A stretch of DNA of 64,000 nt from Actinomycetota bacterium (GCA_034190095.1 JAXHTL010000002.1:8374-72373), one strand, 5' to 3'; shown: positions 1-64,000, counted from the stretch's first letter. The notes: a model not told the origin generated them from the letters alone. A program made the numbers and translations.

Positions 1-1
1 C

Positions 2-409
2 ACCGTCGAACAACTCGACGGTGTGCGCGCCACCATCCACTACACCCCCGGAACCAGAATCCCGCACGGCGCCCACGTCGAGTTCATGAACCGGGCCGGC
101 GACCACATCCAGCTCGACGTCGAGTCGAAACTGTTCGCCCCCATCGCCTTCGGTTCCGGGTACGGCGGTGACCCGTCCTGGGCGCACGGCACCTGGAAGG
201 ACGGCCCGTTCGCCGAACGGGTCAGCTTCGACCTGACCGACCCCGCCGTGATGGCCAGAGCACCGTTCAGCCTGATTGACCACGTGGGCACAGCGGTGTG
301 CACCGAGGCCGACGGACGCACCTGCGAGGGCGCCGGACTGTTCGAGCACGGCGTCCTCGGCCCACACCATCCGTCGGGATTCTCCGACTGGACCGATGTC
401 GCGGAGTAG
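2..409 (+). CDS. C-terminal part of a hypothetical protein (5' end outside window)
   Basis: Reading frame of ORF 23..409 stays open back to nt 2, so the gene starts upstream of the window. GC-rich third positions. No motif recognised. Confidence 0.45.
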   Translation, partial: TVEQLDGVRATIHYTPGTRIPHGAHVEFMNRAGDHIQLDVESKLFAPIAFGSGYGGDPSWAHGTWKDGPFAERVSFDLTDPAVMARAPFSLIDHVGTAVCTEADGRTCEGAGLFEHGVLGPHHPSGFSDWTDVAE

Positions 410-418
410 GCACAGCCG

Positions 419-1408
419 ATGAAGATCATGACAGCGTTGTTCGGGCCCACGGACGCCGCCGAACGGGCGGCCGCGCTGCGCGAGGCCGGCGCCTCGGGAG
501 TGTTCACCTTCGAAGGCCCCCACGACGTGTTCACGCCGCTGGTGCTGGCCTCGACGGTCAAGGGTCTCGACGTCATGTCCAACGTGGCGATCGCATTCCC
601 GCGCAATCCGATCCATCTGGCCCACCAGGCCAACGATCTGCAGCTGCTCACCGAGGGCCGGTTCGTCCTCGGCCTGGGCACCCAGGTGCGCGCCCAGATC
701 GAGAAACGCTACGGCACCGACTTCGACCGCCCGGTCGCGCGGATGAAGGAGATGGTCGCAGCGCTGCGGGCCATCTTCGCGGCCTGGAACGACGGCGAAC
801 GGCTGGACTTCCGCGGTGAGTACTTCCGGCACACCCTGATGACGCCGACGTTCAACCCCGGCCCCAATCCGTTCGGTCCGCCACCCATCTATCTCGGGGC
901 ACTGGGCCCCCGGCTGACCCGCGCCACCGCGGAGGTCGCCGACGGCCTGCTGGTGATGCCGTTCGGCTCGAAGCGGTTCCTGCACGAGACGACCCTGCCG
1001 GCCATCCGCGACGGACTTGCCGCGGCCGGGCGCAGCGAGTCCGACTTCGCGGTGGTTCCCGAGATCATCGTGTCGGTCGCCACCGGTCGCAGCGATGACC
1101 ACGCCTCGACACGAATGCTGCTGGCGTTCTACGGTTCCACCCCCGCCTACCGGCCGGTGCTCGACGCCCACGGCTGGGGCGACCTGCAGCCCGAGCTCAA
1201 CGCGATGTCCAAACAGGGCCGTTGGCAGGAGATGGCCACCTTGATCGACGACGACATCCTGCACACCATTGCCGCGTGCGGAACGCCGGCCGAGATCGCG
1301 ACCCACATCCGCGACCGCGTCGACGGCGTGTCCGACCGCATCTGTCTGTACCAACCCGGACCCATCGACCTCCAGGCACTGACCGAGATCGTGGACGCAC
1401 TGAGCTGA
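419..1408 (+). CDS. LLM-class (luciferase-like) F420-dependent oxidoreductase
   Basis: 329-aa ORF with luciferase-like TIM-barrel blocks typical of mycobacterial F420 oxidoreductases ('GRFVLGLGTQVRAQIEKRYG', 'IYLGALGPRLTRATAEVADGLL'). Ends 4 nt before the next gene. Confidence 0.75.
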   Translation: MKIMTALFGPTDAAERAAALREAGASGVFTFEGPHDVFTPLVLASTVKGLDVMSNVAIAFPRNPIHLAHQANDLQLLTEGRFVLGLGTQVRAQIEKRYGTDFDRPVARMKEMVAALRAIFAAWNDGERLDFRGEYFRHTLMTPTFNPGPNPFGPPPIYLGALGPRLTRATAEVADGLLVMPFGSKRFLHETTLPAIRDGLAAAGRSESDFAVVPEIIVSVATGRSDDHASTRMLLAFYGSTPAYRPVLDAHGWGDLQPELNAMSKQGRWQEMATLIDDDILHTIAACGTPAEIATHIRDRVDGVSDRICLYQPGPIDLQALTEIVDALS

Positions 1409-1412
1409 CGAG

Positions 1413-3818
1413 ATGACGCTGCAGACAATCGACTTCGATGACATCACCGACGCCCGGTTCGGCGGCAAGGCCGCAGGCCTGGCCGAGCTACGTCGCCTCG
1501 GGCTGTGCGTTCCGGCGGGATTCGTCATCGCCGACGCGACCACCGACGGCGCCCTGGATGCCGCAGCCGAGCGGTTCGCCCACATGGCGGCCAACGGGGC
1601 GACGCCGGTGGCGGTCCGATCCTCAGCCGTCGGCGAAGACGGCGATGACCATTCCTTCGCCGGCCAGTACGACACCGTGCTGGGCGTCGACACCGCCGAG
1701 GGCTTCACCGCCGCCGTCCGAAGGTGCGCCGAATCGGTGGGTTCGCAGCGGGCCTCGTCCTACAGCGCAGACCGCCCGGCCACGATGAACATCGTCGTCC
1801 AGCAGATGGTCGATGCGCGCGCCGCCGGCGTGGTGTTCACCGCGGACCCCGCCAGCGGACGGCGCGACCTGATGGTCATCGACGCGATCGCCGGGCTCGG
1901 GGAAGCGCTCGTCGACGGTTGCGCCTCCCCCGACCACATCGTGCTCGACGCCGACGGCAGCCCGGTGATCGAGGAGATCGGCGCGCCACCGGTGCTGAAC
2001 CCGCAGGAGGTCACCGAGATCCGCTCCGGTGCGTTGCGCGCCGCACAGCACTGGGCCAAGCCCATGGATCTGGAATGGGCGATCGACCGATCCGGGAGGC
2101 TGTGGTGGCTGCAGGCCCGGCCCATCACTACCCTTCCCGCGGACCTCAACGAGATGGACTCTCCGCCGGCCGGAGACACCCACGTCTACACCCGGTGCAA
2201 CATCGGCGAGATGATGCCCGGTGCGTTCTGCCCGCTCACCGCGTCGGTATCCGGCCATGCCATCGACTATGCGATGCAGATGACCCAGGTGGTGGCGCGC
2301 GCGCAGCCGAGCTACGAAAAGCCCTGGCTGCAGGTCGGGTACTTCTACGGCCACATGTTCCTGAACATGACCGAGGGGACGGCGCTGAGCTCGGGCATCC
2401 TGGGCAACTCGCTCGAACAGTTCTCCATGTCGATCTGCGGACGGGTGATCGACGAGCTGGAGCCCAAACCACCGAAACCGTTCGGGCGCAAGCTCGTCAA
2501 CACGGTCCGGCTCACCTCGCACGCGCTGTCCGCGGGTCCGGCGATCCGCCGCTTGGGACGCCAGATCAGCGGTTACCGAGTTCCGGACGGTGACGATCCC
2601 CGGCTGGTCCTCGAGCAGCTCGAGGCCGGTGTCGAGCTGTACTGCGACGTCACCCTGACCCATGTGCGCTCGTCGTCGCGCGCGGCGGTGGCGGCCAACA
2701 TCCTCGAAAGCGTCGTGATCAGGCAGGCGGTCAAGCAGGGCCGCAGCGAGGACGACGGCCGGGCCGAGGCGATGAAGCTCATGGCCGGGGCCGCCGACGT
2801 CGAAAGCGCGATGATGGTCGGCGAGCTGCACTCCGTGGTCCGCGCCATCGCCGCCGACGGCGCGGTCGCCGAGCAGTTCCGTTCGGCCCGACCCGATGTC
2901 GCGGTCACCGACCTGCAGGCGGCCGACCACCCCGCCGGTGCGGCACTGCGACGGTTCCTGGCCCGGCACGGCCACCGCGGGTACCGCGAGCTGTGCATGC
3001 GCGACCCTTCGTGGGCCCAGGACCCTGCCGGGCTGGGCTCGATGATGCAGGTCATACTCGGCGCCACAGAGAACCCTGTCGATCCGGCCAACCCCGACGA
3101 CCCTGCCGGGCCCGCCGGACGCGGGTCCGGCCACGCTCAGGCCGACTCCTCCGCGCTGAGGTTGCTGGCCCGGCTGGCGCAGGGCGGCGCGCGCGGGCGC
3201 GAGGAGACGAAGTCCAAGATGGCGTTGATGGCCCATGCGCTCAAGCGGGGCTATCGGCATCTCGGCGAGGTGCTGACCCGCTCCGGCCGGCTCCCCGACG
3301 CCGACCTGGTCTTCTTCTTCGACCGTGGCGAGCTTGCCCGCATCGTCGGCGACGGTGACACCACAGCGTTGGTGGGCCGCGCGGTGCGCCGCCGCGAGGC
3401 GCTGGCGTTCCAGGACGCCCTCGAGTTCGACGACGTCTCGGTCGGTAGGCCCACCCCCGTGATCGCGCCGCCGCCGGCCGCGTTCACCGACGATCAGATC
3501 GTCGGCCGGCCGGCCAGCCGTGGAACCGTGGAAGGTACGGTTCGCGTCGCGAAGTCGATCCAGGACGCCCGGCAGGTGCAGCGCGGGGAGATCCTGGTCG
3601 CACCGGTCACCGATGTCGGATGGACGCCGTATTTCACCGTGATCGCCGCTCTGGTGACCGATATCGGCAGTTCGGTGTCACACGGCGCGGTGGTGGCGCG
3701 CGAATACGGCCTGCCGTGTGTGGTCAACACGCTGGTGGCCACCCAGGTGCTCCGGACCGGCGACCGGGTGCGGGTCGACGGCGACCGCGGCGTGATCACC
3801 CGCCTCGACCGGGCCTGA
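1413..3818 (+). CDS. PEP-utilising enzyme of the PEP synthase / antibiotic (rifamycin) phosphotransferase-like family
   Basis: 801 aa. N-terminal PPDK_N ATP-grasp blocks ('FGGKAAGLAELRRLGLCVPAGFVI', 'VAVRSSAVGEDG', 'SFAGQYDTVLGV'). Long middle domain. C-terminal swivel phospho-His domain ('GSSVSHGAVVAREYGLPCVVN'). Confidence 0.85.
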   Translation: MTLQTIDFDDITDARFGGKAAGLAELRRLGLCVPAGFVIADATTDGALDAAAERFAHMAANGATPVAVRSSAVGEDGDDHSFAGQYDTVLGVDTAEGFTAAVRRCAESVGSQRASSYSADRPATMNIVVQQMVDARAAGVVFTADPASGRRDLMVIDAIAGLGEALVDGCASPDHIVLDADGSPVIEEIGAPPVLNPQEVTEIRSGALRAAQHWAKPMDLEWAIDRSGRLWWLQARPITTLPADLNEMDSPPAGDTHVYTRCNIGEMMPGAFCPLTASVSGHAIDYAMQMTQVVARAQPSYEKPWLQVGYFYGHMFLNMTEGTALSSGILGNSLEQFSMSICGRVIDELEPKPPKPFGRKLVNTVRLTSHALSAGPAIRRLGRQISGYRVPDGDDPRLVLEQLEAGVELYCDVTLTHVRSSSRAAVAANILESVVIRQAVKQGRSEDDGRAEAMKLMAGAADVESAMMVGELHSVVRAIAADGAVAEQFRSARPDVAVTDLQAADHPAGAALRRFLARHGHRGYRELCMRDPSWAQDPAGLGSMMQVILGATENPVDPANPDDPAGPAGRGSGHAQADSSALRLLARLAQGGARGREETKSKMALMAHALKRGYRHLGEVLTRSGRLPDADLVFFFDRGELARIVGDGDTTALVGRAVRRREALAFQDALEFDDVSVGRPTPVIAPPPAAFTDDQIVGRPASRGTVEGTVRVAKSIQDARQVQRGEILVAPVTDVGWTPYFTVIAALVTDIGSSVSHGAVVAREYGLPCVVNTLVATQVLRTGDRVRVDGDRGVITRLDRA

Positions 3819-3830
3819 ACGCCGGCGAAG

Positions 3831-5492
3831 CTAGGCGCCGTCGGCTCGCCCCCGCTCACCCGGGCGGGCCGACTCCGCGCGCGTCGGGTCGTCTCCGGCC
3901 TCGGCTTCCGGCTCGTCCTCGCCCCGGCCCACCTGGTCCGCCAGTTCGAGCCCGGCGCCGGCGTAGACGTTGAACGCGATGTCGACCCCGTGGTCCTTGG
4001 CCCACTGGACCTCGTCGTCGTAGCGGGCGACGGCGGCCACCTGGCCGCTGAACCCGGACTCGCGCAGACACTCCAGCGCGGTGACGTTGGCACCGTGGCG
4101 CGGCATGGCCAGCACGGCGATGCGCACCGAGCCCGACCTGCGCATCCGGTTCCAGAAGTCCAGGTCGGTCGCGTCCCCCTCGATGACCCGCAACCCCTGC
4201 TCGGCGAGGCGCCCGATCCGCGGCCCGTCGTAGTCGACGCCGACCACCCGCAGCCCGTAGTGGTCGGTGAGACGCTGGTAGGCGGCGAACCCGACGCGCC
4301 CCATACCGATCACCACGACCTCGGCGTCACCGGCGTCGACGGGCCGTTCCTCGGGCTGCAGGTTGCGCTCGTCCTGGGCGGGCAACCGGGCGGCGATCTT
4401 CTCCACCATCAGGTGGCCGCGGCCGTTGACCAGGGCCGAGACGACGAAGCTCAACGCCACCGCGATCGACATCTCCACCAGCCAGGCTTCGGCCAGCAAT
4501 CCGACCGACACCCCGACCGACACCACGATCAGGCCGAACTCGGAGTAGTTCATCAGGCTCAGCCCGGCCAGTATCGCGGTGCGGTGCCGCAGCTTCATCA
4601 TCGACAGCAATGCCACATACCAGCCGGCCTTGAACGGCAGCAGCAGCACCATCAGCACGGCGACCGCGATGGTGGGCAGGTCTGGCAGCCCCGTCAGCCC
4701 GATCGACACGAAGAACCCCACCAGCAGCAGTTCCTTGATGTGGAACAGCGAGCGGGCCAGTTCCGAGGAGGCCGGGTGCGAGGCCAGCAGCACGCCGACG
4801 ATCAGCGCGCCGAGGTCGCCCTTGAGCCCGACCGCGGTGAACAGCGCATACCCGGGCACGAACGCCATCACGATGCCGAACAGCGACTGCATCTCGCCGT
4901 GGCCCAGCCGGCTCCAGATCCTGCGCAGGACCCGGGTCAGCGGCCACAGACCGACCAGCGCCAGCGCCCACGGGCTGGGCAGATAGCCGCTGGTGGCGGT
5001 CAGGAAGATCACCGCGATGATGTCCTGCATCACCAGGATGCCGATGGCGACACGCCCGTAGAGCGCGTGGGATTCGCCGCGCTCTTCGAGGACCTTGACC
5101 ACGAACACGGTGCTGGAGAATGACAACGCGAAGGCCAGCAGCGCGATGGTCTGCACGCTCTGCCCGACCAGCATGGCCACTCCGGCCACCGCGGCCAGCC
5201 AGAGCGCGATGCCGCCCAGCACCACACTGATGAGCATGTGCACGGAGGTGGTCAGCCACACCTCCCGTCGCAACAGGATCCGGACGTCGAGTTTGAGGCC
5301 GATCGCGAACAGCAGCAGGGTGACGCCCAGGTCTGCCAGCACGTCCAGCTGCGGAACCTCCTCGACGTTCAGGGCGTTGATGACGAACCCCGCGGCGAGG
5401 AACCCGACCAGCGGCGGCAACCGCAACGCCAGCGCGAGCCCGCCTAGACCGAACGTGACGACGAGATAGATGGCGACAACTTCCACGCGCAA
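3831..5492 (-). CDS. CPA2/Kef-type cation:proton antiporter with C-terminal TrkA-N (RCK) domain
   Basis: 553 aa. About 12 hydrophobic helices, then the Rossmann motif 'VVVIGMGRVGFAAYQRL'. Confidence 0.85.
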   Translation of the reverse strand: MRVEVVAIYLVVTFGLGGLALALRLPPLVGFLAAGFVINALNVEEVPQLDVLADLGVTLLLFAIGLKLDVRILLRREVWLTTSVHMLISVVLGGIALWLAAVAGVAMLVGQSVQTIALLAFALSFSSTVFVVKVLEERGESHALYGRVAIGILVMQDIIAVIFLTATSGYLPSPWALALVGLWPLTRVLRRIWSRLGHGEMQSLFGIVMAFVPGYALFTAVGLKGDLGALIVGVLLASHPASSELARSLFHIKELLLVGFFVSIGLTGLPDLPTIAVAVLMVLLLPFKAGWYVALLSMMKLRHRTAILAGLSLMNYSEFGLIVVSVGVSVGLLAEAWLVEMSIAVALSFVVSALVNGRGHLMVEKIAARLPAQDERNLQPEERPVDAGDAEVVVIGMGRVGFAAYQRLTDHYGLRVVGVDYDGPRIGRLAEQGLRVIEGDATDLDFWNRMRRSGSVRIAVLAMPRHGANVTALECLRESGFSGQVAAVARYDDEVQWAKDHGVDIAFNVYAGAGLELADQVGRGEDEPEAEAGDDPTRAESARPGERGRADGA

Positions 5493-5716
5493 TCCCCCCT
5501 GCCCTGTCGGGCGTAAACGGTCGCCGGCTCCGGCGGCGGTCCCGGTGTGTGATGGAGTCCTACAAGTATCGCGACAAACGCCGGAAATCTCTGCCGACCG
5601 CTTCCCCGACTCGGGTCCGGGGACGCCTGCGGAGGCGGCGCGGGCCGAATGGGGCTAGACTGCCACGATCGGCACTGGCGCCGAGCTGTTGTCGCCGGAT
5701 GCCGAGAAGAGCTCAA

Positions 5717-5959
5717 TTGTCTAGGCCTGTATACGAATTCGAGATCCGATGCGGTAGCTGCCACGCGCTCGTCGTGTTGTCCTGTCCCCCGGTCCGCGAA
5801 ACACCGCGTGACGAGGTCATCGCCCGGCGTCTGCTCAACGAGGTCCTCGTCGACCTGGGTTGGCTCCCCACCACGACCGGAGCCTTCTGTCGGCAGCACG
5901 CCGCTTCGGCGCGCAGGCGCTACCGGCGCCCGATGGGGCACCCGGGACGACGCACCTAG
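5717..5959 (+). CDS. possible small Cys-rich (zinc-ribbon-like) protein
   Basis: TTG at 5717 lies in the frame of track ORF 5549..5959. GC3-rich codons. Contains 'CGSC...C...FCRQH'. Fills an otherwise empty ~460-nt gap. No homology recognised. Confidence 0.3.
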   Translation: MSRPVYEFEIRCGSCHALVVLSCPPVRETPRDEVIARRLLNEVLVDLGWLPTTTGAFCRQHAASARRRYRRPMGHPGRRT

Positions 5960-6723
5960 GCGACATGGCCTTGCTGGCATTGTGTCCGCATCGGCGGCGC
6001 ATGGCTGAGCAGCGCCGCCAGATCCAGCCGGGGGGCGATCGCGCGCATCGCTGCCACCGCAGGCAGCGACAACCGCACGTCGACCACCATGGCACCCTTG
6101 CTGATCGGCTTGCGGCAGCTCAGCCCGACCCGGTCCCCGGCGCCCGCGCCGAGCTGTTCGTCGAATCGGGCGCGGACCGCGCTGAGTGTCAGTTCACCAC
6201 CCGAGGCCTGCCGGAACACCGGATCGAGCAGTGCGCGCACCTCGTCGGTGAGCGCCACCGCGTCGGCGAAGTACTCGTCGGGCCGTACGCCGGAGCAGGT
6301 GCCGTGCGCATACCACTCGTGGGTCGCCAGCGTCGCCGAGTCGGCCATCGTCGCCGGCAACTGCGCGCGCACCTCGGCGGACAGCGCGACCTGCGGCAAC
6401 CCGCCGGCTCCGCGGCGAACCCGCTCCGCGAGGGTCAGCGGCACGCCGCAGTACTGGTTCTCGGGCGGCTGCGGCCACAACCCGTGCAGGATCAGCGTGG
6501 GGCCGAGTCGGGCGATCTCACCGGAAGCACATGCCGGGCTCGACGGCTCGACTGCGCAGAAACCGGGCCCCCAGGTCACCACCAGCCAGCTCGAGGTCGT
6601 GCTGCGCGACACCAGGTTCGTGGACTCGCGGTCGAGGACCAGCAGGCTGAATGTGACCGCGGCCGCCACGACGGCGGCCAGAGCGGCCGAAATCGAGAAT
6701 ACTGCGACGTCACCGCGTTGCAT
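5956..6723 (-). CDS. RNase T2-family ribonuclease with N-terminal membrane/signal anchor
   Basis: 255 aa. RNase T2 active-site blocks CAS I 'LILHGLWPQ' and CAS II 'THEWYAHGTCSG'. N-terminal hydrophobic segment 'VAVFSISAALAAVVAAAVTFSLLVL'. Confidence 0.8.
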   Translation of the reverse strand: MQRGDVAVFSISAALAAVVAAAVTFSLLVLDRESTNLVSRSTTSSWLVVTWGPGFCAVEPSSPACASGEIARLGPTLILHGLWPQPPENQYCGVPLTLAERVRRGAGGLPQVALSAEVRAQLPATMADSATLATHEWYAHGTCSGVRPDEYFADAVALTDEVRALLDPVFRQASGGELTLSAVRARFDEQLGAGAGDRVGLSCRKPISKGAMVVDVRLSLPAVAAMRAIAPRLDLAALLSHAPPMRTQCQQGHVA

Positions 6724-6837
6724 GGGGCACCCTTCTACCAGGGCGGGAACGCCGGGTGCGCGTCGGCCCGCCTCGACGGTCAGCCTGCCACAGCACCGTC
6801 TCAGCGTTGAGCGATCGCCAGCGAAAGGTCCCGCGAG

Positions 6838-8937
6838 TTGCCGTCATCGGAACTGGTGAACGACATCGACCGGTGGCTGGATCGGACCGCGCGGCGCCGG
6901 AACCGCACGGTCTCGCTCTACGAGAGCCTGCTCACCGGAAAGATGTTCGCGTACTTCCGCTATCGGCTCCGGTATGCGCTGCTGCTGGACGGGACGACCT
7001 TCGTGCTGCACGTGGCCGAGTTTCTGATCATCCTCACCAGCCTCGGCGGGCTGGCGGCCTTCACCGTCATGGTCCTGCGGGTGGGCAGCCTCATCGTCAG
7101 CGGCGCCTGGTGGGGGCTGCTGGAGGTGATGCGGGAACGGCTCAGGACGTTCGCACTGTCCGGCGACCGGCAGGCGGCCGAGCGCGAGATCGGCAGCTGG
7201 CTGGTCCTGTCGATGATCGCGGCGGCCGGGGCGGCGCTGCTCGGCGCGGCGGTACTGCTGGCACTGCTTCCCCGGGAAGGCAATCCGGTCAGCCTGCTCT
7301 ACGCAGTGCTGATCATCATCGAGGTCGCCTTGCGAATGCCGGTGCGGGTGCTGCATTCCGGGATGTACGCCACCCGTCGCATCTATCGGCCGCTGTGGTC
7401 GCTGTTCGCGCCCAATGTCGCCCAACTGTTGGTCCTCGGCGTCGGTGTGCTCTTCTACCCCACCGCTGCAGTCGTCCTCGCGATCATCGTCGCCAACGCA
7501 CTGTCCATCTGGATCACCGTGCACTACACGCTGCGGCTCTACCGACTGACCGGCACATCGCTGAAAATCCCTGCCCCCCGGCATATCCGGTTCTCCCCTC
7601 CGGCGATCCCGCTTCGGCAGGGCGCCGAGGCGACACTGGCCGGCTTCGGATTGCGCCTCGACGCGGTGGTGGTGCTGCTGATCGCCGGGATCTACGGCAC
7701 GAATACCCGGGCCTTCGACCTGACGGCCGGAATGCAGGCGTGGCGCGAGATCGATGCATTCCAGTTCTTCTACCTGGTCCTGCCGCTGTTCCGCGGTGCA
7801 TACGAGGCCACCGTCGTCTTCTATTTCGACTTCGTCCGGCTGCGCCGGCTGGCGGCGCTGCGCGAGTACCGGGTGTGGTTCTTTCATCGGCTGCTGGCCG
7901 TCACCCCGGTGATCACCGCGTTCTTCTGGGCGCTGGCCGTCATGCTCGGACTGTTTGTGCTTCCGGGTATTCCGTTCAGCTTTCTGCTCGCGCTGCTGCC
8001 GCTGTTCGTCGTTCGCGGTCTGATCGGCACCTATCAGATCCGCCTGTTCGCCGAAGGCCGGTTCCGTGCACTCAACGCCACCATCGTCTTCTCGGCATTG
8101 CTGCTGGGGCTGGTGTGGCTGGACCCCGATCCCGCCTCCGACCTGGTCGAGATCACCGCCGCGATGATCACCCTGCTGATCGTGCACATCAATCTGCAGC
8201 ACCTGGCGGACCGAAAACCAGCCCAGCCCACCCAGCTCCCCCTGGGCGACTGGATCCGGGCTGTGCAGAACGAGACCGGTCCGGTGCGGGCCGGAACCAT
8301 CTCGGTACCGGAGTGGATTCCCTCCCGACAGCGTTATGCAGCCATCGAGGTGGTGCGCCAAACCCTCGACGGCACCGGGTCTCTGGCGTTCTGTTCGGCG
8401 ACGTCGCTGATCTTCTACGAACGCGACCAGCAGGTCGACGCCCGGCGGGCACCGCACCTGCTGGTGCAGGACATGACCGGGGGCGCGGCGAATCGCGGCT
8501 ACTACTGGCAGGATCCGGCACCGAACGGGCCGGCCGCACTCGAGCGCATCGTCGGCCAGGGATGGCTGCGCCCCGCCCACGGCGCAGCGCAGGCGCCGCA
8601 GAGCCCGGAGATCTTGCGCACCGAGTTCCTGCGCATCTTTCCCGACGGTTTCGTCGCCAACGTGAAAACCCGCTCCGGAGCCCGGGATATGCGCAAACTG
8701 GACCCCGACCTGGTGGTGGCGATCCTGCCCGCCGCGATCCGCAGCCTCGACGACGACGCACTGGTTGCCGAGGTGGCCGGGCGCTGGCTGTCACCGATCT
8801 TTCACCGCAACAAGGTGCAGATGGTGTTTCTGCTTCCCGTGCAGCCGGATCCCGAGCTGTTTCGCCGCTGGCTGCACACATTGCAGAGCTGGCGACTGGG
8901 TGGCTGGCCGGCGCAGGACGTGAACCATGCCCGCTGA
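6838..8937 (+). CDS. polytopic membrane protein with ~230-aa soluble C-terminal domain (unknown family), partner of the downstream RT
   Basis: 699 aa from TTG with GAAAGG upstream. About 10-12 helix-length hydrophobic segments up to about aa 465, then a hydrophilic domain with no recognised motif. Its stop lies 11 nt inside the RT gene. Alternative frames over this region are Arg/Pro/Gly junk. Confidence 0.8.
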   Translation: MPSSELVNDIDRWLDRTARRRNRTVSLYESLLTGKMFAYFRYRLRYALLLDGTTFVLHVAEFLIILTSLGGLAAFTVMVLRVGSLIVSGAWWGLLEVMRERLRTFALSGDRQAAEREIGSWLVLSMIAAAGAALLGAAVLLALLPREGNPVSLLYAVLIIIEVALRMPVRVLHSGMYATRRIYRPLWSLFAPNVAQLLVLGVGVLFYPTAAVVLAIIVANALSIWITVHYTLRLYRLTGTSLKIPAPRHIRFSPPAIPLRQGAEATLAGFGLRLDAVVVLLIAGIYGTNTRAFDLTAGMQAWREIDAFQFFYLVLPLFRGAYEATVVFYFDFVRLRRLAALREYRVWFFHRLLAVTPVITAFFWALAVMLGLFVLPGIPFSFLLALLPLFVVRGLIGTYQIRLFAEGRFRALNATIVFSALLLGLVWLDPDPASDLVEITAAMITLLIVHINLQHLADRKPAQPTQLPLGDWIRAVQNETGPVRAGTISVPEWIPSRQRYAAIEVVRQTLDGTGSLAFCSATSLIFYERDQQVDARRAPHLLVQDMTGGAANRGYYWQDPAPNGPAALERIVGQGWLRPAHGAAQAPQSPEILRTEFLRIFPDGFVANVKTRSGARDMRKLDPDLVVAILPAAIRSLDDDALVAEVAGRWLSPIFHRNKVQMVFLLPVQPDPELFRRWLHTLQSWRLGGWPAQDVNHAR

Positions 8938-10261
8938 ACCGGTCGACATCGCGGCGCGGATGGTCGACCCGAAGACCTTCGAAGAGGCCATTCTGCGGAT
9001 CTTCACCAAGCGCAGCGAGCGTGGCATGGGCTTCGCGCAGGCCGCCGAGGGCGTGAGCTACTTCGCCGCGGCGACCGACCGGCAGGCGCTGGCGCGCGCG
9101 ATCGCGTCCGGCATCGCCGACGGGAGCTACCGACCGGAGCCGGTCGACCTCTGGTTCCTCGAGGCCGGCGGTAAGCGCCGCGCCGCTCACAAACCGGGGT
9201 TCATCGATCACGTCGTCGGTTCGGCACTGTTCGCGCTGCTGTCGCACAACGCCCGCTGCCATGGTCTGCCGGGGGTGTACTCCTACCTGCCCGGGCTGAC
9301 GAACGTGGCGGCGATGCGGGCTTTCGCCGGGTACCTCCGCGCTCATCGGGCACGGGTCGGCCCGTCGGTCGGGCCGGTCTACGTCATGCAGTCCGACTTC
9401 GAGAAGTACGGTGACCATCTGCCGGTGGGCCCGGACGCCGCACTGTGGCAGACCCTGCGCCGGGTGGCCTCGCTGGGCAGCACCACCGGCGACATCGACG
9501 ACCACGTCTGGGATCTCATCACCGCGCTGGTACGGCCCGTGGTGCGCGATTCCGACGGCACACACTTCACCCGGGTCAACGGCATCGCCATGGGCACTCC
9601 GCTGGTCCCGGTACTGGGCAACCTGGCGGCGGTCCCGATGGATGAGGCGATCATGGGCATCGACGGCGTCTTCTACGCCCGCTACAACGACGATTTCCTC
9701 GTCGCCCACGGCGAGCTGGCCGCGCTGCACGAGGCGGACCGGCGGATCGACGCACTCACCGACGCCTTGGGCGTCCGCCGCGCTCTGCACAAGGAGGTGC
9801 GCACCGCGTTGAGCCCGCGCGGGATCGGCGGCGCGGCGGATCCGGCGTACCGGGGGCGGGACCGCATCGATTGCCTGGGCTTGTCCGTCTCCGCCGTGGG
9901 CACCGTGAGCCTGGGGCCCACCCGCCTGCGACGGTTCATGAGGCGGATCGCGACACGCATCGACGGCGCCGCCCCTGCGCTGACACCGCTGCCTGTCGAG
10001 GAGCGGGCACGTCACCTGGTGGCAGCGACCAACGTGATGCTCGACCCGGCGAGTCCGTTTGCGGTTTCCGGGTTGTCGGCGCTACTCGAGGCCACCACCG
10101 ACCGGGGCACACTCAAAGACGTGGACTATCGCATCGCCCGCAAGATCGTTCAGGCAGCCACCCGCGCCCCGGGTGTTCGCGGCTTCCGGACGCTGCCGCC
10201 ATCGTCGTTGTACCGCCAGATGGGACTGACCTCGCTGGTGCGGGTGCGCAACTTGCGGTGA
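8927..10261 (+). CDS. stand-alone reverse transcriptase (RNA-directed DNA polymerase), unclassified group
   Basis: 444 aa. Ordered RT motifs: 1-2 'YRPEPVDLWFLEAGGKRRAAHKPGFIDHVVGSALFALL', 2a 'YSYLPGLTNVAAMRAF', A 'VYVMQSDFEKYGDHL', B 'NGIAMGTPLVPVLGNLAAVPMDEAI', C 'FYARYNDDFLVA' (YNDD at nt 9683-9694), D 'LGVRRALHKEV', E 'IDCLGLSV'. A ~120-aa helical tail follows. AGGA lies 9 nt upstream of the ATG. Confidence 0.85.
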   Translation: MPAEPVDIAARMVDPKTFEEAILRIFTKRSERGMGFAQAAEGVSYFAAATDRQALARAIASGIADGSYRPEPVDLWFLEAGGKRRAAHKPGFIDHVVGSALFALLSHNARCHGLPGVYSYLPGLTNVAAMRAFAGYLRAHRARVGPSVGPVYVMQSDFEKYGDHLPVGPDAALWQTLRRVASLGSTTGDIDDHVWDLITALVRPVVRDSDGTHFTRVNGIAMGTPLVPVLGNLAAVPMDEAIMGIDGVFYARYNDDFLVAHGELAALHEADRRIDALTDALGVRRALHKEVRTALSPRGIGGAADPAYRGRDRIDCLGLSVSAVGTVSLGPTRLRRFMRRIATRIDGAAPALTPLPVEERARHLVAATNVMLDPASPFAVSGLSALLEATTDRGTLKDVDYRIARKIVQAATRAPGVRGFRTLPPSSLYRQMGLTSLVRVRNLR

Positions 10262-10332
10262 GCGCCCGCCGCGGCCTAGCCTCGTGAGCAGGCGCGGATC
10301 CCGCATTCGTGCGGTTCAAGCGAGAGGTCACA

Positions 10333-10370
10333 GAGGTTGCGGCTTTCGGCCTCTCATTTTTGCCGTTTTT
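10333..10370 (+). terminator. intrinsic terminator-like hairpin with T-tracts downstream of the RT operon
   Basis: GAGGTTG (10333-10339) / loop CGGCTTT / CGGCCTC (10347-10353) gives a 7-bp stem including 2 G-U pairs, followed by TCATTTTTGCCGTTTTTG. The orientation fits the + strand only. Confidence 0.5.
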
Positions 10371-10409
10371 GCCCGCGCCTTTCCATCGTCTCCATCGTCC
10401 TCGGCGGTG

Positions 10410-12401
10410 TCAGGACTGGCTCTGGTTCCATTCGATCCAGCCCACCCCGGTCCGGCCGTCGGCAGCCGTGACGGTCGCCCACGCCCGCGGGAACCGGCTC
10501 AGCCGACCGTCCGGCGAGGTCAGCAGGACAGGGCCGTGGCCGTGCACGTCGATGCTCACCGCGACGCCGCCGGGTTCGTAGGTCAACTCGGTGCCGACCG
10601 GTAAGCCGTTGTCGGCGAATGTCTCCCGGGCGGTGACCTGGTGGAGTTCGACCAGCGGCTCGCCCGGGTTCTGCAGATATCCCACCGACAGCGGGTCCAT
10701 CCCGGGTATCCGGATCTCGACCCCGTGGACGTGGGTTCCGTCGTCGAGATGCAGCGCGCTCCACACCCAGTCCATCGACCACCAGTCGCGCGGCGCCCAG
10801 GAATGGTCACGCTGTCCGGCGACCGCAGACAGCTCGAAGGTCCGCCCGTCGGTGGTGACGGATCCACTGACCTGGCAGGGAATCTCGTACCGCGGAGACA
10901 TCCGGTACTGGTAGGGAGTGCCGACCGTGGTCCAGGTCAGGTCCACGTCGACCTCGACCCTCCGGCCCGACTCGCCGCGCAGGATCGCCGAGGGGTCGTC
11001 GTAGGCCTCGCCGCGGCCGCGCAGGGTGACGCCGAAGGTGCGCAGCGGCTCGCGGACGGTCATCCCGAATACGGCATCAGCGCTTCGCACCTCGGTGTGG
11101 TCGTCGGGCAGGGCCACCTCGAAGTCGAGCACCGCGACCGTGGGCATGTCCGGTCCGCACAGCACGGCGTTGATCCACGCGTGGCCCTGGTTGGGTATCA
11201 GACCGAGCCGGAACCAGCCCCCGAAGCCCTGGGCGGGGTCGGCGAAATCGAAGTACCAGCTCTCGCTCCACAGCGGCTCATCGTCGGGGGTGTGGCGCCC
11301 CTCGTCGTCGGCGCCGGGCTGCAACGGCTCCGGTGCAGGGGGCGGCAGGATGGCCAGCGCGTCGGTGTCGATCACATGCTGGCAGTGCCGCGCGATCATG
11401 GCCATGAACATCTCGTCGCCGCGCTCGGTGCGTTCGACCAGCATCGGCGACACGATCGCCATCAGCACACCGAAGAAGCTCTGGTGACGCACGCCCTCGC
11501 GGACATCGTCGAGGCTGACGCCGGAATCGGGCCCGAGCGCATCGGTGTAGGCGCTCAGCAGCGCGTCGTAGTGCTCGCGCCGCGCCGCGATCGGCAGCGC
11601 GCAGCCGAGGAAGTAGGCGACGTCGGTGAACGCCGGACCCCAGGTGACGGTCTGCCAGTCGACGACGGTCAGCGGCCGGTCCGCGCCCGGCTCGCCGAAC
11701 AGCATGTTGTCCAACCGGTAGTCGCCGTGAATCAGGCCACGCGGTCCGTCCCGGTCGGCCTCGGCGGCCATGTAGGCGTCGAAACTCGCCACCAGCCGCT
11801 CGCAGACGTGGCGGTGCTCATCGCTGACCTGGTCGCGGTACCGGTCGATGAATCCGGCGTAGAGGGTGGTGATCAGGCCCTGGTTCACCGGCGATCCGCC
11901 GCCCAGCCGGTCGGCGGCGGCCAGCGTGCCGTCGTTGAGCAGCGGCCCGTGCACGAGGGCGAGCTGGGTCAGCGCCAGGTGCGCCTGCTCGGCTGTCGCG
12001 CCGCGGACCTCGTCGCCGACGACGGCCGGCGCGGCGTCGCCGAGCAGCAGGTCGAACGCCCCGGTCGACGGGTCGTAGGCGGCGTGGTGGCACGGCGCGA
12101 TCGGGCCGCCGAGGCCGGGGGCGATGTCGGTGTAGAAACCCACCTCGCGCTGGTAGAGCCCCATCGCCAGGCCGGTCTGCCGACTGCTGGTGTCGGCCGC
12201 GGCGACCTTGAGCACGACAGAGCCGGGACCGGACTCGCCGTCGGCGTACTGCAGGCCGACGCGGTAGCACTCACTCATCTGGCCGGTGCCGATGCGGTCG
12301 ACGGTGAACCCGGATACTCCGTGACCGAGCACCTCGGTGAGCCAGTCGGCCGTCAGATCGGTGGGACGTTCGAGCAGGCGTGGACGCAGCGACGAGGACA
12401 C
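10410..12401 (-). CDS. APH/EcKL-type phosphotransferase fused to a C-terminal beta-rich domain of unknown function
   Basis: 663 aa. Kinase catalytic loop 'IHGDYRLDNMLF' and 'VVDWQT'. The C-terminal ~300 aa align with the stand-alone protein at 27809-28948 (shared 'W-S-[DE]-x-x-YF', 'EPL' and 'DGR...G.RD' blocks). Confidence 0.85.
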   Translation of the reverse strand: MSSSLRPRLLERPTDLTADWLTEVLGHGVSGFTVDRIGTGQMSECYRVGLQYADGESGPGSVVLKVAAADTSSRQTGLAMGLYQREVGFYTDIAPGLGGPIAPCHHAAYDPSTGAFDLLLGDAAPAVVGDEVRGATAEQAHLALTQLALVHGPLLNDGTLAAADRLGGGSPVNQGLITTLYAGFIDRYRDQVSDEHRHVCERLVASFDAYMAAEADRDGPRGLIHGDYRLDNMLFGEPGADRPLTVVDWQTVTWGPAFTDVAYFLGCALPIAARREHYDALLSAYTDALGPDSGVSLDDVREGVRHQSFFGVLMAIVSPMLVERTERGDEMFMAMIARHCQHVIDTDALAILPPPAPEPLQPGADDEGRHTPDDEPLWSESWYFDFADPAQGFGGWFRLGLIPNQGHAWINAVLCGPDMPTVAVLDFEVALPDDHTEVRSADAVFGMTVREPLRTFGVTLRGRGEAYDDPSAILRGESGRRVEVDVDLTWTTVGTPYQYRMSPRYEIPCQVSGSVTTDGRTFELSAVAGQRDHSWAPRDWWSMDWVWSALHLDDGTHVHGVEIRIPGMDPLSVGYLQNPGEPLVELHQVTARETFADNGLPVGTELTYEPGGVAVSIDVHGHGPVLLTSPDGRLSRFPRAWATVTAADGRTGVGWIEWNQSQS

Positions 12402-12470
12402 CGGGCCAACGTATACCGGCCCCGGGGGCTGGCACGGCGGATCCGCCGAATCGAATTGACGCCCGTCAAC

Positions 12471-12941
12471 TCACCCGGAAGGTCGGGGGTCCCTCTCCCG
12501 CGGCGCCCTGTCGAGCCACCGGGCGATCCTCGGCTCCAGGACCGCCAACAGTGCGGCGACGACGAACCACAGCAGCGAAATGACGATGGTGGTGTTCCAG
12601 GCGTCGTCGGAGACGCCGTATTCGTCCTCGTCGTGGAAGAACGGGGTCACGATCAGGTGCTCGATCGCCGGCGCGATCGCGATGCACAGGGCCAGGCCCG
12701 TGGTGGCACCGAACGCCGCACGCAGCAGGAATGTCCGCGGGGTGCGTCCCGGCGGCGCGGCGCGATGGTGTCCCAACAGGATCGTCAGCAGCAACAGCCC
12801 GATGATGACGGCGAGAAGATCCCAGTCGCCGTCGGCGAAGATGAACGCCACCGCGCCCGCGACAGTGGCCAGCGCCATCGCACCGGGATCGACCCGTGGC
12901 TGCTCGTAGCCCGTCGCCGGCTCTGCGCGGTCCCCCATCAC
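12471..12941 (-). CDS. hypothetical membrane protein
   Basis: 156 aa with about 4 hydrophobic helices. GC3-rich. No motif recognised. Confidence 0.55.
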   Translation of the reverse strand: MMGDRAEPATGYEQPRVDPGAMALATVAGAVAFIFADGDWDLLAVIIGLLLLTILLGHHRAAPPGRTPRTFLLRAAFGATTGLALCIAIAPAIEHLIVTPFFHDEDEYGVSDDAWNTTIVISLLWFVVAALLAVLEPRIARWLDRAPRERDPRPSG

Positions 12942-13051
12942 GTCACTGTAGAGCGTCGAGGCCGGCCGAGGGTGGCTACCACCGGCAGGTTGAGCCGGCG
13001 GCGACGTGGGTACCGTCCGACATGGTGTACGGCAACCGAGACGGAGGGCAG

Positions 13052-14041
13052 ATGAAGGTATTGATCACCGGCGGCACCGGATTCGTCGGGGCCTGGACCG
13101 CCCGGGCCGTCCAGGATGCCGGCCACCAGGTGCGCTTCCTGGTGCGCAACGTCGGCCGGTTGTCCACCAGCGCCGGGCAGATCGGGGTCGACATCGGCGA
13201 CCACGTCACCGGCGACATCGCCGACGGTGAGTCCACCGCGCGGGCCCTCGACGGCTGTGATGCCGTCATCCATTGCGCAGCAATGGTGTCCACCGACCCC
13301 AACCGCGCCGACGAGATGCTGCACACCAATCTGGAAGGCGCCCGCAACATCCTGGGCGGCGCCGCCGCGGCAGGTATCGACCCGATCGTGCACGTGTCGA
13401 GCTTCACCGCGCTGTTCCGCCCGGGACTCGAGACACTGCACGCCGATCTGCCGGTGGTCGGCGGCAGCGACGGCTACGGACGGTCCAAGGCGGCGGTCGA
13501 GGCCTACGCCCGGGGTCTGCAGGACGGCGGAGCGCCGGTGGCCATCACCTACCCCGGCATGGTGCTGGGTCCGCCGGCCGGCGACCAGTTCGGTGAAGCC
13601 GCCGAGGGCGTCGAGGCGGCGGTGAAGATGCACGGCGTGCCCGGGCGCAGCGCCGCCTGGATCGTGATCGACGTCCGCGATCTCGGCGCACTGCACGTCG
13701 CGCTGCTGGAGCCGGGGCGGGGTCCGCGCCGCTACATGGCCGGCGGCCAGCGCGTCACGGTGGACCGGCTGGCCTCGATGATCGGCGACGCGGCACAGAA
13801 GTCGCTGGCGGTCTTCCCGGTGCCGGATGTGGCGCTGCGCAGCGTCGGGCGGCTGCTCGACGTCGTCGGCCCGTATCTGCCGGTCGAGACGCCGATCAAC
13901 TCCGCGGCGATGCAGTACTACACCCAGATGCCCACCTCCGATGACGGGCCCAGCGCGCGTGAACTCGGCATCGTCCAGCGCGATCCGGCCGAGACGATCG
14001 CCGACACGGTGGCCGGGCTCGAACGCGTGGGCCGGCTCTGA
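13052..14041 (+). CDS. NAD-dependent epimerase/dehydratase (extended SDR)
   Basis: ATG at 13052 preceded by GGAGGG. N-terminus 'MKVLITGGTGFVGAWTARAV' (GxxGxxG). The track ORF starting at 12896 is trimmed to this start. Confidence 0.85.
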   Translation: MKVLITGGTGFVGAWTARAVQDAGHQVRFLVRNVGRLSTSAGQIGVDIGDHVTGDIADGESTARALDGCDAVIHCAAMVSTDPNRADEMLHTNLEGARNILGGAAAAGIDPIVHVSSFTALFRPGLETLHADLPVVGGSDGYGRSKAAVEAYARGLQDGGAPVAITYPGMVLGPPAGDQFGEAAEGVEAAVKMHGVPGRSAAWIVIDVRDLGALHVALLEPGRGPRRYMAGGQRVTVDRLASMIGDAAQKSLAVFPVPDVALRSVGRLLDVVGPYLPVETPINSAAMQYYTQMPTSDDGPSARELGIVQRDPAETIADTVAGLERVGRL

Positions 14042-14899
14042 TCACAGCTCCAGGCCCACCAGACGCAGGTGCAGCGCGGCCGCGGTAGCCGGTCCGACGA
14101 TGCCGTCGACGCGCAACCCGGGCGTGCGGCGCTGGAACTCGCGCACCGCGGCCTCGGTGTCGGGGCCGAACTCCCCGGTGATCTCGAGGTCGCCGGCATA
14201 GGACGCGTAGGCGAATTTGAGCCGACGCTGCAGTTCGGCGACCTGCGGGCCGTATGTCCCGCGGTAGAGCAGCACGTCGGCGTAGGCGCCGACCGGCACC
14301 GGGGGCCGCGGCGCCGTCGCCCTCGGCACGGCGCCGATCTGCCGCGCCACGTCGGCCCGCAGCCGATCCATGTCGATCGCGCCGGGATCCCACTTTCCCT
14401 GTGCCCGGCCGGCGTACTCCTTGTGCCCGATGGTGCGGCCCGCGGGCTGACCGAGCCGCCGGCTGATCGCCGCGCAGGATCCGACCAGCGCGAAATACTG
14501 TGCATCGGGCCAGTTCTGGCGGTGCGGCGCGAACGGGCCGGTACCCGAGTTGGCGCACTCGATACCGATGGTGTGCCAGTTGCCCATGTTCACCGGAAGC
14601 CACGGGTACATCCCGACCCCGGCGTGCCACGCCACCCCGGCGGCCACCACCGTCACCGCGCCGCTGCGGTCGATGTGCAGCTGCGACAGCGGGCCGGCCA
14701 GGTCCGGACGCCCGCCGGCGATGGAGGCCGCGGTGGCGAAATCCGAGCCGGTGTGGTGCACCATCACCCCGCGAATGTCCTTGAAGTCACCGTGGCCGCG
14801 CTGTCGCCAACCGGGGAACTCGGCCACCTCCAGACCTTCGGCGCGCAGCACCTCGGGTAACCACACCGGGTCGCCGCGCCACGCGGGGACCTGTGGCAT
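14042..14899 (-). CDS. N-acetylmuramoyl-L-alanine amidase (Amidase_2/PGRP type) with C-terminal peptidoglycan-binding domain
   Basis: 285 aa. The amidase core includes 'MVHHTGS...AWHAG...IGIECAN'. The C-terminal PG_binding_1-like repeat reads 'VAELQRRLK...GEFGPDTEAAVREFQRR..L.VDGIVGPAT'. Confidence 0.8.
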   Translation of the reverse strand: MPQVPAWRGDPVWLPEVLRAEGLEVAEFPGWRQRGHGDFKDIRGVMVHHTGSDFATAASIAGGRPDLAGPLSQLHIDRSGAVTVVAAGVAWHAGVGMYPWLPVNMGNWHTIGIECANSGTGPFAPHRQNWPDAQYFALVGSCAAISRRLGQPAGRTIGHKEYAGRAQGKWDPGAIDMDRLRADVARQIGAVPRATAPRPPVPVGAYADVLLYRGTYGPQVAELQRRLKFAYASYAGDLEITGEFGPDTEAAVREFQRRTPGLRVDGIVGPATAAALHLRLVGLEL

Positions 14900-15035
14900 C
14901 GGGAACGGCTCCTCTGGCGGCGCGGGGGCGGGGACCCCACCAACCTACGCGCCGGACACCCGACCGGGAACCGTGCCGCAGAGCGGTGCCCGGACATTAA
15001 GGTGGTGCCGGTCCCCCGATCCGAAGAGGTGTCTC

Positions 15036-15434
15036 GTGCAGTCGTTCCGTGAAGCCGTCGAAGCCCGCGATACCGACGCGATGGCAGCGTTGCTGGCCGA
15101 CGACGTCGTGTTCACCAGCCCGGTGGCGTTCAAGCCGTACCCCGGAAAGCCCATCACCGCCGCGATTCTGCGCGGGGTCATGCGGGTGTTCGAGGACTTC
15201 CGCTACGTCCGCGAGATCACCGATGCCGAAGGCCGTGATCACGCGCTGGTCTTCGAAGCGACCGTGGCGGGCAAGAAGATCACCGGATGCGACTTCCTGC
15301 ACGTCAACGACGACGGGCTGATCGACGACTTCATGGTCATGGTGCGGCCGCTGTCGGGGGCCACCGCGCTGGCCGACGCGATGGGCGCCCAGTTCGACCG
15401 GATCCAGCGGGAGGCCGCCGAGGTCAGCGGCTGA
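15036..15434 (+). CDS. SnoaL-like / NTF2-fold protein
   Basis: GTG at 15036 with GAAGAGG upstream. 132 aa, 'FREAVEARDTDAMAALLADDVVFTSPVAF'. The track ORF starting at 14550 is trimmed. Confidence 0.65.
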   Translation: MQSFREAVEARDTDAMAALLADDVVFTSPVAFKPYPGKPITAAILRGVMRVFEDFRYVREITDAEGRDHALVFEATVAGKKITGCDFLHVNDDGLIDDFMVMVRPLSGATALADAMGAQFDRIQREAAEVSG

Positions 15435-15462
15435 GCGGTCGCAGCCCGCGCGGTCGCCCCGG

Positions 15463-16311
15463 GTGCGTGCGACCATCGAGGTGATGCTCCCCGCCGACAA
15501 CCACGTCCACTCCCGGTGGTCCTGGGACACGGCCGAGAGCTCGACGATGGAACGCGAATGCGAGCAGGCCCTCCGGCGCGGCATTCCTGCGGTGGCCTTC
15601 ACCGAGCACGTCGACTTCACCGACTGGGGCGCCGGCGACCCCGGCTCCGAGTCGTCGTTGCGGATCGGCGACCGGCCCGGGGTGGCCCCCTTCGACGTCG
15701 AGGGCTACCGCGCGAACATCGCGCGGTGCCGCCGGATGTTCCCCGGCCTGCGCGTCCTGTCCGGTATCGAGGCCGGTGAACCACACCACTTCTCGGCGAG
15801 CGTCACACGGATCCTCGCGTCCGGTGACTTCGACCGGGTGTTGGGCAGCCTGCACGGCATCGAGTGCGACGGAACGCTGCAGAGCATCGATTCGGCCCTG
15901 TTCGCCGACCACGATCCGCACGAGCTGATGGAACGCTATTTCACCGACATGGTCACGCTGGTGGAACGTTCGCAGCTGTTCTCCGTCCTGGCCCACTGCG
16001 ACTACCCGCGCCGCTACTGGCCCGGCCACCGGGTCGGCCCCTATCGGGAAGCCGACTACGAGGAGCACTACCGGACCGTGTTCTCCGCGTTGGCCCCGTC
16101 CCAGCGGGCGTTGGAGGTCAACACCAAATCGCCCCTGCACTCAGTCGAGCTGGTCCGCTGGTGGTACCAGCAGGGCGGTGAGGCGGTGTCGTTCGGCAGC
16201 GACGCCCACCGGCCCGACCGCGTCGGCGACCAGTTCGAACTCGCCGTCGACATCGTCGAGGCCGCCGGTTTCCGTCCGGGCCGCGACCGATTCGACTTCT
16301 GGCGCCGCTGA
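15463..16311 (+). CDS. PHP-domain phosphoesterase (histidinol-phosphatase family)
   Basis: 282 aa. PHP metal motifs 'DNHVHSRWSWD', 'FTEHVDF' and 'GSDAH'. The start could instead be the ATG at 15484. Confidence 0.8.
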   Translation: MRATIEVMLPADNHVHSRWSWDTAESSTMERECEQALRRGIPAVAFTEHVDFTDWGAGDPGSESSLRIGDRPGVAPFDVEGYRANIARCRRMFPGLRVLSGIEAGEPHHFSASVTRILASGDFDRVLGSLHGIECDGTLQSIDSALFADHDPHELMERYFTDMVTLVERSQLFSVLAHCDYPRRYWPGHRVGPYREADYEEHYRTVFSALAPSQRALEVNTKSPLHSVELVRWWYQQGGEAVSFGSDAHRPDRVGDQFELAVDIVEAAGFRPGRDRFDFWRR

Positions 16312-16319
16312 GCGCGCCA

Positions 16320-17132
16320 CTACTCGTAGTTGATTCCGCCCAGCCGGAAGTCCGTTGCGCTGAAGTCGATCTGAGCAGCCGGGTTGGCGACCGCGGTGGT
16401 CAGACCCGACCCGAATGCTCCGAGGCTGTCGAACAAGGTCGCCGTCCCCACCGCGATGCCCCCAGCGGCGTGGTGCGAGACCGCCTGGATGCCGATCCAC
16501 TCGTCGACGGGTAGCCGCGAAAACGCCACGGTCAGATCGCCGTTGATGTAGCCCACCCCGGAACTGCCCAGGTTGGTGACCAGGCTGGTGGCTTCGGCCA
16601 CCGTGGCCGCCCGCAGGAACGGCGAGTTGGTCTGGCCTGCCACGATGCTGATGGAGTCGTTGAAAAACCTTTTACGTGAAGCATTCTGGTGCTCTGCAGG
16701 AGAACGGGTCCAGCCCGCGTCGTCACTTCCGACGAAGGGAAAGACCGCGCCGTCGGGATCCGGCGGCGCGGGGAACTCGTCCGCGGCGGTCCACAGCTCT
16801 CCCGGCGGCGCCGCTGACGGGCGGAACTGCAGCAACGTCGCCCTCGCCACGGAGTGGCCGTTCTGCAGAACCTCGCACACCGCACTGTGGACCCGGCGCC
16901 CTTCCCGGACCACACTGACATCGACCGTGGTCTGCGCGTTGCGGGCTGCCCGCAGCAGGTCCACGGTCAGCCGCGCCGGTTGGAAATCGACCGACCCGCA
17001 CTCGCGTTCGAGGGCCAGGGCGGCCAGCCCCACCACCGCCGGCCCGTTGAGATGGTCATCGCCCCAATGACTGTGCGCATATGCCGTCGGTTCGAAGCCG
17101 TCGCCGGAGACGGTGAAGTACGCCGCGACCAC
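16320..17132 (-). CDS. thioesterase-like (TesB/4HBT_3-type) protein
   Basis: 270 aa, double hot-dog-like sequence ('HWGDDHLNGPAVVGL...'). The GTG start directly follows the stop of the upstream SDR gene. Confidence 0.65.
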   Translation of the reverse strand: MVAAYFTVSGDGFEPTAYAHSHWGDDHLNGPAVVGLAALALERECGSVDFQPARLTVDLLRAARNAQTTVDVSVVREGRRVHSAVCEVLQNGHSVARATLLQFRPSAAPPGELWTAADEFPAPPDPDGAVFPFVGSDDAGWTRSPAEHQNASRKRFFNDSISIVAGQTNSPFLRAATVAEATSLVTNLGSSGVGYINGDLTVAFSRLPVDEWIGIQAVSHHAAGGIAVGTATLFDSLGAFGSGLTTAVANPAAQIDFSATDFRLGGINYE

Positions 17133-17834
17133 CTAGGTGTTCCTGCCGCCGTTGACGCCGAGGATCTGGCCGGTGATGTAGCCGGCCTCCTCGGACACCA
17201 GGAACGCGCACGCCGCGGCGATGTCCTCGGGCCGGCCCATCCGCCGCACCGGGGTGGCCTCGATGGTCGCCGCAACGTCGCCGATCAGACCGCGGGCCTG
17301 CGCACCGCGCAGCATCGGGGTGTCGATGAAGCCCGGCGGGACCGCGTTGACCGTGATGCCGGCCGGACCGTACTCCAGCGCCAGGGACTTGGTCAGCCCG
17401 TTGACCGCCGACTTCGCCGCGACATAGTGACTCATGAACGGGGTCCCCGAGTGCGTGCTCGACGACGAGATGTTGACGATACGGCCCCACCCCGCCCCGA
17501 CCATGTCGGGCAGCGCGGCCTGGACGCAATGGAACACGCCGTTGAGGTTGACGTCGACGACACGCTGCCACTCGGCGAAGCTGAGGTCGGTGAAGCGCTG
17601 AAAACCGTCCAGCCCGGCGGCGTTCACCAGGATCGAGACCGGACCGAGTTGGCCGCGGATGGCGCCCAGCGCGGATTCGACCTGGTCACGATCGGTCACA
17701 TCGGCGACGTGGGCCAGGTCGTCGGGGGAAGGGCTGAGATCGATGGTGGCCACCTGGTGACCGTCGGCGCGCAGCCGCTCGGCTACCGCGCGCCCGATCC
17801 CGGACCCGCCCCCGGTCACAACCGCGGTCTTCAT
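17133..17834 (-). CDS. SDR-family oxidoreductase (FabG-like 3-oxoacyl reductase)
   Basis: 233 aa. 'VVTGGGSGIGRA' cofactor motif, 'NAAG', and catalytic 'YVAAKSAV'. Confidence 0.9.
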   Translation of the reverse strand: MKTAVVTGGGSGIGRAVAERLRADGHQVATIDLSPSPDDLAHVADVTDRDQVESALGAIRGQLGPVSILVNAAGLDGFQRFTDLSFAEWQRVVDVNLNGVFHCVQAALPDMVGAGWGRIVNISSSSTHSGTPFMSHYVAAKSAVNGLTKSLALEYGPAGITVNAVPPGFIDTPMLRGAQARGLIGDVAATIEATPVRRMGRPEDIAAACAFLVSEEAGYITGQILGVNGGRNT

Positions 17835-17927
17835 GTGCGTTCCTTTCCTCGCCTCCCGTCGGCGCTGCGCTTTACGAACGTAAAGTACGGCACCGGCCGA
17901 TCGGCACGCACGGCGGCCGGGGTCGGT

Positions 17928-18410
17928 TCAGCGGTTCAGCTGCCAGACCCGCGTCGCCAGGGCCGTGGCGAAGGCACACCACAGCGGATAGGGCGCCAGC
18001 GCCGCACCCGCGGGCGCATTCACCGCCGCCGCGCGGCGGGTCAGATCGGCGCTGCTGACCGTCAGCACCCCGGCCAGCACCGCCGCGGGTCCGAGCATGC
18101 GCCGGTTGAAGAACACCCAGCTCCAACCGGCGTTCAGGGCCAGGTTGGCGACCAATGCCCGGGTGTAGGCCCGCGCCTGCTCGCTGTCCCCGCGGTCGTT
18201 GAGGGTGTCGATCGTCGACGCCGACACAACGGCGATGTCGGAGTACAGGATGTTCCAGGCAATGGGAAACGCCAGCCGGGGCGGCTGGAAGCTGGGCTTC
18301 TTCAGCCGTTCGTACCACGCCGACTCGACAACGGGTTTGGTGGCCAAGCCACCCAACGCGGCCGCGGTGAACGCCGCGCCGGCGGTCTTGGCAAGGGTCA
18401 TCGGGCGCAT
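17928..18410 (-). CDS. tspO: TspO/MBR tryptophan-rich sensory protein
   Basis: 160 aa, 5 TM. 'WYERLKKPSFQPP..AFPIAWNILY' and 'LNAGWSWVFF' blocks. Confidence 0.85.
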   Translation of the reverse strand: MRPMTLAKTAGAAFTAAALGGLATKPVVESAWYERLKKPSFQPPRLAFPIAWNILYSDIAVVSASTIDTLNDRGDSEQARAYTRALVANLALNAGWSWVFFNRRMLGPAAVLAGVLTVSSADLTRRAAAVNAPAGAALAPYPLWCAFATALATRVWQLNR

Positions 18411-18548
18411 GGCCGTCCTCTCTGCACAGATGGTCTACTCACCATTGCCCCTCCACAGTGTCACGAACCGGACCGCACCGAACCCGATCCGACGCGCGCG
18501 CAATAATCGGCGGAGAATCCACAGACTGGCTAAGGATCGGAGCGGGGC

Positions 18549-20024
18549 GTGCAGGAGATTGGCATCGACCGATCCGCCGCCGCCCTCGGCCACCCGGTCA
18601 GACGGCCCCGGCTGCTGGTCGTCGGGCTCGGCGTCGTGGTGTTGACCGTCGCCGTGCTGCAGACCGCGGTGGTGCCCGTGCTGGGCGTCATCGCCGATCA
18701 ACTCGGCGCGTCGACGGTGGCCGTCAGCTGGGCGGTCACCGCCAATCTGCTCGCCGCCGCGGCGATGACCCCGCTGATCGGGCGGCTGGCCGATCTGCAC
18801 CGCAAGAAGCGGGTGCTGCTCGGTGTGCTCGTCGTGGTGCTGGCCGGCTCGGTCCTGGCGGCCGTCACCTCGTCGCTTCCCCTGCTCATCGCCGGGCGGG
18901 TGTTGCAGGCCGCCTCGTTCGCGCTGTATCCGATCAGCATCGCGATCCTGCGGGAGGAACTCGCGCCCGACCGGATGGTCTCGGCGATGGCGGTGCTGTC
19001 CGGCACGCTGGGCTTCGGCGGCGGCACCGGACTGGTCGTGGTGGGCCTGTTGATGAGCGGTGACGCCGACTACCACCGGGTGTTCTGGTTGACCACCGGC
19101 TTCACCGCGTTCGTGATCGCGCTGGTCCTGGTGCTGGTCCCGAACCGGCCGCGCCGGGCCACCGGCTCCATCGACTGGCTGGGCGCACTGGGACTGGCCG
19201 CCGGACTCGCGGCGGTGCTGCTGGCGATCACCCAGGGAAACGTGTGGGGCTGGGGATCACCGCGCACCCTGGCAGCCGCCGGCGGTGGCGTGGCGGTACT
19301 GGTCGGGTGGTGGATGTGGGAGCGGCATGCCGCCCGGCCGCTGGTGTCCACCCGGATGCTGTCCCGGCGGTCGATGTTGTGTACCAATCTCGCGACGATC
19401 AGCGTCGGCATGGGCCTGTACTTCGCGTTCCTGGGCCTGACCCAGTTCGTCCAGATGCAGCCCGAGACTGCCGGATACGGCTTCGGCGCCACCGTGCTGC
19501 AGGCCAGCGTGGTCTATCTGCTGCCCGGAGCGCTCACCGGATTCGTGATCGCCCTGGTGTCCGGGCGGTTCATCGACCGGTTCGGCGCCCGCCCGGTGCT
19601 GATCGTCGCGGCCGTCGCCGGCATCGTCGGATTCACCTTCGTCGCATTCGCCCACAACTCGCCCTGGCAGGTGATCGTGGCCAGCATCCTGGCCAACGCC
19701 TACATCAGCCTCGGCTACGGCGCGTTGCCGGCCCTGGTGGTCAGCGAGGTCGAGACCGGCGAAACCGGGATCGCCACCGGCATGAACGCCATTGCGCGCA
19801 CGATCGGCAGCTCGATCGCCGCGGCGGTGGTGGCCCTGATGCTCGGCCGGACCACCGAGGCGGGGACGCCGATGGAGAGCAGCTTCGTGGTGACGTTCCT
19901 GGGCGGAGCGGTCACCGCGGTCCTGGCGATCGGCCTCATCGCGGCGTCACGGCCGCGGTCGCGGCCCACCGCTTCCGCAGAGGCCCGCTACGAATCGCGG
20001 GCCATGAACCACGAGTGGGGCTGA
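18549..20024 (+). CDS. MFS transporter, DHA2 (14-TM drug:H+ antiporter) type
   Basis: 491 aa, about 14 hydrophobic helices. MFS motif A-like 'GRLADLHRKKRVLL'. Confidence 0.9.
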   Translation: MQEIGIDRSAAALGHPVRRPRLLVVGLGVVVLTVAVLQTAVVPVLGVIADQLGASTVAVSWAVTANLLAAAAMTPLIGRLADLHRKKRVLLGVLVVVLAGSVLAAVTSSLPLLIAGRVLQAASFALYPISIAILREELAPDRMVSAMAVLSGTLGFGGGTGLVVVGLLMSGDADYHRVFWLTTGFTAFVIALVLVLVPNRPRRATGSIDWLGALGLAAGLAAVLLAITQGNVWGWGSPRTLAAAGGGVAVLVGWWMWERHAARPLVSTRMLSRRSMLCTNLATISVGMGLYFAFLGLTQFVQMQPETAGYGFGATVLQASVVYLLPGALTGFVIALVSGRFIDRFGARPVLIVAAVAGIVGFTFVAFAHNSPWQVIVASILANAYISLGYGALPALVVSEVETGETGIATGMNAIARTIGSSIAAAVVALMLGRTTEAGTPMESSFVVTFLGGAVTAVLAIGLIAASRPRSRPTASAEARYESRAMNHEWG

Positions 20025-20029
20025 ACGAC

Positions 20030-20470
20030 TCAGCGCAGTTCGGCGAGGTTGCGCACCGACTTGCGCACGTCACCTTTGATGACCCTGGCGACCAGCCCGC
20101 CGATCGGGGTGTTGAGCAGCCCGCCGGACAGGTCGGCGTCCACCCGGAAGTCCGAACCGCCGGCGTCGTCGCCGACCAGCGGCTCGACCTGCATCGTCAG
20201 CCCGATCCGGACCCCGCCGCGGCCGGTGCCGACCAGTTCGATCTCCTTGGGTTCGTCGTAACGGGTCACGCGCCAGTGGATGTCGTTGCGGAACCCCTTG
20301 ACCTTGATGCACGAGGACACCTCGGTGCCGACGTCGATCTCGTCGGGCACCTGGCTCTTCCAACCACCGAAGATCGTCAGCCACTCATCGAAGCGACGGA
20401 GATCGGAAGCCAGTGACCAGGCTTTTTCCGGGCTGAGGGAGGAGGACACCGATACATCGACTGACGCCAT
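20030..20470 (-). CDS. SRPBCC (polyketide cyclase/START-like) family protein
   Basis: 146 aa. 'SPEKAWSLASDLRRFDEWL' is typical of SRPBCC N-termini. Confidence 0.7.
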   Translation of the reverse strand: MASVDVSVSSSLSPEKAWSLASDLRRFDEWLTIFGGWKSQVPDEIDVGTEVSSCIKVKGFRNDIHWRVTRYDEPKEIELVGTGRGGVRIGLTMQVEPLVGDDAGGSDFRVDADLSGGLLNTPIGGLVARVIKGDVRKSVRNLAELR

Positions 20471-20770
20471 CCCCTGTCCCTACCCCACATCGTCATCCCG
20501 GTAAACGGACACCGTGCAGGTCGCCGGACTGCGAAGATCAGATCCTGCATCCTCACCCCGTGCCGGCCGGAGCTGGTCAGGCGAGAGTGCAGCACGTCCC
20601 GAGGCGCGGAATCGCGTGACTTCGCCCAGCAGGAGCGAGGAATTCGATTGTGGAATTGTAAATTCGTTGCGGATTCGCTTGCGAAGGTCGTCGCGATCCG
20701 CGATGGTTTATCCACAGCTCACGGCTGCACCTGAGGAGGACTCGCCCTGACCGGCACACACACCACCGCT

Positions 20771-21964
20771 GTGGACCACACTTCGGCGTCACAGGGACCT
20801 GGGTCGACCCATGGTGGCCCGGTCATCGAGATCGACCACGTCACGAAGCGCTTCGGTGACTACATCGCCGTCACCGACGCCGACTTCACCATCGCCCAAG
20901 GCGAGTTCTTCTCGATGCTGGGCCCCTCCGGCTGCGGCAAGACCACGACGCTGCGGATGATCGCCGGGTTCGAGACCCCCACCGAGGGCGCCATCCGGCT
21001 CGAAGGCGTCGACGTCTCGAAGACCCCGCCCAACAAACGCAACGTCAACACCGTGTTCCAGCACTACGCGCTGTTCCCGCACATGACCGTGTGGGACAAC
21101 GTGGCCTACGGCCCGCGCAGCCGCAGGAAGTCCGCCAAGATGAGTTCGGCCGAGGTGCGCAAACGCGTCGACGAACTGCTCGAGACGGTGCGGCTCAGCG
21201 ACTTCGCCCAGCGCAAACCCGCCCAGCTCTCCGGCGGCCAGCAGCAGCGGGTGGCGCTGGCGCGCGCGCTGGTCAACTACCCCAGCGCACTGCTGCTCGA
21301 CGAACCCCTCGGCGCGCTGGACCTCAAGCTGCGCCACGTCATGCAGTTCGAGCTCAAGCGCATCCAGCGCGAGGTCGGCATCACGTTCATCTACGTGACC
21401 CACGACCAGGAGGAAGCACTGACGATGAGTGACCGCATCGCGGTCATGAACGCCGGCAACGTCGAGCAGATCGGCACCCCCACCGAGATCTACGACCGGC
21501 CGGCCACGGTGTTCGTCGCCAGCTTCATCGGCCAGGCAAACCTCTGGTCGGGACGTCAAACCGGCCGCGCCAATCGGGATTTCGTCGAGGTCGACGTGCT
21601 CGGCTCGACCCTGAAGGCCCGTCCCGGCGACACCGCCATCGAGCCGGGAGGCAACGCCACGCTGATGGTGCGCCCGGAACGCATCCGGGTGTCCCCCTCG
21701 GCCGAACAACCGCCGTCCGGGGACGTCGTCGGCGTGCGCGCCACCGTGACCGACCTGACCTTCCAGGGCCCGGTGGTGCGGCTGATGATGGCCGCGCCCG
21801 ACTCGTCGACGATCATCGCCCACGTCGGACCGGAACAGGACCTTCCGATGCTGCGCCCCGGCGACGAGGTGTACGCCTCCTGGGCCCCGGGCGCCTCGCT
21901 GGTCCTGCCCGGCGCAGACGTCCCGACCACCGAGGATCTCGAGGACATGCTCGACGACTCCTGA
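20771..21964 (+). CDS. potA: spermidine/putrescine ABC transporter ATP-binding protein
   Basis: Walker A 'GPSGCGKTT', signature '[15 protein letters not shown]', Walker B '[11 protein letters not shown]'. C-terminal TOBE-like domain. First gene of a 4-gene pot-type operon. Confidence 0.9.
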
Positions 21965-22021
21965 TCTCCCGCCGTCCCGACACCCTTCCCCTCCCTGGAG
22001 CCGACGAAAGGCACTCTCGCG

Positions 22022-23203
22022 ATGTCCCGTGAAATCGATCCCCGCCTGCTGGCCAGACTGACCGCCAACCGCACCTCGCGCCGCCGTTTCCTCGGCGGCA
22101 GCGCCGCAGCCGCTGCCGGTCTGACGCTCGGCTCCTCCTTGCTGGCCGCGTGCGGCTCCGACAGCGACACCTCCGCGACCCCGACCGCCGACGGCGGCCC
22201 CGCCAGCGGCACCCTGCGGATCTCGAACTGGCCGCTGTACATGGCCGACGGCTTCGTCGCGGCGTTCCAGACCGCGTCGGGTATCACGGTGGACTACAAA
22301 GAGGACTTCAACGACAACGAGCAGTGGTTCGCCAAGGTCAAGGAGCCGCTGTCGCGCAAGCAGGACATCGGTGCCGACCTGGTCGTGCCGACCACCTTCA
22401 TGGCGGTGCGCCTGCACCAGCTCGGCTGGCTGAACAACATCAGCCACGACGCGGTGCCGAACATGAAGAACCTGCGCACCGACCTGCTCGAGGCCAGCGT
22501 CGACCCGGGCCGCGAGTTCAGCGCGCCCTACATGTCCGGCCTGGTCGGCATCGCCTACAACCGGGCCGCCACCGGACGGGACATCACCACGATCGACGAC
22601 ATGTGGGATCCGGCCTTCCGGGGCCGGGTCAGCCTGTTCTCCGACGCCCAGGACGGTCTGGGCATGATCATGCTGTCCCAAGGCAATTCGCCGGAGAACC
22701 CGACGACCGAGACCGTCCAGCAGGCCATCGACGTCGTCCGTGAACAGAACGACCGGGGCCAGATCCGCCGTTTCACCGGCAACGACTACGCCGACGACCT
22801 GGCCGCCGGCAACGTCGCGGTTGCCCAGGCCTACTCCGGCGACATCGTCCAGCTGCAGGCCGACAACCCGGACCTGCAGTTCGTGGTGCCCGAAACGGGT
22901 GCGACCACATTCGTGGACACCATGGTGATCCCGTACACCACCCAGAACCAGGCGGCCGCCGAGGCGTGGATCGACTACGTCTACGACCGGGCGAACTACG
23001 CCAAGCTGGTGTCGTTCGTCCAGTACATCCCGGTCCTCTCGGACATGACCGAGGAGCTGGAGAAGATCGATCCGGATTCGGCGAACAACCCGCTGATCAA
23101 CCCGCCGCAGTCGGTGCTGGACAAGTCGAAGGGCTGGGCCCCGCTCACCGACGAGCAGACCCAGGAGTTCAACACCGCCTACGCCGCCGTCACCGGAGGC
23201 TGA
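22022..23203 (+). CDS. potD: polyamine (spermidine/putrescine)-binding lipoprotein of ABC transporter
   Basis: 393 aa. Tat-like 'SRRRFLGGSAAAAAG' and lipobox 'LLAAC'. PotD/PotF-like periplasmic binding fold sequence. Confidence 0.85.
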   Translation: MSREIDPRLLARLTANRTSRRRFLGGSAAAAAGLTLGSSLLAACGSDSDTSATPTADGGPASGTLRISNWPLYMADGFVAAFQTASGITVDYKEDFNDNEQWFAKVKEPLSRKQDIGADLVVPTTFMAVRLHQLGWLNNISHDAVPNMKNLRTDLLEASVDPGREFSAPYMSGLVGIAYNRAATGRDITTIDDMWDPAFRGRVSLFSDAQDGLGMIMLSQGNSPENPTTETVQQAIDVVREQNDRGQIRRFTGNDYADDLAAGNVAVAQAYSGDIVQLQADNPDLQFVVPETGATTFVDTMVIPYTTQNQAAAEAWIDYVYDRANYAKLVSFVQYIPVLSDMTEELEKIDPDSANNPLINPPQSVLDKSKGWAPLTDEQTQEFNTAYAAVTGG

Positions 23204-23234
23204 CCCGGTTGACCCGCGGACGCGAGGAGCATGA

Positions 23235-24110
23235 ATGGCTGGCGTAGCCACCAGTAGCCGGCAGCGGAGCAAGATCGCCCCGTACCTGATGGTGCTGCCG
23301 GCACTGGTGTACCTCGGGGTGTTCTTCGTCGTGCCGTTCTTCTCGCTGGCGCGCACGTCGTTGTCGGAGACCAGCGGATCGGTGTTCCTGCCGACGCTGA
23401 CCTTCGCCTGGGACTTCGGCAACTACACCGACGCGTTCAGCGAGTACCGAGAACAGATCTTCCGCTCCTTCGGATATGCGTTCGTGGCCACCATCCTGTG
23501 TCTGTTGATGGCGTTCCCGCTGGCGTACGTGATCGCGTTCAAGGCGGGCAGGTTCAAGAACCTGATCCTGGGACTGGTGATCCTGCCGTTCTTCGTCACG
23601 TTCCTCATCCGCACGCTGGCCTGGAAGACCATCCTCGCCGATGAGGGCTGGGTGGTCACCGCGCTGGGCGCGATCGGCCTGCTGCCCGAGGAGGGACGTC
23701 TGCTGTCCACCAGTTGGGCGGTGATCGGCGGGCTGACCTACAACTGGATCATCTTCATGATCCTGCCGCTCTACGTCAGCCTGGAGAAGATCGACTCGCG
23801 GCTGCTCGAGGCATCCCGAGACCTGTACTCCTCGGCCGCCCGCAGCTTCCGGAAGGTGATCCTGCCGCTGTCCATGCCCGGTGTGCTGGCCGGCAGCATG
23901 CTGGTGTTCATCCCGTCGGTGGGCGACTTCATCAATGCCGACTACCTGGGCAGCACCCAGACCACGATGATCGGCAACGTCATCCAGAAACAGTTCCTGG
24001 TGGTCAAGGACTATCCCGCCGCCGCGGCGCTGTCGCTGGTGCTGATGCTCATCATCCTCGCCGGGGTGTTGCTCTACACCCGGGCGCTGGGCACGGAGGA
24101 CCTGGTATGA
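23235..24110 (+). CDS. potB: polyamine ABC transporter permease
   Basis: 291 aa, 6 TM. BPD-transporter EAA loop region 'LEASRDLYSSAARSFRKVILPLSMPG'. Confidence 0.9.
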   Translation: MAGVATSSRQRSKIAPYLMVLPALVYLGVFFVVPFFSLARTSLSETSGSVFLPTLTFAWDFGNYTDAFSEYREQIFRSFGYAFVATILCLLMAFPLAYVIAFKAGRFKNLILGLVILPFFVTFLIRTLAWKTILADEGWVVTALGAIGLLPEEGRLLSTSWAVIGGLTYNWIIFMILPLYVSLEKIDSRLLEASRDLYSSAARSFRKVILPLSMPGVLAGSMLVFIPSVGDFINADYLGSTQTTMIGNVIQKQFLVVKDYPAAAALSLVLMLIILAGVLLYTRALGTEDLV

Positions 24111-24964
24111 CGACCCAGGGCGGAGCGGCCGTCGCGACCGCCGCCAAGCAGCCACCGCACCCGAAAAAGGTTCGGGCCCGGCGCAACTGGGGCGATCTGC
24201 TGCTACGCATCGTGGCCGCGCTGGTGTTGCTGTTCCTGTTCCTGCCGATCTTCGTCATCATTCTGTTCTCGTTCAACAAGCCCCTCGGCAAGTTCAACTA
24301 CGCCTGGCAGGGTTTCACGTTCGAGAACTGGGCCGACCCGTTCAAGTACCCGGCGCTGACCGATGCGCTGCTGCTCAGCCTCAACGTCGCCGCGGTGTCC
24401 ACCGCGATCGCGCTGGTGCTGGGCACCCTCGTCGCGATCGCGCTGGTGCGGCAGCGCTGGCGCGGGCAGCGCGCCGTCGACACCTTCCTGGTGCTGCCGC
24501 TGACCGCACCCGAGGTGGTGATCGGCGCGGCGCTGCTGACCCTGTTCCTGGATTTCGGATGGGCGGCGGGCTACACCACGATCCTCATCGCGCACATCGC
24601 CTTCGAGGTGAGCTTCATCGCGATGACGGTGCGCGCGAGGGTGCGCGGGTTCGACTGGACGCTCGAGGATGCCTCGCTCGATCTGGGCGCGAGCCCGGCA
24701 CGCACCTTCTTCCGGGTGACCCTGCCGCTGATCGTGCCGGGCATCGTGGCCGCGGCGATGCTGTCGTTCGCGCTGTCGCTCGACGACTTCATCATCACCT
24801 ACTTCGTCAGCGGCTCGACGGTGACCTATCCGCTCTACGTCAACGCCGCGGTCAAAGCGGCGGTGCCGCCGCAGATCAACGTGCTGGCCACTGCGATCCT
24901 GCTGATCAGCCTGCTGCTGCTGGTCGTCGGCACGCTCTGGCGCCGTAAGCGATTCGAGGGCTAG
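24107..24964 (+). CDS. potC: polyamine ABC transporter permease
   Basis: ATG at 24107 overlaps the potB stop (ATGA). 285 aa, 6 TM. 'LEDASLDLGASPARTFFRVTLPLIVPG'. Confidence 0.9.
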   Translation: MTTQGGAAVATAAKQPPHPKKVRARRNWGDLLLRIVAALVLLFLFLPIFVIILFSFNKPLGKFNYAWQGFTFENWADPFKYPALTDALLLSLNVAAVSTAIALVLGTLVAIALVRQRWRGQRAVDTFLVLPLTAPEVVIGAALLTLFLDFGWAAGYTTILIAHIAFEVSFIAMTVRARVRGFDWTLEDASLDLGASPARTFFRVTLPLIVPGIVAAAMLSFALSLDDFIITYFVSGSTVTYPLYVNAAVKAAVPPQINVLATAILLISLLLLVVGTLWRRKRFEG

Positions 24965-24971
24965 ACCCGCC

Positions 24972-25364
24972 TCAGCGCGGGTCGAGGTGGACCCGCACGG
25001 TGACGCGCCCCCGGTCGTCGCGGTCGGCCACCGCGTGCCCGGTCCGGTCGGCGCCGTCGAGGGCGACCAGCGTGATCGATCCGCCCTCGCCGGTGAAGTT
25101 GCGCCACCACGTCTTCGAGTCCGGCGCCATCACCCGGATCACGACCTCGTCGCCGGTGCGGCGGTAGTTCACCGGGGTTTGGAACGTCCTGCCCGACCGC
25201 CGCCCGGAGTAGCGGATCAGCACCATGCTGCGACGCACGAGCGCGCCGAGACCGGGGACGTCGAGCAGCCGGGCCGCCCCGGAGTTGATCACACCCACCA
25301 CGGGTGAGGCGAAGATTCCACTGGCCATGGGGCCAAGGTATCCCCCGGCGTCCCCGGCAGCCAC
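24972..25364 (-). CDS. small split-barrel protein, tentatively deazaflavin-dependent nitroreductase/DUF385-like
   Basis: 130 aa (or start at the Met at 25328). The pattern 'LIRYSGRRSGRTFQTPVNYRRTGDEVVI...WWRNF' resembles FDOR-A/Ddn-family cores. Assignment is tentative. Confidence 0.5.
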   Translation of the reverse strand: MAAGDAGGYLGPMASGIFASPVVGVINSGAARLLDVPGLGALVRRSMVLIRYSGRRSGRTFQTPVNYRRTGDEVVIRVMAPDSKTWWRNFTGEGGSITLVALDGADRTGHAVADRDDRGRVTVRVHLDPR

Positions 25365-25390
25365 GGCGAGTTGTCCGGGCGGTGGTCCTG

Positions 25391-25759
25391 ATGCAGGATC
25401 AACGGGTGCCAGGCACCACCAAGACCGTGATCAACGTGGTACGCGCCGAAGCCGACTCGCTGATCGGCGCCACAACCGTGGCCCGCCGGATCCACGAGGT
25501 GGCCGCGGGCCGCGGCGTCATGCTGGAGGTGTTCGTGTTCGCCGGTGCGCAGCGGGCACTGACCGATGAACGACGGTCGGACTTCAACGAGGCGATCGAC
25601 GGTCTGATCGCGGCCGGGATACCGGTCAGCGCCTGCCTGAACTTCGCCCTCGCGCTCGGCGCTGCGGACGCGCTGGCCACACGCGGGATACAGCTCGAAG
25701 CCGCACGCGAAGCCTATCTGCGGTTCACCCTCGAGGGCGCCACGGTCATCAGCATCTGA
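25391..25759 (+). CDS. DsrE/DsrF-like family protein (tentative)
   Basis: ATG at 25391, 122 aa. 'VINVVRAE...MLEVFVFAGAQRAL...IAAGIPVSACLNFA' resembles the DsrE-like fold. The track ORF starting at 25304 is trimmed. Confidence 0.5.
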   Translation: MQDQRVPGTTKTVINVVRAEADSLIGATTVARRIHEVAAGRGVMLEVFVFAGAQRALTDERRSDFNEAIDGLIAAGIPVSACLNFALALGAADALATRGIQLEAAREAYLRFTLEGATVISI

Positions 25760-25776
25760 GCGGGCGCTGCACCCGC

Positions 25777-26643
25777 TCAGCCGACCTCGAGGCGCACCGG
25801 TGCGGCGCGGGCACCGCCCCGGGCCGCCCCGATCCCCGCCACCACCACCAGAAAGATGCCGAAGAGACCGGCCAGCGCCGGCACCTGGTGCAGCACCACG
25901 AACCCGACGATCATGGCCAACGCCGGCTCCACGCTCATCAACGTGCCGAACGCCGCGGTGTCGAGCCGGCGCAGCGCCAGCAGCTCGAGTGCGAACGGCA
26001 CCACCGGAAGCAGCACCGCGATACCCACCCCGATCAGCAGGATCTGCGGTGTCATCCGCTCCAGCGTGGCGGGCCCGACGGCCAGCGTCGCGACCAGACC
26101 CGCGACCGGCATCGACACCGCCAGCCCGCCGATGCCGGTGACCTGGTCGCCCACCCGCTGGGTCAGCAGGATGTAGCCGCCCCAGCACGCGGCCGCAGCC
26201 AGCGCGTAGCCGACCCCGACCGGATCCACGGCGCCCGACCACGGTTGGGTGAGCAGGACAACACCCACCGCCGCCAGTCCCGGCCAGAGCATCCGGCCCA
26301 GGCCGCGGCCGCGCAGCACGGCGACGGTGAGCGGTCCGAGGAACTCCAGCGCGCTGGCGGTGCCCAGCGGGATGCGGTCGACCGCGGCCATGAACAACAA
26401 CGTGACCCCGGCGGTGACCACGCCGAGCAGCACACACATGGCGAAGCTGCGGCGGGTGTAGGCGACGCGGCGGGGTCGCACGATGACCAGGAACAGCACC
26501 CCGGCCCAGGCGAGGCGCAGCCACGCCACGCCGCCGACCCCGATGTCCTCGATCAGGGTGACCGATATCGCCAGGCCGACCTGCAACGACAGCATGCCGC
26601 CGACGGCCATCAGCGCGCCGGTGCGCGCTTCGTTCGTGCTCAC
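25777..26643 (-). CDS. EamA/DMT-family transporter
   Basis: GTG at 26643 (alternative ATG at 26610). About 288 aa, 10 TM in two EamA halves. The Arg-rich N-terminal extension in the track is trimmed. Confidence 0.85.
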   Translation of the reverse strand: MSTNEARTGALMAVGGMLSLQVGLAISVTLIEDIGVGGVAWLRLAWAGVLFLVIVRPRRVAYTRRSFAMCVLLGVVTAGVTLLFMAAVDRIPLGTASALEFLGPLTVAVLRGRGLGRMLWPGLAAVGVVLLTQPWSGAVDPVGVGYALAAAACWGGYILLTQRVGDQVTGIGGLAVSMPVAGLVATLAVGPATLERMTPQILLIGVGIAVLLPVVPFALELLALRRLDTAAFGTLMSVEPALAMIVGFVVLHQVPALAGLFGIFLVVVAGIGAARGGARAAPVRLEVG

Positions 26644-26702
26644 CCCTGCATTGAACGGGACCACGACCGTTGCGGTCCACGTGATTTCTGCGGATATACC
26701 GT

Positions 26703-27812
26703 TCAGGAAGTCTGAACGGTTGCGCCGGGGTCCGGGTTCAGGACGTGCTGCATTCGCTCTTCGCTGGGCATCACCGGCCCGTCGTCGGGCCGGTCGTCGA
26801 TCCCGAGGTCGGCCAACCCCACCGCGGTCAGCATCGACGTGCCGTAGGCGGCCAGGACCAGCTTCTGGTCGTCGCTGTGCCCGGCCTCGACGAGCATCGC
26901 CCCGACCAGGCAGATGACGGCCATCTTGTAGGCGTTCCAGGCCCGGTACCACGGGCGGTTCTGCACGGTGATGCCGCTGACCGACTCATAGTGCGCGATC
27001 AGGTCATCGACGGCCAGGGCGCCCGGGTGGCTGGTGATGCCCACCGGCTGCATCCACAGCAGCTCCAGCCAGCCGATGTCGGTCAGCGGGTCGCCGACGG
27101 TGGTCATCTCCCAGTCGAACACCGCGCTGACCTCAGCGTCGGTGAAGGCGAAGTTGCCCGGTTTGGCGTCGCCGTGCACGAGGGTGACGCGCGGGCAGGG
27201 GGCGGGCATGGTGGCCCGGAGTTCGGCGAGCAGCCTTTCCAGCGCGGGCAGCGGCCCCTTCGCCACGCGGCGCATCTCACCGGCCCACCGGTCGAGCTCG
27301 CGCTGCAGATGCCCGGCGCCGTCGTCGAGGGCGTGCAATCCGGTGGCCTCGAGGTCGACCGTGTGGATCACCGCCAACTGCTCGGCCAGGCTCTGGCACA
27401 TCCGCGCCACCGTCTGATCGGCGGCCTCGGTGGGGGCTTCCATCTCGTAGACGGTGCCGCCGACCCTCTCCATGACGAAGAAGGGCCGCCCGAGGACGTC
27501 GCCGGTGTCTTCGAACCACAGCACCGGTGGAACCCGTACCGCGGTGTTCTGCAGCGCCTCGAGGATGGTGAATTGCCTTGCCAGATCGTAGGGTTCGAGC
27601 AGTGCCGGGGGCGCCGGACGCATCCTGACCACGATCTCGCGCCGCCGCTCACCACCCGGATGCGTTGAGACCACGGTCAGCGCCATCATCTCGGCCGAAT
27701 GCCCGAACGTGACCCGGTCGAGCCCCTCGAGCTCGACCTGACCGGCGTCGCCGCCGATCCGGGAGCGCAACCATCCAGCGAGCCGGTCGCGAAGTTCGGC
27801 GTCGGCGATCAC
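26703..27812 (-). CDS. APH-family phosphotransferase
   Basis: GTG at 27812 overlaps the upstream gene's stop (GTGA). 369 aa. Catalytic loop 'LVHGDAKPGNFAF' and 'VFDWEM'. Confidence 0.85.
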   Translation of the reverse strand: MIADAELRDRLAGWLRSRIGGDAGQVELEGLDRVTFGHSAEMMALTVVSTHPGGERRREIVVRMRPAPPALLEPYDLARQFTILEALQNTAVRVPPVLWFEDTGDVLGRPFFVMERVGGTVYEMEAPTEAADQTVARMCQSLAEQLAVIHTVDLEATGLHALDDGAGHLQRELDRWAGEMRRVAKGPLPALERLLAELRATMPAPCPRVTLVHGDAKPGNFAFTDAEVSAVFDWEMTTVGDPLTDIGWLELLWMQPVGITSHPGALAVDDLIAHYESVSGITVQNRPWYRAWNAYKMAVICLVGAMLVEAGHSDDQKLVLAAYGTSMLTAVGLADLGIDDRPDDGPVMPSEERMQHVLNPDPGATVQTS

Positions 27813-28948
27813 GACGACACCTCGTCGCCGGTGTCGGCGGGCAGCCGATCGACCGGGGTCTTGTCCTGGGTGAACGCCGACATGTCCATCGCGGTCCAGT
27901 TCGGATAGCGCCGGTAGCCCGCACCGCCGAGCAGCAGCTCGAACACCCCCCAGCCGGTCCGGCCGTCGAGCTCGAAGCGCATCAGCTGGTCCAACGCCAT
28001 CGACTTGCCCTCGGTCTCGGCAAGCTGGTCGGGATCGCTGCTGTCCCAGAGGTAGTGGATGAAGTAGGCGCCGTCGCCGAGGTCCTCGTACTGGCAGTGC
28101 GCCATCGGCAGCCCGTAGTAGGCATTGACGTGCTGGTGCGGGGTGTCCGCGGCAACCCGGTAGGTCTGGCCGTCCTCGTCGGTGAACACCAGCGCCGCCG
28201 CGGCCGGCCGTTTGCGGTCGGCGTCGAACTGCACGTCGTGCTCGACCTTGACGAATCGCTTCGACAGGGTGCCGTCGTGAAAGGTGATGCCGCCGTCCAC
28301 GTAGAGAACCTCGCCGTCGCTGGACTCGATGACCCACGCCTCGATCGCGCGGTCGTCGAATCCCGCATCCAGCCACAGCCAGAAGTCGATCTTGTCCGCC
28401 ACCCGCACCCCGAAGGTCCGGTCGCGGCCACCGTCGAAGCCGTCCACGCTGATCCGCCGGCCGTCGATCTGCACCCAACCGCTCCAGCGTCCGGGCTCTT
28501 TCATGTGGTACATGTCGGCCAGGCGCTCACCGTTGGGCGCCGTCACCTTCATCGGCAGCAACTCCCACATCGGGGCGGTCGGCTCGTAGTAGAGCTCCCA
28601 TTCGATACCCGACGCGTTGGGCGCCACGTCGAGGCGCCACTTCTTCAACGGCTCCACACACGTCCAGCGCATCGGCCCCGCGCTCAGCTCGGCCCGGTCG
28701 CCGCCGGCCAGCGGATGGCCGGCCAGCAGGTCCCAGTGCCGCCCGTCGGCCAGGCTCACCTTGACGTATCCCAGCCCGCTGCCGGTGTTCGGATTGTTGC
28801 CGTATCCGCTGGCCAGCAACAGATCTCCGGACGCAGAGGCGGCGAAGAAGTAGCAGCGGTCCGACCACGTCGGGTCCGGATCGTGGACCTGGTCGAAGGT
28901 GGTGGGCAGTTGATGGGTGAATGACTCGTCAGCAGCGGAATAAGCCAT
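27809..28948 (-). CDS. beta-rich protein of unknown function, homologous to the C-terminal domain of the 10410-12401 kinase
   Basis: ATG at 28948 with GGAGAG upstream, 379 aa. Shares 'WSDRCYFF', 'EPLKKW' and 'IDGRRISVDGFDGGRDRTFG' blocks with the fused kinase. Translationally coupled to the downstream kinase. Confidence 0.75.
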   Translation of the reverse strand: MAYSAADESFTHQLPTTFDQVHDPDPTWSDRCYFFAASASGDLLLASGYGNNPNTGSGLGYVKVSLADGRHWDLLAGHPLAGGDRAELSAGPMRWTCVEPLKKWRLDVAPNASGIEWELYYEPTAPMWELLPMKVTAPNGERLADMYHMKEPGRWSGWVQIDGRRISVDGFDGGRDRTFGVRVADKIDFWLWLDAGFDDRAIEAWVIESSDGEVLYVDGGITFHDGTLSKRFVKVEHDVQFDADRKRPAAAALVFTDEDGQTYRVAADTPHQHVNAYYGLPMAHCQYEDLGDGAYFIHYLWDSSDPDQLAETEGKSMALDQLMRFELDGRTGWGVFELLLGGAGYRRYPNWTAMDMSAFTQDKTPVDRLPADTGDEVSS

Positions 28949-29017
28949 AGCGTCTCTCCTGCACCCCGTTGTGAGTCCGGCCGACCCAGCGTGACACTTC
29001 CGCTGCAGAATGTAAAT

Positions 29018-29045
29018 ATCGGACATCACCTGAGAAATGTCCGAT
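29018..29045. promoter_or_regulatory. perfect 9-bp inverted repeat, probable TetR operator
   Basis: ATCGGACAT-N10-ATGTCCGAT lies in the 137-nt gap between the tetR stop (29086) and the start of the partner-domain/kinase operon (28948). Confidence 0.5.
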
Positions 29046-29085
29046 GCCGGGACGAACCCCCGTGAACGTCCGACCTCTGCGCGGA

Positions 29086-29706
29086 TCAGACGATCAGGGC
29101 GCGCAGCAGGTAGCGGTCGACGAATCGACGCTTCGCCGAGGCCGGGCGCGCCCGCCAGTGCGGGGTGAGCAGGAACGACGTGGTCGCCGACATCCACTGC
29201 ACCGTTTCGCGCAGGTCGAGGTCCGAGTAGAGCTGTCCGTCGGCCTTCCACTGCGCGAACAGGGGTTTGAGCTGGGCGGCCACCACATCGGTGATGGCAT
29301 CGGCGCCCGCGTCCAGCACCGGCGCCAACGGCGCACTCTCGGGGCCGTACAGCGCCAGGTTGACAGGATCGCCGCTGTCGACCGCCGACACCGGCGCCAG
29401 CACGAGTTCCCGGATGCTGCGGGCGGCGTCACCGGGTTTCCTCAGCGAGCCGATCCAGCGCGAGCACGCCTGATCCACCCGGCGCAGGATCAGCGCCAGC
29501 AGCAGGTCGTCGCGGTTGGGGAAGTACCGGTACACCGTCGAGCGCACCACCCCGGCCTCGTCGGCCACCTCCCCCATCCGGATCTGCGTGCCGCCGCGGG
29601 CGACGATGCAGCGCACCGCCGCGTCGAGCAGGCGGTCGCGGGCTTCGTCACCGTCGAGCAGGGAGCGTCCGGCTCCCCAGTGGCGGCGCTCGAGTGCTCC
29701 GGACAT
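29086..29706 (-). CDS. TetR-family transcriptional regulator
   Basis: ATG at 29706, 206 aa. HTH region 'IRMGEVADEAGVVRSTVYRYFPNRDDLL'. Confidence 0.85.
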   Translation of the reverse strand: MSGALERRHWGAGRSLLDGDEARDRLLDAAVRCIVARGGTQIRMGEVADEAGVVRSTVYRYFPNRDDLLLALILRRVDQACSRWIGSLRKPGDAARSIRELVLAPVSAVDSGDPVNLALYGPESAPLAPVLDAGADAITDVVAAQLKPLFAQWKADGQLYSDLDLRETVQWMSATTSFLLTPHWRARPASAKRRFVDRYLLRALIV

Positions 29707-29723
29707 GGTGCGATGGTGCCACC

Positions 29724-30539
29724 TCAGTCCGCGGGATCGGGGAGCGGTTCCCATTCCCGCGACACCGAGGCCGTCCACCGGGGCTCCCGGCGTTCCACGA
29801 ACGCGACCGCCCCCTCGCGCGCATCGGCACCCCCCATCACTCGCCGGTGCAGCACCGTCTCGAGTTCGGCCACCTCGCGGGGGCCGTAGCCGCGACCCAT
29901 GGTGTCCCACAGCAGCCTCTTGGACAGCGCGGCCGACATCGGCGCGACGTTGGTCGCGATGTCGCGGGCGACGCTCATCGCGACGTCGAGCACCTCGCCG
30001 CCGGGCACCACCCGGGAGGCGAGGCCCATGGCCGCGGCCTCGGCCCCGGTGAAGGTCCGCCCGGTCAGCAGCAACTCGGCGGCCACCGCACCGCCGACCA
30101 GACGCGGCAACGTCCAGTGCGACATGCAGTCGCCGATCACTCCGCGGCGCACCTGCGCGACAGCGTATTTCGCCTCCAGCGACATGATCCGGAGGTCGGC
30201 CTGCAGCGCCATGGTCAGCCCGATTCCGACGGCGTGGCCGTTGACCGCCGCGATCACCGGCGTGCGCAGTTCGAACGCCGCGGGATCGATCGGAGACGCG
30301 GTGAACGCCTCGTCGGCCGCGCCGAACACCCCTTCCGGCGTGTCGAGGTCAGCGCCGGCACAGAACGCCTCCCCCGCGCCGGTGAGGACGATCGCACGCA
30401 CCTCGTCGTCATCGTCGCAGCGTCGGTACGCGCTGCTGAGCAGCTCCCCCATCTGCGCGGTGTAGGCGTTGCGGCGCGCCGGGCGATTCAGCGTCAGCAA
30501 CGCGACGCCGGCGTTGACGCCGACGGTCAGATCGCTCAT
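29724..30539 (-). CDS. enoyl-CoA hydratase/isomerase (crotonase) family protein
   Basis: 271 aa. 'ALLTLNRPARRNA', 'VLTGAGEAFCAGADL', 'VIAAVNGHAVGIG'. Confidence 0.9.
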   Translation of the reverse strand: MSDLTVGVNAGVALLTLNRPARRNAYTAQMGELLSSAYRRCDDDDEVRAIVLTGAGEAFCAGADLDTPEGVFGAADEAFTASPIDPAAFELRTPVIAAVNGHAVGIGLTMALQADLRIMSLEAKYAVAQVRRGVIGDCMSHWTLPRLVGGAVAAELLLTGRTFTGAEAAAMGLASRVVPGGEVLDVAMSVARDIATNVAPMSAALSKRLLWDTMGRGYGPREVAELETVLHRRVMGGADAREGAVAFVERREPRWTASVSREWEPLPDPAD

Positions 30540-30589
30540 GTCGGGAGAACTTACCGAGCCCGCAGCCGCCGCCGGAGGACAATGCGGGG

Positions 30590-31501
30590 GTGGAAACCCG
30601 CCGCCTCGAACTGCTGTTGGCCCTCTCGCGGCTCGGCTCGATGCGCGCCGTCGCCGAAGCGCATCACCTCACCACCTCGACGGTGTCGCAGCAGATCGCC
30701 GCACTGGCCCGCGAGACCGGCGCCGCGCTGATCGAGCCGCAGGGCCGGCACGTGCGGCTGACCCCGGCCGGGAGACGGCTGGCCGATCACGCCGTCACCA
30801 TCCTGGCCGCCGTCGACAGCGCCCGACTGGACATGGATCCCGAGGCCGACCCGGTGGGCACCGTGCGTATCGGCGGATTCGCCACCGGGATCCGGGTGTC
30901 GTTGCTGCCGATCGTGGCCGACCTGCGGGTCCGCCATCCCGGGGTACGGCTGGTGATCGGCGAGTACGAGCCGATCGAGGCGTTTCGCCTGCTCGCCGAT
31001 GACGACCTCGATCTTGCACTGGCGTACGACTACAACCTGGCGCCCGCCTCACCCGGGCCGGCACTCGAGACGGTGGCCCTGTGGTCCACGCAGTGGGGGC
31101 TGGCCGTGCCGACCACGTCGGCGACCGATTCCGGCATCGCCGCATTCGCCGACGCCACCTGGATCGTCAACTCCCGCAACACCGCCGATGAGACGGCAGT
31201 GCGCACGCTGGCCGCGCTGGCCGGCTTCACGCCGACCATCGGCCACCAGATCGACAGCCTCGATCTGGTCGAGGACCTCATCGTGGCCGGGTTCGGCGTG
31301 GGCCTGCTGCCGCTGGACCGGCCGACCGCCAACGGTGTCACGGTGCTGCCCCTGACCGATCCCGAGGTGACGCTGACGGCCTACGCCGTCACTCGCCGCG
31401 GCCGCACCGAGTGGCCGCCGCTGCGCACGGTGTTGGACCGGCTTCGTCCCGCCGCCGGCGAGTTGCGTCGCCCGTCGTGGCCGCGCCCCGAAGCCCGGTG
31501 A
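30590..31501 (+). CDS. LysR-family transcriptional regulator
   Basis: 303 aa. N-terminal HTH 'LELLLALSRLGSMRAVAEAHHLTTSTVSQQIAALARE'. Divergent from the crotonase gene. Confidence 0.9.
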   Translation: METRRLELLLALSRLGSMRAVAEAHHLTTSTVSQQIAALARETGAALIEPQGRHVRLTPAGRRLADHAVTILAAVDSARLDMDPEADPVGTVRIGGFATGIRVSLLPIVADLRVRHPGVRLVIGEYEPIEAFRLLADDDLDLALAYDYNLAPASPGPALETVALWSTQWGLAVPTTSATDSGIAAFADATWIVNSRNTADETAVRTLAALAGFTPTIGHQIDSLDLVEDLIVAGFGVGLLPLDRPTANGVTVLPLTDPEVTLTAYAVTRRGRTEWPPLRTVLDRLRPAAGELRRPSWPRPEAR

Positions 31502-31503
31502 CC

Positions 31504-32607
31504 CTAGCGGGAGCCGTTCCACCAACCCCCGTGATGCGAGCGGTTGCCACCGGCCTTCTTGGCCACGTACATCGCGGCATCCGCAGCGCCGACCAATTGG
31601 TGGTATTGCTTGGCCGCAGCCCCACCATGGACCTCGCCCAAGCGCACGGCCACGGTGCCGACACTTGCGGTCAGGGGCGGCCAGAACGGGACGCCGGCAA
31701 TCACAGCACACAGGTGCGGCCCCACATCGTCGACCGCCTCAGGGTGGACGATATCGACGACCAGGAACTCTTCGCCCCCGACCCGCCCCACGACAGCTGA
31801 TTTGTTCAGGCTGCTGCTCAACGCGGAACCCACGGATGCCAGCGCGGCATCACCGACCGGGTGACCCCGCGTGTCGTTGATGGTCTTGAAGGCGTCCAGG
31901 TCGACCATCGCCAGCACGAGGCACAAGGGGGTGTCGCGTCCGGTGGCCAGCGCACCGACCGCGGCCTGTTGGATCGCGCGGCGGTTCAACAGGCCGGTGA
32001 GCGAGTCCCGATGGGATTCCCGCAGATCGAGCCCGAGCGCACCGACGACGATCTGAATCGCCAACGGCACCGCCAAGTTGAGTTCGAGCACCAGGACGTA
32101 TCCGGTCAGCGCCAGCACGATGTCACCGGCAGCGATGATGCGGGCGGCCGCGACAGCGCCGACCCCGACAGCGAGTGCGAAGTTGGCCGCGGCAACGGGC
32201 GCGCTGTGGAAGAAGGCCAGATACCCGCCCGGCACCGTCAAGGCGGCGCAACCCATCATGGCGATCAACGGATCGCCCTGCCCGAGCGAACCCACGGCGA
32301 TCGCGACGCTTCCGGTCATCGCAAACGCGATGGATTGCTTCTTGGTGGGCCATCCCGTCAGCCACCGCGCCGCCCACACCGCGCCCGCGATCCCGGCCAG
32401 CGCACCGACGACCGCGATGACGGGTAGATCCAGTGCCGGCGGGCCCCACAGATTGTTGACCGGGACCAACAGCAGTGAGGCTCCGATGGCCGCCATCAGC
32501 CTGCGGGTCGGGCGATCCAGCTCACGCGCCTGCAGGTAGCCGCTGAGCCAGTCGAAGTTGTCGGGCCGGCTCCACCATCGCGCCAGCCCGCCCCCGGTGC
32601 CCCCCAC
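31504..32607 (-). CDS. membrane-anchored diguanylate cyclase (GGDEF domain)
   Basis: 367 aa. About 6 N-terminal TM helices. 'DSLTGLLNRR' and active site 'RVGGEEFLVV'. Confidence 0.85.
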   Translation of the reverse strand: MGGTGGGLARWWSRPDNFDWLSGYLQARELDRPTRRLMAAIGASLLLVPVNNLWGPPALDLPVIAVVGALAGIAGAVWAARWLTGWPTKKQSIAFAMTGSVAIAVGSLGQGDPLIAMMGCAALTVPGGYLAFFHSAPVAAANFALAVGVGAVAAARIIAAGDIVLALTGYVLVLELNLAVPLAIQIVVGALGLDLRESHRDSLTGLLNRRAIQQAAVGALATGRDTPLCLVLAMVDLDAFKTINDTRGHPVGDAALASVGSALSSSLNKSAVVGRVGGEEFLVVDIVHPEAVDDVGPHLCAVIAGVPFWPPLTASVGTVAVRLGEVHGGAAAKQYHQLVGAADAAMYVAKKAGGNRSHHGGWWNGSR

Positions 32608-32731
32608 AGTTACCTCTCACGGCCGCTCGCAGCGCCCTCGCGGGGGCGCTGCGATCGATGTCCACGCGACAGTCTGCGAAAATACCTGAGAATTCAGCGA
32701 ATGCGCCGCTCGACCGCGCTTGCAGATGTTT

Positions 32732-33463
32732 CTACCATCGAGCGCTGTCTCGACCGGCGGAACGGGCCAAGTCGTCCGCCTGCCGGCGCACGAAGCCGGC
32801 GTCGACGACCGCCCCGTGTCCGGGCACGTAGACCGCATCCGCACCGCCGGCCGCCAGCAGCCGACCCAGCGTGGCCGGCCATGCGGCCAGGTCGGACTCC
32901 GCATCGACGCTCGGATCGGCCGACTCCTCGACCAGATCACCGCAGAACACCACGGTGCGGTCGGGTCCGGTGACCACCGCGATCAGATCGTGGTCGGTGT
33001 GGCCGCGGCCGGGATGGCTGATCGTCACCTCGACCTCGCCGAATCGCAGCACCCCCGCGGCCCGCGCATCGCGGGGCGGTACCAGCGCCGCCAGCGCCCG
33101 GTCGACCGCGGCCGGGTCGGCGCCGTGGTGCAGCGCGTCGGCGCGCAACTGCGCCCGGCGCTCGGTCATCGTCGCCGTCACCGCAGCGGCACAGTACGTC
33201 GATGCGTCGCCGAACACCGGGCGGCCGAGGATGTGGTCGAAGTGGTGGTGGGTCAGCAGTACGTGCCCGACGTCGCAGCCGGTCAGTGTGCGCACGTCGG
33301 CGGCGACCGTCCGCGCTTCGGCCAGGGTCGTCCCGGTGTCGATCAGCAGGGCCGTCCCGCCCGAGGCGACCAGCCCCACCGTGACATCGCAGAACCGCAG
33401 CCGGCACCGGAACACATGCGCGCTGAGCTGCTCCCATGCCAGGTTCGGTGCTTCGGCGGCCAC
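32732..33463 (-). CDS. MBL-fold metallo-hydrolase
   Basis: 'LLTHHHFDHILG' (HxHxDH). Start placed at GTG 33463, because the ATG at 33526 would overlap the divergent DoxX start codon. Confidence 0.7.
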   Translation of the reverse strand: MAAEAPNLAWEQLSAHVFRCRLRFCDVTVGLVASGGTALLIDTGTTLAEARTVAADVRTLTGCDVGHVLLTHHHFDHILGRPVFGDASTYCAAAVTATMTERRAQLRADALHHGADPAAVDRALAALVPPRDARAAGVLRFGEVEVTISHPGRGHTDHDLIAVVTGPDRTVVFCGDLVEESADPSVDAESDLAAWPATLGRLLAAGGADAVYVPGHGAVVDAGFVRRQADDLARSAGRDSARW

Positions 33464-33524
33464 CTCGGTGAAGTTACCCCGCGACCCGGGTTTGTCTGCC
33501 GAGGAGCCGGGGAACACGACCCGC

Positions 33525-34439
33525 ATGCTGATCCGACGTGTCGCGCGCCCCATGCTCTCCGCCGTGTTCATCTCACGCGGGGTCGAAGCCCTGCGAAGCC
33601 CGAAGCCGGCAGCCGATGCCACCCGCCAGACCCTCGAGGGGCTGTCCAAGCTGCCCGAACCGGTCGGCCCCAACGTGCCGTCCAACGCCGAGACCGTCGC
33701 CAAGGTCAACGCCGCCGTGCAGATCGGCGCCGGGCTGTTGTTGGCCACCGGCCGCTTCCCGCGGGTGGCCTCCATCGCACTGGCCGCCAGCATGGTCCCC
33801 AGTTCGGTTGGCGGTCACGCGTTCTGGAACGAGGTCGACCCGCAGCGCAAGGCCGAGGAGCGTAAGGCCTTCATCACCGATGTGAGCCTGCTCGGCGGCC
33901 TGATCATCGCCGCGGTGGACACCGAGGGCAAACCGTCACTGGGCTGGCGCGGACGCCGCGCCGCCCACAAGGTCTCCGAGTCCGTGGCAGCAGCCCTTCC
34001 CGCCGGCGCGGCCGCCGGCTCGTCGCTGAGCGACAGCGAGTTCGCCGAGAAGCTCGAGCACGGGTTGCACGCGGGTGCCGAACGCGGTCGCGAGTTCGCC
34101 CACATCGCCCGCGAGCGCGGCGAGGAATGGGCCGAACTGGCCCGCGAACGCGGCGGCGAATGGGCCGACCTCGCCCGTGAGCGGGGTGAGGAATGGGCCG
34201 AACTGGCCCGCGAGCACGGCGGCGAATGGGCCGACGTGGCCCGCGAACGCGGCGAGGAATGGGCCGGACTCGCCCGTCAGCGCGGTCAGGACCTGGCCAC
34301 CACCGCGCGCGACCGGGGCCCGGAGTTGGCCGACGTCGCCCACGGACGGGGCTCGGAGTGGGCCGAGCTGGCCCGCGGCCGTGCCGCCGAGCTCGCCGAC
34401 ACCGCCGAGAGCGAAGTCAAGAAGCGCCGCAAACGCTGA
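33525..34439 (+). CDS. DoxX-family membrane protein with C-terminal 11-residue tandem-repeat tail
   Basis: ATG at 33525, 304 aa. DoxX-like N-terminal ~135 aa ('MLSAVFISRGVEAL', 'GGHAFW'), then the repeat tail and a 'KKRRKR' end. Confidence 0.75.
   Translation: MLIRRVARPMLSAVFISRGVEALRSPKPAADATRQTLEGLSKLPEPVGPNVPSNAETVAKVNAAVQIGAGLLLATGRFPRVASIALAASMVPSSVGGHAFWNEVDPQRKAEERKAFITDVSLLGGLIIAAVDTEGKPSLGWRGRRAAHKVSESVAAALPAGAAAGSSLSDSEFAEKLEHGLHAGAERGREFAHIARERGEEWAELARERGGEWADLARERGEEWAELAREHGGEWADVARERGEEWAGLARQRGQDLATTARDRGPELADVAHGRGSEWAELARGRAAELADTAESEVKKRRKR
34077..34403 (+). repeat. in-frame tandem repeat, about ten copies of a 33-bp/11-aa unit (consensus ARERGEEWAEL)
   Basis: AERGREFAHI-ARERGEEWAEL-ARERGGEWADL-ARERGEEWAEL-AREHGGEWADV-ARERGEEWAGL-ARQRGQDLATT-ARDRGPELADV-AHGRGSEWAEL-ARGRAAELADT, read directly from the translation. 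Confidence 0.85.
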
Positions 34440-34511
34440 AACCTTCCGCTGATCGAGCACGGCTCGGTACCGTGAGTGTTCAACGCTGACCTCTCGAGAA
34501 AGCGCGCAGCC

Positions 34512-35003
34512 ATGACGAGCGACTACCCGCCGCAACCCGGCCAGTACGGATACCCGGGGTCCTATCCTCCGCCCGGCGGCAACGTCCGCCCCGGCGGCCT
34601 GGGTGCCCGGTTCGCAGCGCGGTTCATCGACGGCATCATCGTCGCCATCGTCGGCGGGATACTCGCGTTCGCCGTGGACGCTGCGTCCAACGTCTGGATC
34701 ACCGGGCTGTTCACCGGTCTACTGACCTTCGTCTACTTCGTCGCCCTGGAGGTCACGCAGGGCTGGACGCTGGGCAAGAAGCTGCTGGGGATGAGCGTGC
34801 ACGGACCCGGGGGTGCGCCGAAGCCGACGGTCGGTCAGTCCGCGATCCGCAACTCCTGGACGCTGCTGCCCATCATCCCGTTCGTCGGCGGGCTGCTCGG
34901 CCTGATCGCCATCGTCGTCATCGCCGTCACGATCAACGGCAGCCCCACCAAGCAGGGCAAACACGACGACCTGGCGGGCGGGACGCAGGTCGTCAAGAAC
35001 TGA
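34512..35003 (+). CDS. RDD-family membrane protein with Pro/Gly/Tyr-rich N-terminus
   Basis: ATG at 34512, 163 aa. 'GARFAARFIDGIIV' RDD motif region and 3 TM helices. Confidence 0.8.
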   Translation: MTSDYPPQPGQYGYPGSYPPPGGNVRPGGLGARFAARFIDGIIVAIVGGILAFAVDAASNVWITGLFTGLLTFVYFVALEVTQGWTLGKKLLGMSVHGPGGAPKPTVGQSAIRNSWTLLPIIPFVGGLLGLIAIVVIAVTINGSPTKQGKHDDLAGGTQVVKN

Positions 35004-35043
35004 CCCTGATCTGCTCGCCGTCCACGCTGGTGATCGGCAATGG

Positions 35044-35940
35044 TTGACTACCTGCGTGAGCAGAGAACCTCAGCTGGCCCGCCGGCTGTTCGACCGCATC
35101 GAGCCCGTCCACGCCGTCACTTATTTCGCCCCCGAGGCTCGGGAAGCACTCGACGGCCTCGGCTGCCGGGGCTTCTGGATGGGCTATTTCGCAGCCCGGT
35201 CGGCCCCGCTCGGGGTGGTGCCCGCCGAAGTCGTCACCGCCGCGTTCTACAACTTCACCCCCGAACGTGTCGCCAAGTCGCTGTCCGGCGCCTGGGCGGT
35301 GGCCGCACCGGCCGACGCGCTGCGCGCGCGGGAACGCGGGGCCCAGGCCGCCCTGCGCCGAGCCGGGGTGAGTGACGCCGAAGCACAGATCGCCGCCGAT
35401 CTCGCCATGAAGGCCGCCACCCACCCGGAGGTCGGCGGACGCACCCTGTACGCGGCCAACCGTGCGCTGGACTGGCCCGCCGACCCCATCGCGCGGCTCT
35501 GGCACGCGGTCACCTTGCTGCGCGAACACCGCGGCGACGGTCACATCGCCGTGCTGACCGCGGTCGGGGTGTCGGGCCGGGAATGCAATGTGCTGCACGC
35601 CGCGGCGGACCGGGTGCCCGAGGCGATGATCAAACGCAGCCGCGACTACGACGACGCCACCTGGGAGCTGCACCGCGATGCGCTGCGCCGCCGCGGGCTG
35701 CTCGACGGCACCGGCGGACTCACTGCGGCCGGACGCGATCTCAAGCAGCACGTCGAGGACACCACCGATGCACTCGCCCTGCCCGCGCTGGCGGCGCTCA
35801 CCGACGACGAGGTCGAGGCGCTGTTCCGGGCACTGACCCCGATCACCAGGAAGGTCGTGGCGGCAGGGGACGTCCCCGACGCCACCCCGATGGGGCTGCG
35901 TCGCGACGACCTCGACGACGACAGCGCCCACCTGGGCTGA
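35044..35940 (+). CDS. conserved actinobacterial hypothetical protein
   Basis: 298 aa, GC3-rich. 'RIEPVHAVTYFAPEAREA...GFWMGYFAARSAPLG'. I cannot name a family with confidence. Confidence 0.6.
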   Translation: MTTCVSREPQLARRLFDRIEPVHAVTYFAPEAREALDGLGCRGFWMGYFAARSAPLGVVPAEVVTAAFYNFTPERVAKSLSGAWAVAAPADALRARERGAQAALRRAGVSDAEAQIAADLAMKAATHPEVGGRTLYAANRALDWPADPIARLWHAVTLLREHRGDGHIAVLTAVGVSGRECNVLHAAADRVPEAMIKRSRDYDDATWELHRDALRRRGLLDGTGGLTAAGRDLKQHVEDTTDALALPALAALTDDEVEALFRALTPITRKVVAAGDVPDATPMGLRRDDLDDDSAHLG

Positions 35941-35942
35941 AC

Positions 35943-36266
35943 TCAGCGCGGGCCGTACATGATGAGCCCGACGCCGGCGAGCGACACCGCCGCGCCGATG
36001 ACGTCCCAGCGGTCGGGCCGGAAACCGTCGGCGACGATGCCCCACAGCAGCGACCCAGCGATGAACACCCCGCCGTAGGCCGCCAGCACCCGGCCGAAGT
36101 GCGGATCCGGCTGGAAGGCCGCCACGAAGCCGTAGGCCCCCAACGCGATCACCCCGGCGCCCATCCACAGCACCCCGCGGTGCTCCCGGACGCCCTGCCA
36201 CACCAGCCAGGCGCCGCCGATCTCGAGGATGGCGGCCAGCACGAACAACAGCACGGATTTGATCAC
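35943..36266 (-). CDS. ynfA: YnfA-family (UPF0060) small membrane protein
   Basis: GTG at 36266, 107 aa. Colinear with E. coli YnfA ('[22 protein letters not shown]...[15 protein letters not shown]'). Confidence 0.8.
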
Positions 36267-36348
36267 CACCACCCCACCCTGACCCGACCCGGGCCGAATC
36301 GGCTGATTGCGGCGGCGTGTCGGGGCCGCCACCCCAACGTCCCTCGCC

Positions 36349-38337
36349 TCAGTGGCAGGCGTCGGACGCGGTGGGCGGCACGTCGAGCGCGGGGTTGCGG
36401 TCGAAGAAACCGAACGGCTTCAGCCAGAACGACACCACGTCCACCGGCATCACCGGCCAATCCTCCGGCCGGGTGATGTGGTGGATGCCGAAGACGTACC
36501 AGAGCACGACGTCGGTGTTCTCCAGGTCACGGTCGGCCGCGGTCCACCGTGCCAGACCGGTGTCGCGGACGGACTGGTTGACGAACTCGCCCGCCGGCCA
36601 CCGTTCGTCGGGACTGTTCGGGGTGACCCAGAGGGTGTGCCCGATGACCGCGGCGCGTTCGAGTACCGGCGACCCCGGTTCGAACAGCGGCGGGATGGCA
36701 CCGGTGGGAACCAGCTTGTAGGCCGGGTGGGCGCCCAGGCCGGTGACGACGTTGGGGTTGACCACCTTCCAGGACCGCTGGGTGGCGAAGTCGACGTCCT
36801 GGCGGGCTTCGCCTTCGCTGCGCAGCGGGGTGTTGCGCACCACCATCGAGAGCCCGTACGGATTGTCCGGTCCGATCGGCTCGGCATAGGACTCGGACAC
36901 GACCACGGTGTTGTCGCTGCCGTCGATGTCCATGTCCAGCCGGGCCACCAGGAAATGTTGGTGAAACGGCGCATAGGTGCGTTCGTCGACCAGGGTGCCG
37001 TTGGGATTGGGAGCCCCCGGCGGCAGCGGCGTGGTGACCATGATGCCGGTGGCCCGCACCTCGCATTCGATGTTGCCGTCCTGGTAGAGCCGCCAGTAGA
37101 CGAGGTACTCGTAGTTGGCGACGGTGACGTGGAAGGACAGTGTCAGCCGGCGCATCCGCCGAACCTCGGCGCCGATGTCGTGGTCGACGTGCTTCCACAG
37201 GACGGCGTTGTCCTCCTCGTGGATGCAGATCGCGTTGGTGATGGTGTACGGCTCGCCGGCGCTGTCGTGCAGCACGGCATCGAGATAGCGGATCTCCCCC
37301 AGACAGTCGCAGCCCAGTTCCAGGGAGGTTGTCATGAAACCCAGGCCCCACTCACCGATGTCGAAGGCCGTGCGCCGGTAGTGGTCGGGTGAGGGGTCAC
37401 GGTAGGGCACGACCATCTCCGCGAACGACATCCGGTGGGCGATCGGGCGGTCGGCCCCGCCGTCCCGGTAACTCACCGTGTGCAGCGTCATCCCCTCGCG
37501 ATGATTGAACCCGACCCGCAGCGACCAGTTCTGCCAGCGGACCAGGTTGCCGTCCAGCGTGAACGACGGCCCCTCGGGCTGGGTGATGTGCAGCGGTGTG
37601 GGCGCCTGTCTGCGCCCGGCGGAGCGGATGTGTTCCGGGATGTGCTTGGGCACATACTCGCCCATCACCTCCGGCGGCACCGCCTCACCGGTCGCGAACG
37701 GGCCGGTGTCCTCGATCCGTAGCAGCTCCATCCGGTTGACATCGATGACGCAGTGCAGTCCGCTGACCATCCGCGCATAGGGGTTGGCTCCCGGCGCAGC
37801 CTTGACCCAGGCGTCCGACCAGCCGATCCGTCGGTCCCGGAACTCCTTGGGGGCCACCGCGTCCCCGTAGGTCCAGGTGTCGAAGAACACCAGGCCGATG
37901 TCGGTGATGCCGCGGCGCTGCAATGCGGCCACGACGTCGGGATGCGCGCGCAGCAGCCGGTCACATTCGGTGAACTCGTCGACGGTGAAATTGGCCTGGA
38001 CGCCGGGGATGTGCTCGAAGCTCTCGACCCGATCGTCGGTGAGCGAGACCACGCTCTTGTAGGTGGCGTTGTCGGTGCGGTTGAAGCAGACCACCGTGGC
38101 GCGCCGCGCCGGGACGGGTCCTCCCCCGGCGAACGCCGCGAGTTCGGCCTTCATCGGCTCCAGCAGTTCTATCGAGGCGAACCGCCAGCCCAGCCCGTCC
38201 GGACCGGAATCGGCGGTGACGGCCCGCTCGCGCTGCAGGATCTCAGTCACTCGGCGGAATTCGTCGGCCCCGAGGGGATCGAGCGGGAACCTGGACGACG
38301 GACCACTGTGCGCTGACACGGGTAAAAACAACCACAT
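36349..38337 (-). CDS. copper-containing primary amine oxidase (topaquinone enzyme)
   Basis: 662 aa. TPQ consensus '[11 protein letters not shown]'. Cu-ligand '[16 protein letters not shown]'. N2/N3 and catalytic domains are colinear with Arthrobacter-type amine oxidases. Confidence 0.9.
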
Positions 38338-38373
38338 CGGGGGGCGGGCGGCACCCCGATTGGAGAAGTCGGC

Positions 38374-39882
38374 TCAGCGGGTGGCCAGCGAAAAGCCCTG
38401 CCAGGCCCGTCGGCGCTCGGAATGCGGATCGAACTCGATGCGGCGCTTGCGGTCGAGCACCAGGACCGCACGCTCGTGACGGTCGTACAACGGCCAGTCC
38501 TGGCCGGGCACGCCGTGGCGGGCGAAGCTCAACCAGCGCCCCTGGATGTCGTCACTGACCTTGCGCGCCACGCGGGAATCCACCCCGGCGGCGAGCAACC
38601 GCCCGAAGCGCGACCGGTAGACGTCGAACACCGCCAGCAGCTCGGTCGCGTGGGTGGCGCCGAAACCCGACCACCGAAGTGCGCGGGTGGCGTAGTCGTA
38701 GCGGTACACGAACGTCGGGGCGTGCCGGCTGTGGGCTTGCGCGATCTGCCACACCGCGGATCCGAAGATGAAATCGCCTCCGAGCGAGACGCACGCCGCA
38801 GAATCGGGGTAGCCCGGGTAGGCGGCCAGAATACGTTCCCGCTCAACGGGATCAGCCTGGGACAACAGCCGCTCGATCGCTGGCTCGTTGGTCGGCAGCA
38901 ACTTCAGGACGCGGGTGAACAGCCGGCCCTCGTCGGCGTTCGTGCCGACGATCATCGGCACCCGGTGCGCCTCGCCGGCGGCCATCGCGGCGACCGGATC
39001 CTGCGGCAGGAACTCGGTCCCGAACGCCGGGCCTATCGCGAAGGCGCCCAGCATCTCCCGCTGCCCCTCCACGATGAGGCGTTCGAGCGCATCCACCAAC
39101 TCGGCGGGGCGAGCCGCCAGCAACGCCGCCGCGGCGTCCCGCCGCGACGCCCCCAGCTGCGCGGCGAAGCGGTCGGCGTAGTCGGCGGCCACGTCGGCGC
39201 CGCGCGTCATTCCGCTGACCGGGCTCTGCGCGATCGCCTGGGAGAACAGCCCCTCGGCGGCCGGGGTTGCCATCAGGGTGGACACCGCATGCGCTCCGGC
39301 GCTCTCCCCGAAGATCGTGACGTTGTCCGGATCGCCGCCGAAGGCCGCGATGTTGGTGCGTACCCAGCGCAGTGCGGCCACCAGGTCACGCAGGAACAGG
39401 TTGTCGTCGATCGTGATGTCCGCCGTCGACAGCGACGACAGCTCCAGGCAACCCAGCGCACCCAGCCGGTAGTTCACCGAAACGAAGACACAGCCCTGGC
39501 GGGCCAGCGATGCACCGTCGTAGATGGGCGTCGCCGAGCTGCCGAGCATGTAGCCGCCGCCGTGGATGAACACCTTGACCGGCAGCGGCCCGTCGGCCTG
39601 GCCGGCCGGAGCGGTGACGTTGAGCGTCAGACAGTCCTCACTCATCGGCTGGAACTTGCCGGGAGCCAGGATGGTGTACATGCGTTGCTGCGGAGCGCAG
39701 TGTCCGAAACCGTGGCAGTGCCGCACCCCCCGCCAGGGCTGAACCGGTTGGGGCGCCCGGTAGCGCAGCGGGCCGACCGGCGGGCGGGCATACGGGATCG
39801 ATCGCCAGCGGTTGACGCCGTCGCGGGTGAAACCCTCGACGACACCCGAGTCGATCGGGACCCGGACGGTGTGTTGGTGCAT
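38374..39882 (-). CDS. type-B carboxylesterase/lipase
   Basis: 502 aa. 'VFIHGGGY' oxyanion region and nucleophile elbow 'FGESAGAHAV'. Confidence 0.9.
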   Translation of the reverse strand: MHQHTVRVPIDSGVVEGFTRDGVNRWRSIPYARPPVGPLRYRAPQPVQPWRGVRHCHGFGHCAPQQRMYTILAPGKFQPMSEDCLTLNVTAPAGQADGPLPVKVFIHGGGYMLGSSATPIYDGASLARQGCVFVSVNYRLGALGCLELSSLSTADITIDDNLFLRDLVAALRWVRTNIAAFGGDPDNVTIFGESAGAHAVSTLMATPAAEGLFSQAIAQSPVSGMTRGADVAADYADRFAAQLGASRRDAAAALLAARPAELVDALERLIVEGQREMLGAFAIGPAFGTEFLPQDPVAAMAAGEAHRVPMIVGTNADEGRLFTRVLKLLPTNEPAIERLLSQADPVERERILAAYPGYPDSAACVSLGGDFIFGSAVWQIAQAHSRHAPTFVYRYDYATRALRWSGFGATHATELLAVFDVYRSRFGRLLAAGVDSRVARKVSDDIQGRWLSFARHGVPGQDWPLYDRHERAVLVLDRKRRIEFDPHSERRRAWQGFSLATR

Positions 39883-39955
39883 CTCCTCGACGGTAGCGAA
39901 CCGCGGCCCGCCCCGCCTCGCCTACCGGGCCGTGTCGGCCCGCTAACCTGGCGCA

Positions 39956-40660
39956 ATGCGCATTGCAGGCCTGATCGCGGTGAGTGTGCTGGTCGCCGGC
40001 TGCTCCCAATCGGTCGGCGGTGAGGCCGAGCCATCCGCTGCACCGGCTCCCTCGTCGGCCCGGCAAACCGCCCCGACCAGCGCTTCTGCGCTGCCGTCGG
40101 GCACCAGGCAACCCAGCGCGGCACCCGGGCCCGGGGCTGCCGTCAACGAGGTCATCGAGTGGGTGGAGGGCGGCGCTCCCGTCGATCCGGCCGAGCACCG
40201 GGTGGCGTTCCGGGACGGGGTGACCACCAGCCTGGGCGACGACGTGGCGTTCACCGCGCCGTCCGGCGCACCCCACGGTTCGACTCAGTGCATCACCGAC
40301 GTGCAGTACAGCGACGGGACCCTGATCTGTCTGACCGACCTCGACTCCCCTCCCCCACGCCCGGCCGGTGCCGAGGGAATGTGGAAGCCGGGCTGGATCG
40401 AGTTCGCCGGCACAACCATGCAGGTCGGGGCGTTGCACGGAGATCCCGGTCCGTTCCTCAACGGGGTCGGCCCGGAACTGCCGCCGGGTCAGACCCTGGC
40501 ATTCGGCGACTACCGGTGCCGCAGTGATGCGACCGGGCTGGCCTGCGTGAACTACGCGCACCGCTCGGCGGCCTGGATCGGTGCGGCCGGAGTGGTGCCC
40601 TACGGCTGCCTGCAGCCGGTGTCGGCTCCACCGGGTATCGGCCAGATGTTCAGCTGCTGA
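39956..40660 (+). CDS. lipoprotein of unknown function
   Basis: Signal peptide with lipobox 'VLVAGCSQ', a Pro/Ala/Ser-rich linker, and several Cys residues in the mature part. Confidence 0.7.
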   Translation: MRIAGLIAVSVLVAGCSQSVGGEAEPSAAPAPSSARQTAPTSASALPSGTRQPSAAPGPGAAVNEVIEWVEGGAPVDPAEHRVAFRDGVTTSLGDDVAFTAPSGAPHGSTQCITDVQYSDGTLICLTDLDSPPPRPAGAEGMWKPGWIEFAGTTMQVGALHGDPGPFLNGVGPELPPGQTLAFGDYRCRSDATGLACVNYAHRSAAWIGAAGVVPYGCLQPVSAPPGIGQMFSC

Positions 40661-40667
40661 GCCGGGC

Positions 40668-41252
40668 TCACGTCTCGCCGAGCCCCTGGCGGGCCTTTTC
40701 GCGCGCCCGGCCCGGATAGATCCGTGTCATTCCGATCGCGCCCACCACGACGACCACCGGGATCACCGCCTTGGTCCAGTGCACCGTCGACGGTGACACC
40801 GCCGCCACATAGCCCAGGACCGCGATCAGCGCGAACACCAGCGCCCACATCAGCGTGAGCATCTGGTTGGTGCGCCGGAACGCGGCCTCCTCCCATTCCT
40901 CGCGGGCTGCCGCCGGCGGGGCGTACTGCGCGGTGAACGGCTCGAAGCCCAGGGAGATCAGCGCCATCGCGGCGAGCACCCCACTGGAGAGGGTGGTGGC
41001 GTAGGTGTCCATCCAGTCGCGGTCCTGCGCGCCCAGGATCAGACCGGCGACTGTCACCGCGGCGAAGAACACGACGGTCACCACGTCCAGTGTCCGGACT
41101 CCGGCGAAACCCGCTGACACCCCCAGCAGCACCGTGGCCAGCACCGCACAGACGGCCCCGAACATCCAGGTGCTGGGGCCGTCTGCGACGACCCAGTAGA
41201 TGATCCACGGGACAAACCCGACGAACGGGCTGCGCTCGAACCATTCGTCCAC
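40668..41252 (-). CDS. hypothetical membrane protein
   Basis: 194 aa, about 5-6 hydrophobic helices. No motif recognised. Confidence 0.6.
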   Translation of the reverse strand: MDEWFERSPFVGFVPWIIYWVVADGPSTWMFGAVCAVLATVLLGVSAGFAGVRTLDVVTVVFFAAVTVAGLILGAQDRDWMDTYATTLSSGVLAAMALISLGFEPFTAQYAPPAAAREEWEEAAFRRTNQMLTLMWALVFALIAVLGYVAAVSPSTVHWTKAVIPVVVVVGAIGMTRIYPGRAREKARQGLGET

Positions 41253-41375
41253 GCCCCACCTTTACCCCCCGCGCAGCGGTCGGGCGAGCCGAATGCGTTT
41301 TCCCGACGGACGACACCAGCCGGACCACGGGTGTGGTCCGGCTGGGTCCGGGGGCGGATACAGAAGGGCTCTGGG

Positions 41376-42083
41376 TCAGTTCAGCCGGAAGGAGCCGGTC
41401 ACGAGCTCCGGGGTGACCGACACACCGTTGATGGTGGCCTTGGGCGTCTCGTCCTCGAACTCGATGGGGTCCGCGGGCCGCAGGTTACGGCTGGGGCGCA
41501 CATCGTTGCGCACATCGAAGTCGCTGAACTCGTCGAGGTTGAACGGATCGAAGTTACGCCGGTCCTGGGAGAAGCCGCTGAACCGCACACCGACAGCGGT
41601 GCCGTCGGGGCGAACCACCCAGGAGTCGCGGACACCGTCGACCTCGGCGGTGTACATGCCCGCGATCCCGGACACCTGGTTGGCGGTGAAGTCGTAGACG
41701 ACCCCGTCCATCGTCACCTCACCGGTGGCCACCGCGCCGTCGAAGCTCGCCTGCATGGTGTCGCGGAACTTCGACTTGATATCGGTGGTGCCGTCGGTCT
41801 GGGTGCCGAAGAACCAGGCCTCGTCGTCGGTTCCGTTGCACGCGTAGGCGGCAACGTCGGACCCGTCGATGCTGATGCCGATCGTCATGGTCTGGCCGTC
41901 GGCCGATTCCATGTCTGCCATGTAGCGCGCCGACTCGGGCACCTCAGCGACAGACGAGGTCTCCGGCGCCGGCTGCGCCTCGGACGTAGCCGGCGCCGAC
42001 GAGTTACCCGAGCACGCCGTCAGCGTCCCGAACATGGCCAGCGCGCTGATTCCCACGAGCATCGAACGAGTGTGTTTTTTCAT
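41376..42083 (-). CDS. lipoprotein of unknown function
   Basis: ATG at 42083. 'MKKHTRSMLVGISALAMFGTLTACSG' (lipobox LTAC). The track ORF is trimmed. Confidence 0.7.
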   Translation of the reverse strand: MKKHTRSMLVGISALAMFGTLTACSGNSSAPATSEAQPAPETSSVAEVPESARYMADMESADGQTMTIGISIDGSDVAAYACNGTDDEAWFFGTQTDGTTDIKSKFRDTMQASFDGAVATGEVTMDGVVYDFTANQVSGIAGMYTAEVDGVRDSWVVRPDGTAVGVRFSGFSQDRRNFDPFNLDEFSDFDVRNDVRPSRNLRPADPIEFEDETPKATINGVSVTPELVTGSFRLN

Positions 42084-42156
42084 GCGACAAGCATCTCCGC
42101 ACAGGCGCGGTCTTGCTTGGAGAATATGTGGAGATTGCGTGGAGAACCGCGACCGG

Positions 42157-43371
42157 TCAGACCGCCAGAAACGCCGAGACCTCGTCACAGAACACCCGCC
42201 AGGCCGGCTCGGTGGCGGTGAGCAGGTGATTGTTGCTGGCCAGCGCCACCAGGCGGGAGTCCGAAATCAGCGCGGCCAGCTCTTCGCCGTAGCGCATCGG
42301 GACACGGTGATCGTCTCGCGAGTGCAGGATCAGTGTGGGGCAACGGACCTCGCCGGCCTGATCGCGAACATCGATGCGGCCGAACTCCTCCAGGAAGCGC
42401 ACCGCATTCTCCGGTGACGTCGTCCGCCGCTGCAGCTGGTCGAACGCCGCCCAGTCCGAACGGGTTCCATCGGGCAGGAACTGCGCGGCGAACACCTGCC
42501 GGAATGCCGGATCGTCACGGCCCCAACCGACCCGGGCAAGATCGAGATCGAGTGCAGCGGCACGCTTCTCGTCCTCACTCAGGGCCCGGACCGCACGGCC
42601 CCTGGCGTAGGCGCCACACAACACCAACCGGGTGACCTTCTCCGGGTGACGAGCGGCGTAGGCGACCGCGACCGCACCCCCCTGCGACACCCCGAGCAAC
42701 GGGAAGCGTTCCAGCCCCAGAGCCTCCACCACCGTCTCCAGGTCGGTGACCCAGTCGTCGAAGGTGAAATCCTGCGCGTCCCAGTCCGACAGCCCGCAGC
42801 CGCGTTCGTCGTAGCGAATGAATCGGTTGTGCAACGCCATGTCCCGGACCCAGTGCCGCCACACCGGGCTCTCGACGTCGTAGCCGAGGTGGGTCATCCA
42901 GTTGGCCGCACGCACCAGTGGCGGCCCGTCGCCGGCCACGGCGTAGGCCAACCGCACCCCGTCGGCGGCCCGGCAGAACGCGATGTGCTGGCGCGGTATC
43001 TCGGGCTCGGGCTCGACCTCGGGCAGCACGGCGGCGTCGGCCTGCAGGGTGCCGACGAACTGGTAGCCACGGCCACGCACCGTGCGGATGTAGCGCTGGG
43101 ACTCACCGTCGTCCCCGAGCGCCCGCCGGGCGGCCTTGATACGGCTGGTCAGAGCCGCTTCGCCGACGAAGCGCCCACCCCATACCGAATCGAAGAGCTC
43201 CTCCTTGCTGACGAACCGCTCGTTGTTGCTCACCAGCTGGGTCAGCACGTCGAAAACCTGAGGCTCGACCCGGATCACCGCGTCGCCACAGCGCAACTCA
43301 TAGCGACCGGTATCGAGGGTGTAGTCGTCGAAGCGCCACACCCGCGGCGGCGCCGGCTCCGCGCTGGACAC
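42157..43371 (-). CDS. OmpR/PhoB-type winged-helix DNA-binding domain fused to an alpha/beta hydrolase
   Basis: 404 aa. N-terminal Trans_reg_C ('FDDYTLDTGRYELRCGD..IRVEPQVFDVL...YIRTVRGRGYQF') with no receiver domain. C-terminal hydrolase with 'LLGVSQGGAVA' nucleophile elbow. Confidence 0.8.
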   Translation of the reverse strand: MSSAEPAPPRVWRFDDYTLDTGRYELRCGDAVIRVEPQVFDVLTQLVSNNERFVSKEELFDSVWGGRFVGEAALTSRIKAARRALGDDGESQRYIRTVRGRGYQFVGTLQADAAVLPEVEPEPEIPRQHIAFCRAADGVRLAYAVAGDGPPLVRAANWMTHLGYDVESPVWRHWVRDMALHNRFIRYDERGCGLSDWDAQDFTFDDWVTDLETVVEALGLERFPLLGVSQGGAVAVAYAARHPEKVTRLVLCGAYARGRAVRALSEDEKRAAALDLDLARVGWGRDDPAFRQVFAAQFLPDGTRSDWAAFDQLQRRTTSPENAVRFLEEFGRIDVRDQAGEVRCPTLILHSRDDHRVPMRYGEELAALISDSRLVALASNNHLLTATEPAWRVFCDEVSAFLAV

Positions 43372-43431
43372 GCGTTAACAGTACCGGTGTCCGGCTCCGA
43401 TTGTCGGATCCGTCAGTACCCGCCGCGCCGC

Positions 43432-43782
43432 CTACCGCCAGCCGTCGGCGGCCTGCGCCGCTTGCATCACGGCATCGCACAGCTCGCGCAGTTCGCCGGC
43501 CCCCGCGCCCTCGGCGATCGCGGTCGCCATGTCCTCGGCCGCGCACCGCACCTGATAGACGCGATCAGACAGCAGCGACGCCTCCTCGGCGGTCAGCACC
43601 ACCGCATCGGCAGGCACCGAGGTCCCCTTGACCATCGCGCGCTGTTCGTAGGCCCGCTGCCGGCACGCCTGCCTGCAGTACCGGCGCCGGCGCCCCAATC
43701 CGGCGTCGGCCACCTCGCGGCCGCACCACAGGCAGGTCTGCGGGCGGGAGCGGGTGCTGCTGCGCGGGACCACGGACGTCAC
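43432..43782 (-). CDS. small zinc-ribbon-like hypothetical protein
   Basis: 116 aa. 'CLWCGREV....RRRYCRQACRQRAYEQR' CxxC...CxxxC motif. Confidence 0.55.
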   Translation of the reverse strand: MTSVVPRSSTRSRPQTCLWCGREVADAGLGRRRRYCRQACRQRAYEQRAMVKGTSVPADAVVLTAEEASLLSDRVYQVRCAAEDMATAIAEGAGAGELRELCDAVMQAAQAADGWR

Positions 43783-43913
43783 ACCGACGACCTTAGACCG
43801 GGCTCGCGTGGGTTCGGCGTATCATCGACGGCCGAGTCGGGCACTCCGGGAACTCGGGGGGACGCGTATGCGTTGACATAGCCGGACGAATTGCGTTTAT
43901 AGAGGAGTTGACG

Positions 43914-44249
43914 ATGGCTGATCGTGTATTGAGGGGCAGTCGCCTCGGGGCCGTGAGCTACGAGACAGACCGCAACCACGACTTGGCGCCGCGTCAGGTC
44001 GCCCGCTACCGCACCGACAACGGCGAGGAGTTCGACGTCCCGTTCGCCGACGACGCCGAGATCCCCGGCACCTGGCTGTGCCGCAACGGCATGGAGGGCA
44101 CCCTGATCGAGGGTGACGTGCCGGAGCCCAAGAAGGTCAAGCCGCCCAGGACGCACTGGGACATGCTGCTGGAGCGTCGCTCGGTCGAGGAGCTCGAGGA
44201 ACTGCTCAAGGAGCGCCTCGACCTGATCAAGACGCGCCGCAGGGGCTGA
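43914..44249 (+). CDS. rbpA: RNA polymerase-binding protein RbpA
   Basis: 111 aa, 'MADRVLRGSRLGAVSYETDRNHDLAPRQ...WLCRNG...THWDMLLERRS', essentially the mycobacterial RbpA sequence as I recall it. AGAGGAG RBS. ATG at 43914, within track ORF 43908. Confidence 0.95.
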   Translation: MADRVLRGSRLGAVSYETDRNHDLAPRQVARYRTDNGEEFDVPFADDAEIPGTWLCRNGMEGTLIEGDVPEPKKVKPPRTHWDMLLERRSVEELEELLKERLDLIKTRRRG

Positions 44250-44261
44250 CGGCGCGTCAGC
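44245..44261. terminator. short GC hairpin spanning both convergent stop codons (possible bidirectional I-shaped terminator)
   Basis: GCTGACG-gcg-CGTCAGC. The 7-bp stem contains the rbpA TGA (44247-44249) and the ppm1 stop (44257-44259). No U-tract. Confidence 0.3.
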
Positions 44262-45072
44262 GCGCGCTGCCGCGCGCCCGGTCGATCCGGGCGCGCAGCC
44301 CCCATTCGGCGACCTTGACGATCGCTTCGCGGATCGTCGACCCGTCCATCTTCGACACGCCGTGCTCGCGTTCGGTGAACGTGATCGGCACCTCCACGAC
44401 CACGAACCCGGCATTGATGGAGCGCCAGGTCAGGTCCACCTGGAACCCGTATCCCTTGGTGTCGATGGCCGCGAGATCGATTTTCTCCAGCACCTCACGC
44501 CGGTAGGCCCGGTAACCAGCGGTGATGTCGTGGATGTCGACGCCGAGCAGGATTCGCGAGTAACCGTTGGCGGTGCGGGACAGCACCAGCCGCCGGCGCG
44601 GCCAGTTGACCACCTCACCGCCGGCGACGTAGCGCGAACCGATCACGACATCGGCGCCGCCGTCGACCGCGTCGAGCAGGCGGTGCAGCTGCTCGGGCGG
44701 ATGACTGCCGTCGGCGTCCATCTCGACGAGCACCGAATACTGCCGGTTCAGGCCCCAGGCGAAACCGGCGAGATAGGCCGCTCCCAGCCCCTCCTTCGAC
44801 GTGCGATGCATGGTGTGGATGCGGTCGGGGTCGGCCAGCGCGAGTTCCTCGGCCAGCTCACCGGTGCCGTCGGGGCTGCTGTCGTCGACGATGAGAACGT
44901 CGACATCGGGTGCCGAGCTGTTCACCCGCTCGATGATCAGCGGCAGGTTCGTGCGCTCGTTGTAGGTCGGGATGATGACCAGGGTCCGTGCGCTGGGTTT
45001 GTCGGCGGGGCCTCCCGCGCTGCGTCCCGATGGCGTGGCTTTGTCGCCGGGCATACCGCCGGGGACGCTCAT
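44257..45072 (-). CDS. ppm1: polyprenol-phosphate mannosyltransferase (GT2)
   Basis: 271 aa. '[13 protein letters not shown]', 'VDDSSPDGT', 'MDADGSHPP'. Overlaps the lnt stop by 4 nt. Position next to rbpA matches mycobacteria. Confidence 0.9.
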
Positions 45073-46763
45073 GAGGCTCCTTCGCCGTTGTCGGTCGTCG
45101 CTCGCCGACGCCGGAATCTTGCTGGCACGGATGATCCATTGTGCAGTATCGCGCCCAGAACTCCCGCAACGCCGATGGCGACGAGCACCGCCTCCACGTA
45201 GGGACCGAAGCGGGTGGCCGGGGTCAGTGCGGTCTTGAGCCTGATCTGTTGGTCGAGAAAGGCCGGCTCGAAGAACGCGGTGCGGGCCAGTTCACGGCCG
45301 TCGGGTGCGATGACGGCGCTGATCCCGGTGGTGCCGGCGACGACGACGTAGCGGTCGTGTTCGACGGCCCGCAACCGCCCGAACGCCAGCTGCTGCTCGC
45401 TCATCGCCTCGTCGAAGGTGGCGTTGTTGGTGGGCACCGCCAGCATCTGCGCGCCGCTGCGCACCGCCTCCCGCGAGGCGCGGTCGAAGATGACCTCCCA
45501 GCAGGTGGTGACCCCGACGGGCACACCCGCCGCCCGGACCACCCCGTCGCCGTCTCCGGGAACGAAGTAGCCCGCCCGGTCGGCATAGGGGGACAGTTTG
45601 CTGAAGAAGTCGCGCCACGGCAGATACTCGCCGAAGGGCTGGACGATCTGTTTGTCATGGCGGTCAGCCGGCCCCGTCCCGGGGTTCCACACGATGACAG
45701 AGTTGTTCGACACCGGGTTGTCCGGGCTGTAGCCGGGCGCGGCGACCACTCCACCGACCAGGATCGGGGCGTCGATGGCGCCGGCGGCACGCGAGATGAG
45801 CTGCCCGGCGTCGGCGTTGGCGAGCGGATCGATGTCCGAGGAGTTCTCCGGCCAGATGACCAGCATCGGCTGCGGTGCCCGACCGGCCCGCACCTCGTCG
45901 GCCAGCCGCAGGGTCTGCTCGACGTGGTTGTCGAGCACCGCCCTGCGCTGGGCGTTGAAGTCCAGGCCGAGGCGAGGCACGTTGCCCTGCACCGCGGCCA
46001 CCGTGACCGGTGCGCCGTCACCGGCTCCCGAACCCGCCTTGCGGACCGTGGGCCAGGCCAGCGCTGTCGAGAGCAGCACCAGGCTGATACAGACGCCGGG
46101 AACCACCACCGCCGGCGCGACCGCGGCCCGTGAGTCGGCGTCCCGGCGCCACCACTCGACGACCGCCAGCGTCATCGCGGCCATGCTGAAGCCGACGAGC
46201 ACCACCGCGAACGACACCAAGGGGGCTCCGCCGAGGTAGGCCAGCGACAGCAACGGGCTCTCGGTCTGCGAGAAGCCGACGACCCCCCACGGGAAGCCGC
46301 CGAACGGGATGGTGGATTTGAGCCATTCCTGCAGCGACCACAGCCCCGCGAACCAGACGGGCCAGCCGGGCAGCGAGCGCACCGCGACGGCGACCGCACC
46401 GAACAACGCCGGGAACAGTGCCTGGGCCAGGCTCAGCGCCAGCCATGGAACCGCCCCGACCAACCCGCTGATCCACGGCAGCAGGGGCAGGTAGAACGCC
46501 AAGCCGAAGAGCAGGCCGTAACCGAATCCTCCGGCGACAGTGGTGGCCGGTCTGGTCAACACCCAGGCCAGCAGGGCGAACGCCAGGATCGCGGTGTACC
46601 ACCAGCCCAGTGGCGGGAAGCTGACGTACAGGGCGATTCCGGCGGCGATCGTGGCGGTCAGCGCGGGCAACCGGTCGGTCAGGGCCGCCGCGAGCCGAGC
46701 CCCCCGGGAACGCCGCTGCCCACCCCCGGGGTGGGCGACCTCGGCGTCGACGGATTCAGCCAT
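45069..46763 (-). CDS. lnt: apolipoprotein N-acyltransferase
   Basis: 564 aa. About 8 TM helices plus a CN-hydrolase domain ('VIWPENS', 'TCWEVIF'). Confidence 0.9.
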
Positions 46764-48336
46764 GGATCACCGTGCCCCGGTGCACGGTGCGGCGGCACCT
46801 CGGCAGCTGATCGTCGAGTCTGGGCAGCACCGGCACCCGGGAACGCGGATCGGTGGACCAGCGCTGGACCGCATCGGCGGGCGCCGCGACGTCGAACTCG
46901 TCGGCATCCCAGACCGCATAGGAGGCCGGCGCGCCGGGCACCAGGGTGCCGGTGAGGCCATCGCGGACCCCGCCGGCGCGCCAGGCTCCGCGGGTCGCCG
47001 CCGCGAACGCGGCGCGCGCCGAGATGGCGCTGCCGGGGCTGCGGTGCGTGGTGGCCGCACGGATGGTGGCCCACGGATCGATGCCGGTCACCGGGCTGTC
47101 GGAGCCGAACGCTAGGGGCACGCCTTGGGATGCTAACAGCGCGAAATTGTTCATCGGCGTGGCTCGGGCGATCCCGAGGCGCTGGGCATACATCCCGGTT
47201 TCCCCGCCCCAGAGCGCATCGAAGCCGGGCTGCATGCTGGCGATCACCCCCCAGCTGCCGAGTTTGGCGGCCTGCTCCCCGGTGACCATCTCGAGGTGCT
47301 CCAGGCGATGCCCGCACCGGGCCACCGCCACGGAACCGAACCGCTCCACAACCGTCTCCAGCCCGGCCACCACCGCGGCGACGGCCGCGTCGCCGATGGC
47401 GTGGAATCCGGCCGTGACCCCGGCTTCGGTGCAGGCCGAAAGGTGTGCGGTGATCGCCTCGACGTCGAGATACCGATTGCCCGTCGGGGCCGTACACCCG
47501 TCGGGGGCGTCGGCGTAGGGCTCATGCAGCCAGGCGGTGCGTGAGCCCAGCGCTCCGTCGACGAACAGGTCGCCGGCCAGCCCGTGGGCGCCGGTGGCGT
47601 CGATCAGCTCGCGCGCCTGCCCGGGGGTGGTCACCGCTTCGCCCCAGTAGCCGACGACGTCGACCCCGTGCCCGAGTGTCCGCAGTTCCTGCCAGTCCTG
47701 CAGCCCGGCGATATCGGGGCCGGCGCATTCGTGCACCGACACGATGCCCGCCGCGGCCGCGGCATCCAGGGCGGCCCGGCGCGCCGAGGACCGTTGGGCC
47801 GGGGTCAGCGCCGCCCGGGCGGCGGCGCGGACGCGGTGGTGTGCGTCGGCGGTGAGGGGGATGCCGTCGGCGACTCCGGCTTCCTGTCGGAGCCGGGTCG
47901 AGGCGACCGCGGAGTGGGCATCGATGCGAGCCAGGTAGGCCCGCCGACCGCCGACCGCGGCGTCCACCTCGGCGGTGCTCGGCGCCGCGGGTTCCGGCCA
48001 GGAGGTTTCATCCCACCCCTGCGCCCAGATCACGCCGTCGGGGTGGCTGCGGCTGTACTCGGTCAGCAGGTCCAGGCAGTGCCCCAGCGACGTCGCCGAG
48101 CGCAGGTCCAGGCCGGTGAGGGCGAGGCCGGTGGCGGTGACGTGGACGTGGCTGTCGACGAAGGCCGGGGCGACGAAGCCCCCGGCCAGGTCGACGACCG
48201 TGGCGTCGGGAAACTGGGCCCGGCCGATGTCGTCGCTGCCCAGCCAGGCGATCAGGCCGTCACGCACCGCCAGCGCGGTGGCGTCGGGCATGGCGGGGCT
48301 GTGCACGCGCCCGTTGAGCAGCAGAGTGGTGGTCAT
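46756..48336 (-). CDS. YtcJ-like metal-dependent amidohydrolase
   Basis: 526 aa. '[13 protein letters not shown]' metal motif and 'FGSDSP' C-terminal motif. 8-nt overlap with lnt. Confidence 0.85.
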
Positions 48337-48366
48337 GGCGTCGGTAGGTGCGCTGACGCGCGGAAT

Positions 48367-48873
48367 TCAGTCGGTCAGCCGACGCTGCTCGGCGCCGCGG
48401 GCGGACTGGTCGCCCGAGCCATCCGGGTCGTCGACCACGTCGATGACCTCGCCGTCGATGTAGTCACCGCGCCGCGAGGTGCGTCCGGCCATCCCGCCGA
48501 CGGTGCTGATGCCCACGATGAGCGGGGCACGCTTGGCCGCCAGCGCGGTGACCACCGGCCGGGCGGCGGCACGGGTGGGGGGCAGCAACAGCAGCGCGCC
48601 GAGGACGGAACTGGCCAGGCCGGGAATCACGACGAGCACGGTACCGAGTGCCACGAGCACGCTGTCGGTGACCGCCCCCTGGGCGTTGGCCATGGTCAGG
48701 CCGGACTGCAGGCGCTGCAGGTGGCGGCGCAGCTGCGAGCCGGCCAGCGCCAGCCCGACGACGAACGTGGCTCCGACCGCGAGGATCGTCCAGCCGAAAC
48801 CGATCGTCGAGACGAGCGCCACCAGCACGGCCAGTTCGACGACCGCGTAGACCAGGAACAGCCTCATCGCCAT
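48367..48873 (-). CDS. fxsA: FxsA-family membrane protein
   Basis: 168 aa. 'LFLVYAVVELAVLVALVSTIGFGWT', 'IPGLASSVLGALLLLPPTR'. Confidence 0.85.
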   Translation of the reverse strand: MAMRLFLVYAVVELAVLVALVSTIGFGWTILAVGATFVVGLALAGSQLRRHLQRLQSGLTMANAQGAVTDSVLVALGTVLVVIPGLASSVLGALLLLPPTRAAARPVVTALAAKRAPLIVGISTVGGMAGRTSRRGDYIDGEVIDVVDDPDGSGDQSARGAEQRRLTD

Positions 48874-48915
48874 AGTGTCTCAACGGGCGGACGACGCCGC
48901 GAGTTCCGGGGGCGG

Positions 48916-49323
48916 TTAGGAATCAGCTGTGAATGCCTCGACCTCGATCGCGGCATGCACCGAGTCGATGCCGCCGCGCAGCAGCGCCTGCGGCACGAAG
49001 TACCAGGCATGGTTCCAGTACCGCTTGACCACCATGGAGAACACCCGCCGGGTCTCGGACTTCGGCAGCATTCGCGCCACCGCCTCGACGGGTTCGCCCT
49101 TGACCTTGCCGAGGACGCCGCACTTCTGGATCGTGACGCGCGGGGTGTTGTTGATCCGCTTCGTCTTCCACGAGCCGTCGTCGGTGATGATCAGGAGCCT
49201 GTCGCCGTCCGGAACGCCCCACACGGGCGTCGGCTTGGGCCGGCCGTCCTTGGTGAAGGTGGTGAGAAGCAGGTACTTCTCGCGGTAGACGTCGGCGAAG
49301 GACGGTGCGGCCCTGTCAGCCAC
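48916..49323 (-). CDS. PPOX-class F420-dependent oxidoreductase (Rv2061c family)
   Basis: 135 aa. 'YLLLTTFTKDGRPKPTPVW...NTPRVTI'. Confidence 0.8.
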   Translation of the reverse strand: MADRAAPSFADVYREKYLLLTTFTKDGRPKPTPVWGVPDGDRLLIITDDGSWKTKRINNTPRVTIQKCGVLGKVKGEPVEAVARMLPKSETRRVFSMVVKRYWNHAWYFVPQALLRGGIDSVHAAIEVEAFTADS

Positions 49324-49326
49324 CGG

Positions 49327-49704
49327 TCAGGCCGCCTTGATCTCGAGAGCGACGTTGTTCTTCATGCCGCCCCGCATCTTGGAGAAGAAGTTGAAGGTCT
49401 TGCCGAGCAGCCCGTAGCGCCTGCCGATCGCGTCGTAGGCCTCCCCCGTCCTCGCCGGGTCCACCGAGGCCACTGCCTCGACGGCGTCGCTGAGCGGCTT
49501 TCCGCGCCGGTCGCAGACCGCGATGGTCACCCGGGGGGTGTTGCGGATCCGCTTGACCTTCCAGGACTTGCCCTGAGTGATCGCGATGAGGCCGTCGCCG
49601 TCGACGACCGCCCAGATGGGCGTCGGCTTGGGCCGGCCGTCCTTGGTGAAGGTGGTCAGCAGGATGTACTCGGATCCAGCGATGTCGGAGAAGGTGGGGG
49701 CCAT
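49327..49704 (-). CDS. PPOX-class F420-dependent oxidoreductase, tandem paralogue
   Basis: ATG at 49704, 125 aa. 'YILLTTFTKDGRPKPTPIW...NTPRVTI'. 3 nt from its paralogue. Confidence 0.8.
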   Translation of the reverse strand: MAPTFSDIAGSEYILLTTFTKDGRPKPTPIWAVVDGDGLIAITQGKSWKVKRIRNTPRVTIAVCDRRGKPLSDAVEAVASVDPARTGEAYDAIGRRYGLLGKTFNFFSKMRGGMKNNVALEIKAA

Positions 49705-49738
49705 GCCGACAATGTAGCTGCGGTCGCAGCCGATTACC

Positions 49739-51046
49739 TCAGGCCGCGAACTGGACCAGGTCGATGCTGAGTTGGTCTGCGACGATGCTGCGTCGGGTGA
49801 CCGGGGTTCCTGGTGCTGGTGGGGCCAGTGAGTAGTAGACCGCTCCGGTGGGGGTGCGGTATTCGGCGGTGTGGGCCCCGTCGTCATTGGTGGTGGTGAC
49901 CGTCCAGCCGGGGGCTTCTTTGGCGTAGTTGCAGGCTTGGCAGGCGCCCAGGCCGTTGAGCGCGCTGGTGGGGCCGTGCTCGCGGGCCGGGGTGGCGTGG
50001 TCGTGGTGGCGGATCGGGGCGTCACAGTGCGGGGTGCGGCAGCTCTGGTCGCGCAGCCCGATGAAGCGGGCCAGCCCTTTCGGGAACAGCCGGGCCTTCG
50101 ATTCCATCGCGACCAGCTGCCCGGATGCGGGGTGGCGGTAGAGGCGGCGCAGGCTGGCCTTGGCATTCTCGTCGGCGACCGCGTCACCGACCAGGCGGCG
50201 CACCACCGCCGCGGGCACCGGGCCGTAGCCCTGCAACCAGCCCGGGCACTCGTCGCCGCCGACCAGGGTGGTGTCGGCCAGCACCAGGTTCAGCGCCACC
50301 GACACCGGCTCGGTGACCGCGGTACCGGTGACGCGTTCGTAGAGGGTGTCGGCCATGACCTGACCGCGCGAGCGACCGTCGAACGTGGTCTCGGCCTCGC
50401 GTTTGAGCGCGGCATACACCCCGACCCCCTGGGCCACCGGCAGCAGCGCGGACACATAGACCATGGCATCCGGAGCCGGACGGATACTCACACACCGGTC
50501 CTTCTCGGCTTTGGCGGCCCGGTCGACGACCGCGGCGGCGTCCAGGCGCGCGGCGATCTTCTTGGCCTCGGCCTCGACGCGTTTGTTTCCCCACCCGGCC
50601 AGCCGGGCCGCATCGGCACACAACTCGGCATCGAGTCGGCCGCGGTGCTCGACACTCAGGCAAGCCGATTCGCGCACGATCAGCGTGGCCCGCCATTCCG
50701 AGAGCACCCCGGCCTCCAGCGCGGCCAGGGTATGGGGCATCTCGGTCACCAGCGCGCGGGCCAACCCGAGATGGCGGCCACCGAGTGCCGGGGCGTCGCG
50801 ACGGGCCAGCGCCACCTCGGCGGCCAGCCCCTTGCCGCGCTGGGCCGCGGGCACCCCGGCCGCGGCCTCGGCGGCGCGGCGTTTGTCGGCCCACAACGCC
50901 GTGGCCCGGGCCTGCGCGGCCGCGGCGGCCGACTTGAGCTGTTCGCAGCGCTCAACCAACGCCCGCAACTCGGCCTCCCCCGCCGCCGGGTCGATATCGA
51001 ACAGACTTTCGAACACGACACCGACGCTACCCCGGCGCACCGACAA
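49739..51046 (-). CDS. DUF222 + HNH endonuclease protein (REP13E12-family-like selfish gene)
   Basis: 435 aa. N-terminal DUF222-type region ('AELRALVERCEQLKSAAAAAQARATALW'). C-terminal HNH ('CRTPHCDAPIRHHDH...NGLGACQACNYAKE'). Confidence 0.85.
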   Translation of the reverse strand: MSVRRGSVGVVFESLFDIDPAAGEAELRALVERCEQLKSAAAAAQARATALWADKRRAAEAAAGVPAAQRGKGLAAEVALARRDAPALGGRHLGLARALVTEMPHTLAALEAGVLSEWRATLIVRESACLSVEHRGRLDAELCADAARLAGWGNKRVEAEAKKIAARLDAAAVVDRAAKAEKDRCVSIRPAPDAMVYVSALLPVAQGVGVYAALKREAETTFDGRSRGQVMADTLYERVTGTAVTEPVSVALNLVLADTTLVGGDECPGWLQGYGPVPAAVVRRLVGDAVADENAKASLRRLYRHPASGQLVAMESKARLFPKGLARFIGLRDQSCRTPHCDAPIRHHDHATPAREHGPTSALNGLGACQACNYAKEAPGWTVTTTNDDGAHTAEYRTPTGAVYYSLAPPAPGTPVTRRSIVADQLSIDLVQFAA

Positions 51047-51052
51047 GCCGGC

Positions 51053-54000
51053 TCAGCCCTCGAGGTCGCCCTCGGTTTCGAGCAGCACCTGGCGCAGGCC
51101 GTCCAGCGTCGCCTGCTCGGGCTTGGCCCACATACCGCGCCCGGCCGCCTCCAGCAGTCGCTCGGCCATACCGTGCAGCGCCCACGGGTTGGACTCGGAC
51201 ATGAACTTGCGGTTCTCGTCGTCGAGCACATAGCTCGCGGACAGCTGCTCGTACATCCAGTCCGCCATCACCCCGGCGGTGGCGTCGTAGCCGAACAGAT
51301 AGTCCACCGTGGCCGCCATCTCGAAGGCGCCCTTGTAGCCGTGCCGGCGCATCGCCGACATCCACCGCGGGTTGACCACCCGGGCCCGGAACACCCGCGT
51401 GGTCTCCTCGGACAGCGTCCGGGTGCGCACCGACTCCGGCCGGGTGTTGTCGCCGATGTAGGCCGCGGGCGCCGTGCCGGTCAGCGCCCGCACCGTGGCC
51501 ACCATGCCGCCGTGGTACTGGAAGTAGTCGTCGGAATCGGCGATGTCGTGCTCACGGGTGTCGGTGTTCTTGGCCGCGACCACGATCCGCCGGTAGGCCC
51601 GGTTCATGTCGTCGCTCGCCGGCGCTCCGTCCAGGCCGCGGCCGTAGGCGAAACCGCCCCACGCGGTGTACACCTCGGCCAGGTCGGCATCGTCCCGCCA
51701 GTTGCGACTGTCGATCAACTGCAACAGACCGGCACCGTAGGTTCCCGGCTTCGAACCGAAAATCCTGGTGGTAGAACGTCGTTGATCACCATGCTCGGCC
51801 AGGTCGGCCTGGGCGTGCGCGCGCACGAAGTTGTCCTCGGCCGGCTCATCCAGGCCGGCGACCAGGTTCACCGCGTCGTCGAGCATCGACACCACATGCG
51901 GGAAGGCGTCGCGGAAGAACCCGGAGATCCGCACGGTGACGTCGATGCGGGGGCGTCCGAGTTCGGCCAGCGCGATCGGTTCCAGGTCCACCACCCGGCG
52001 CGAGGCGTCATCCCAGACCGGCCGAACACCCAGCAGCGCAAGGACTTCCCCGATGTCGTCGCCGGCGGTGCGCATCGCCGAGGTTCCCCACACCGACAGC
52101 CCCACCGACTGCGGCCACTGGCCGTGGTCGTCGCGGTAGCGCGCCAGCAGCGAGTCCGCCAGCCCCTGACCGGTCTCCCAGGCCAGCCGGGACGGAACGG
52201 CCTTGGGGTCCACCGAGTAGAAGTTGCGGCCGGTCGGCAGGACGTTGACCAGCCCGCGCAGCGGCGAGCCGGACGGGCCGGCCGGGATGAACCGCCCGTC
52301 CAGCGCCCGCAACACCTGCTCGACCTCGCCGGCGGTTCCAGCCAGCCTCGGCACCACCTCCGCAGCGGCGAACCGCAGGATCGCCGCGACGTCGGGGTCG
52401 TCGGTGAGGGTGTCCACGACGCCGGCGTCCCAGCCGCTGTCCTGCAGCGCGGCAACCAGTTCCCGGGCCCGCGCCTCGGCCGCGTCCACCGCCGTGCGGT
52501 CGTCCTTGCCGTCCTCACGCAGGCCCAGCGCCTGCCGCAGGCCCGGCACGGTCTGCTCGCCGCCGAACAACTGGCGCGCCCGCAGGATCGCCAGCACCAG
52601 GTCGAGTTCGCTCTCCCCCGTCGGCTCTTCGCCGAGGATGTGCAGGCCGTCGCGAATCTGGACGTCCTTGATCTCGCACAGCCAGCCGTCGACGTGCAGG
52701 AGCATGTCGTCGAACGACTCCTCGTCCGGCCGGTCTTCCAGCCCGAGGTCGTGGTCCATCTTGGCCGCCCGCATCAGCGTCCAGATCTGCTGCCGGATGG
52801 CCGGCAGCTTGCCGGGGTCCAGGGCCGAGATGTTGGCGTGCTCGTCGAGAAGCTGCTCGAGGCGCGCGATGTCGCCGTAGGTCTCGGCGCGAGCCATCGG
52901 CGGGATGAGGTGGTCGACCAGGGTGGCGTGGGCGCGGCGTTTGGCCTGGGTGCCCTCACCGGGATCGTTGACCAGGAACGGGTAGATCAGCGGCAGGTCG
53001 CCCAGGGCGGCGTCGGTGCCGCACGACGCCGACATCCCCAGGGTCTTGCCGGGCAGCCATTCCAGGTTGCCGTGCTTGCCCAGGTGCACGATCGCGTCGG
53101 CACCGAACGATCTCGAGGAGTCGTCGCCGAAGTCGGCCGACAGCCAGCGGTAGGCAGCCAGATAGTGGTGACTGGGCGGAAGGTCGGGGTCGTGGTAGAT
53201 CGCCACCGGGTTCTCGCCGAACCCGCGCGGCGGCTGCACCATCAGCACCAGGTTGCCGGAGCGCATCGCGGCGATGACGATCTCGCCGTCCGGGTCGGCG
53301 CTGCGGTCGACGAACAGGTCACCGGGTGGCGGGCCCCAGTGTTCGACCACCGCGTCGGCGAAATCGCCCGGCAGGGTGGCAAACCAGGCCCGGTAGTCGC
53401 GGGCCGACACCCGGATCGGGTTGCCCGCCAGCTGGCCGTCGGTCAGCCATTCCGGGTCCTGGCCGCCGCGCTCGATGAGGGCGTGCATCAGGGCGTCCCC
53501 GTCGTTGGCTGCGAGACCCGGGACCTCCCCCACCGCGTAGCCATGCTCCTGCATCGCCCGCAACAACGCGATCGCGCTGGCCGGGGTGTCGAGCCCGACC
53601 GCGTTACCGATGCGCGAGTGCTTGGTCGGGTAGGCCGAGAACACCACGGCGACCCGCTTGTCGGCCGGGCGAATCGAGCGCAGCCGCGCGTGGCGCACCG
53701 CCAGTCCGGCGACCCGGGCGCAGCGCTCGGGATCGGCGACGTAGGAGATCAGCCCCTCGTCGTCGATCTCCTTGAACGAGAACGGGACCGTGATCAGCCG
53801 GCCGTCGAATTCGGGCACCGCCACCTGGGTGGCGACGTCGAGGGGTGACAGGCCGTCGTCGTTGCCCTCCCACTGCGCCCGCGAGCTCGTCAGGCACAGG
53901 CCCTGCAGGATCGGCACGTCGAGGGCGGCCAGGTGCGCCACATTCCAGGAGTCGTCGACGCCACCGGCGGCGGCGGTGGCCGGCGTGGCGCCGCCGGCGG

Positions 54001-54688
54001 CCAGCACGGTGGTGATCATCGCGTCGGCCGATCCCAGCAGGTCGATCAGGTCCGCGTCGGCGGTGCGCAGCGACGCGCAGAACACCGGAAGCGGGTTCCC
54101 GCCGGCATGTTCGATCGCGTCACACAGCGCTTCGATGTATGCGGTGTTGCCGGCCAGGTGCTGGGCGCGGTAGTAGAGCACGGCGACGGTGGGCCCGTCC
54201 CGGCGCGCGGCCGGGCGCTCCAGCACCCCCCAGGTGGGGGTGCTCTGCGGTTCGGCGAAACCGAAGCCGGTCATCAGCACGGTGTCGCACAGGAACGCAT
54301 GCAGGTTCGTCAGATTCTCCACGCCGCCCTGGGCCAGGTAGACGTGCGCCTGCAGCGCCACCCCGGCCGGGACGGTCGAGTGGTTCATCAGGTCGGCGTC
54401 GGCGGCCTGCTCGCCGCTGACCACCACGGCGGGCACTCCGCTGGCCACCACGGTGTCGATGCCGTCCTCCCAGGCCCGGTAGCCGCCCAGGATGCGAACC
54501 ACCACGATGTCGGCTGCGGCCAGCAGTTCCTCGAGCTCACCGTCGACCAGGCGGGCCGGATTGGCCCACCGGTAGCGGGCGGCCCCGGCGCGGGCGGTGA
54601 TCAGATCCGTGTCGGACGTCGACAGCAGCAGGACGGTCGGGGTTTGGCCGGTGGCGGCGGGCACGGTCACCCCCCATTCGTACCGCAT
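51053..54688 (-). CDS. cobN: cobaltochelatase large subunit CobN
   Basis: 1211 aa, CobN/Mg-chelatase family along its whole length ('VLLLSTSDTDL...'). Synteny with the cob genes. Confidence 0.95.
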   Translation of the reverse strand: MRYEWGVTVPAATGQTPTVLLLSTSDTDLITARAGAARYRWANPARLVDGELEELLAAADIVVVRILGGYRAWEDGIDTVVASGVPAVVVSGEQAADADLMNHSTVPAGVALQAHVYLAQGGVENLTNLHAFLCDTVLMTGFGFAEPQSTPTWGVLERPAARRDGPTVAVLYYRAQHLAGNTAYIEALCDAIEHAGGNPLPVFCASLRTADADLIDLLGSADAMITTVLAAGGATPATAAAGGVDDSWNVAHLAALDVPILQGLCLTSSRAQWEGNDDGLSPLDVATQVAVPEFDGRLITVPFSFKEIDDEGLISYVADPERCARVAGLAVRHARLRSIRPADKRVAVVFSAYPTKHSRIGNAVGLDTPASAIALLRAMQEHGYAVGEVPGLAANDGDALMHALIERGGQDPEWLTDGQLAGNPIRVSARDYRAWFATLPGDFADAVVEHWGPPPGDLFVDRSADPDGEIVIAAMRSGNLVLMVQPPRGFGENPVAIYHDPDLPPSHHYLAAYRWLSADFGDDSSRSFGADAIVHLGKHGNLEWLPGKTLGMSASCGTDAALGDLPLIYPFLVNDPGEGTQAKRRAHATLVDHLIPPMARAETYGDIARLEQLLDEHANISALDPGKLPAIRQQIWTLMRAAKMDHDLGLEDRPDEESFDDMLLHVDGWLCEIKDVQIRDGLHILGEEPTGESELDLVLAILRARQLFGGEQTVPGLRQALGLREDGKDDRTAVDAAEARARELVAALQDSGWDAGVVDTLTDDPDVAAILRFAAAEVVPRLAGTAGEVEQVLRALDGRFIPAGPSGSPLRGLVNVLPTGRNFYSVDPKAVPSRLAWETGQGLADSLLARYRDDHGQWPQSVGLSVWGTSAMRTAGDDIGEVLALLGVRPVWDDASRRVVDLEPIALAELGRPRIDVTVRISGFFRDAFPHVVSMLDDAVNLVAGLDEPAEDNFVRAHAQADLAEHGDQRRSTTRIFGSKPGTYGAGLLQLIDSRNWRDDADLAEVYTAWGGFAYGRGLDGAPASDDMNRAYRRIVVAAKNTDTREHDIADSDDYFQYHGGMVATVRALTGTAPAAYIGDNTRPESVRTRTLSEETTRVFRARVVNPRWMSAMRRHGYKGAFEMAATVDYLFGYDATAGVMADWMYEQLSASYVLDDENRKFMSESNPWALHGMAERLLEAAGRGMWAKPEQATLDGLRQVLLETEGDLEG

Positions 54689-54742
54689 ACGGCACAGCCG
54701 AGGCCCGCAGGCGCCGTGGCCCTCGACGTTCGGCGAGCCCGC

Positions 54743-54847
54743 TCAGCGGCGCGGATTCCACCGCCCGTACCAGGTCTGCCGGTACGGACTGCCCAGCAGT
54801 GCGGACAGCAGCAGGATCACTGCGGCGAAGACGATGACGGTGAACAT
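54743..54847 (-). CDS. possible 34-aa single-TM micro-protein upstream of cobN
   Basis: ATG preceded by GGGAAGGGAA. Translation MFTVIVFAAVILLLSALLGSPYRQTWYGRWNPRR. GC3-rich. Below the ORF-track length cut-off. No homology recognised. Confidence 0.3.
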   Translation of the reverse strand: MFTVIVFAAVILLLSALLGSPYRQTWYGRWNPRR

Positions 54848-54999
54848 CGGCGTTCCCTTCCCTCGACCCGTTGTTCAACACGGGTTCAGTAGGCAAACGG
54901 TACCGCCGGTATCGCCCGCAGAGCCGCTACTGTGCCGGACCGGACGTCCGCCCGCGGCTGTGGCCGTGGTCACACCGCGCCCCCCGGTAGCGTGAACGG

Positions 55000-56121
55000 A
55001 TGGCCCGGGCACGAGACGACGACGCCTGCCCCGGCGCGCTCACGACGCACACCGCCGCCGACGGCCAGCTCGCCCGGATCCGGTTGCCCGGCGGCATCAT
55101 CGGCGCAGACCAACTCGAGGCGCTGGCCCTGACCGCCATCGAGTTCGGGTCCCCGAACCTGGAACTGACCTCGCGGGGCAACATCCAGATCCGCGGCCTG
55201 CGCGATGCGCGCGCGGCCGCACGGGGTCTCGACGCGGCGGGGCTGCTGCCCTCCGCCGAGCACGAACGGGTCCGCAACATCGTCGCCTCACCGCTGTCCG
55301 GACGGCGCGGCGGGCTGCGTGACACCCGCGGCGACGTGGCCGCGCTCGATGCCGCGCTGCAGCAGGACCCCCGGCTGATCGGCCTGCCGGGACGTTTCCT
55401 GTTCAGCATCGACGACGGCCGCGGCGACGTCTCGGGGCTGGGAGCCGACGCCGGCACGCACGCCCTCGACGCGGCGACCGCGGCGATCCTGCTGGCCGGC
55501 CGCGACACCGGGGTGCGCATCGATGCCGGCGACACCGTGCAGGCGCTGCTCGGGCTCGCCCACCGCTTCCTGGACATCCGCGGCACGGCGTGGCGGACCG
55601 CCGAGCTCGACGACCCGCAGGCCCTGCTCGGTGACCTGACACCGTCCGGCCCCACCGGGACGCCCTTCCCGCCCACCAACCGCCCGCCGGTGGGGTGGAT
55701 CGACCAGGACGACGGCCGGGTCACCCTGGGGGCCGCGGTTCGGCTGGGCGTGCTCGAGGCCGAGGTGGCGCGATACCTGGCGGCGGTGGGCGCGCCACTC
55801 GCTGTGACGCCGTGGCGGTCGGTGCTGTTGTTCGACCTCGATGAGCAGACTGCCGACGTCGCGCTGCGGGTGCTGGCTCCGCTGGGCCTGGTGTTCGACG
55901 AGAACTCACCGTGGCTGACGCTCTCGGCCTGCACCGGCTCCCCCGGCTGCGCCCGGTCACTGGCCGACGTGCGCGCCGATGCCACCGCCGCGCTCACCGA
56001 CACCGCCTCCGGCGTGCATCGGCACTTCGTCGGCTGCGAACGCGCCTGCGGCAGCCCCGCCGAAGGTCAGGTGCTGATCGCGACGGGAGACGGCTACCAG
56101 CCCCGGGAGGCCCACCCGTAG
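55000..56121 (+). CDS. cobG: precorrin-3B synthase
   Basis: 373 aa. N-terminal 'DACPGAL', sulfite-reductase-like halves, and C-terminal Cys cluster 'CTGSPGCARS...GCERACG'. Confidence 0.9.
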   Translation: MARARDDDACPGALTTHTAADGQLARIRLPGGIIGADQLEALALTAIEFGSPNLELTSRGNIQIRGLRDARAAARGLDAAGLLPSAEHERVRNIVASPLSGRRGGLRDTRGDVAALDAALQQDPRLIGLPGRFLFSIDDGRGDVSGLGADAGTHALDAATAAILLAGRDTGVRIDAGDTVQALLGLAHRFLDIRGTAWRTAELDDPQALLGDLTPSGPTGTPFPPTNRPPVGWIDQDDGRVTLGAAVRLGVLEAEVARYLAAVGAPLAVTPWRSVLLFDLDEQTADVALRVLAPLGLVFDENSPWLTLSACTGSPGCARSLADVRADATAALTDTASGVHRHFVGCERACGSPAEGQVLIATGDGYQPREAHP

Positions 56122-56130
56122 GGTGAGCGG

Positions 56131-56757
56131 GTGCTCGACTACATCCGTGACGCCGCCGAGATCTACCGGCAGTCGTTCGCGACGATCCGGGCCGAGGCCG
56201 ACCTGGCACGCTTCCCCGACGAGGTCGCACGGGTGGTGGTCCGGTTGATCCACACCTGCGGCCAGGTCGACGTCGCCGACCATGTCGTCTTCACCCCCGA
56301 CGTCGTCGCCCGCGCGCACGCCGCGCTCGCGGCCGGAGCGCCGATCCTGTGCGACTCGTCGATGGTCGCCGCCGGGATCACCCGCTCGCGGCTGCCCGCC
56401 GACAACGAGGTGGTCTCGCTGGTCGCCGACGAACGCGCCCCCGAACTGGCCCGCCGGCTGGGCAGCACCCGGTCGGCAGCCGGGGTGGACCTGTGGGCCG
56501 ACCGGATGGCCGGCGCCGTCATGGCCATCGGCAACGCACCCACGGCGCTGTTCCGGCTGCTCGAAATCGTCGACGAGGGGGCCGCCGCGCCGGCCGCGGT
56601 ACTCGGCGGCCCGGTCGGCTTCGTCGGTTCGGCACAGTCCAAGCAGGAGCTCGTCGACAACCCGCGGGGCATGTCCTATCTGATGGTCACCGGGCGGCGC
56701 GGCGGAAGCGCAATGGCCGCCGCGGCAGTCAACGCGATCGCGAACGACGTCGAATGA
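56131..56757 (+). CDS. cobH: precorrin-8X methylmutase
   Basis: 208 aa, CbiC/CobH family ('IHTCGQVD', 'AIGNAPTAL'). ATGA overlap with the next gene. Confidence 0.9.
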
Positions 56758-58262
56758 CTGCAGAGCAAGGGATGCAGCGAGGCACGCTGTGGGGCGTCGG
56801 GCTCGGGCCGGGCGACCCGGAACTGGTGACGGTGAAGGCTGCCCGGGTGATCGGGGCGGCCGACGTGGTCGCCTACCACAGCGCGCGTCATGGCCGCAGC
56901 ATCGCGCGCTCGATCGCCGAGCCGTACCTGCGTGACGGACAGATCGAAGAGCATCTGGTCTACCCGGTGACCACCGAGACCTCGGACCATCCAGGCGGAT
57001 ACGCCGGGGCGATCGAGGACTTCTACGCCGAGGCGGCCGAACGCATCGCCGCGCACCTCGACGCGGGCCGCGATGTCGCCCTGCTCGCCGAGGGCGATCC
57101 GCTGTTCTACAGCTCCTACATGCACATGCACACCCGGCTGACCGAGCGGTTCGACGCCGTGATCGTGCCCGGCGTGACGTCGGTCAGCGCGGCATCGGCG
57201 GCGGTGTCCACCCCGCTGGTCCAGGGTGACCAGGTGTTGACCATCCTGCCGGGCACGCTGCCCCCCGAGGAGCTGCGCAGGCGGCTCTCCGACACCGACG
57301 CCGCGGTGATCCTCAAACTCGGACGCTCCTATCCAGCTGTGCGCAAGGCACTTTCGGAATCCGGCCGACTCGCCGGAACGCACTACGTGGAACGGGCCAG
57401 CACCGCCGGGGAGCGGGTGCTGCCGGCCGCCGACGTCGACGACACCTCGGTGCCCTATTTCGCGCTGGCGATGATCGCCGGCGCCAGCCCCGGCGCCGCG
57501 CCGGCGGCGGGCACGGTGGCGGGCACGGTGGCGGTCGTCGGCCTGGGCCCCGGTGACCTCGACTGGATGACGCCGCAGACCCGCCAGGAGCTGTCCGCGG
57601 CCACCGACCTGATCGGCTACGGGCCCTACCTGGACCGCATCGGCGCCCGGGACGGCCAGCGCAGACACCCCAGCGACAACACCGACGAGCCGGCCCGGGC
57701 CCGGTTGGCGTGCTCGCTGGCCGAGCAGGGTCGCGCGGTCGCGGTCGTCTCCTCGGGGGACCCGGGAGTCTTCGCGATGGCCACCGCGGTGCTCGAGGAG
57801 GCCAAGCAGTGGCCCGGGGTCCAGGTACGGGTGATCCCGGCGATGACGGCCGCCCAGGCGGTGGCCAGCCGGGTGGGCGCCCCGCTGGGCCACGACTACG
57901 CGGTGATCTCACTGTCGGACCGCCTCAAGCCGTGGGAGGTCATCGCCGACCGACTGAAGGCGGCGGCGCAGGCCGACATGGTGCTGGCCATCTACAACCC
58001 CGCATCCAAGACCAGGACCTGGCAGGTGGGGGCGATGCGGGAGCTGCTGCTCGAGCATCGCGACCCGGGCACGCCGGTGGTGATCGGGCGCGATGTGTCC
58101 GGCCCCGGCGAGTCGGTGCGGGTGGTGGCGCTGTCCGACCTCGACCCCGCCGACGTCGACATGCGCTGCCTGCTCATCGTCGGGTCGTCGCAGACCCAGT
58201 GGTACGCGGGCGACAACGGCGCCGACCGGGTCTTCACACCTCGCCGCTACCCGCAGAATTGA
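56754..58262 (+). CDS. cobI: fused precorrin-2 C20-methyltransferase / precorrin-3B C17-methyltransferase (CobI-CobJ)
   Basis: ATG at 56754, 502 aa. Two tetrapyrrole-methylase domains begin at '[15 protein letters not shown]' and '[15 protein letters not shown]'. Confidence 0.9.
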
Positions 58263-58308
58263 CAGTCGTCGCCCATCGTTGACAGTCGTCAGAACGGCGG
58301 GATAATGT
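58259..58308 (+). promoter_or_regulatory. promoter-like element with duplicated 12-bp direct repeat (candidate TetR operator plus -35/-10)
   Basis: TTGACAGTCGTC at 58259-58270 and again at 58279-58290 (20-nt period). The second TTGACA is followed at 16-18 nt by GATAATGT (58301-58308; TAATGT fits TANNNT). GGAAGG RBS and GTG at 58343 lie downstream. Confidence 0.5.
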
Positions 58309-58342
58309 CGCGCGTCACAGGCCCTCGAACGGAAGGCGCTGC

Positions 58343-58978
58343 GTGCAGCGAGGACTACCGGTCCGGTCGCCGACCGATCGGCGCCAACCACAGAAGAGCG
58401 ACCTGCGCCGCAGCGCGATCCTCGATTCCCTCGATCACCACCTGCGCGAGACGGGCTTCGACGGCATCAACATCGCCGACGTCGCCCGGCGCGCCGGGGT
58501 GACCCGGTCGGCGTTCTACTTCTACTTCGAGAACAAGGCCGCTGCGGTGGCCGCCCTGCTCGAGCCGATGTACGACGACGGCTTCATCGCCAGCGACATC
58601 CTGACCACCAGCACCGCACCGCCGCACCAGCGCATCCGGACCATGCTCGAGGCGCTGCTCGACACCGTCGAACAGCATCGCTACCTGCTGACTGCGATGC
58701 TCGACGCCAGGGCAACCAGCAGCGCCATCCGCCAGGTCTGGGACGAGGCCCGCGATTCCTTCGTGCCGTCGCTGGCAGCGATGATCGCGGCCGAACGCGA
58801 TGCCGGCCGCGCTCCCGACGGCCCGCCGACCGAGGTGCTGGCCGCGGTGCTGCTCGAGTTCAACGACCGGCTGCTCGAGCGCTACACCGTCGGTGGCCGG
58901 CTCACCCGCGACGAACTCCTCGACGGTGCGGAAGCCATCTGGGTGCGCACCATCTACGGGCACGTCGGCGAAGGCTGA
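58343..58978 (+). CDS. TetR-family transcriptional regulator
   Basis: 211 aa. HTH 'INIADVARRAGVTRSAFYFYFENKAA'. Confidence 0.85.
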   Translation: MQRGLPVRSPTDRRQPQKSDLRRSAILDSLDHHLRETGFDGINIADVARRAGVTRSAFYFYFENKAAAVAALLEPMYDDGFIASDILTTSTAPPHQRIRTMLEALLDTVEQHRYLLTAMLDARATSSAIRQVWDEARDSFVPSLAAMIAAERDAGRAPDGPPTEVLAAVLLEFNDRLLERYTVGGRLTRDELLDGAEAIWVRTIYGHVGEG

Positions 58979-59012
58979 TCGACGACTGCGACAAACAGCG
59001 AAAGGCGACAAT

Positions 59013-60077
59013 GTGACGATCCCCCGGAAACCCGAAGACATCACCGCACAGTGGCTGGCCTCGGTACTCGACACCGAGGTGTCGGCGGTCGATGTCAGCG
59101 CCATCGGCACCGGACAGACGGGTGCCACCTACCGCATCGTCGCCAGCTACCCGGACGGGCCGGGTGAGGCGCCGTCGACCTTCGCCGTCAAGCTGCCCGC
59201 CCTCGACGACGCCGTCCGCGAACGGGTGGCGCTGGGCTACGTGTCGGAGGTCGATTTCTACTCCAGCATCACCAAGGACGTCGCCATCCCCGTCCCCGGC
59301 TGCTTCTACAGCGAAATATCTTCCGACGGAGCCGATTTCGTGCTCTTGATGGCCGACATGGCTCCTGCTGTCCAGGGTGACCAGATCGCCGGGTGCGCCG
59401 AGGTCGAGGCCGAACTCGCCGTGGAGGCGCTCGCCGGGCTGCACGGCCCCAGCTGGGGGGACCGCCGCTGGTTCGACCTGCCCTCGATCGTCATGCCCAA
59501 ACCGGGTGATGCCGACGCCGCCAAGGGGCTCGGCGACATCTGCGTGATGGCCGCCGACATCACCCTGGACAAACTGGGCGACCGGGTCAGCGCCGAGGAC
59601 CGCGAGACCCTGACCACGTCGATGGGTCTGGTCGCGACGTGGCTGATGGCGGTGCCGGACCGCTTCTCGCTCATGCACGGCGACTACCGCCTGGACAACA
59701 TGCTCTTCGATCCGGAACGGACCCGGGTCACCGTGGTCGACTGGCAGACCATCGGCCTCGGGCTGCCCACCCGCGACCTGGCCTACTTCACCGCCACCAG
59801 CCTGCTGCCCGACGACCGCGCCGGCCTCGAACGCGGGCTGGTCGAGCGCTACCACCGCGCCCTCGTCGGCTACGGGGTGTCCGACTACGACCTCGAAACA
59901 TGCTGGCACGACTATCGGCTCGGGGTGCTGCAGGCGCCGCTGCTGACCACGCTGGGCTATGCGTTCGCGTCGTCGACAGAGCGGGGCGACGAGATGATCC
60001 TGACGATGCTGCACCGGGGTTGCCGCGCGATCCGGGAGCTGGACGCCGTCGAGCTGGTCAGGTCCTATCAGGCTTGA
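59013..60077 (+). CDS. APH/EcKL-type phosphotransferase
   Basis: GTG at 59013, 354 aa. 'MHGDYRLDNMLF', 'VVDWQT'. Paralogous to the kinase half of 10410-12401. Confidence 0.85.
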   Translation: MTIPRKPEDITAQWLASVLDTEVSAVDVSAIGTGQTGATYRIVASYPDGPGEAPSTFAVKLPALDDAVRERVALGYVSEVDFYSSITKDVAIPVPGCFYSEISSDGADFVLLMADMAPAVQGDQIAGCAEVEAELAVEALAGLHGPSWGDRRWFDLPSIVMPKPGDADAAKGLGDICVMAADITLDKLGDRVSAEDRETLTTSMGLVATWLMAVPDRFSLMHGDYRLDNMLFDPERTRVTVVDWQTIGLGLPTRDLAYFTATSLLPDDRAGLERGLVERYHRALVGYGVSDYDLETCWHDYRLGVLQAPLLTTLGYAFASSTERGDEMILTMLHRGCRAIRELDAVELVRSYQA

Positions 60078-61242
60078 TCGCCGCCCACTGGGTGATCGGC
60101 ATGGCCGGCCGCCAGCCGGTGAACGAACCCACCGGTTCGCCACGGTAGTGCTGGAACCTGCGCAGCTCACCGCCGAACCGCGAATGCTGCGCCACCAGCA
60201 CCGCTTCCGATTCCGCGGTGACCGCGTTGGCGACGAGCCGGCCGCCGGGTGCCAGGTGTTCCCAGCATGCGTCCATCAGCCCCGGCCGGCTGACACCGCC
60301 GCCGACGAACACGACATCCGGCGCCGCCGCCGGAAAGGCGTCCGGGGCGGCGGCGGCGACCTCGACGGGTACCCCGAACGCGGCCGCGTTGCGGGTGATC
60401 CGCGCGCGGCGGGCCTCGTCGCGCTCGAACGCGACGGCCCGGCAACCGGCGCCACCGAGGCACCACTCGACCGCGACACTGCCTGAACCCGCACCCACAT
60501 CCCAGAGCAACTCCCCGGGCCGCGGCGCGAGCGCCGCCAGGGTGACCGCCCGGATCATCTGCTTGGTGATCTGACCGTCGTGGGCGAACACGTCGTCGGG
60601 CAACGCCGCGAACCGGCGTTCGTCGGGGAGGTAGCGCACCGCCATCACGTTGAGGTCGTCGACGTCTCCCGGCGGGCGGGCGGCCCATTCCCGTGCGGTG
60701 GACGTGCGCCGCAGTTCCCTTGGCCCGCCGAGCTGTTCGAGCACCGTCAGCTCCGAGTCGCCCCGACCGGTGTCGGTGAGCAGACGCGCCAGTTCCGCCG
60801 GTGTCGCGGCGTCCCGGGAGAGCACAACGGCCTGTCCGCCGCGGCGCACCGCGGTGTGGGTTCCCGCGGTGACCAGGCTGATGATCTCGGTGTCCTGGAC
60901 CGACCAACCGACCCGCGAACAGGCCAGCGTCACCGACGACACATGCGGCAGCACCGCCACCCGATCGGGTCCGTGCAGCCGGATCAACGAGCTTCCCACC
61001 CCGTGCAGCAGCGGGTCCCCGCTGGCCACCACATGCACATCGGCATCGGTGTCCTCGCCGAGCGAGCGCAGCGCGGGCAGCATCGGCGACGGCCACGACC
61101 GCCGCTGCGCGGTGACGGTGTCGTCCAGCAGGCCGAGTTGCCGCGGGGCCCCGTAAACGACGGTGGCCCTGGCCAGTTCGGCCCGTGCGGCGGGCGCCAG
61201 CCCCGCCATCCCGTCGGCGCCGATCCCCACGACGACGATCAT
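60058..61242 (-). CDS. cobL: precorrin-6Y C5,15-methyltransferase (decarboxylating), CbiE/CbiT fusion
   Basis: 394 aa. TP-methylase half '[11 protein letters not shown]' and SAM-MT half 'LWDVGAGSGSVAVEW'. The 3' end overlaps the convergent kinase gene by 20 nt. Confidence 0.9.
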   Translation of the reverse strand: MIVVVGIGADGMAGLAPAARAELARATVVYGAPRQLGLLDDTVTAQRRSWPSPMLPALRSLGEDTDADVHVVASGDPLLHGVGSSLIRLHGPDRVAVLPHVSSVTLACSRVGWSVQDTEIISLVTAGTHTAVRRGGQAVVLSRDAATPAELARLLTDTGRGDSELTVLEQLGGPRELRRTSTAREWAARPPGDVDDLNVMAVRYLPDERRFAALPDDVFAHDGQITKQMIRAVTLAALAPRPGELLWDVGAGSGSVAVEWCLGGAGCRAVAFERDEARRARITRNAAAFGVPVEVAAAAPDAFPAAAPDVVFVGGGVSRPGLMDACWEHLAPGGRLVANAVTAESEAVLVAQHSRFGGELRRFQHYRGEPVGSFTGWRPAMPITQWAAIKPDRT

Positions 61243-62015
61243 CGGGGGAGCCTCCGCCAGGCGAACCTCGGCATCATCCGGAACGCGAACGCCAGCACCG
61301 CCAGCGCCGGGGGCACCCAGACCACATCGCGTCCCTTGCGCAGCGCGCGCACGGTGGCGTCGGCCACCTGCGCCGGGGTGCTCGACAGCGGGGCGGGCTT
61401 CATGCCCTGCGTCATCCGCCCGACCACGAAACCGGGCCGCACCAGCAGCAGCCGGACGCCCGAGCCGCGCAGGGCGTCGGCCAGCCCGCTGCAGAACCCG
61501 TCCAACCCGGCCTTGGCCGAGCCGTACACGTAGTTGGCGCGGCGGACCCGCACACCGGCGATCGACGAGAACGCGATCAACCGGCCCGAACCCGCCGCCC
61601 GCATGGTGGCGGCCAGCACTGTCAGCAGTGCGACCTGAGCCACGTAGTCGGTGTGGGCGATGGCGGCGGCATGGGCGGCGTCGGCCTCGGCCCGAGCCTG
61701 ATCACCGAGGGTGCCGAAGGCGAGAACCGCGGTGCCGATCGGCCCGTGCTCGGCGACGATCTGCTCGACCAGGCCGGGCTGGGCGGCCACGTCGTCGGCG
61801 TCGAAACCGACCGCGTGCACCGCCACGGCCCCCGCCTGCTCGAGGGCGTCCCGCTCGGCGGCCAGATCGTCGGGACGGCGCGCCGCCAGCACCACCGTCG
61901 CGCCGGGCGCCAGCCGCCTGGCGACCTCCAGCCCGATCTCACTGCGGCCGCCGAAGACCACAACGAGATCACCGGCGTCACCACCTTCACCGCGCCCGTC
62001 TGCCGTGTCCTTCAT
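61239..62015 (-). CDS. SDR oxidoreductase, DprE2-like (Rv2073c-type)
   Basis: ATG at 62015, 258 aa. '[17 protein letters not shown]', '[17 protein letters not shown]', 'LLVRPGFV' are colinear with DprE2 as I recall it. ATGA overlap with cobL. Confidence 0.8.
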
Positions 62016-62049
62016 GGCCGCGATTATCACCTGCGCTAGCGTGGACCCG

Positions 62050-62463
62050 ATGGCGAAGGCAACGACACGGCTGACCAACGACGCGCTGGCGTTTCTCACC
62101 GAGCGTCACCTGGCGATGCTGACCACCCTGCGGTCGGACCAGTCGCCGCACGTGGTGGCGGTGGGTTTCACCTTCGACCCGAAGACCCACATCGCCCGCG
62201 TCATCACCAGCGGCGGCTCCCAGAAGGCGGTCAATGCCGAACAGCGCGGTGTGGCCGTGCTCAGTCAGGTCGACGGTGCCCGCTGGTTGTCGTTGGAGGG
62301 CAAGGCCACCGTGCACACCGATGGCGAGGCCGTGCGCGACGCCGAACTGCGCTACGCCCAGCGGTACCGCACCCCGCGGCCCAACCCCAAGCGGGTGGTG
62401 ATCGAGGTCCGCGTGGAACGCGTGCTGGGCTCGTCGAGCCTGCTCGACCGCGGCACCGACTGA
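62050..62463 (+). CDS. PPOX-class F420-dependent oxidoreductase (Rv2074-like)
   Basis: ATG at 62050, 137 aa. '[26 protein letters not shown]'. Divergent from the DprE2-like gene, as in M. tuberculosis Rv2073c/Rv2074. Confidence 0.8.
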
Positions 62464-62470
62464 GGGCCCC

Positions 62471-63610
62471 TCAGGACGCCGGCACCACCAGCAGGTCGTG
62501 CGGCCGGTTGTTCACCGGCATCGCCCCGTCGGCGGTGACGATGACGATGTCCTCGATTCGGGCCCCCCACTGCCCGGGGAAGTAGATGCCCGGTTCCACC
62601 GAGAACGCCATCCCCTCCTGCAACGCCAGGTCGTTGCCCGCGACGATGTAGGGCTCCTCGTGCACCGACAGCCCGATGCCGTGTCCGGTGCGGTGCACGA
62701 AGGCCTCGGCCATCCCCTCCGCGGCGAGCACGTCGCGCGCGGCGGCGTCGACCTGTTCGGCGGTGACGCCCGGGCGCACGGCGTCGACCGCGGCGCGCTG
62801 TGCGCGCTGCAGCACCGCGTAGCGGCGGGCCACCTCGGGGTCGGCCTCCCCGATGCTGTAGGTGCGGGTGGAGTCGGAGTTGTAGCCGGGTTCGTACGGG
62901 CCCCCGATGTCGACGACGACGATGTCACCGACGACCAGTCGCCGATCCGAGCATTCGTGGTGCGGGTCGGCGCCGTGCGGGCCGGATCCGACGATGATGA
63001 ACGCCACCTCCGAATGCCCTTCGGCAACAATGGCTTCGGCGATGTCCGCGGCGACGTCGGCTTCGGTGCGGCCGGGCACCAGGAACTCCGGCACCCGGGC
63101 GTGCACCCGGTCTATCGCCGCCCCGGCCTTGCGCAGCGCATCGATCTCGGCGGGGTCCTTGAGCATGCGCAGCCGCCGCAGAACGTCGGTGGCCAGCACC
63201 GGGACCCGACCGAGTGCGGCCGCCAGGGGCAACAGATGCAGCGCGGGCATCGCATCGGTGACCGCCACCTGCAGCGGTGGGGTTCCCAGCGCCTGTGCCA
63301 CCAGCGCGTAGGGGTCCTCGCCATCCACCCAGTCGCGGACCGCCAACCCGAGTTCGAGCACCGCCGACTCCTTCAGCGCCGCCAGCTCCAGCCGGGGCAC
63401 CACCAGCGACGGCTCTCCGGTCGCGGGAACGACCAGGGCGGTGAGGCGCTCGAAGGTCTGTGCGCGGGAGCCGACCAGGTAGCGCAGATCGTAGCCGGGG
63501 GTGATGACCAAGCCGGCCAGCCCGGCATCGGCGCTCCTGGCCGCCGCAGCCTGTAACCGGTCCCGATAGACGGTGGCGTCGAACCTGGACACGCCTGCAC
63601 TCGAACTCAT
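62471..63610 (-). CDS. M24-family Xaa-Pro dipeptidase/aminopeptidase
   Basis: 379 aa. Metal ligand blocks 'VVVDIGG', 'HRTGHGIGLSVHEEP', 'FSVEPGIY'. Confidence 0.9.
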   Translation of the reverse strand: MSSSAGVSRFDATVYRDRLQAAAARSADAGLAGLVITPGYDLRYLVGSRAQTFERLTALVVPATGEPSLVVPRLELAALKESAVLELGLAVRDWVDGEDPYALVAQALGTPPLQVAVTDAMPALHLLPLAAALGRVPVLATDVLRRLRMLKDPAEIDALRKAGAAIDRVHARVPEFLVPGRTEADVAADIAEAIVAEGHSEVAFIIVGSGPHGADPHHECSDRRLVVGDIVVVDIGGPYEPGYNSDSTRTYSIGEADPEVARRYAVLQRAQRAAVDAVRPGVTAEQVDAAARDVLAAEGMAEAFVHRTGHGIGLSVHEEPYIVAGNDLALQEGMAFSVEPGIYFPGQWGARIEDIVIVTADGAMPVNNRPHDLLVVPAS

Positions 63611-63648
63611 CCCGCCAGCCTAACGGCGGCCATGTCTACCATCACGGG

Positions 63649-64000
63649 GTGCAACAGTGGGAGCTCGAGGCCCGTGAACTCATCCGCGACACGCTGGCCC
63701 GCTATACGTGGAGCGGCGACAGCGGGCGCCTCGACGAGCTGGCGGCCGCCTTCTGCGCCGACGGGGTGCTCGAGATCCGCGGGCAGCAGCCGCTGAGCGG
63801 GCGCGCCGCGATCGTCGGAGCCTTGCGCGCGGTGGCCGACCAGCCCGCCGCAGCCGGGGGCACCCGGCGCATCGTGCGACACAACCTGGCGAACATCCGG
63901 TTCGCGGACCTGACTCCACGCCGGGCGCTGGTGTCGTCGTACTTCACCGTGTTCACCGAGATCGGCCTGGACCACTATGGGCGCTACCGCGACGAGTTCG
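63649..64000 (+). CDS. SnoaL-like/NTF2-fold protein, 3' end outside window
   Basis: GTG at 63649 opens a frame that runs to the window edge. 'ELIRDTLARYTWSGDSGRLDELAAAFCADGVLEI'. GC3-rich. Not in the ORF track because no stop lies in the window. Confidence 0.55.
   Translation, partial: MQQWELEARELIRDTLARYTWSGDSGRLDELAAAFCADGVLEIRGQQPLSGRAAIVGALRAVADQPAAAGGTRRIVRHNLANIRFADLTPRRALVSSYFTVFTEIGLDHYGRYRDEF

Follow-up and report, generated by a model that had tools for sequence, protein, structure and literature searches.

Bacterial stand-alone reverse transcriptases (RTs) with a dedicated non-coding RNA (ncRNA) that have been characterised all act in defence, retroelements aside (PMC9226505, PMC12632851). 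The ncRNAs adjacent to Class 2 UG RTs serve as iterative templates (PMC12483538, PMC12632851). DRT9 (UG28) consists of an RT and an ncRNA with a poly-U template, and its product is protein-primed poly-dA (PMC12483538, PMC12489045); the poly-U tract that is copied is conserved (PMC12483538, PMC12632851). DRT10 has a membrane effector and a stem which fixes the template boundary (PMC12483538, PMC12632851), and membrane effectors are also known from retrons (PMC8632793).

The locus described here lies in a 64,000-nt stretch of DNA from an Actinomycetota bacterium, the whole of which is hereafter called the window. It carries a previously undescribed module that is conserved from mycobacteria to proteobacteria and has four parts: an RT, a small structured RNA belonging to it, a membrane protein shaped like a transporter and an RNase that probably faces outward. 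The protein-coding parts, with positions counted within the window, are:

5956-6723, - strand: RNase T2-family gene, 255 aa, divergent from the membrane protein gene
6295-6321, - strand: RNase T2 catalytic motif CAS II, H135-E-W-x-x-H140-G-x-C143
6472-6486, - strand: RNase T2 catalytic motif CAS I, H80-G-L-W-P
6724-6855, no strand: divergent interval between the RNase T2 and membrane protein genes, presumed bidirectional promoter
6856-8937, + strand: polytopic membrane protein gene (ORF listed from TTG 6838)
~6925-8217, + strand: 12-helix MOP-superfamily fold, residues ~30-460 (AF2 and Foldseek)
~8230-8907, + strand: alpha/beta C-terminal domain, residues ~465-690 (AF2)
8927-10261, + strand: stand-alone RT gene, 444 aa, its start overlapping the end of the membrane protein gene by 11 nt
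9395-9397, + strand: RT motif A Asp157, invariant family-wide
9683-9694, + strand: RT motif C, Y-N-D-D (253-256)

The membrane protein, the RT and the divergent RNase T2 gene

Both the membrane protein ORF (6838/6856-8937) and the RT ORF (8927-10261) were found as originally predicted, the RT ATG at 8927 sitting 11 nt before the end of the upstream ORF at 8937 in the junction ccATGcccgcTGA. The true start of the membrane protein gene is probably GTG 6856, judging from the consensus N-terminus MNDIDRW. Of 77 orthologous loci, 58 share exactly this overlap of 11 nt, and the two genes proved syntenic in other genomes, adjoining each other in all 77 testable Mycobacteriaceae loci. In the wider RT family a membrane protein homologue is adjacent in 66 of 67 metagenomic loci, in the opposite gene order (RT->MEM). 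Membrane protein and RT are a tightly conserved functional pair and are translationally coupled.

The pair had been taken for a discrete two-gene operon with its own divergent upstream region. Such a region exists, but it leads into a third conserved gene, for RNase T2, and the unit actually comprises RNase T2, membrane protein, RT and ncRNA. The RNase T2 gene adjoins the pair in 72 of 73 testable mycobacterial loci and is also present in the proteobacterial loci L081, L082, L083 and L087; the mycobacterial-type arrangement recurs in Thiorhodovibrio, in one Pseudomonadota MAG and in L087. The divergent region 6724-6855 is kept in close relatives only, its length of 18-231 nt across loci leaves no room for a conserved RNA, and a search for a sigma-70 consensus within it gave no match.

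By its sequence the product of 5956-6723 belongs to the RNase T2 family (Pfam Ribonuclease_T2, PF00445, at 37.3 bits, which exceeds the gathering score of 26) and its catalytic motifs are intact, with H80, E136 and H140 invariant in 11 sequences from two phyla. Six Cys residues are likewise invariant across phyla. Together with a hydrophobic segment near the N-terminus (aa 8-30), an anchor or a signal, they indicate that the enzyme is likely located outside the cytoplasm. A gene for a 2H phosphoesterase adjoins the T2 gene in Thiorhodovibrio.

The membrane protein, predicted to have some 10-12 hydrophobic helices and a C-terminal domain of ~230 aa, has in its AF2 model (pLDDT 74, pTM 0.74) 12 long helices and an alpha/beta C-terminal domain of about that size. 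The model, at this pLDDT, agrees with the MOP fold as defined by 12-14 transmembrane helices in two six-helix bundles, and the top 46 Foldseek matches in the PDB were all MATE, Wzx or MurJ proteins (E down to 5e-6, probability 1.00, TM against the target 0.55-0.68, identity 11-16 %). In sequence the protein belongs to no MOP family, as none of Pfam MatE, Polysacc_synt and MurJ matched at E ≤ 1, and no other Pfam, NCBIfam (E ≤ 1) or PADLOC match was obtained; the C-terminal domain, predicted to be cytoplasmic by the positive-inside rule applied to the helices of the model, had no PDB or Pfam match. More than 300 homologues were found, with many invariant charged residues in the transmembrane part. 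The Thiorhodovibrio homologue is 34 % identical end to end (E 8e-110), and one homologue has been named 'O-antigen/teichoic acid export membrane protein' by JGI.

Placement of the RT

The full RT motif set was confirmed, and the AF2 model (pLDDT 84.7) is that of a complete RT in which fingers, palm and thumb are all present. The C-terminal ~115 aa are helical and thumb-like and end in ...LYRQMGLTSLVRVRNLR, where the Tyr is not invariant; the architecture is RT-only, with no extra enzymatic domains. When conservation of the catalytic Asp residues was checked, D157 and Y253-N-D-D256 were unchanged across 25 orthologues, and D157, D255 and D256 across 61 relatives of 23-48 % identity.

Foldseek searches with the RT model returned DRT9, GsI-IIC, DRT2 and G2L4 (E 3e-13 to 2e-10, TM about 0.6). 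DRT9 was nearest (9vma, 9nlx and others; E 3e-13, TM 0.60-0.63), retron RT structures were among the matches at E about 1e-7, and a DGR RT (8ub7) was a distant match at 2e-9. With PADLOC the locus RT scored 43 bits against the generic RT model, 41 bits against UG4 (partial), 39 bits against Drt9 and 24.6 bits against UG26. Against Drt9 the locus RT gave an E value of 1e-10, and the best of its family 2.5e-26. In the wider family UG26 was the best-scoring named profile, matched by 61 of 61 members (best E 1.3e-32), and the nearest profiles of the family were UG26, DRT9 and UG17 (UG17 5e-27), several groups scoring close together. Comparison of sequence profiles gave Cas6-RT-Cas1 6e-24, GsI-IIC 6e-24 and DRT9 2e-22. 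For the locus RT, no named UG/Abi group (UG1-UG42, DRT1-9, AbiA/K/P2) gave a strong full-length profile match, and NCBIfam Drt2 and Drt3a reached 18 and 16 bits, below their cut-offs of 390 and 200. The RT belongs to no described class, being about equidistant from UG26, DRT9, UG17, group II and CRISPR RTs, and so bears out the original prediction that it could not be placed in one. It resembles Class 2 UG RTs in standing alone, free of extra enzymatic domains, beside a conserved structured ncRNA.

The further prediction that the RT is not of the group II intron, retron or DGR type agreed with the Rfam, repeat and profile searches. A group II intron RT was ruled out, since the best NCBIfam match, TIGR04416 (group II RT/maturase), reached 33.8 bits against a cut-off of 300 and no intron RNA was found: neither Intron_gpII nor any other Rfam family matched in 5400-10800 at E ≤ 1. 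Retron profiles did not identify the RT (NF038233 23 bits against a cut-off of 235; PADLOC retron RT models E ≥ 9e-4). A DGR was rejected because TR/VR repeats were absent, no direct repeat longer than 29 nt occurring within 5400-11000, and the DGR RT was only a distant structural match. The same results make it highly improbable that the RT is what remains of a decayed retroelement, be it a group II intron, a DGR or one of another kind; TIGR04416 being the best NCBIfam match, and GsI-IIC being among the top structural and sequence matches, would speak for such an origin, but the RT is under strong purifying conservation and has fixed partners across phyla.

The structured RNA beside the RT

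A conserved RNA follows the RT gene:

10277-10282, + strand: TAGCCT, mycobacterial -10-type hexamer (TANNNT), 7 nt upstream of P1
10290-10380, + strand: conserved structured ncRNA, 91 nt, 3' of the RT
10290-10297 with 10373-10380, + strand: helix P1
10301-10305 with 10310-10314, + strand: helix P2, UUCG cap
10322-10329 with 10348-10355, + strand: helix P3a
10333-10337 with 10342-10346, + strand: helix P3b, after the invariant ACAGAG, UGCG cap
10356-10372, + strand: J3/1, single-stranded U-rich bipartite segment, AUUUUUGCCGUUUUUGC

Three helices of the RNA covary and its ACAGAG-stem-UGCG hairpin is invariant, a structure that is also returned by RNAalifold. The RNA was found in 79 of 79 mycobacterial loci, with 73-93 % identity in about 79 of 80 whatever the downstream gene, and had no Rfam match. 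Pairing was kept in 95.9 % of cells and 12 of 20 pairs had double changes, values reached by none of 500 shuffles, slid controls giving 41-61 %; the strand test favoured the + strand. A covariance model of the RNA (R1) detected it in Thiorhodovibrio (7e-10), in Pseudomonadota MAG contigs (1e-11) and in L087 (6e-11), and the inner stem of the hairpin covaries family-wide. In the metagenomic loci the hairpin core was found 5' of the RT in 50 of 78, as against 4 of 78 on the opposite strand. The RNA is always on the RT strand and inside the module, in one of three positions: 3' of the RT, between T2 genes (L087) or 5' of the RT.

The U-runs of J3/1 form a bipartite repeat, with a mean longest repeat of 5.1 against 3.6 in shuffles; for the sequence of this locus, none of 500 shuffles reached the observed repeat. 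U-richness is not universal, as L087 carries CGCUUUAGUUAAC, and in the divergent branch a direct-repeat (A-B-A') signature was not significant (3.09 against 2.88, 1 of 33 at p ≤ 0.05). The hexamer TAGCCT is a candidate for a dedicated ncRNA promoter: TANNNT occurs 5-9 nt upstream of P1 in 26 of 79 loci and in 0 of 79 in an equally sized control interval, which is a lead only because the loci are related.

The pair had been credited with its own terminator. The hairpin in question, 10332-10354, is unremarkable as such (1 against 2.3 expected in shuffles) and is P3 of the conserved RNA. It is quite unlikely that the RNA is a mere cis-regulatory 3' element (terminator, stability, attenuation) unrelated to RT catalysis, with the RT using other substrates or no template, as Class 1 Abi RTs do. 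Its place directly 3' of the RT in mycobacteria, the hairpin followed by a U-run as in a terminator, and an MFE z-score of only -3.0 would fit such an element. On the other side, P1 encloses the U-run, pairs beyond it and covaries, the loop nucleotides are invariant, and in the clade of this locus a -10-like hexamer precedes the RNA. The RNA has moved ~1 kb upstream in L087, to between two oppositely oriented T2 genes, and in the RT->MEM branch the hairpin precedes the RT by 42-315 nt; a terminator would not travel with the module in such a manner.

The closing helix P1 around two hairpins, directly beside the RT, also gives the RNA a retron-like layout, in which P1 would correspond to the a1/a2 inverted repeat and P2 and P3 to the stems of msr and msd, respectively. 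None of the retron RNAs in Rfam matched these 91 nt. Priming by the RT would start from the 2'-OH of a G that is conserved, J3/1 and P3 would be copied once, and a short hairpin msDNA would restrain the membrane protein or the RNase. Membrane effectors have retron precedent (PMC8632793) and retron RTs appear in the Foldseek list, but such a retron is unlikely: the profile scores are weak, 91 nt is far below the typical length of msr-msd RNA, and the RT, with its extended C-terminal region, stands nearer to RTs of the DRT9, group II and CRISPR types.

Genomic setting, possible roles and described systems

Over 100 genomes of Mycobacteriaceae, counted at species level, keep the module; its surroundings are constant within clades, and within this family it is apparently inherited with the chromosome. 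It lies among housekeeping genes (Tgt, WS/DGAT, P450, GluQRS, ligase, ClpB), PADLOC defence profiles matched 2 of 148 neighbour clusters, and searches of plasmid, phage and viral collections gave no matches. M. decipiens and M. marinum carry the module; homologue searches found no such cluster in the M. tuberculosis complex, and it is therefore dispensable. The identity of 45-49 % between phyla suggests horizontal spread. Of the usual marks of defence systems (defence islands or mobile elements, patchiness), enrichment in islands or on mobile elements was not seen; chromosomal inheritance, the lack of defence neighbours and the lack of mobile-element copies are atypical for such systems and lower the standing of a defence reading. 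Nothing computed demonstrates a defence role for the module, which had been predicted to be defence-like. As for the predicted RT with a membrane effector, the pair is conserved, but the partner has a 12-helix MOP fold and is not a typical small pore-forming effector; with this fold and a defence role not demonstrated, the description is a reasonable analogy with DRT10 and not a finding.

These observations bear on a physiological role at the envelope, which is a possibility of some weight though a doubtful one. The MOP-type transporter would export or sense the RT-ncRNA product and the extracytoplasmic RNase T2 would process RNA outside the membrane, in the production of extracellular nucleic acid or matrix, in nucleotide salvage or in signalling by 2',3'-cyclic nucleotides, the RT being domesticated as G2L4 is in DNA repair. 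In favour are the housekeeping chromosomal setting without a defence-island signature, the clade-stable contexts, the absence from mobile-element collections, a true transporter fold whose membrane domain keeps many polar residues invariant, the likely extracytoplasmic RNase T2 and the Thiorhodovibrio 2H phosphoesterase. However, we know of no MOP-family member that moves nucleic acids, and dispensability and the suggested horizontal spread also count against such a role, as does the fact that RTs of this kind characterised so far are defence proteins (PMC9226505, PMC12632851).

The reading preferred here, held with even confidence, is that the locus belongs to a widespread, undescribed DRT9/DRT10-like RT-ncRNA system coupled to a membrane protein, with a conflict or stress role. 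The cytoplasmic RT would bind the adjacent 91-nt RNA, with P3 (the ACAGAG-stem-UGCG hairpin) as the likely handle, and would copy a short single-stranded part of it into DNA, like DRT2, DRT9 and DRT10. The likely template is the U-rich bipartite J3/1 between P3 and P1, P3 may be the template boundary, and the resulting cDNA would be rich in A and possibly repetitive. Either the particle of RT and RNA or its product may act on, or be handled by, the MOP-fold protein through its cytoplasmic C-terminal domain, and in the mycobacterial and proteobacterial sub-branch the outward-facing RNase T2 may have joined as an accessory or effector. The role would most likely be in conflict or stress, as a response of the abortive-infection type. 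The 12-helix transporter fold differs from known RT-associated effectors, and P3 with the U-run could also serve as an intrinsic terminator; both count against this reading. What the analysis did demonstrate is that the four parts exist and are conserved together, that the RNA is structured, that RT and RNase are catalytically intact and that the membrane protein has the MOP fold.

Among described proteins, MOP transporters and flippases (MATE, Wzx, MurJ) share the twelve-helix fold of residues ~30-460, whereas the membrane protein here has an additional 230-aa cytoplasmic domain and an obligatory RT pairing, apart from its low identity and lack of Pfam MOP matches. Group II-like free-standing (G2L4) and CRISPR RTs are at a profile distance comparable to that of DRT9 (GsI-IIC and Cas6-RT-Cas1 6e-24 each, against 2e-22), and G2L4 sets a precedent for an RT that is chromosomal and domesticated and serves no defence. 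Unlike these, the RT here has no maturase or En domains, intron RNA or nearby cas genes, and comes with its own ncRNA and membrane partner; motif C is YIDD in G2L4 (PMC4244168) and YNDD/YGDD in this family. UG26, an uncharacterised Class 2 UG/Abi group (PMC9226505), is likewise a stand-alone RT without extra domains and its profile is matched by all 61 family members, but the locus RT reaches only 24.6 bits, the neighbour reported for UG26 is an occasional Vsr-like endonuclease and not a polytopic membrane protein or RNase T2 (PMC9226505), and no ncRNA is described for UG26.

DRT9 is the best structural match of the RT (E 3e-13), and the ncRNA here also has a single-stranded U-rich tract. The RT is only 13-14 % identical to that of DRT9 and lacks the pair of Tyr residues conserved at its C-terminus; the RNA, of another architecture, is the shorter of the two, and its U-tract is not universal in the family. 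A membrane partner is not obligatory in DRT9, where a SLATT protein is sometimes present. From DRT10 (UG17; PMC12632851; bioRxiv 10.64898/2026.06.29.735271) the module differs in that its RT is not a UG17 member, scoring far under true members, in that the partner has a 12-helix MOP fold and a 230-aa cytoplasmic domain instead of the 2-3 transmembrane helices of a SLATT protein, in the RNase T2 that the mycobacterial branch adds and the place, 3' of the RT, that the RNA has there, and in its setting outside defence islands. Like DRT10, it unites in one operon a stand-alone RT of ~450 aa, a structured ncRNA next to it and a membrane protein. UG17 is one of the profiles that the family matches best (5e-27), and the short single-stranded segment is immediately preceded on its 5' side by a stem, the position of a template boundary.

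The reverse transcriptase and its membrane protein partner

The gene for the stand-alone reverse transcriptase (RT) begins within the end of the gene for a larger membrane protein, and a third gene, predicted to encode an RNase of the T2 family, is divergently oriented.

Genes of the locus (positions in the window)
5956-6723, minus strand: RNase T2 gene (Pfam, 37.3 bits vs 26)
6838-8937, plus strand: membrane protein ORF, 699 aa (ORF list)
8927-10261, plus strand: RT ORF, 444 aa (ORF list)

The junction of the two plus-strand genes reads ccATGcccgcTGA and the overlap is 11 nt, so that the ORF list and the junction sequence agree with the pair as originally described. The RT motifs reported for ORF 8927-10261 are genuine, as D157 of motif A and Y253-N-D-D256 of motif C were invariant in 25 orthologues (66-76 % identity), and D157, D255 and D256 were still invariant in 61 relatives with identity down to 23 %. 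An AlphaFold2 model of the RT, made from the alignment (pLDDT 84.7, pTM 0.75), has fingers, a palm and a helical, thumb-like C-terminal region.

The RT was compared with known classes by structure and by profile. In Foldseek, DRT9, the group II RT GsI-IIC, DRT2 and G2L4 were similarly distant (E 3e-13 to 2e-10, TM about 0.6, identity 13-18 %). The RT-family profile matched Cas6-RT-Cas1 (6e-24), GsI-IIC (6e-24) and DRT9 (2e-22) among PDB sequences. With PADLOC the best score of the window RT was only 43 bits, and the best matches of the family were UG26 (1.3e-32), UG17 (5e-27) and Drt9 (2.5e-26). All of these scores are below membership level for any class. Identity as a group II intron, retron or DGR was rejected, and no TR/VR-type repeats were found at the locus. 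UG4, the best-named PADLOC match of the window RT, was also rejected, as its score was 41 bits and only part of the protein was covered; UG4 RTs are moreover proteobacterial, plasmid-borne and tied to fimbrial genes. By the membership tests of the named RT classes the module falls outside all of them, in line with the original statement that the pair could not be placed in a described class by reading.

Some RT orthologues (M. arseniciresistens, M. palauense) are labelled 'RNA-dependent RNA polymerase family protein' by NCBI, which is probably a domain-architecture label. Motif A of the RT is QSDFEKYGD, a motif that does not decide between the sugar selectivity of an RT and that of an RNA polymerase.

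The consensus N-terminus of the membrane protein homologues, MNDIDRW, suggests that the true start codon is GTG at 6856. Searches of Pfam, NCBIfam and PADLOC with the protein gave no match. In the model of the protein (pLDDT 74), 12 long helices precede an alpha/beta domain of roughly 230 residues, in keeping with the polytopic protein with a soluble C-terminal domain of about 230 aa that had been described from the sequence. The top 46 Foldseek matches of the model in PDB were all transporters or flippases of the MOP superfamily (MATE, WzxE, MurJ), with E down to 5e-6 and TM of 0.55-0.68 relative to the target. As read from sequence and model, the Arg/Lys-rich loops alternate as predicted for 12 helices with both termini inside, and the C-terminal domain is therefore predicted to be cytoplasmic, in the same compartment as the RT. 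Profile searches of PDB and Pfam with this domain detected no relative (best E 0.68). The partner is of a type unreported with RTs.

The RNase T2 gene and the structured RNA in mycobacteria

The RT and the membrane protein each have more than 300 full-length homologues in a large protein collection; those with more than 54 % identity are essentially all from Mycobacterium or Mycolicibacterium, including M. marinum, M. decipiens, M. spongiae, M. gordonae and M. szulgai. Synteny was counted in 80 species-level mycobacterial genome loci, with the loci that extended far enough as denominators. The membrane protein gene was directly upstream of the RT gene in 77/77 loci, confirming that the pair is syntenic in other genomes, and the 11-nt overlap was retained in 58 of these. 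The RNase T2 gene lay beside the pair in 72/73 testable loci; the one exception, with sufficient upstream sequence but no detected homologue, is L029, from a metagenome-assembled genome (MAG) of an uncultured Mycobacterium sp. The invariant core of a non-coding RNA (ncRNA) was present 56-146 nt past the RT stop codon in 79/79 loci with downstream sequence. The locus, predicted to be a discrete two-gene operon, is thus a larger unit. The genes further out (KefB-type antiporter, kinase-like protein, epimerase) were common only to the 3-4 closest relatives, and the gene contexts of the mycobacterial loci sorted into clade-specific classes.

The CAS I (H80-G-L-W-P) and CAS II (H135-E-W-x-x-H140-G-x-C) motifs and six cysteines of the RNase T2 were all invariant, and every copy had an N-terminal hydrophobic anchor. 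On the basis of what is known of T2 RNases in general, the RNase T2 of the module is read from its sequence as a presumably active, extracytoplasmic enzyme. In Thiorhodovibrio winogradskyi (CP121472.1, locus L081) a gene for a 2H-phosphoesterase (LigT/2'-5' RNA ligase-like, 3071-3775) is directly downstream of the RNase T2 gene, a neighbour that suggests a tie of that module to the chemistry of 2',3'-cyclic-phosphate RNA ends.

The ncRNA was apparent from blastn with the 148-nt spacer that follows the RT gene, which matched about 79/80 loci over about 90 nt with 73-93 % identity. It was conserved regardless of the downstream gene, and at least as well as the protein genes when compared as DNA. 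Its structure was derived with RNAalifold from an alignment of 79 distinct sequences.

Elements of the 91-nt ncRNA, 10290-10380 (RNAalifold, except the hexamer)
10277-10282, plus strand: TAGCCT (TANNNT hexamer), 7 nt before P1, window clade
10290-10297 with 10373-10380, plus strand: P1, outer helix
within the ncRNA, plus strand: P2, UUCG-capped hairpin, then a variable linker
within the ncRNA, plus strand: P3 hairpin, with outer stem P3a, invariant ACAGAG, 5-bp inner stem P3b and UGCG cap
10356-10372, plus strand: J3/1, single-stranded and U-rich, preceding the 3' half of P1

In the alignment 95.9 % of cells were paired, compared with 41-61 % when the partners were slid, and 12/20 pairs had double compensatory changes (101 cells), compared with 2-5 pairs in the slid controls; these measures were reached by 0/500 shuffles. 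The G·U pairs favour the RT strand. The ncRNA had no match in Rfam and is present in one copy in the window. A pattern scan had flagged a hairpin with a T-run at 10332-10354, which from the structure at this site is P3, so that what was described as the pair's own terminator is in fact a helix of a conserved structured RNA. The TANNNT hexamer preceded P1 in 26/79 loci and in 0/79 controls, and hints at a candidate dedicated promoter for the ncRNA. In slow-grower-type loci (e.g. L023, 8878-8890; L032; L057) a semi-conserved motif, GCGGTTCAATCC, is found 10-15 nt upstream of P1, where the window clade has the hexamer instead; it resembles a T-loop and, in part, the P3b loop region UGCGGCUUUCG. 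The divergent region between the RNase T2 and membrane protein genes was also considered as the site of an ncRNA; this was rejected, as the region is 18-231 nt long and conserved in close relatives only.

Distant relatives and genomic context

When 1.84 billion representative proteins were searched exhaustively with HMMER, the RT family comprised 187 clusters (50 %-identity representatives, E<1e-30), which matched over the full length with 25-35 % identity. The nearest non-mycobacterial RTs (45-49 % identity) are those of Roseibium, T. winogradskyi and a Pseudomonadota MAG, and identity this high between Actinomycetota and Pseudomonadota speaks for a past horizontal transfer. The order of divergent RNase T2, protein of about 695 aa and RT was repeated in Thiorhodovibrio, the Pseudomonadota MAG and a further locus, L087. 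The Thiorhodovibrio membrane protein aligned end to end with that of the window (34 %, E 8e-110). The covariance model of the mycobacterial ncRNA matched all three loci (E 7e-10 to 6e-11), where each helix showed compensatory changes. In L087 the module is rearranged: the ncRNA (2839-2949, E 6e-11) lies between two tandem RNase T2 genes (1899-3771), on the strand opposite to theirs, and is 1 kb upstream of the RT rather than behind it, the RT strand being kept.

In a distant metagenomic set of 80 loci (RT identity 24-36 %) a homologue of the membrane protein adjoined the RT in 66/67 loci with enough sequence, downstream of it and thus in the opposite gene order. RNase T2 was absent beside these RTs (0/25). 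In 50/78 loci the P3 core (CAGAGAC[U/C]GCGGUCUU) preceded the RT by 42-315 nt on the RT's own strand, compared with 4/78 for the opposite strand; the inner stem of P3 covaries family-wide. In this branch mostly only the P3 hairpin of the ncRNA was recognisable, and the full-length ncRNA model R1 had no match at the most distant loci with the membrane protein gene first (L084, L086). The conserved core is therefore the ncRNA, the RT and the MOP-like protein, to which one branch of the family adds RNase T2.

Neighbours of the mycobacterial module include Tgt, WS/DGAT, P450, GluQRS, saccharopine dehydrogenase, ATP-dependent DNA ligase, ClpB and radical-SAM proteins. PADLOC at 1e-10 matched 2/148 representatives of neighbour clusters (covering 392/597 flanking ORFs). 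Tblastn of 72,556 plasmids and 50,697 phage genomes found no RT homologue, IMG/VR viral contigs had three weak partial matches only, and the GC content at the locus is host-like. These results place the module outside defence islands and off any obvious mobile element, and the original reading of the locus as no obvious recent island holds.

In about 25 loci (context class A; e.g. L033, L040, L071) one side of the module is flanked by Tgt, a queuine tRNA-ribosyltransferase, and a gene for glutamyl-Q tRNA(Asp) synthetase lies a few genes away on the other side. Both are genes of queuosine-related tRNA modification, and their position may be a coincidence. In the window a 663-aa protein with an EcKL/APH-type kinase domain, DUF7065 and DUF7064 (10410-12401, minus strand) is convergent with the RT; as only the four closest relatives conserve it beside the module, the two are probably unrelated. 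A KefB-like Na+/H+ exchanger with a TrkA-N domain (3831-5492, minus strand) is 90 % identical in the nearest relative, compared with 75-78 % for the module proteins, and the module thus evolves faster than this housekeeping neighbour.

Possible roles and comparison with DRT systems

The original interpretation, an RT with a membrane effector acting in defence, stands in part: the RT and the membrane protein are a conserved pair, and the defence-island signal is absent. Because of this absence a physiological, non-immune role stays alive, though it appears somewhat unlikely. In one form of it, of a new class and itself unlikely but with a real chance, a domesticated chromosomal RT with its private 91-nt RNA would make a defined polymer that is passed to, gated by or exported via the MOP-type transporter, with finishing by the periplasm-facing RNase T2; if true, this would be a bacterial pathway joining reverse transcription to the cell envelope.

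The ncRNA, the RNase T2, the MOP fold and the cross-phylum family substantially enlarge the original two-gene observation. Carriers include many environmental and pathogenic mycobacteria (M. marinum, M. szulgai, M. gordonae) and proteobacteria, and at least 187 related RT clusters exist, of which those sampled carry the same membrane partner. The family (187 clusters) was absent from the class libraries searched and the papers searchable, and a non-exhaustive literature search found no description of an RT with RNase T2, of an RT with a flippase or of UG26.

The locus defines a large RT family with the parts for a hypothesis, namely a 91-nt RNA with an invariant hairpin, a catalytically intact RT and an obligatory partner of transporter fold, which is retained in both gene orders and to which mycobacteria add a predicted exported RNase T2. 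Among defence-associated and domesticated RTs of bacteria, biochemistry without precedent has recently come to light, namely de novo gene synthesis, poly-dA and telomerase-like repeats. If the module acts in defence, its effector would be of a new type and mycobacteria would have their first native RT-ncRNA system, with a bearing on phage therapy for NTM; a non-defence role would be a rare use of reverse transcription in normal envelope physiology. The compact RNA and the RT are candidates for DNA-writing tools.

In the mycobacterial branch J3/1 has two U-runs with a G/C spacer between them (UUUUUGC-CG-UUUUUGC in the window). Its longest internal repeat averaged 5.1 nt, compared with 3.6 nt in shuffled sequences, the sequences compared being mutually related. 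From these features and the logic shared with Class 2 UG RTs, it is proposed that the RT may synthesise A-rich, possibly repetitive DNA on the ncRNA as template, and that the MOP-like protein might sense or handle this product through its cytoplasmic domain. The outward-facing RNase T2 could be a sequestered executioner or a processor of exported material. A family-wide telomerase- or DRT10-like A-B-A' repeat after P3 was rejected, support being found in the mycobacterial branch only; in 33 divergent metagenomic RNAs the repeat was insignificant and a control region behaved alike.

In Class 2 UG RTs (DRT2, DRT9, DRT10/UG17) an adjacent structured ncRNA is both scaffold and iteratively read template (PMC12483538, PMC12632851, PMC9226505). 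DRT9 has a conserved poly-U tract from which protein-primed poly-dA is made, and in DRT10 a stem fixes the 5' boundary of an A-B-A' template and the effector is a SLATT membrane protein (PMC12483538, PMC12632851, PMC9226505). The module shares this logic, and in its proposed working is nearest to DRT10 and DRT9. Its RT stands alone, with a private RNA and with a membrane protein coupled to it in the operon, and the best-conserved part of the RNA is a hairpin that lies immediately 5' to a short unpaired segment.
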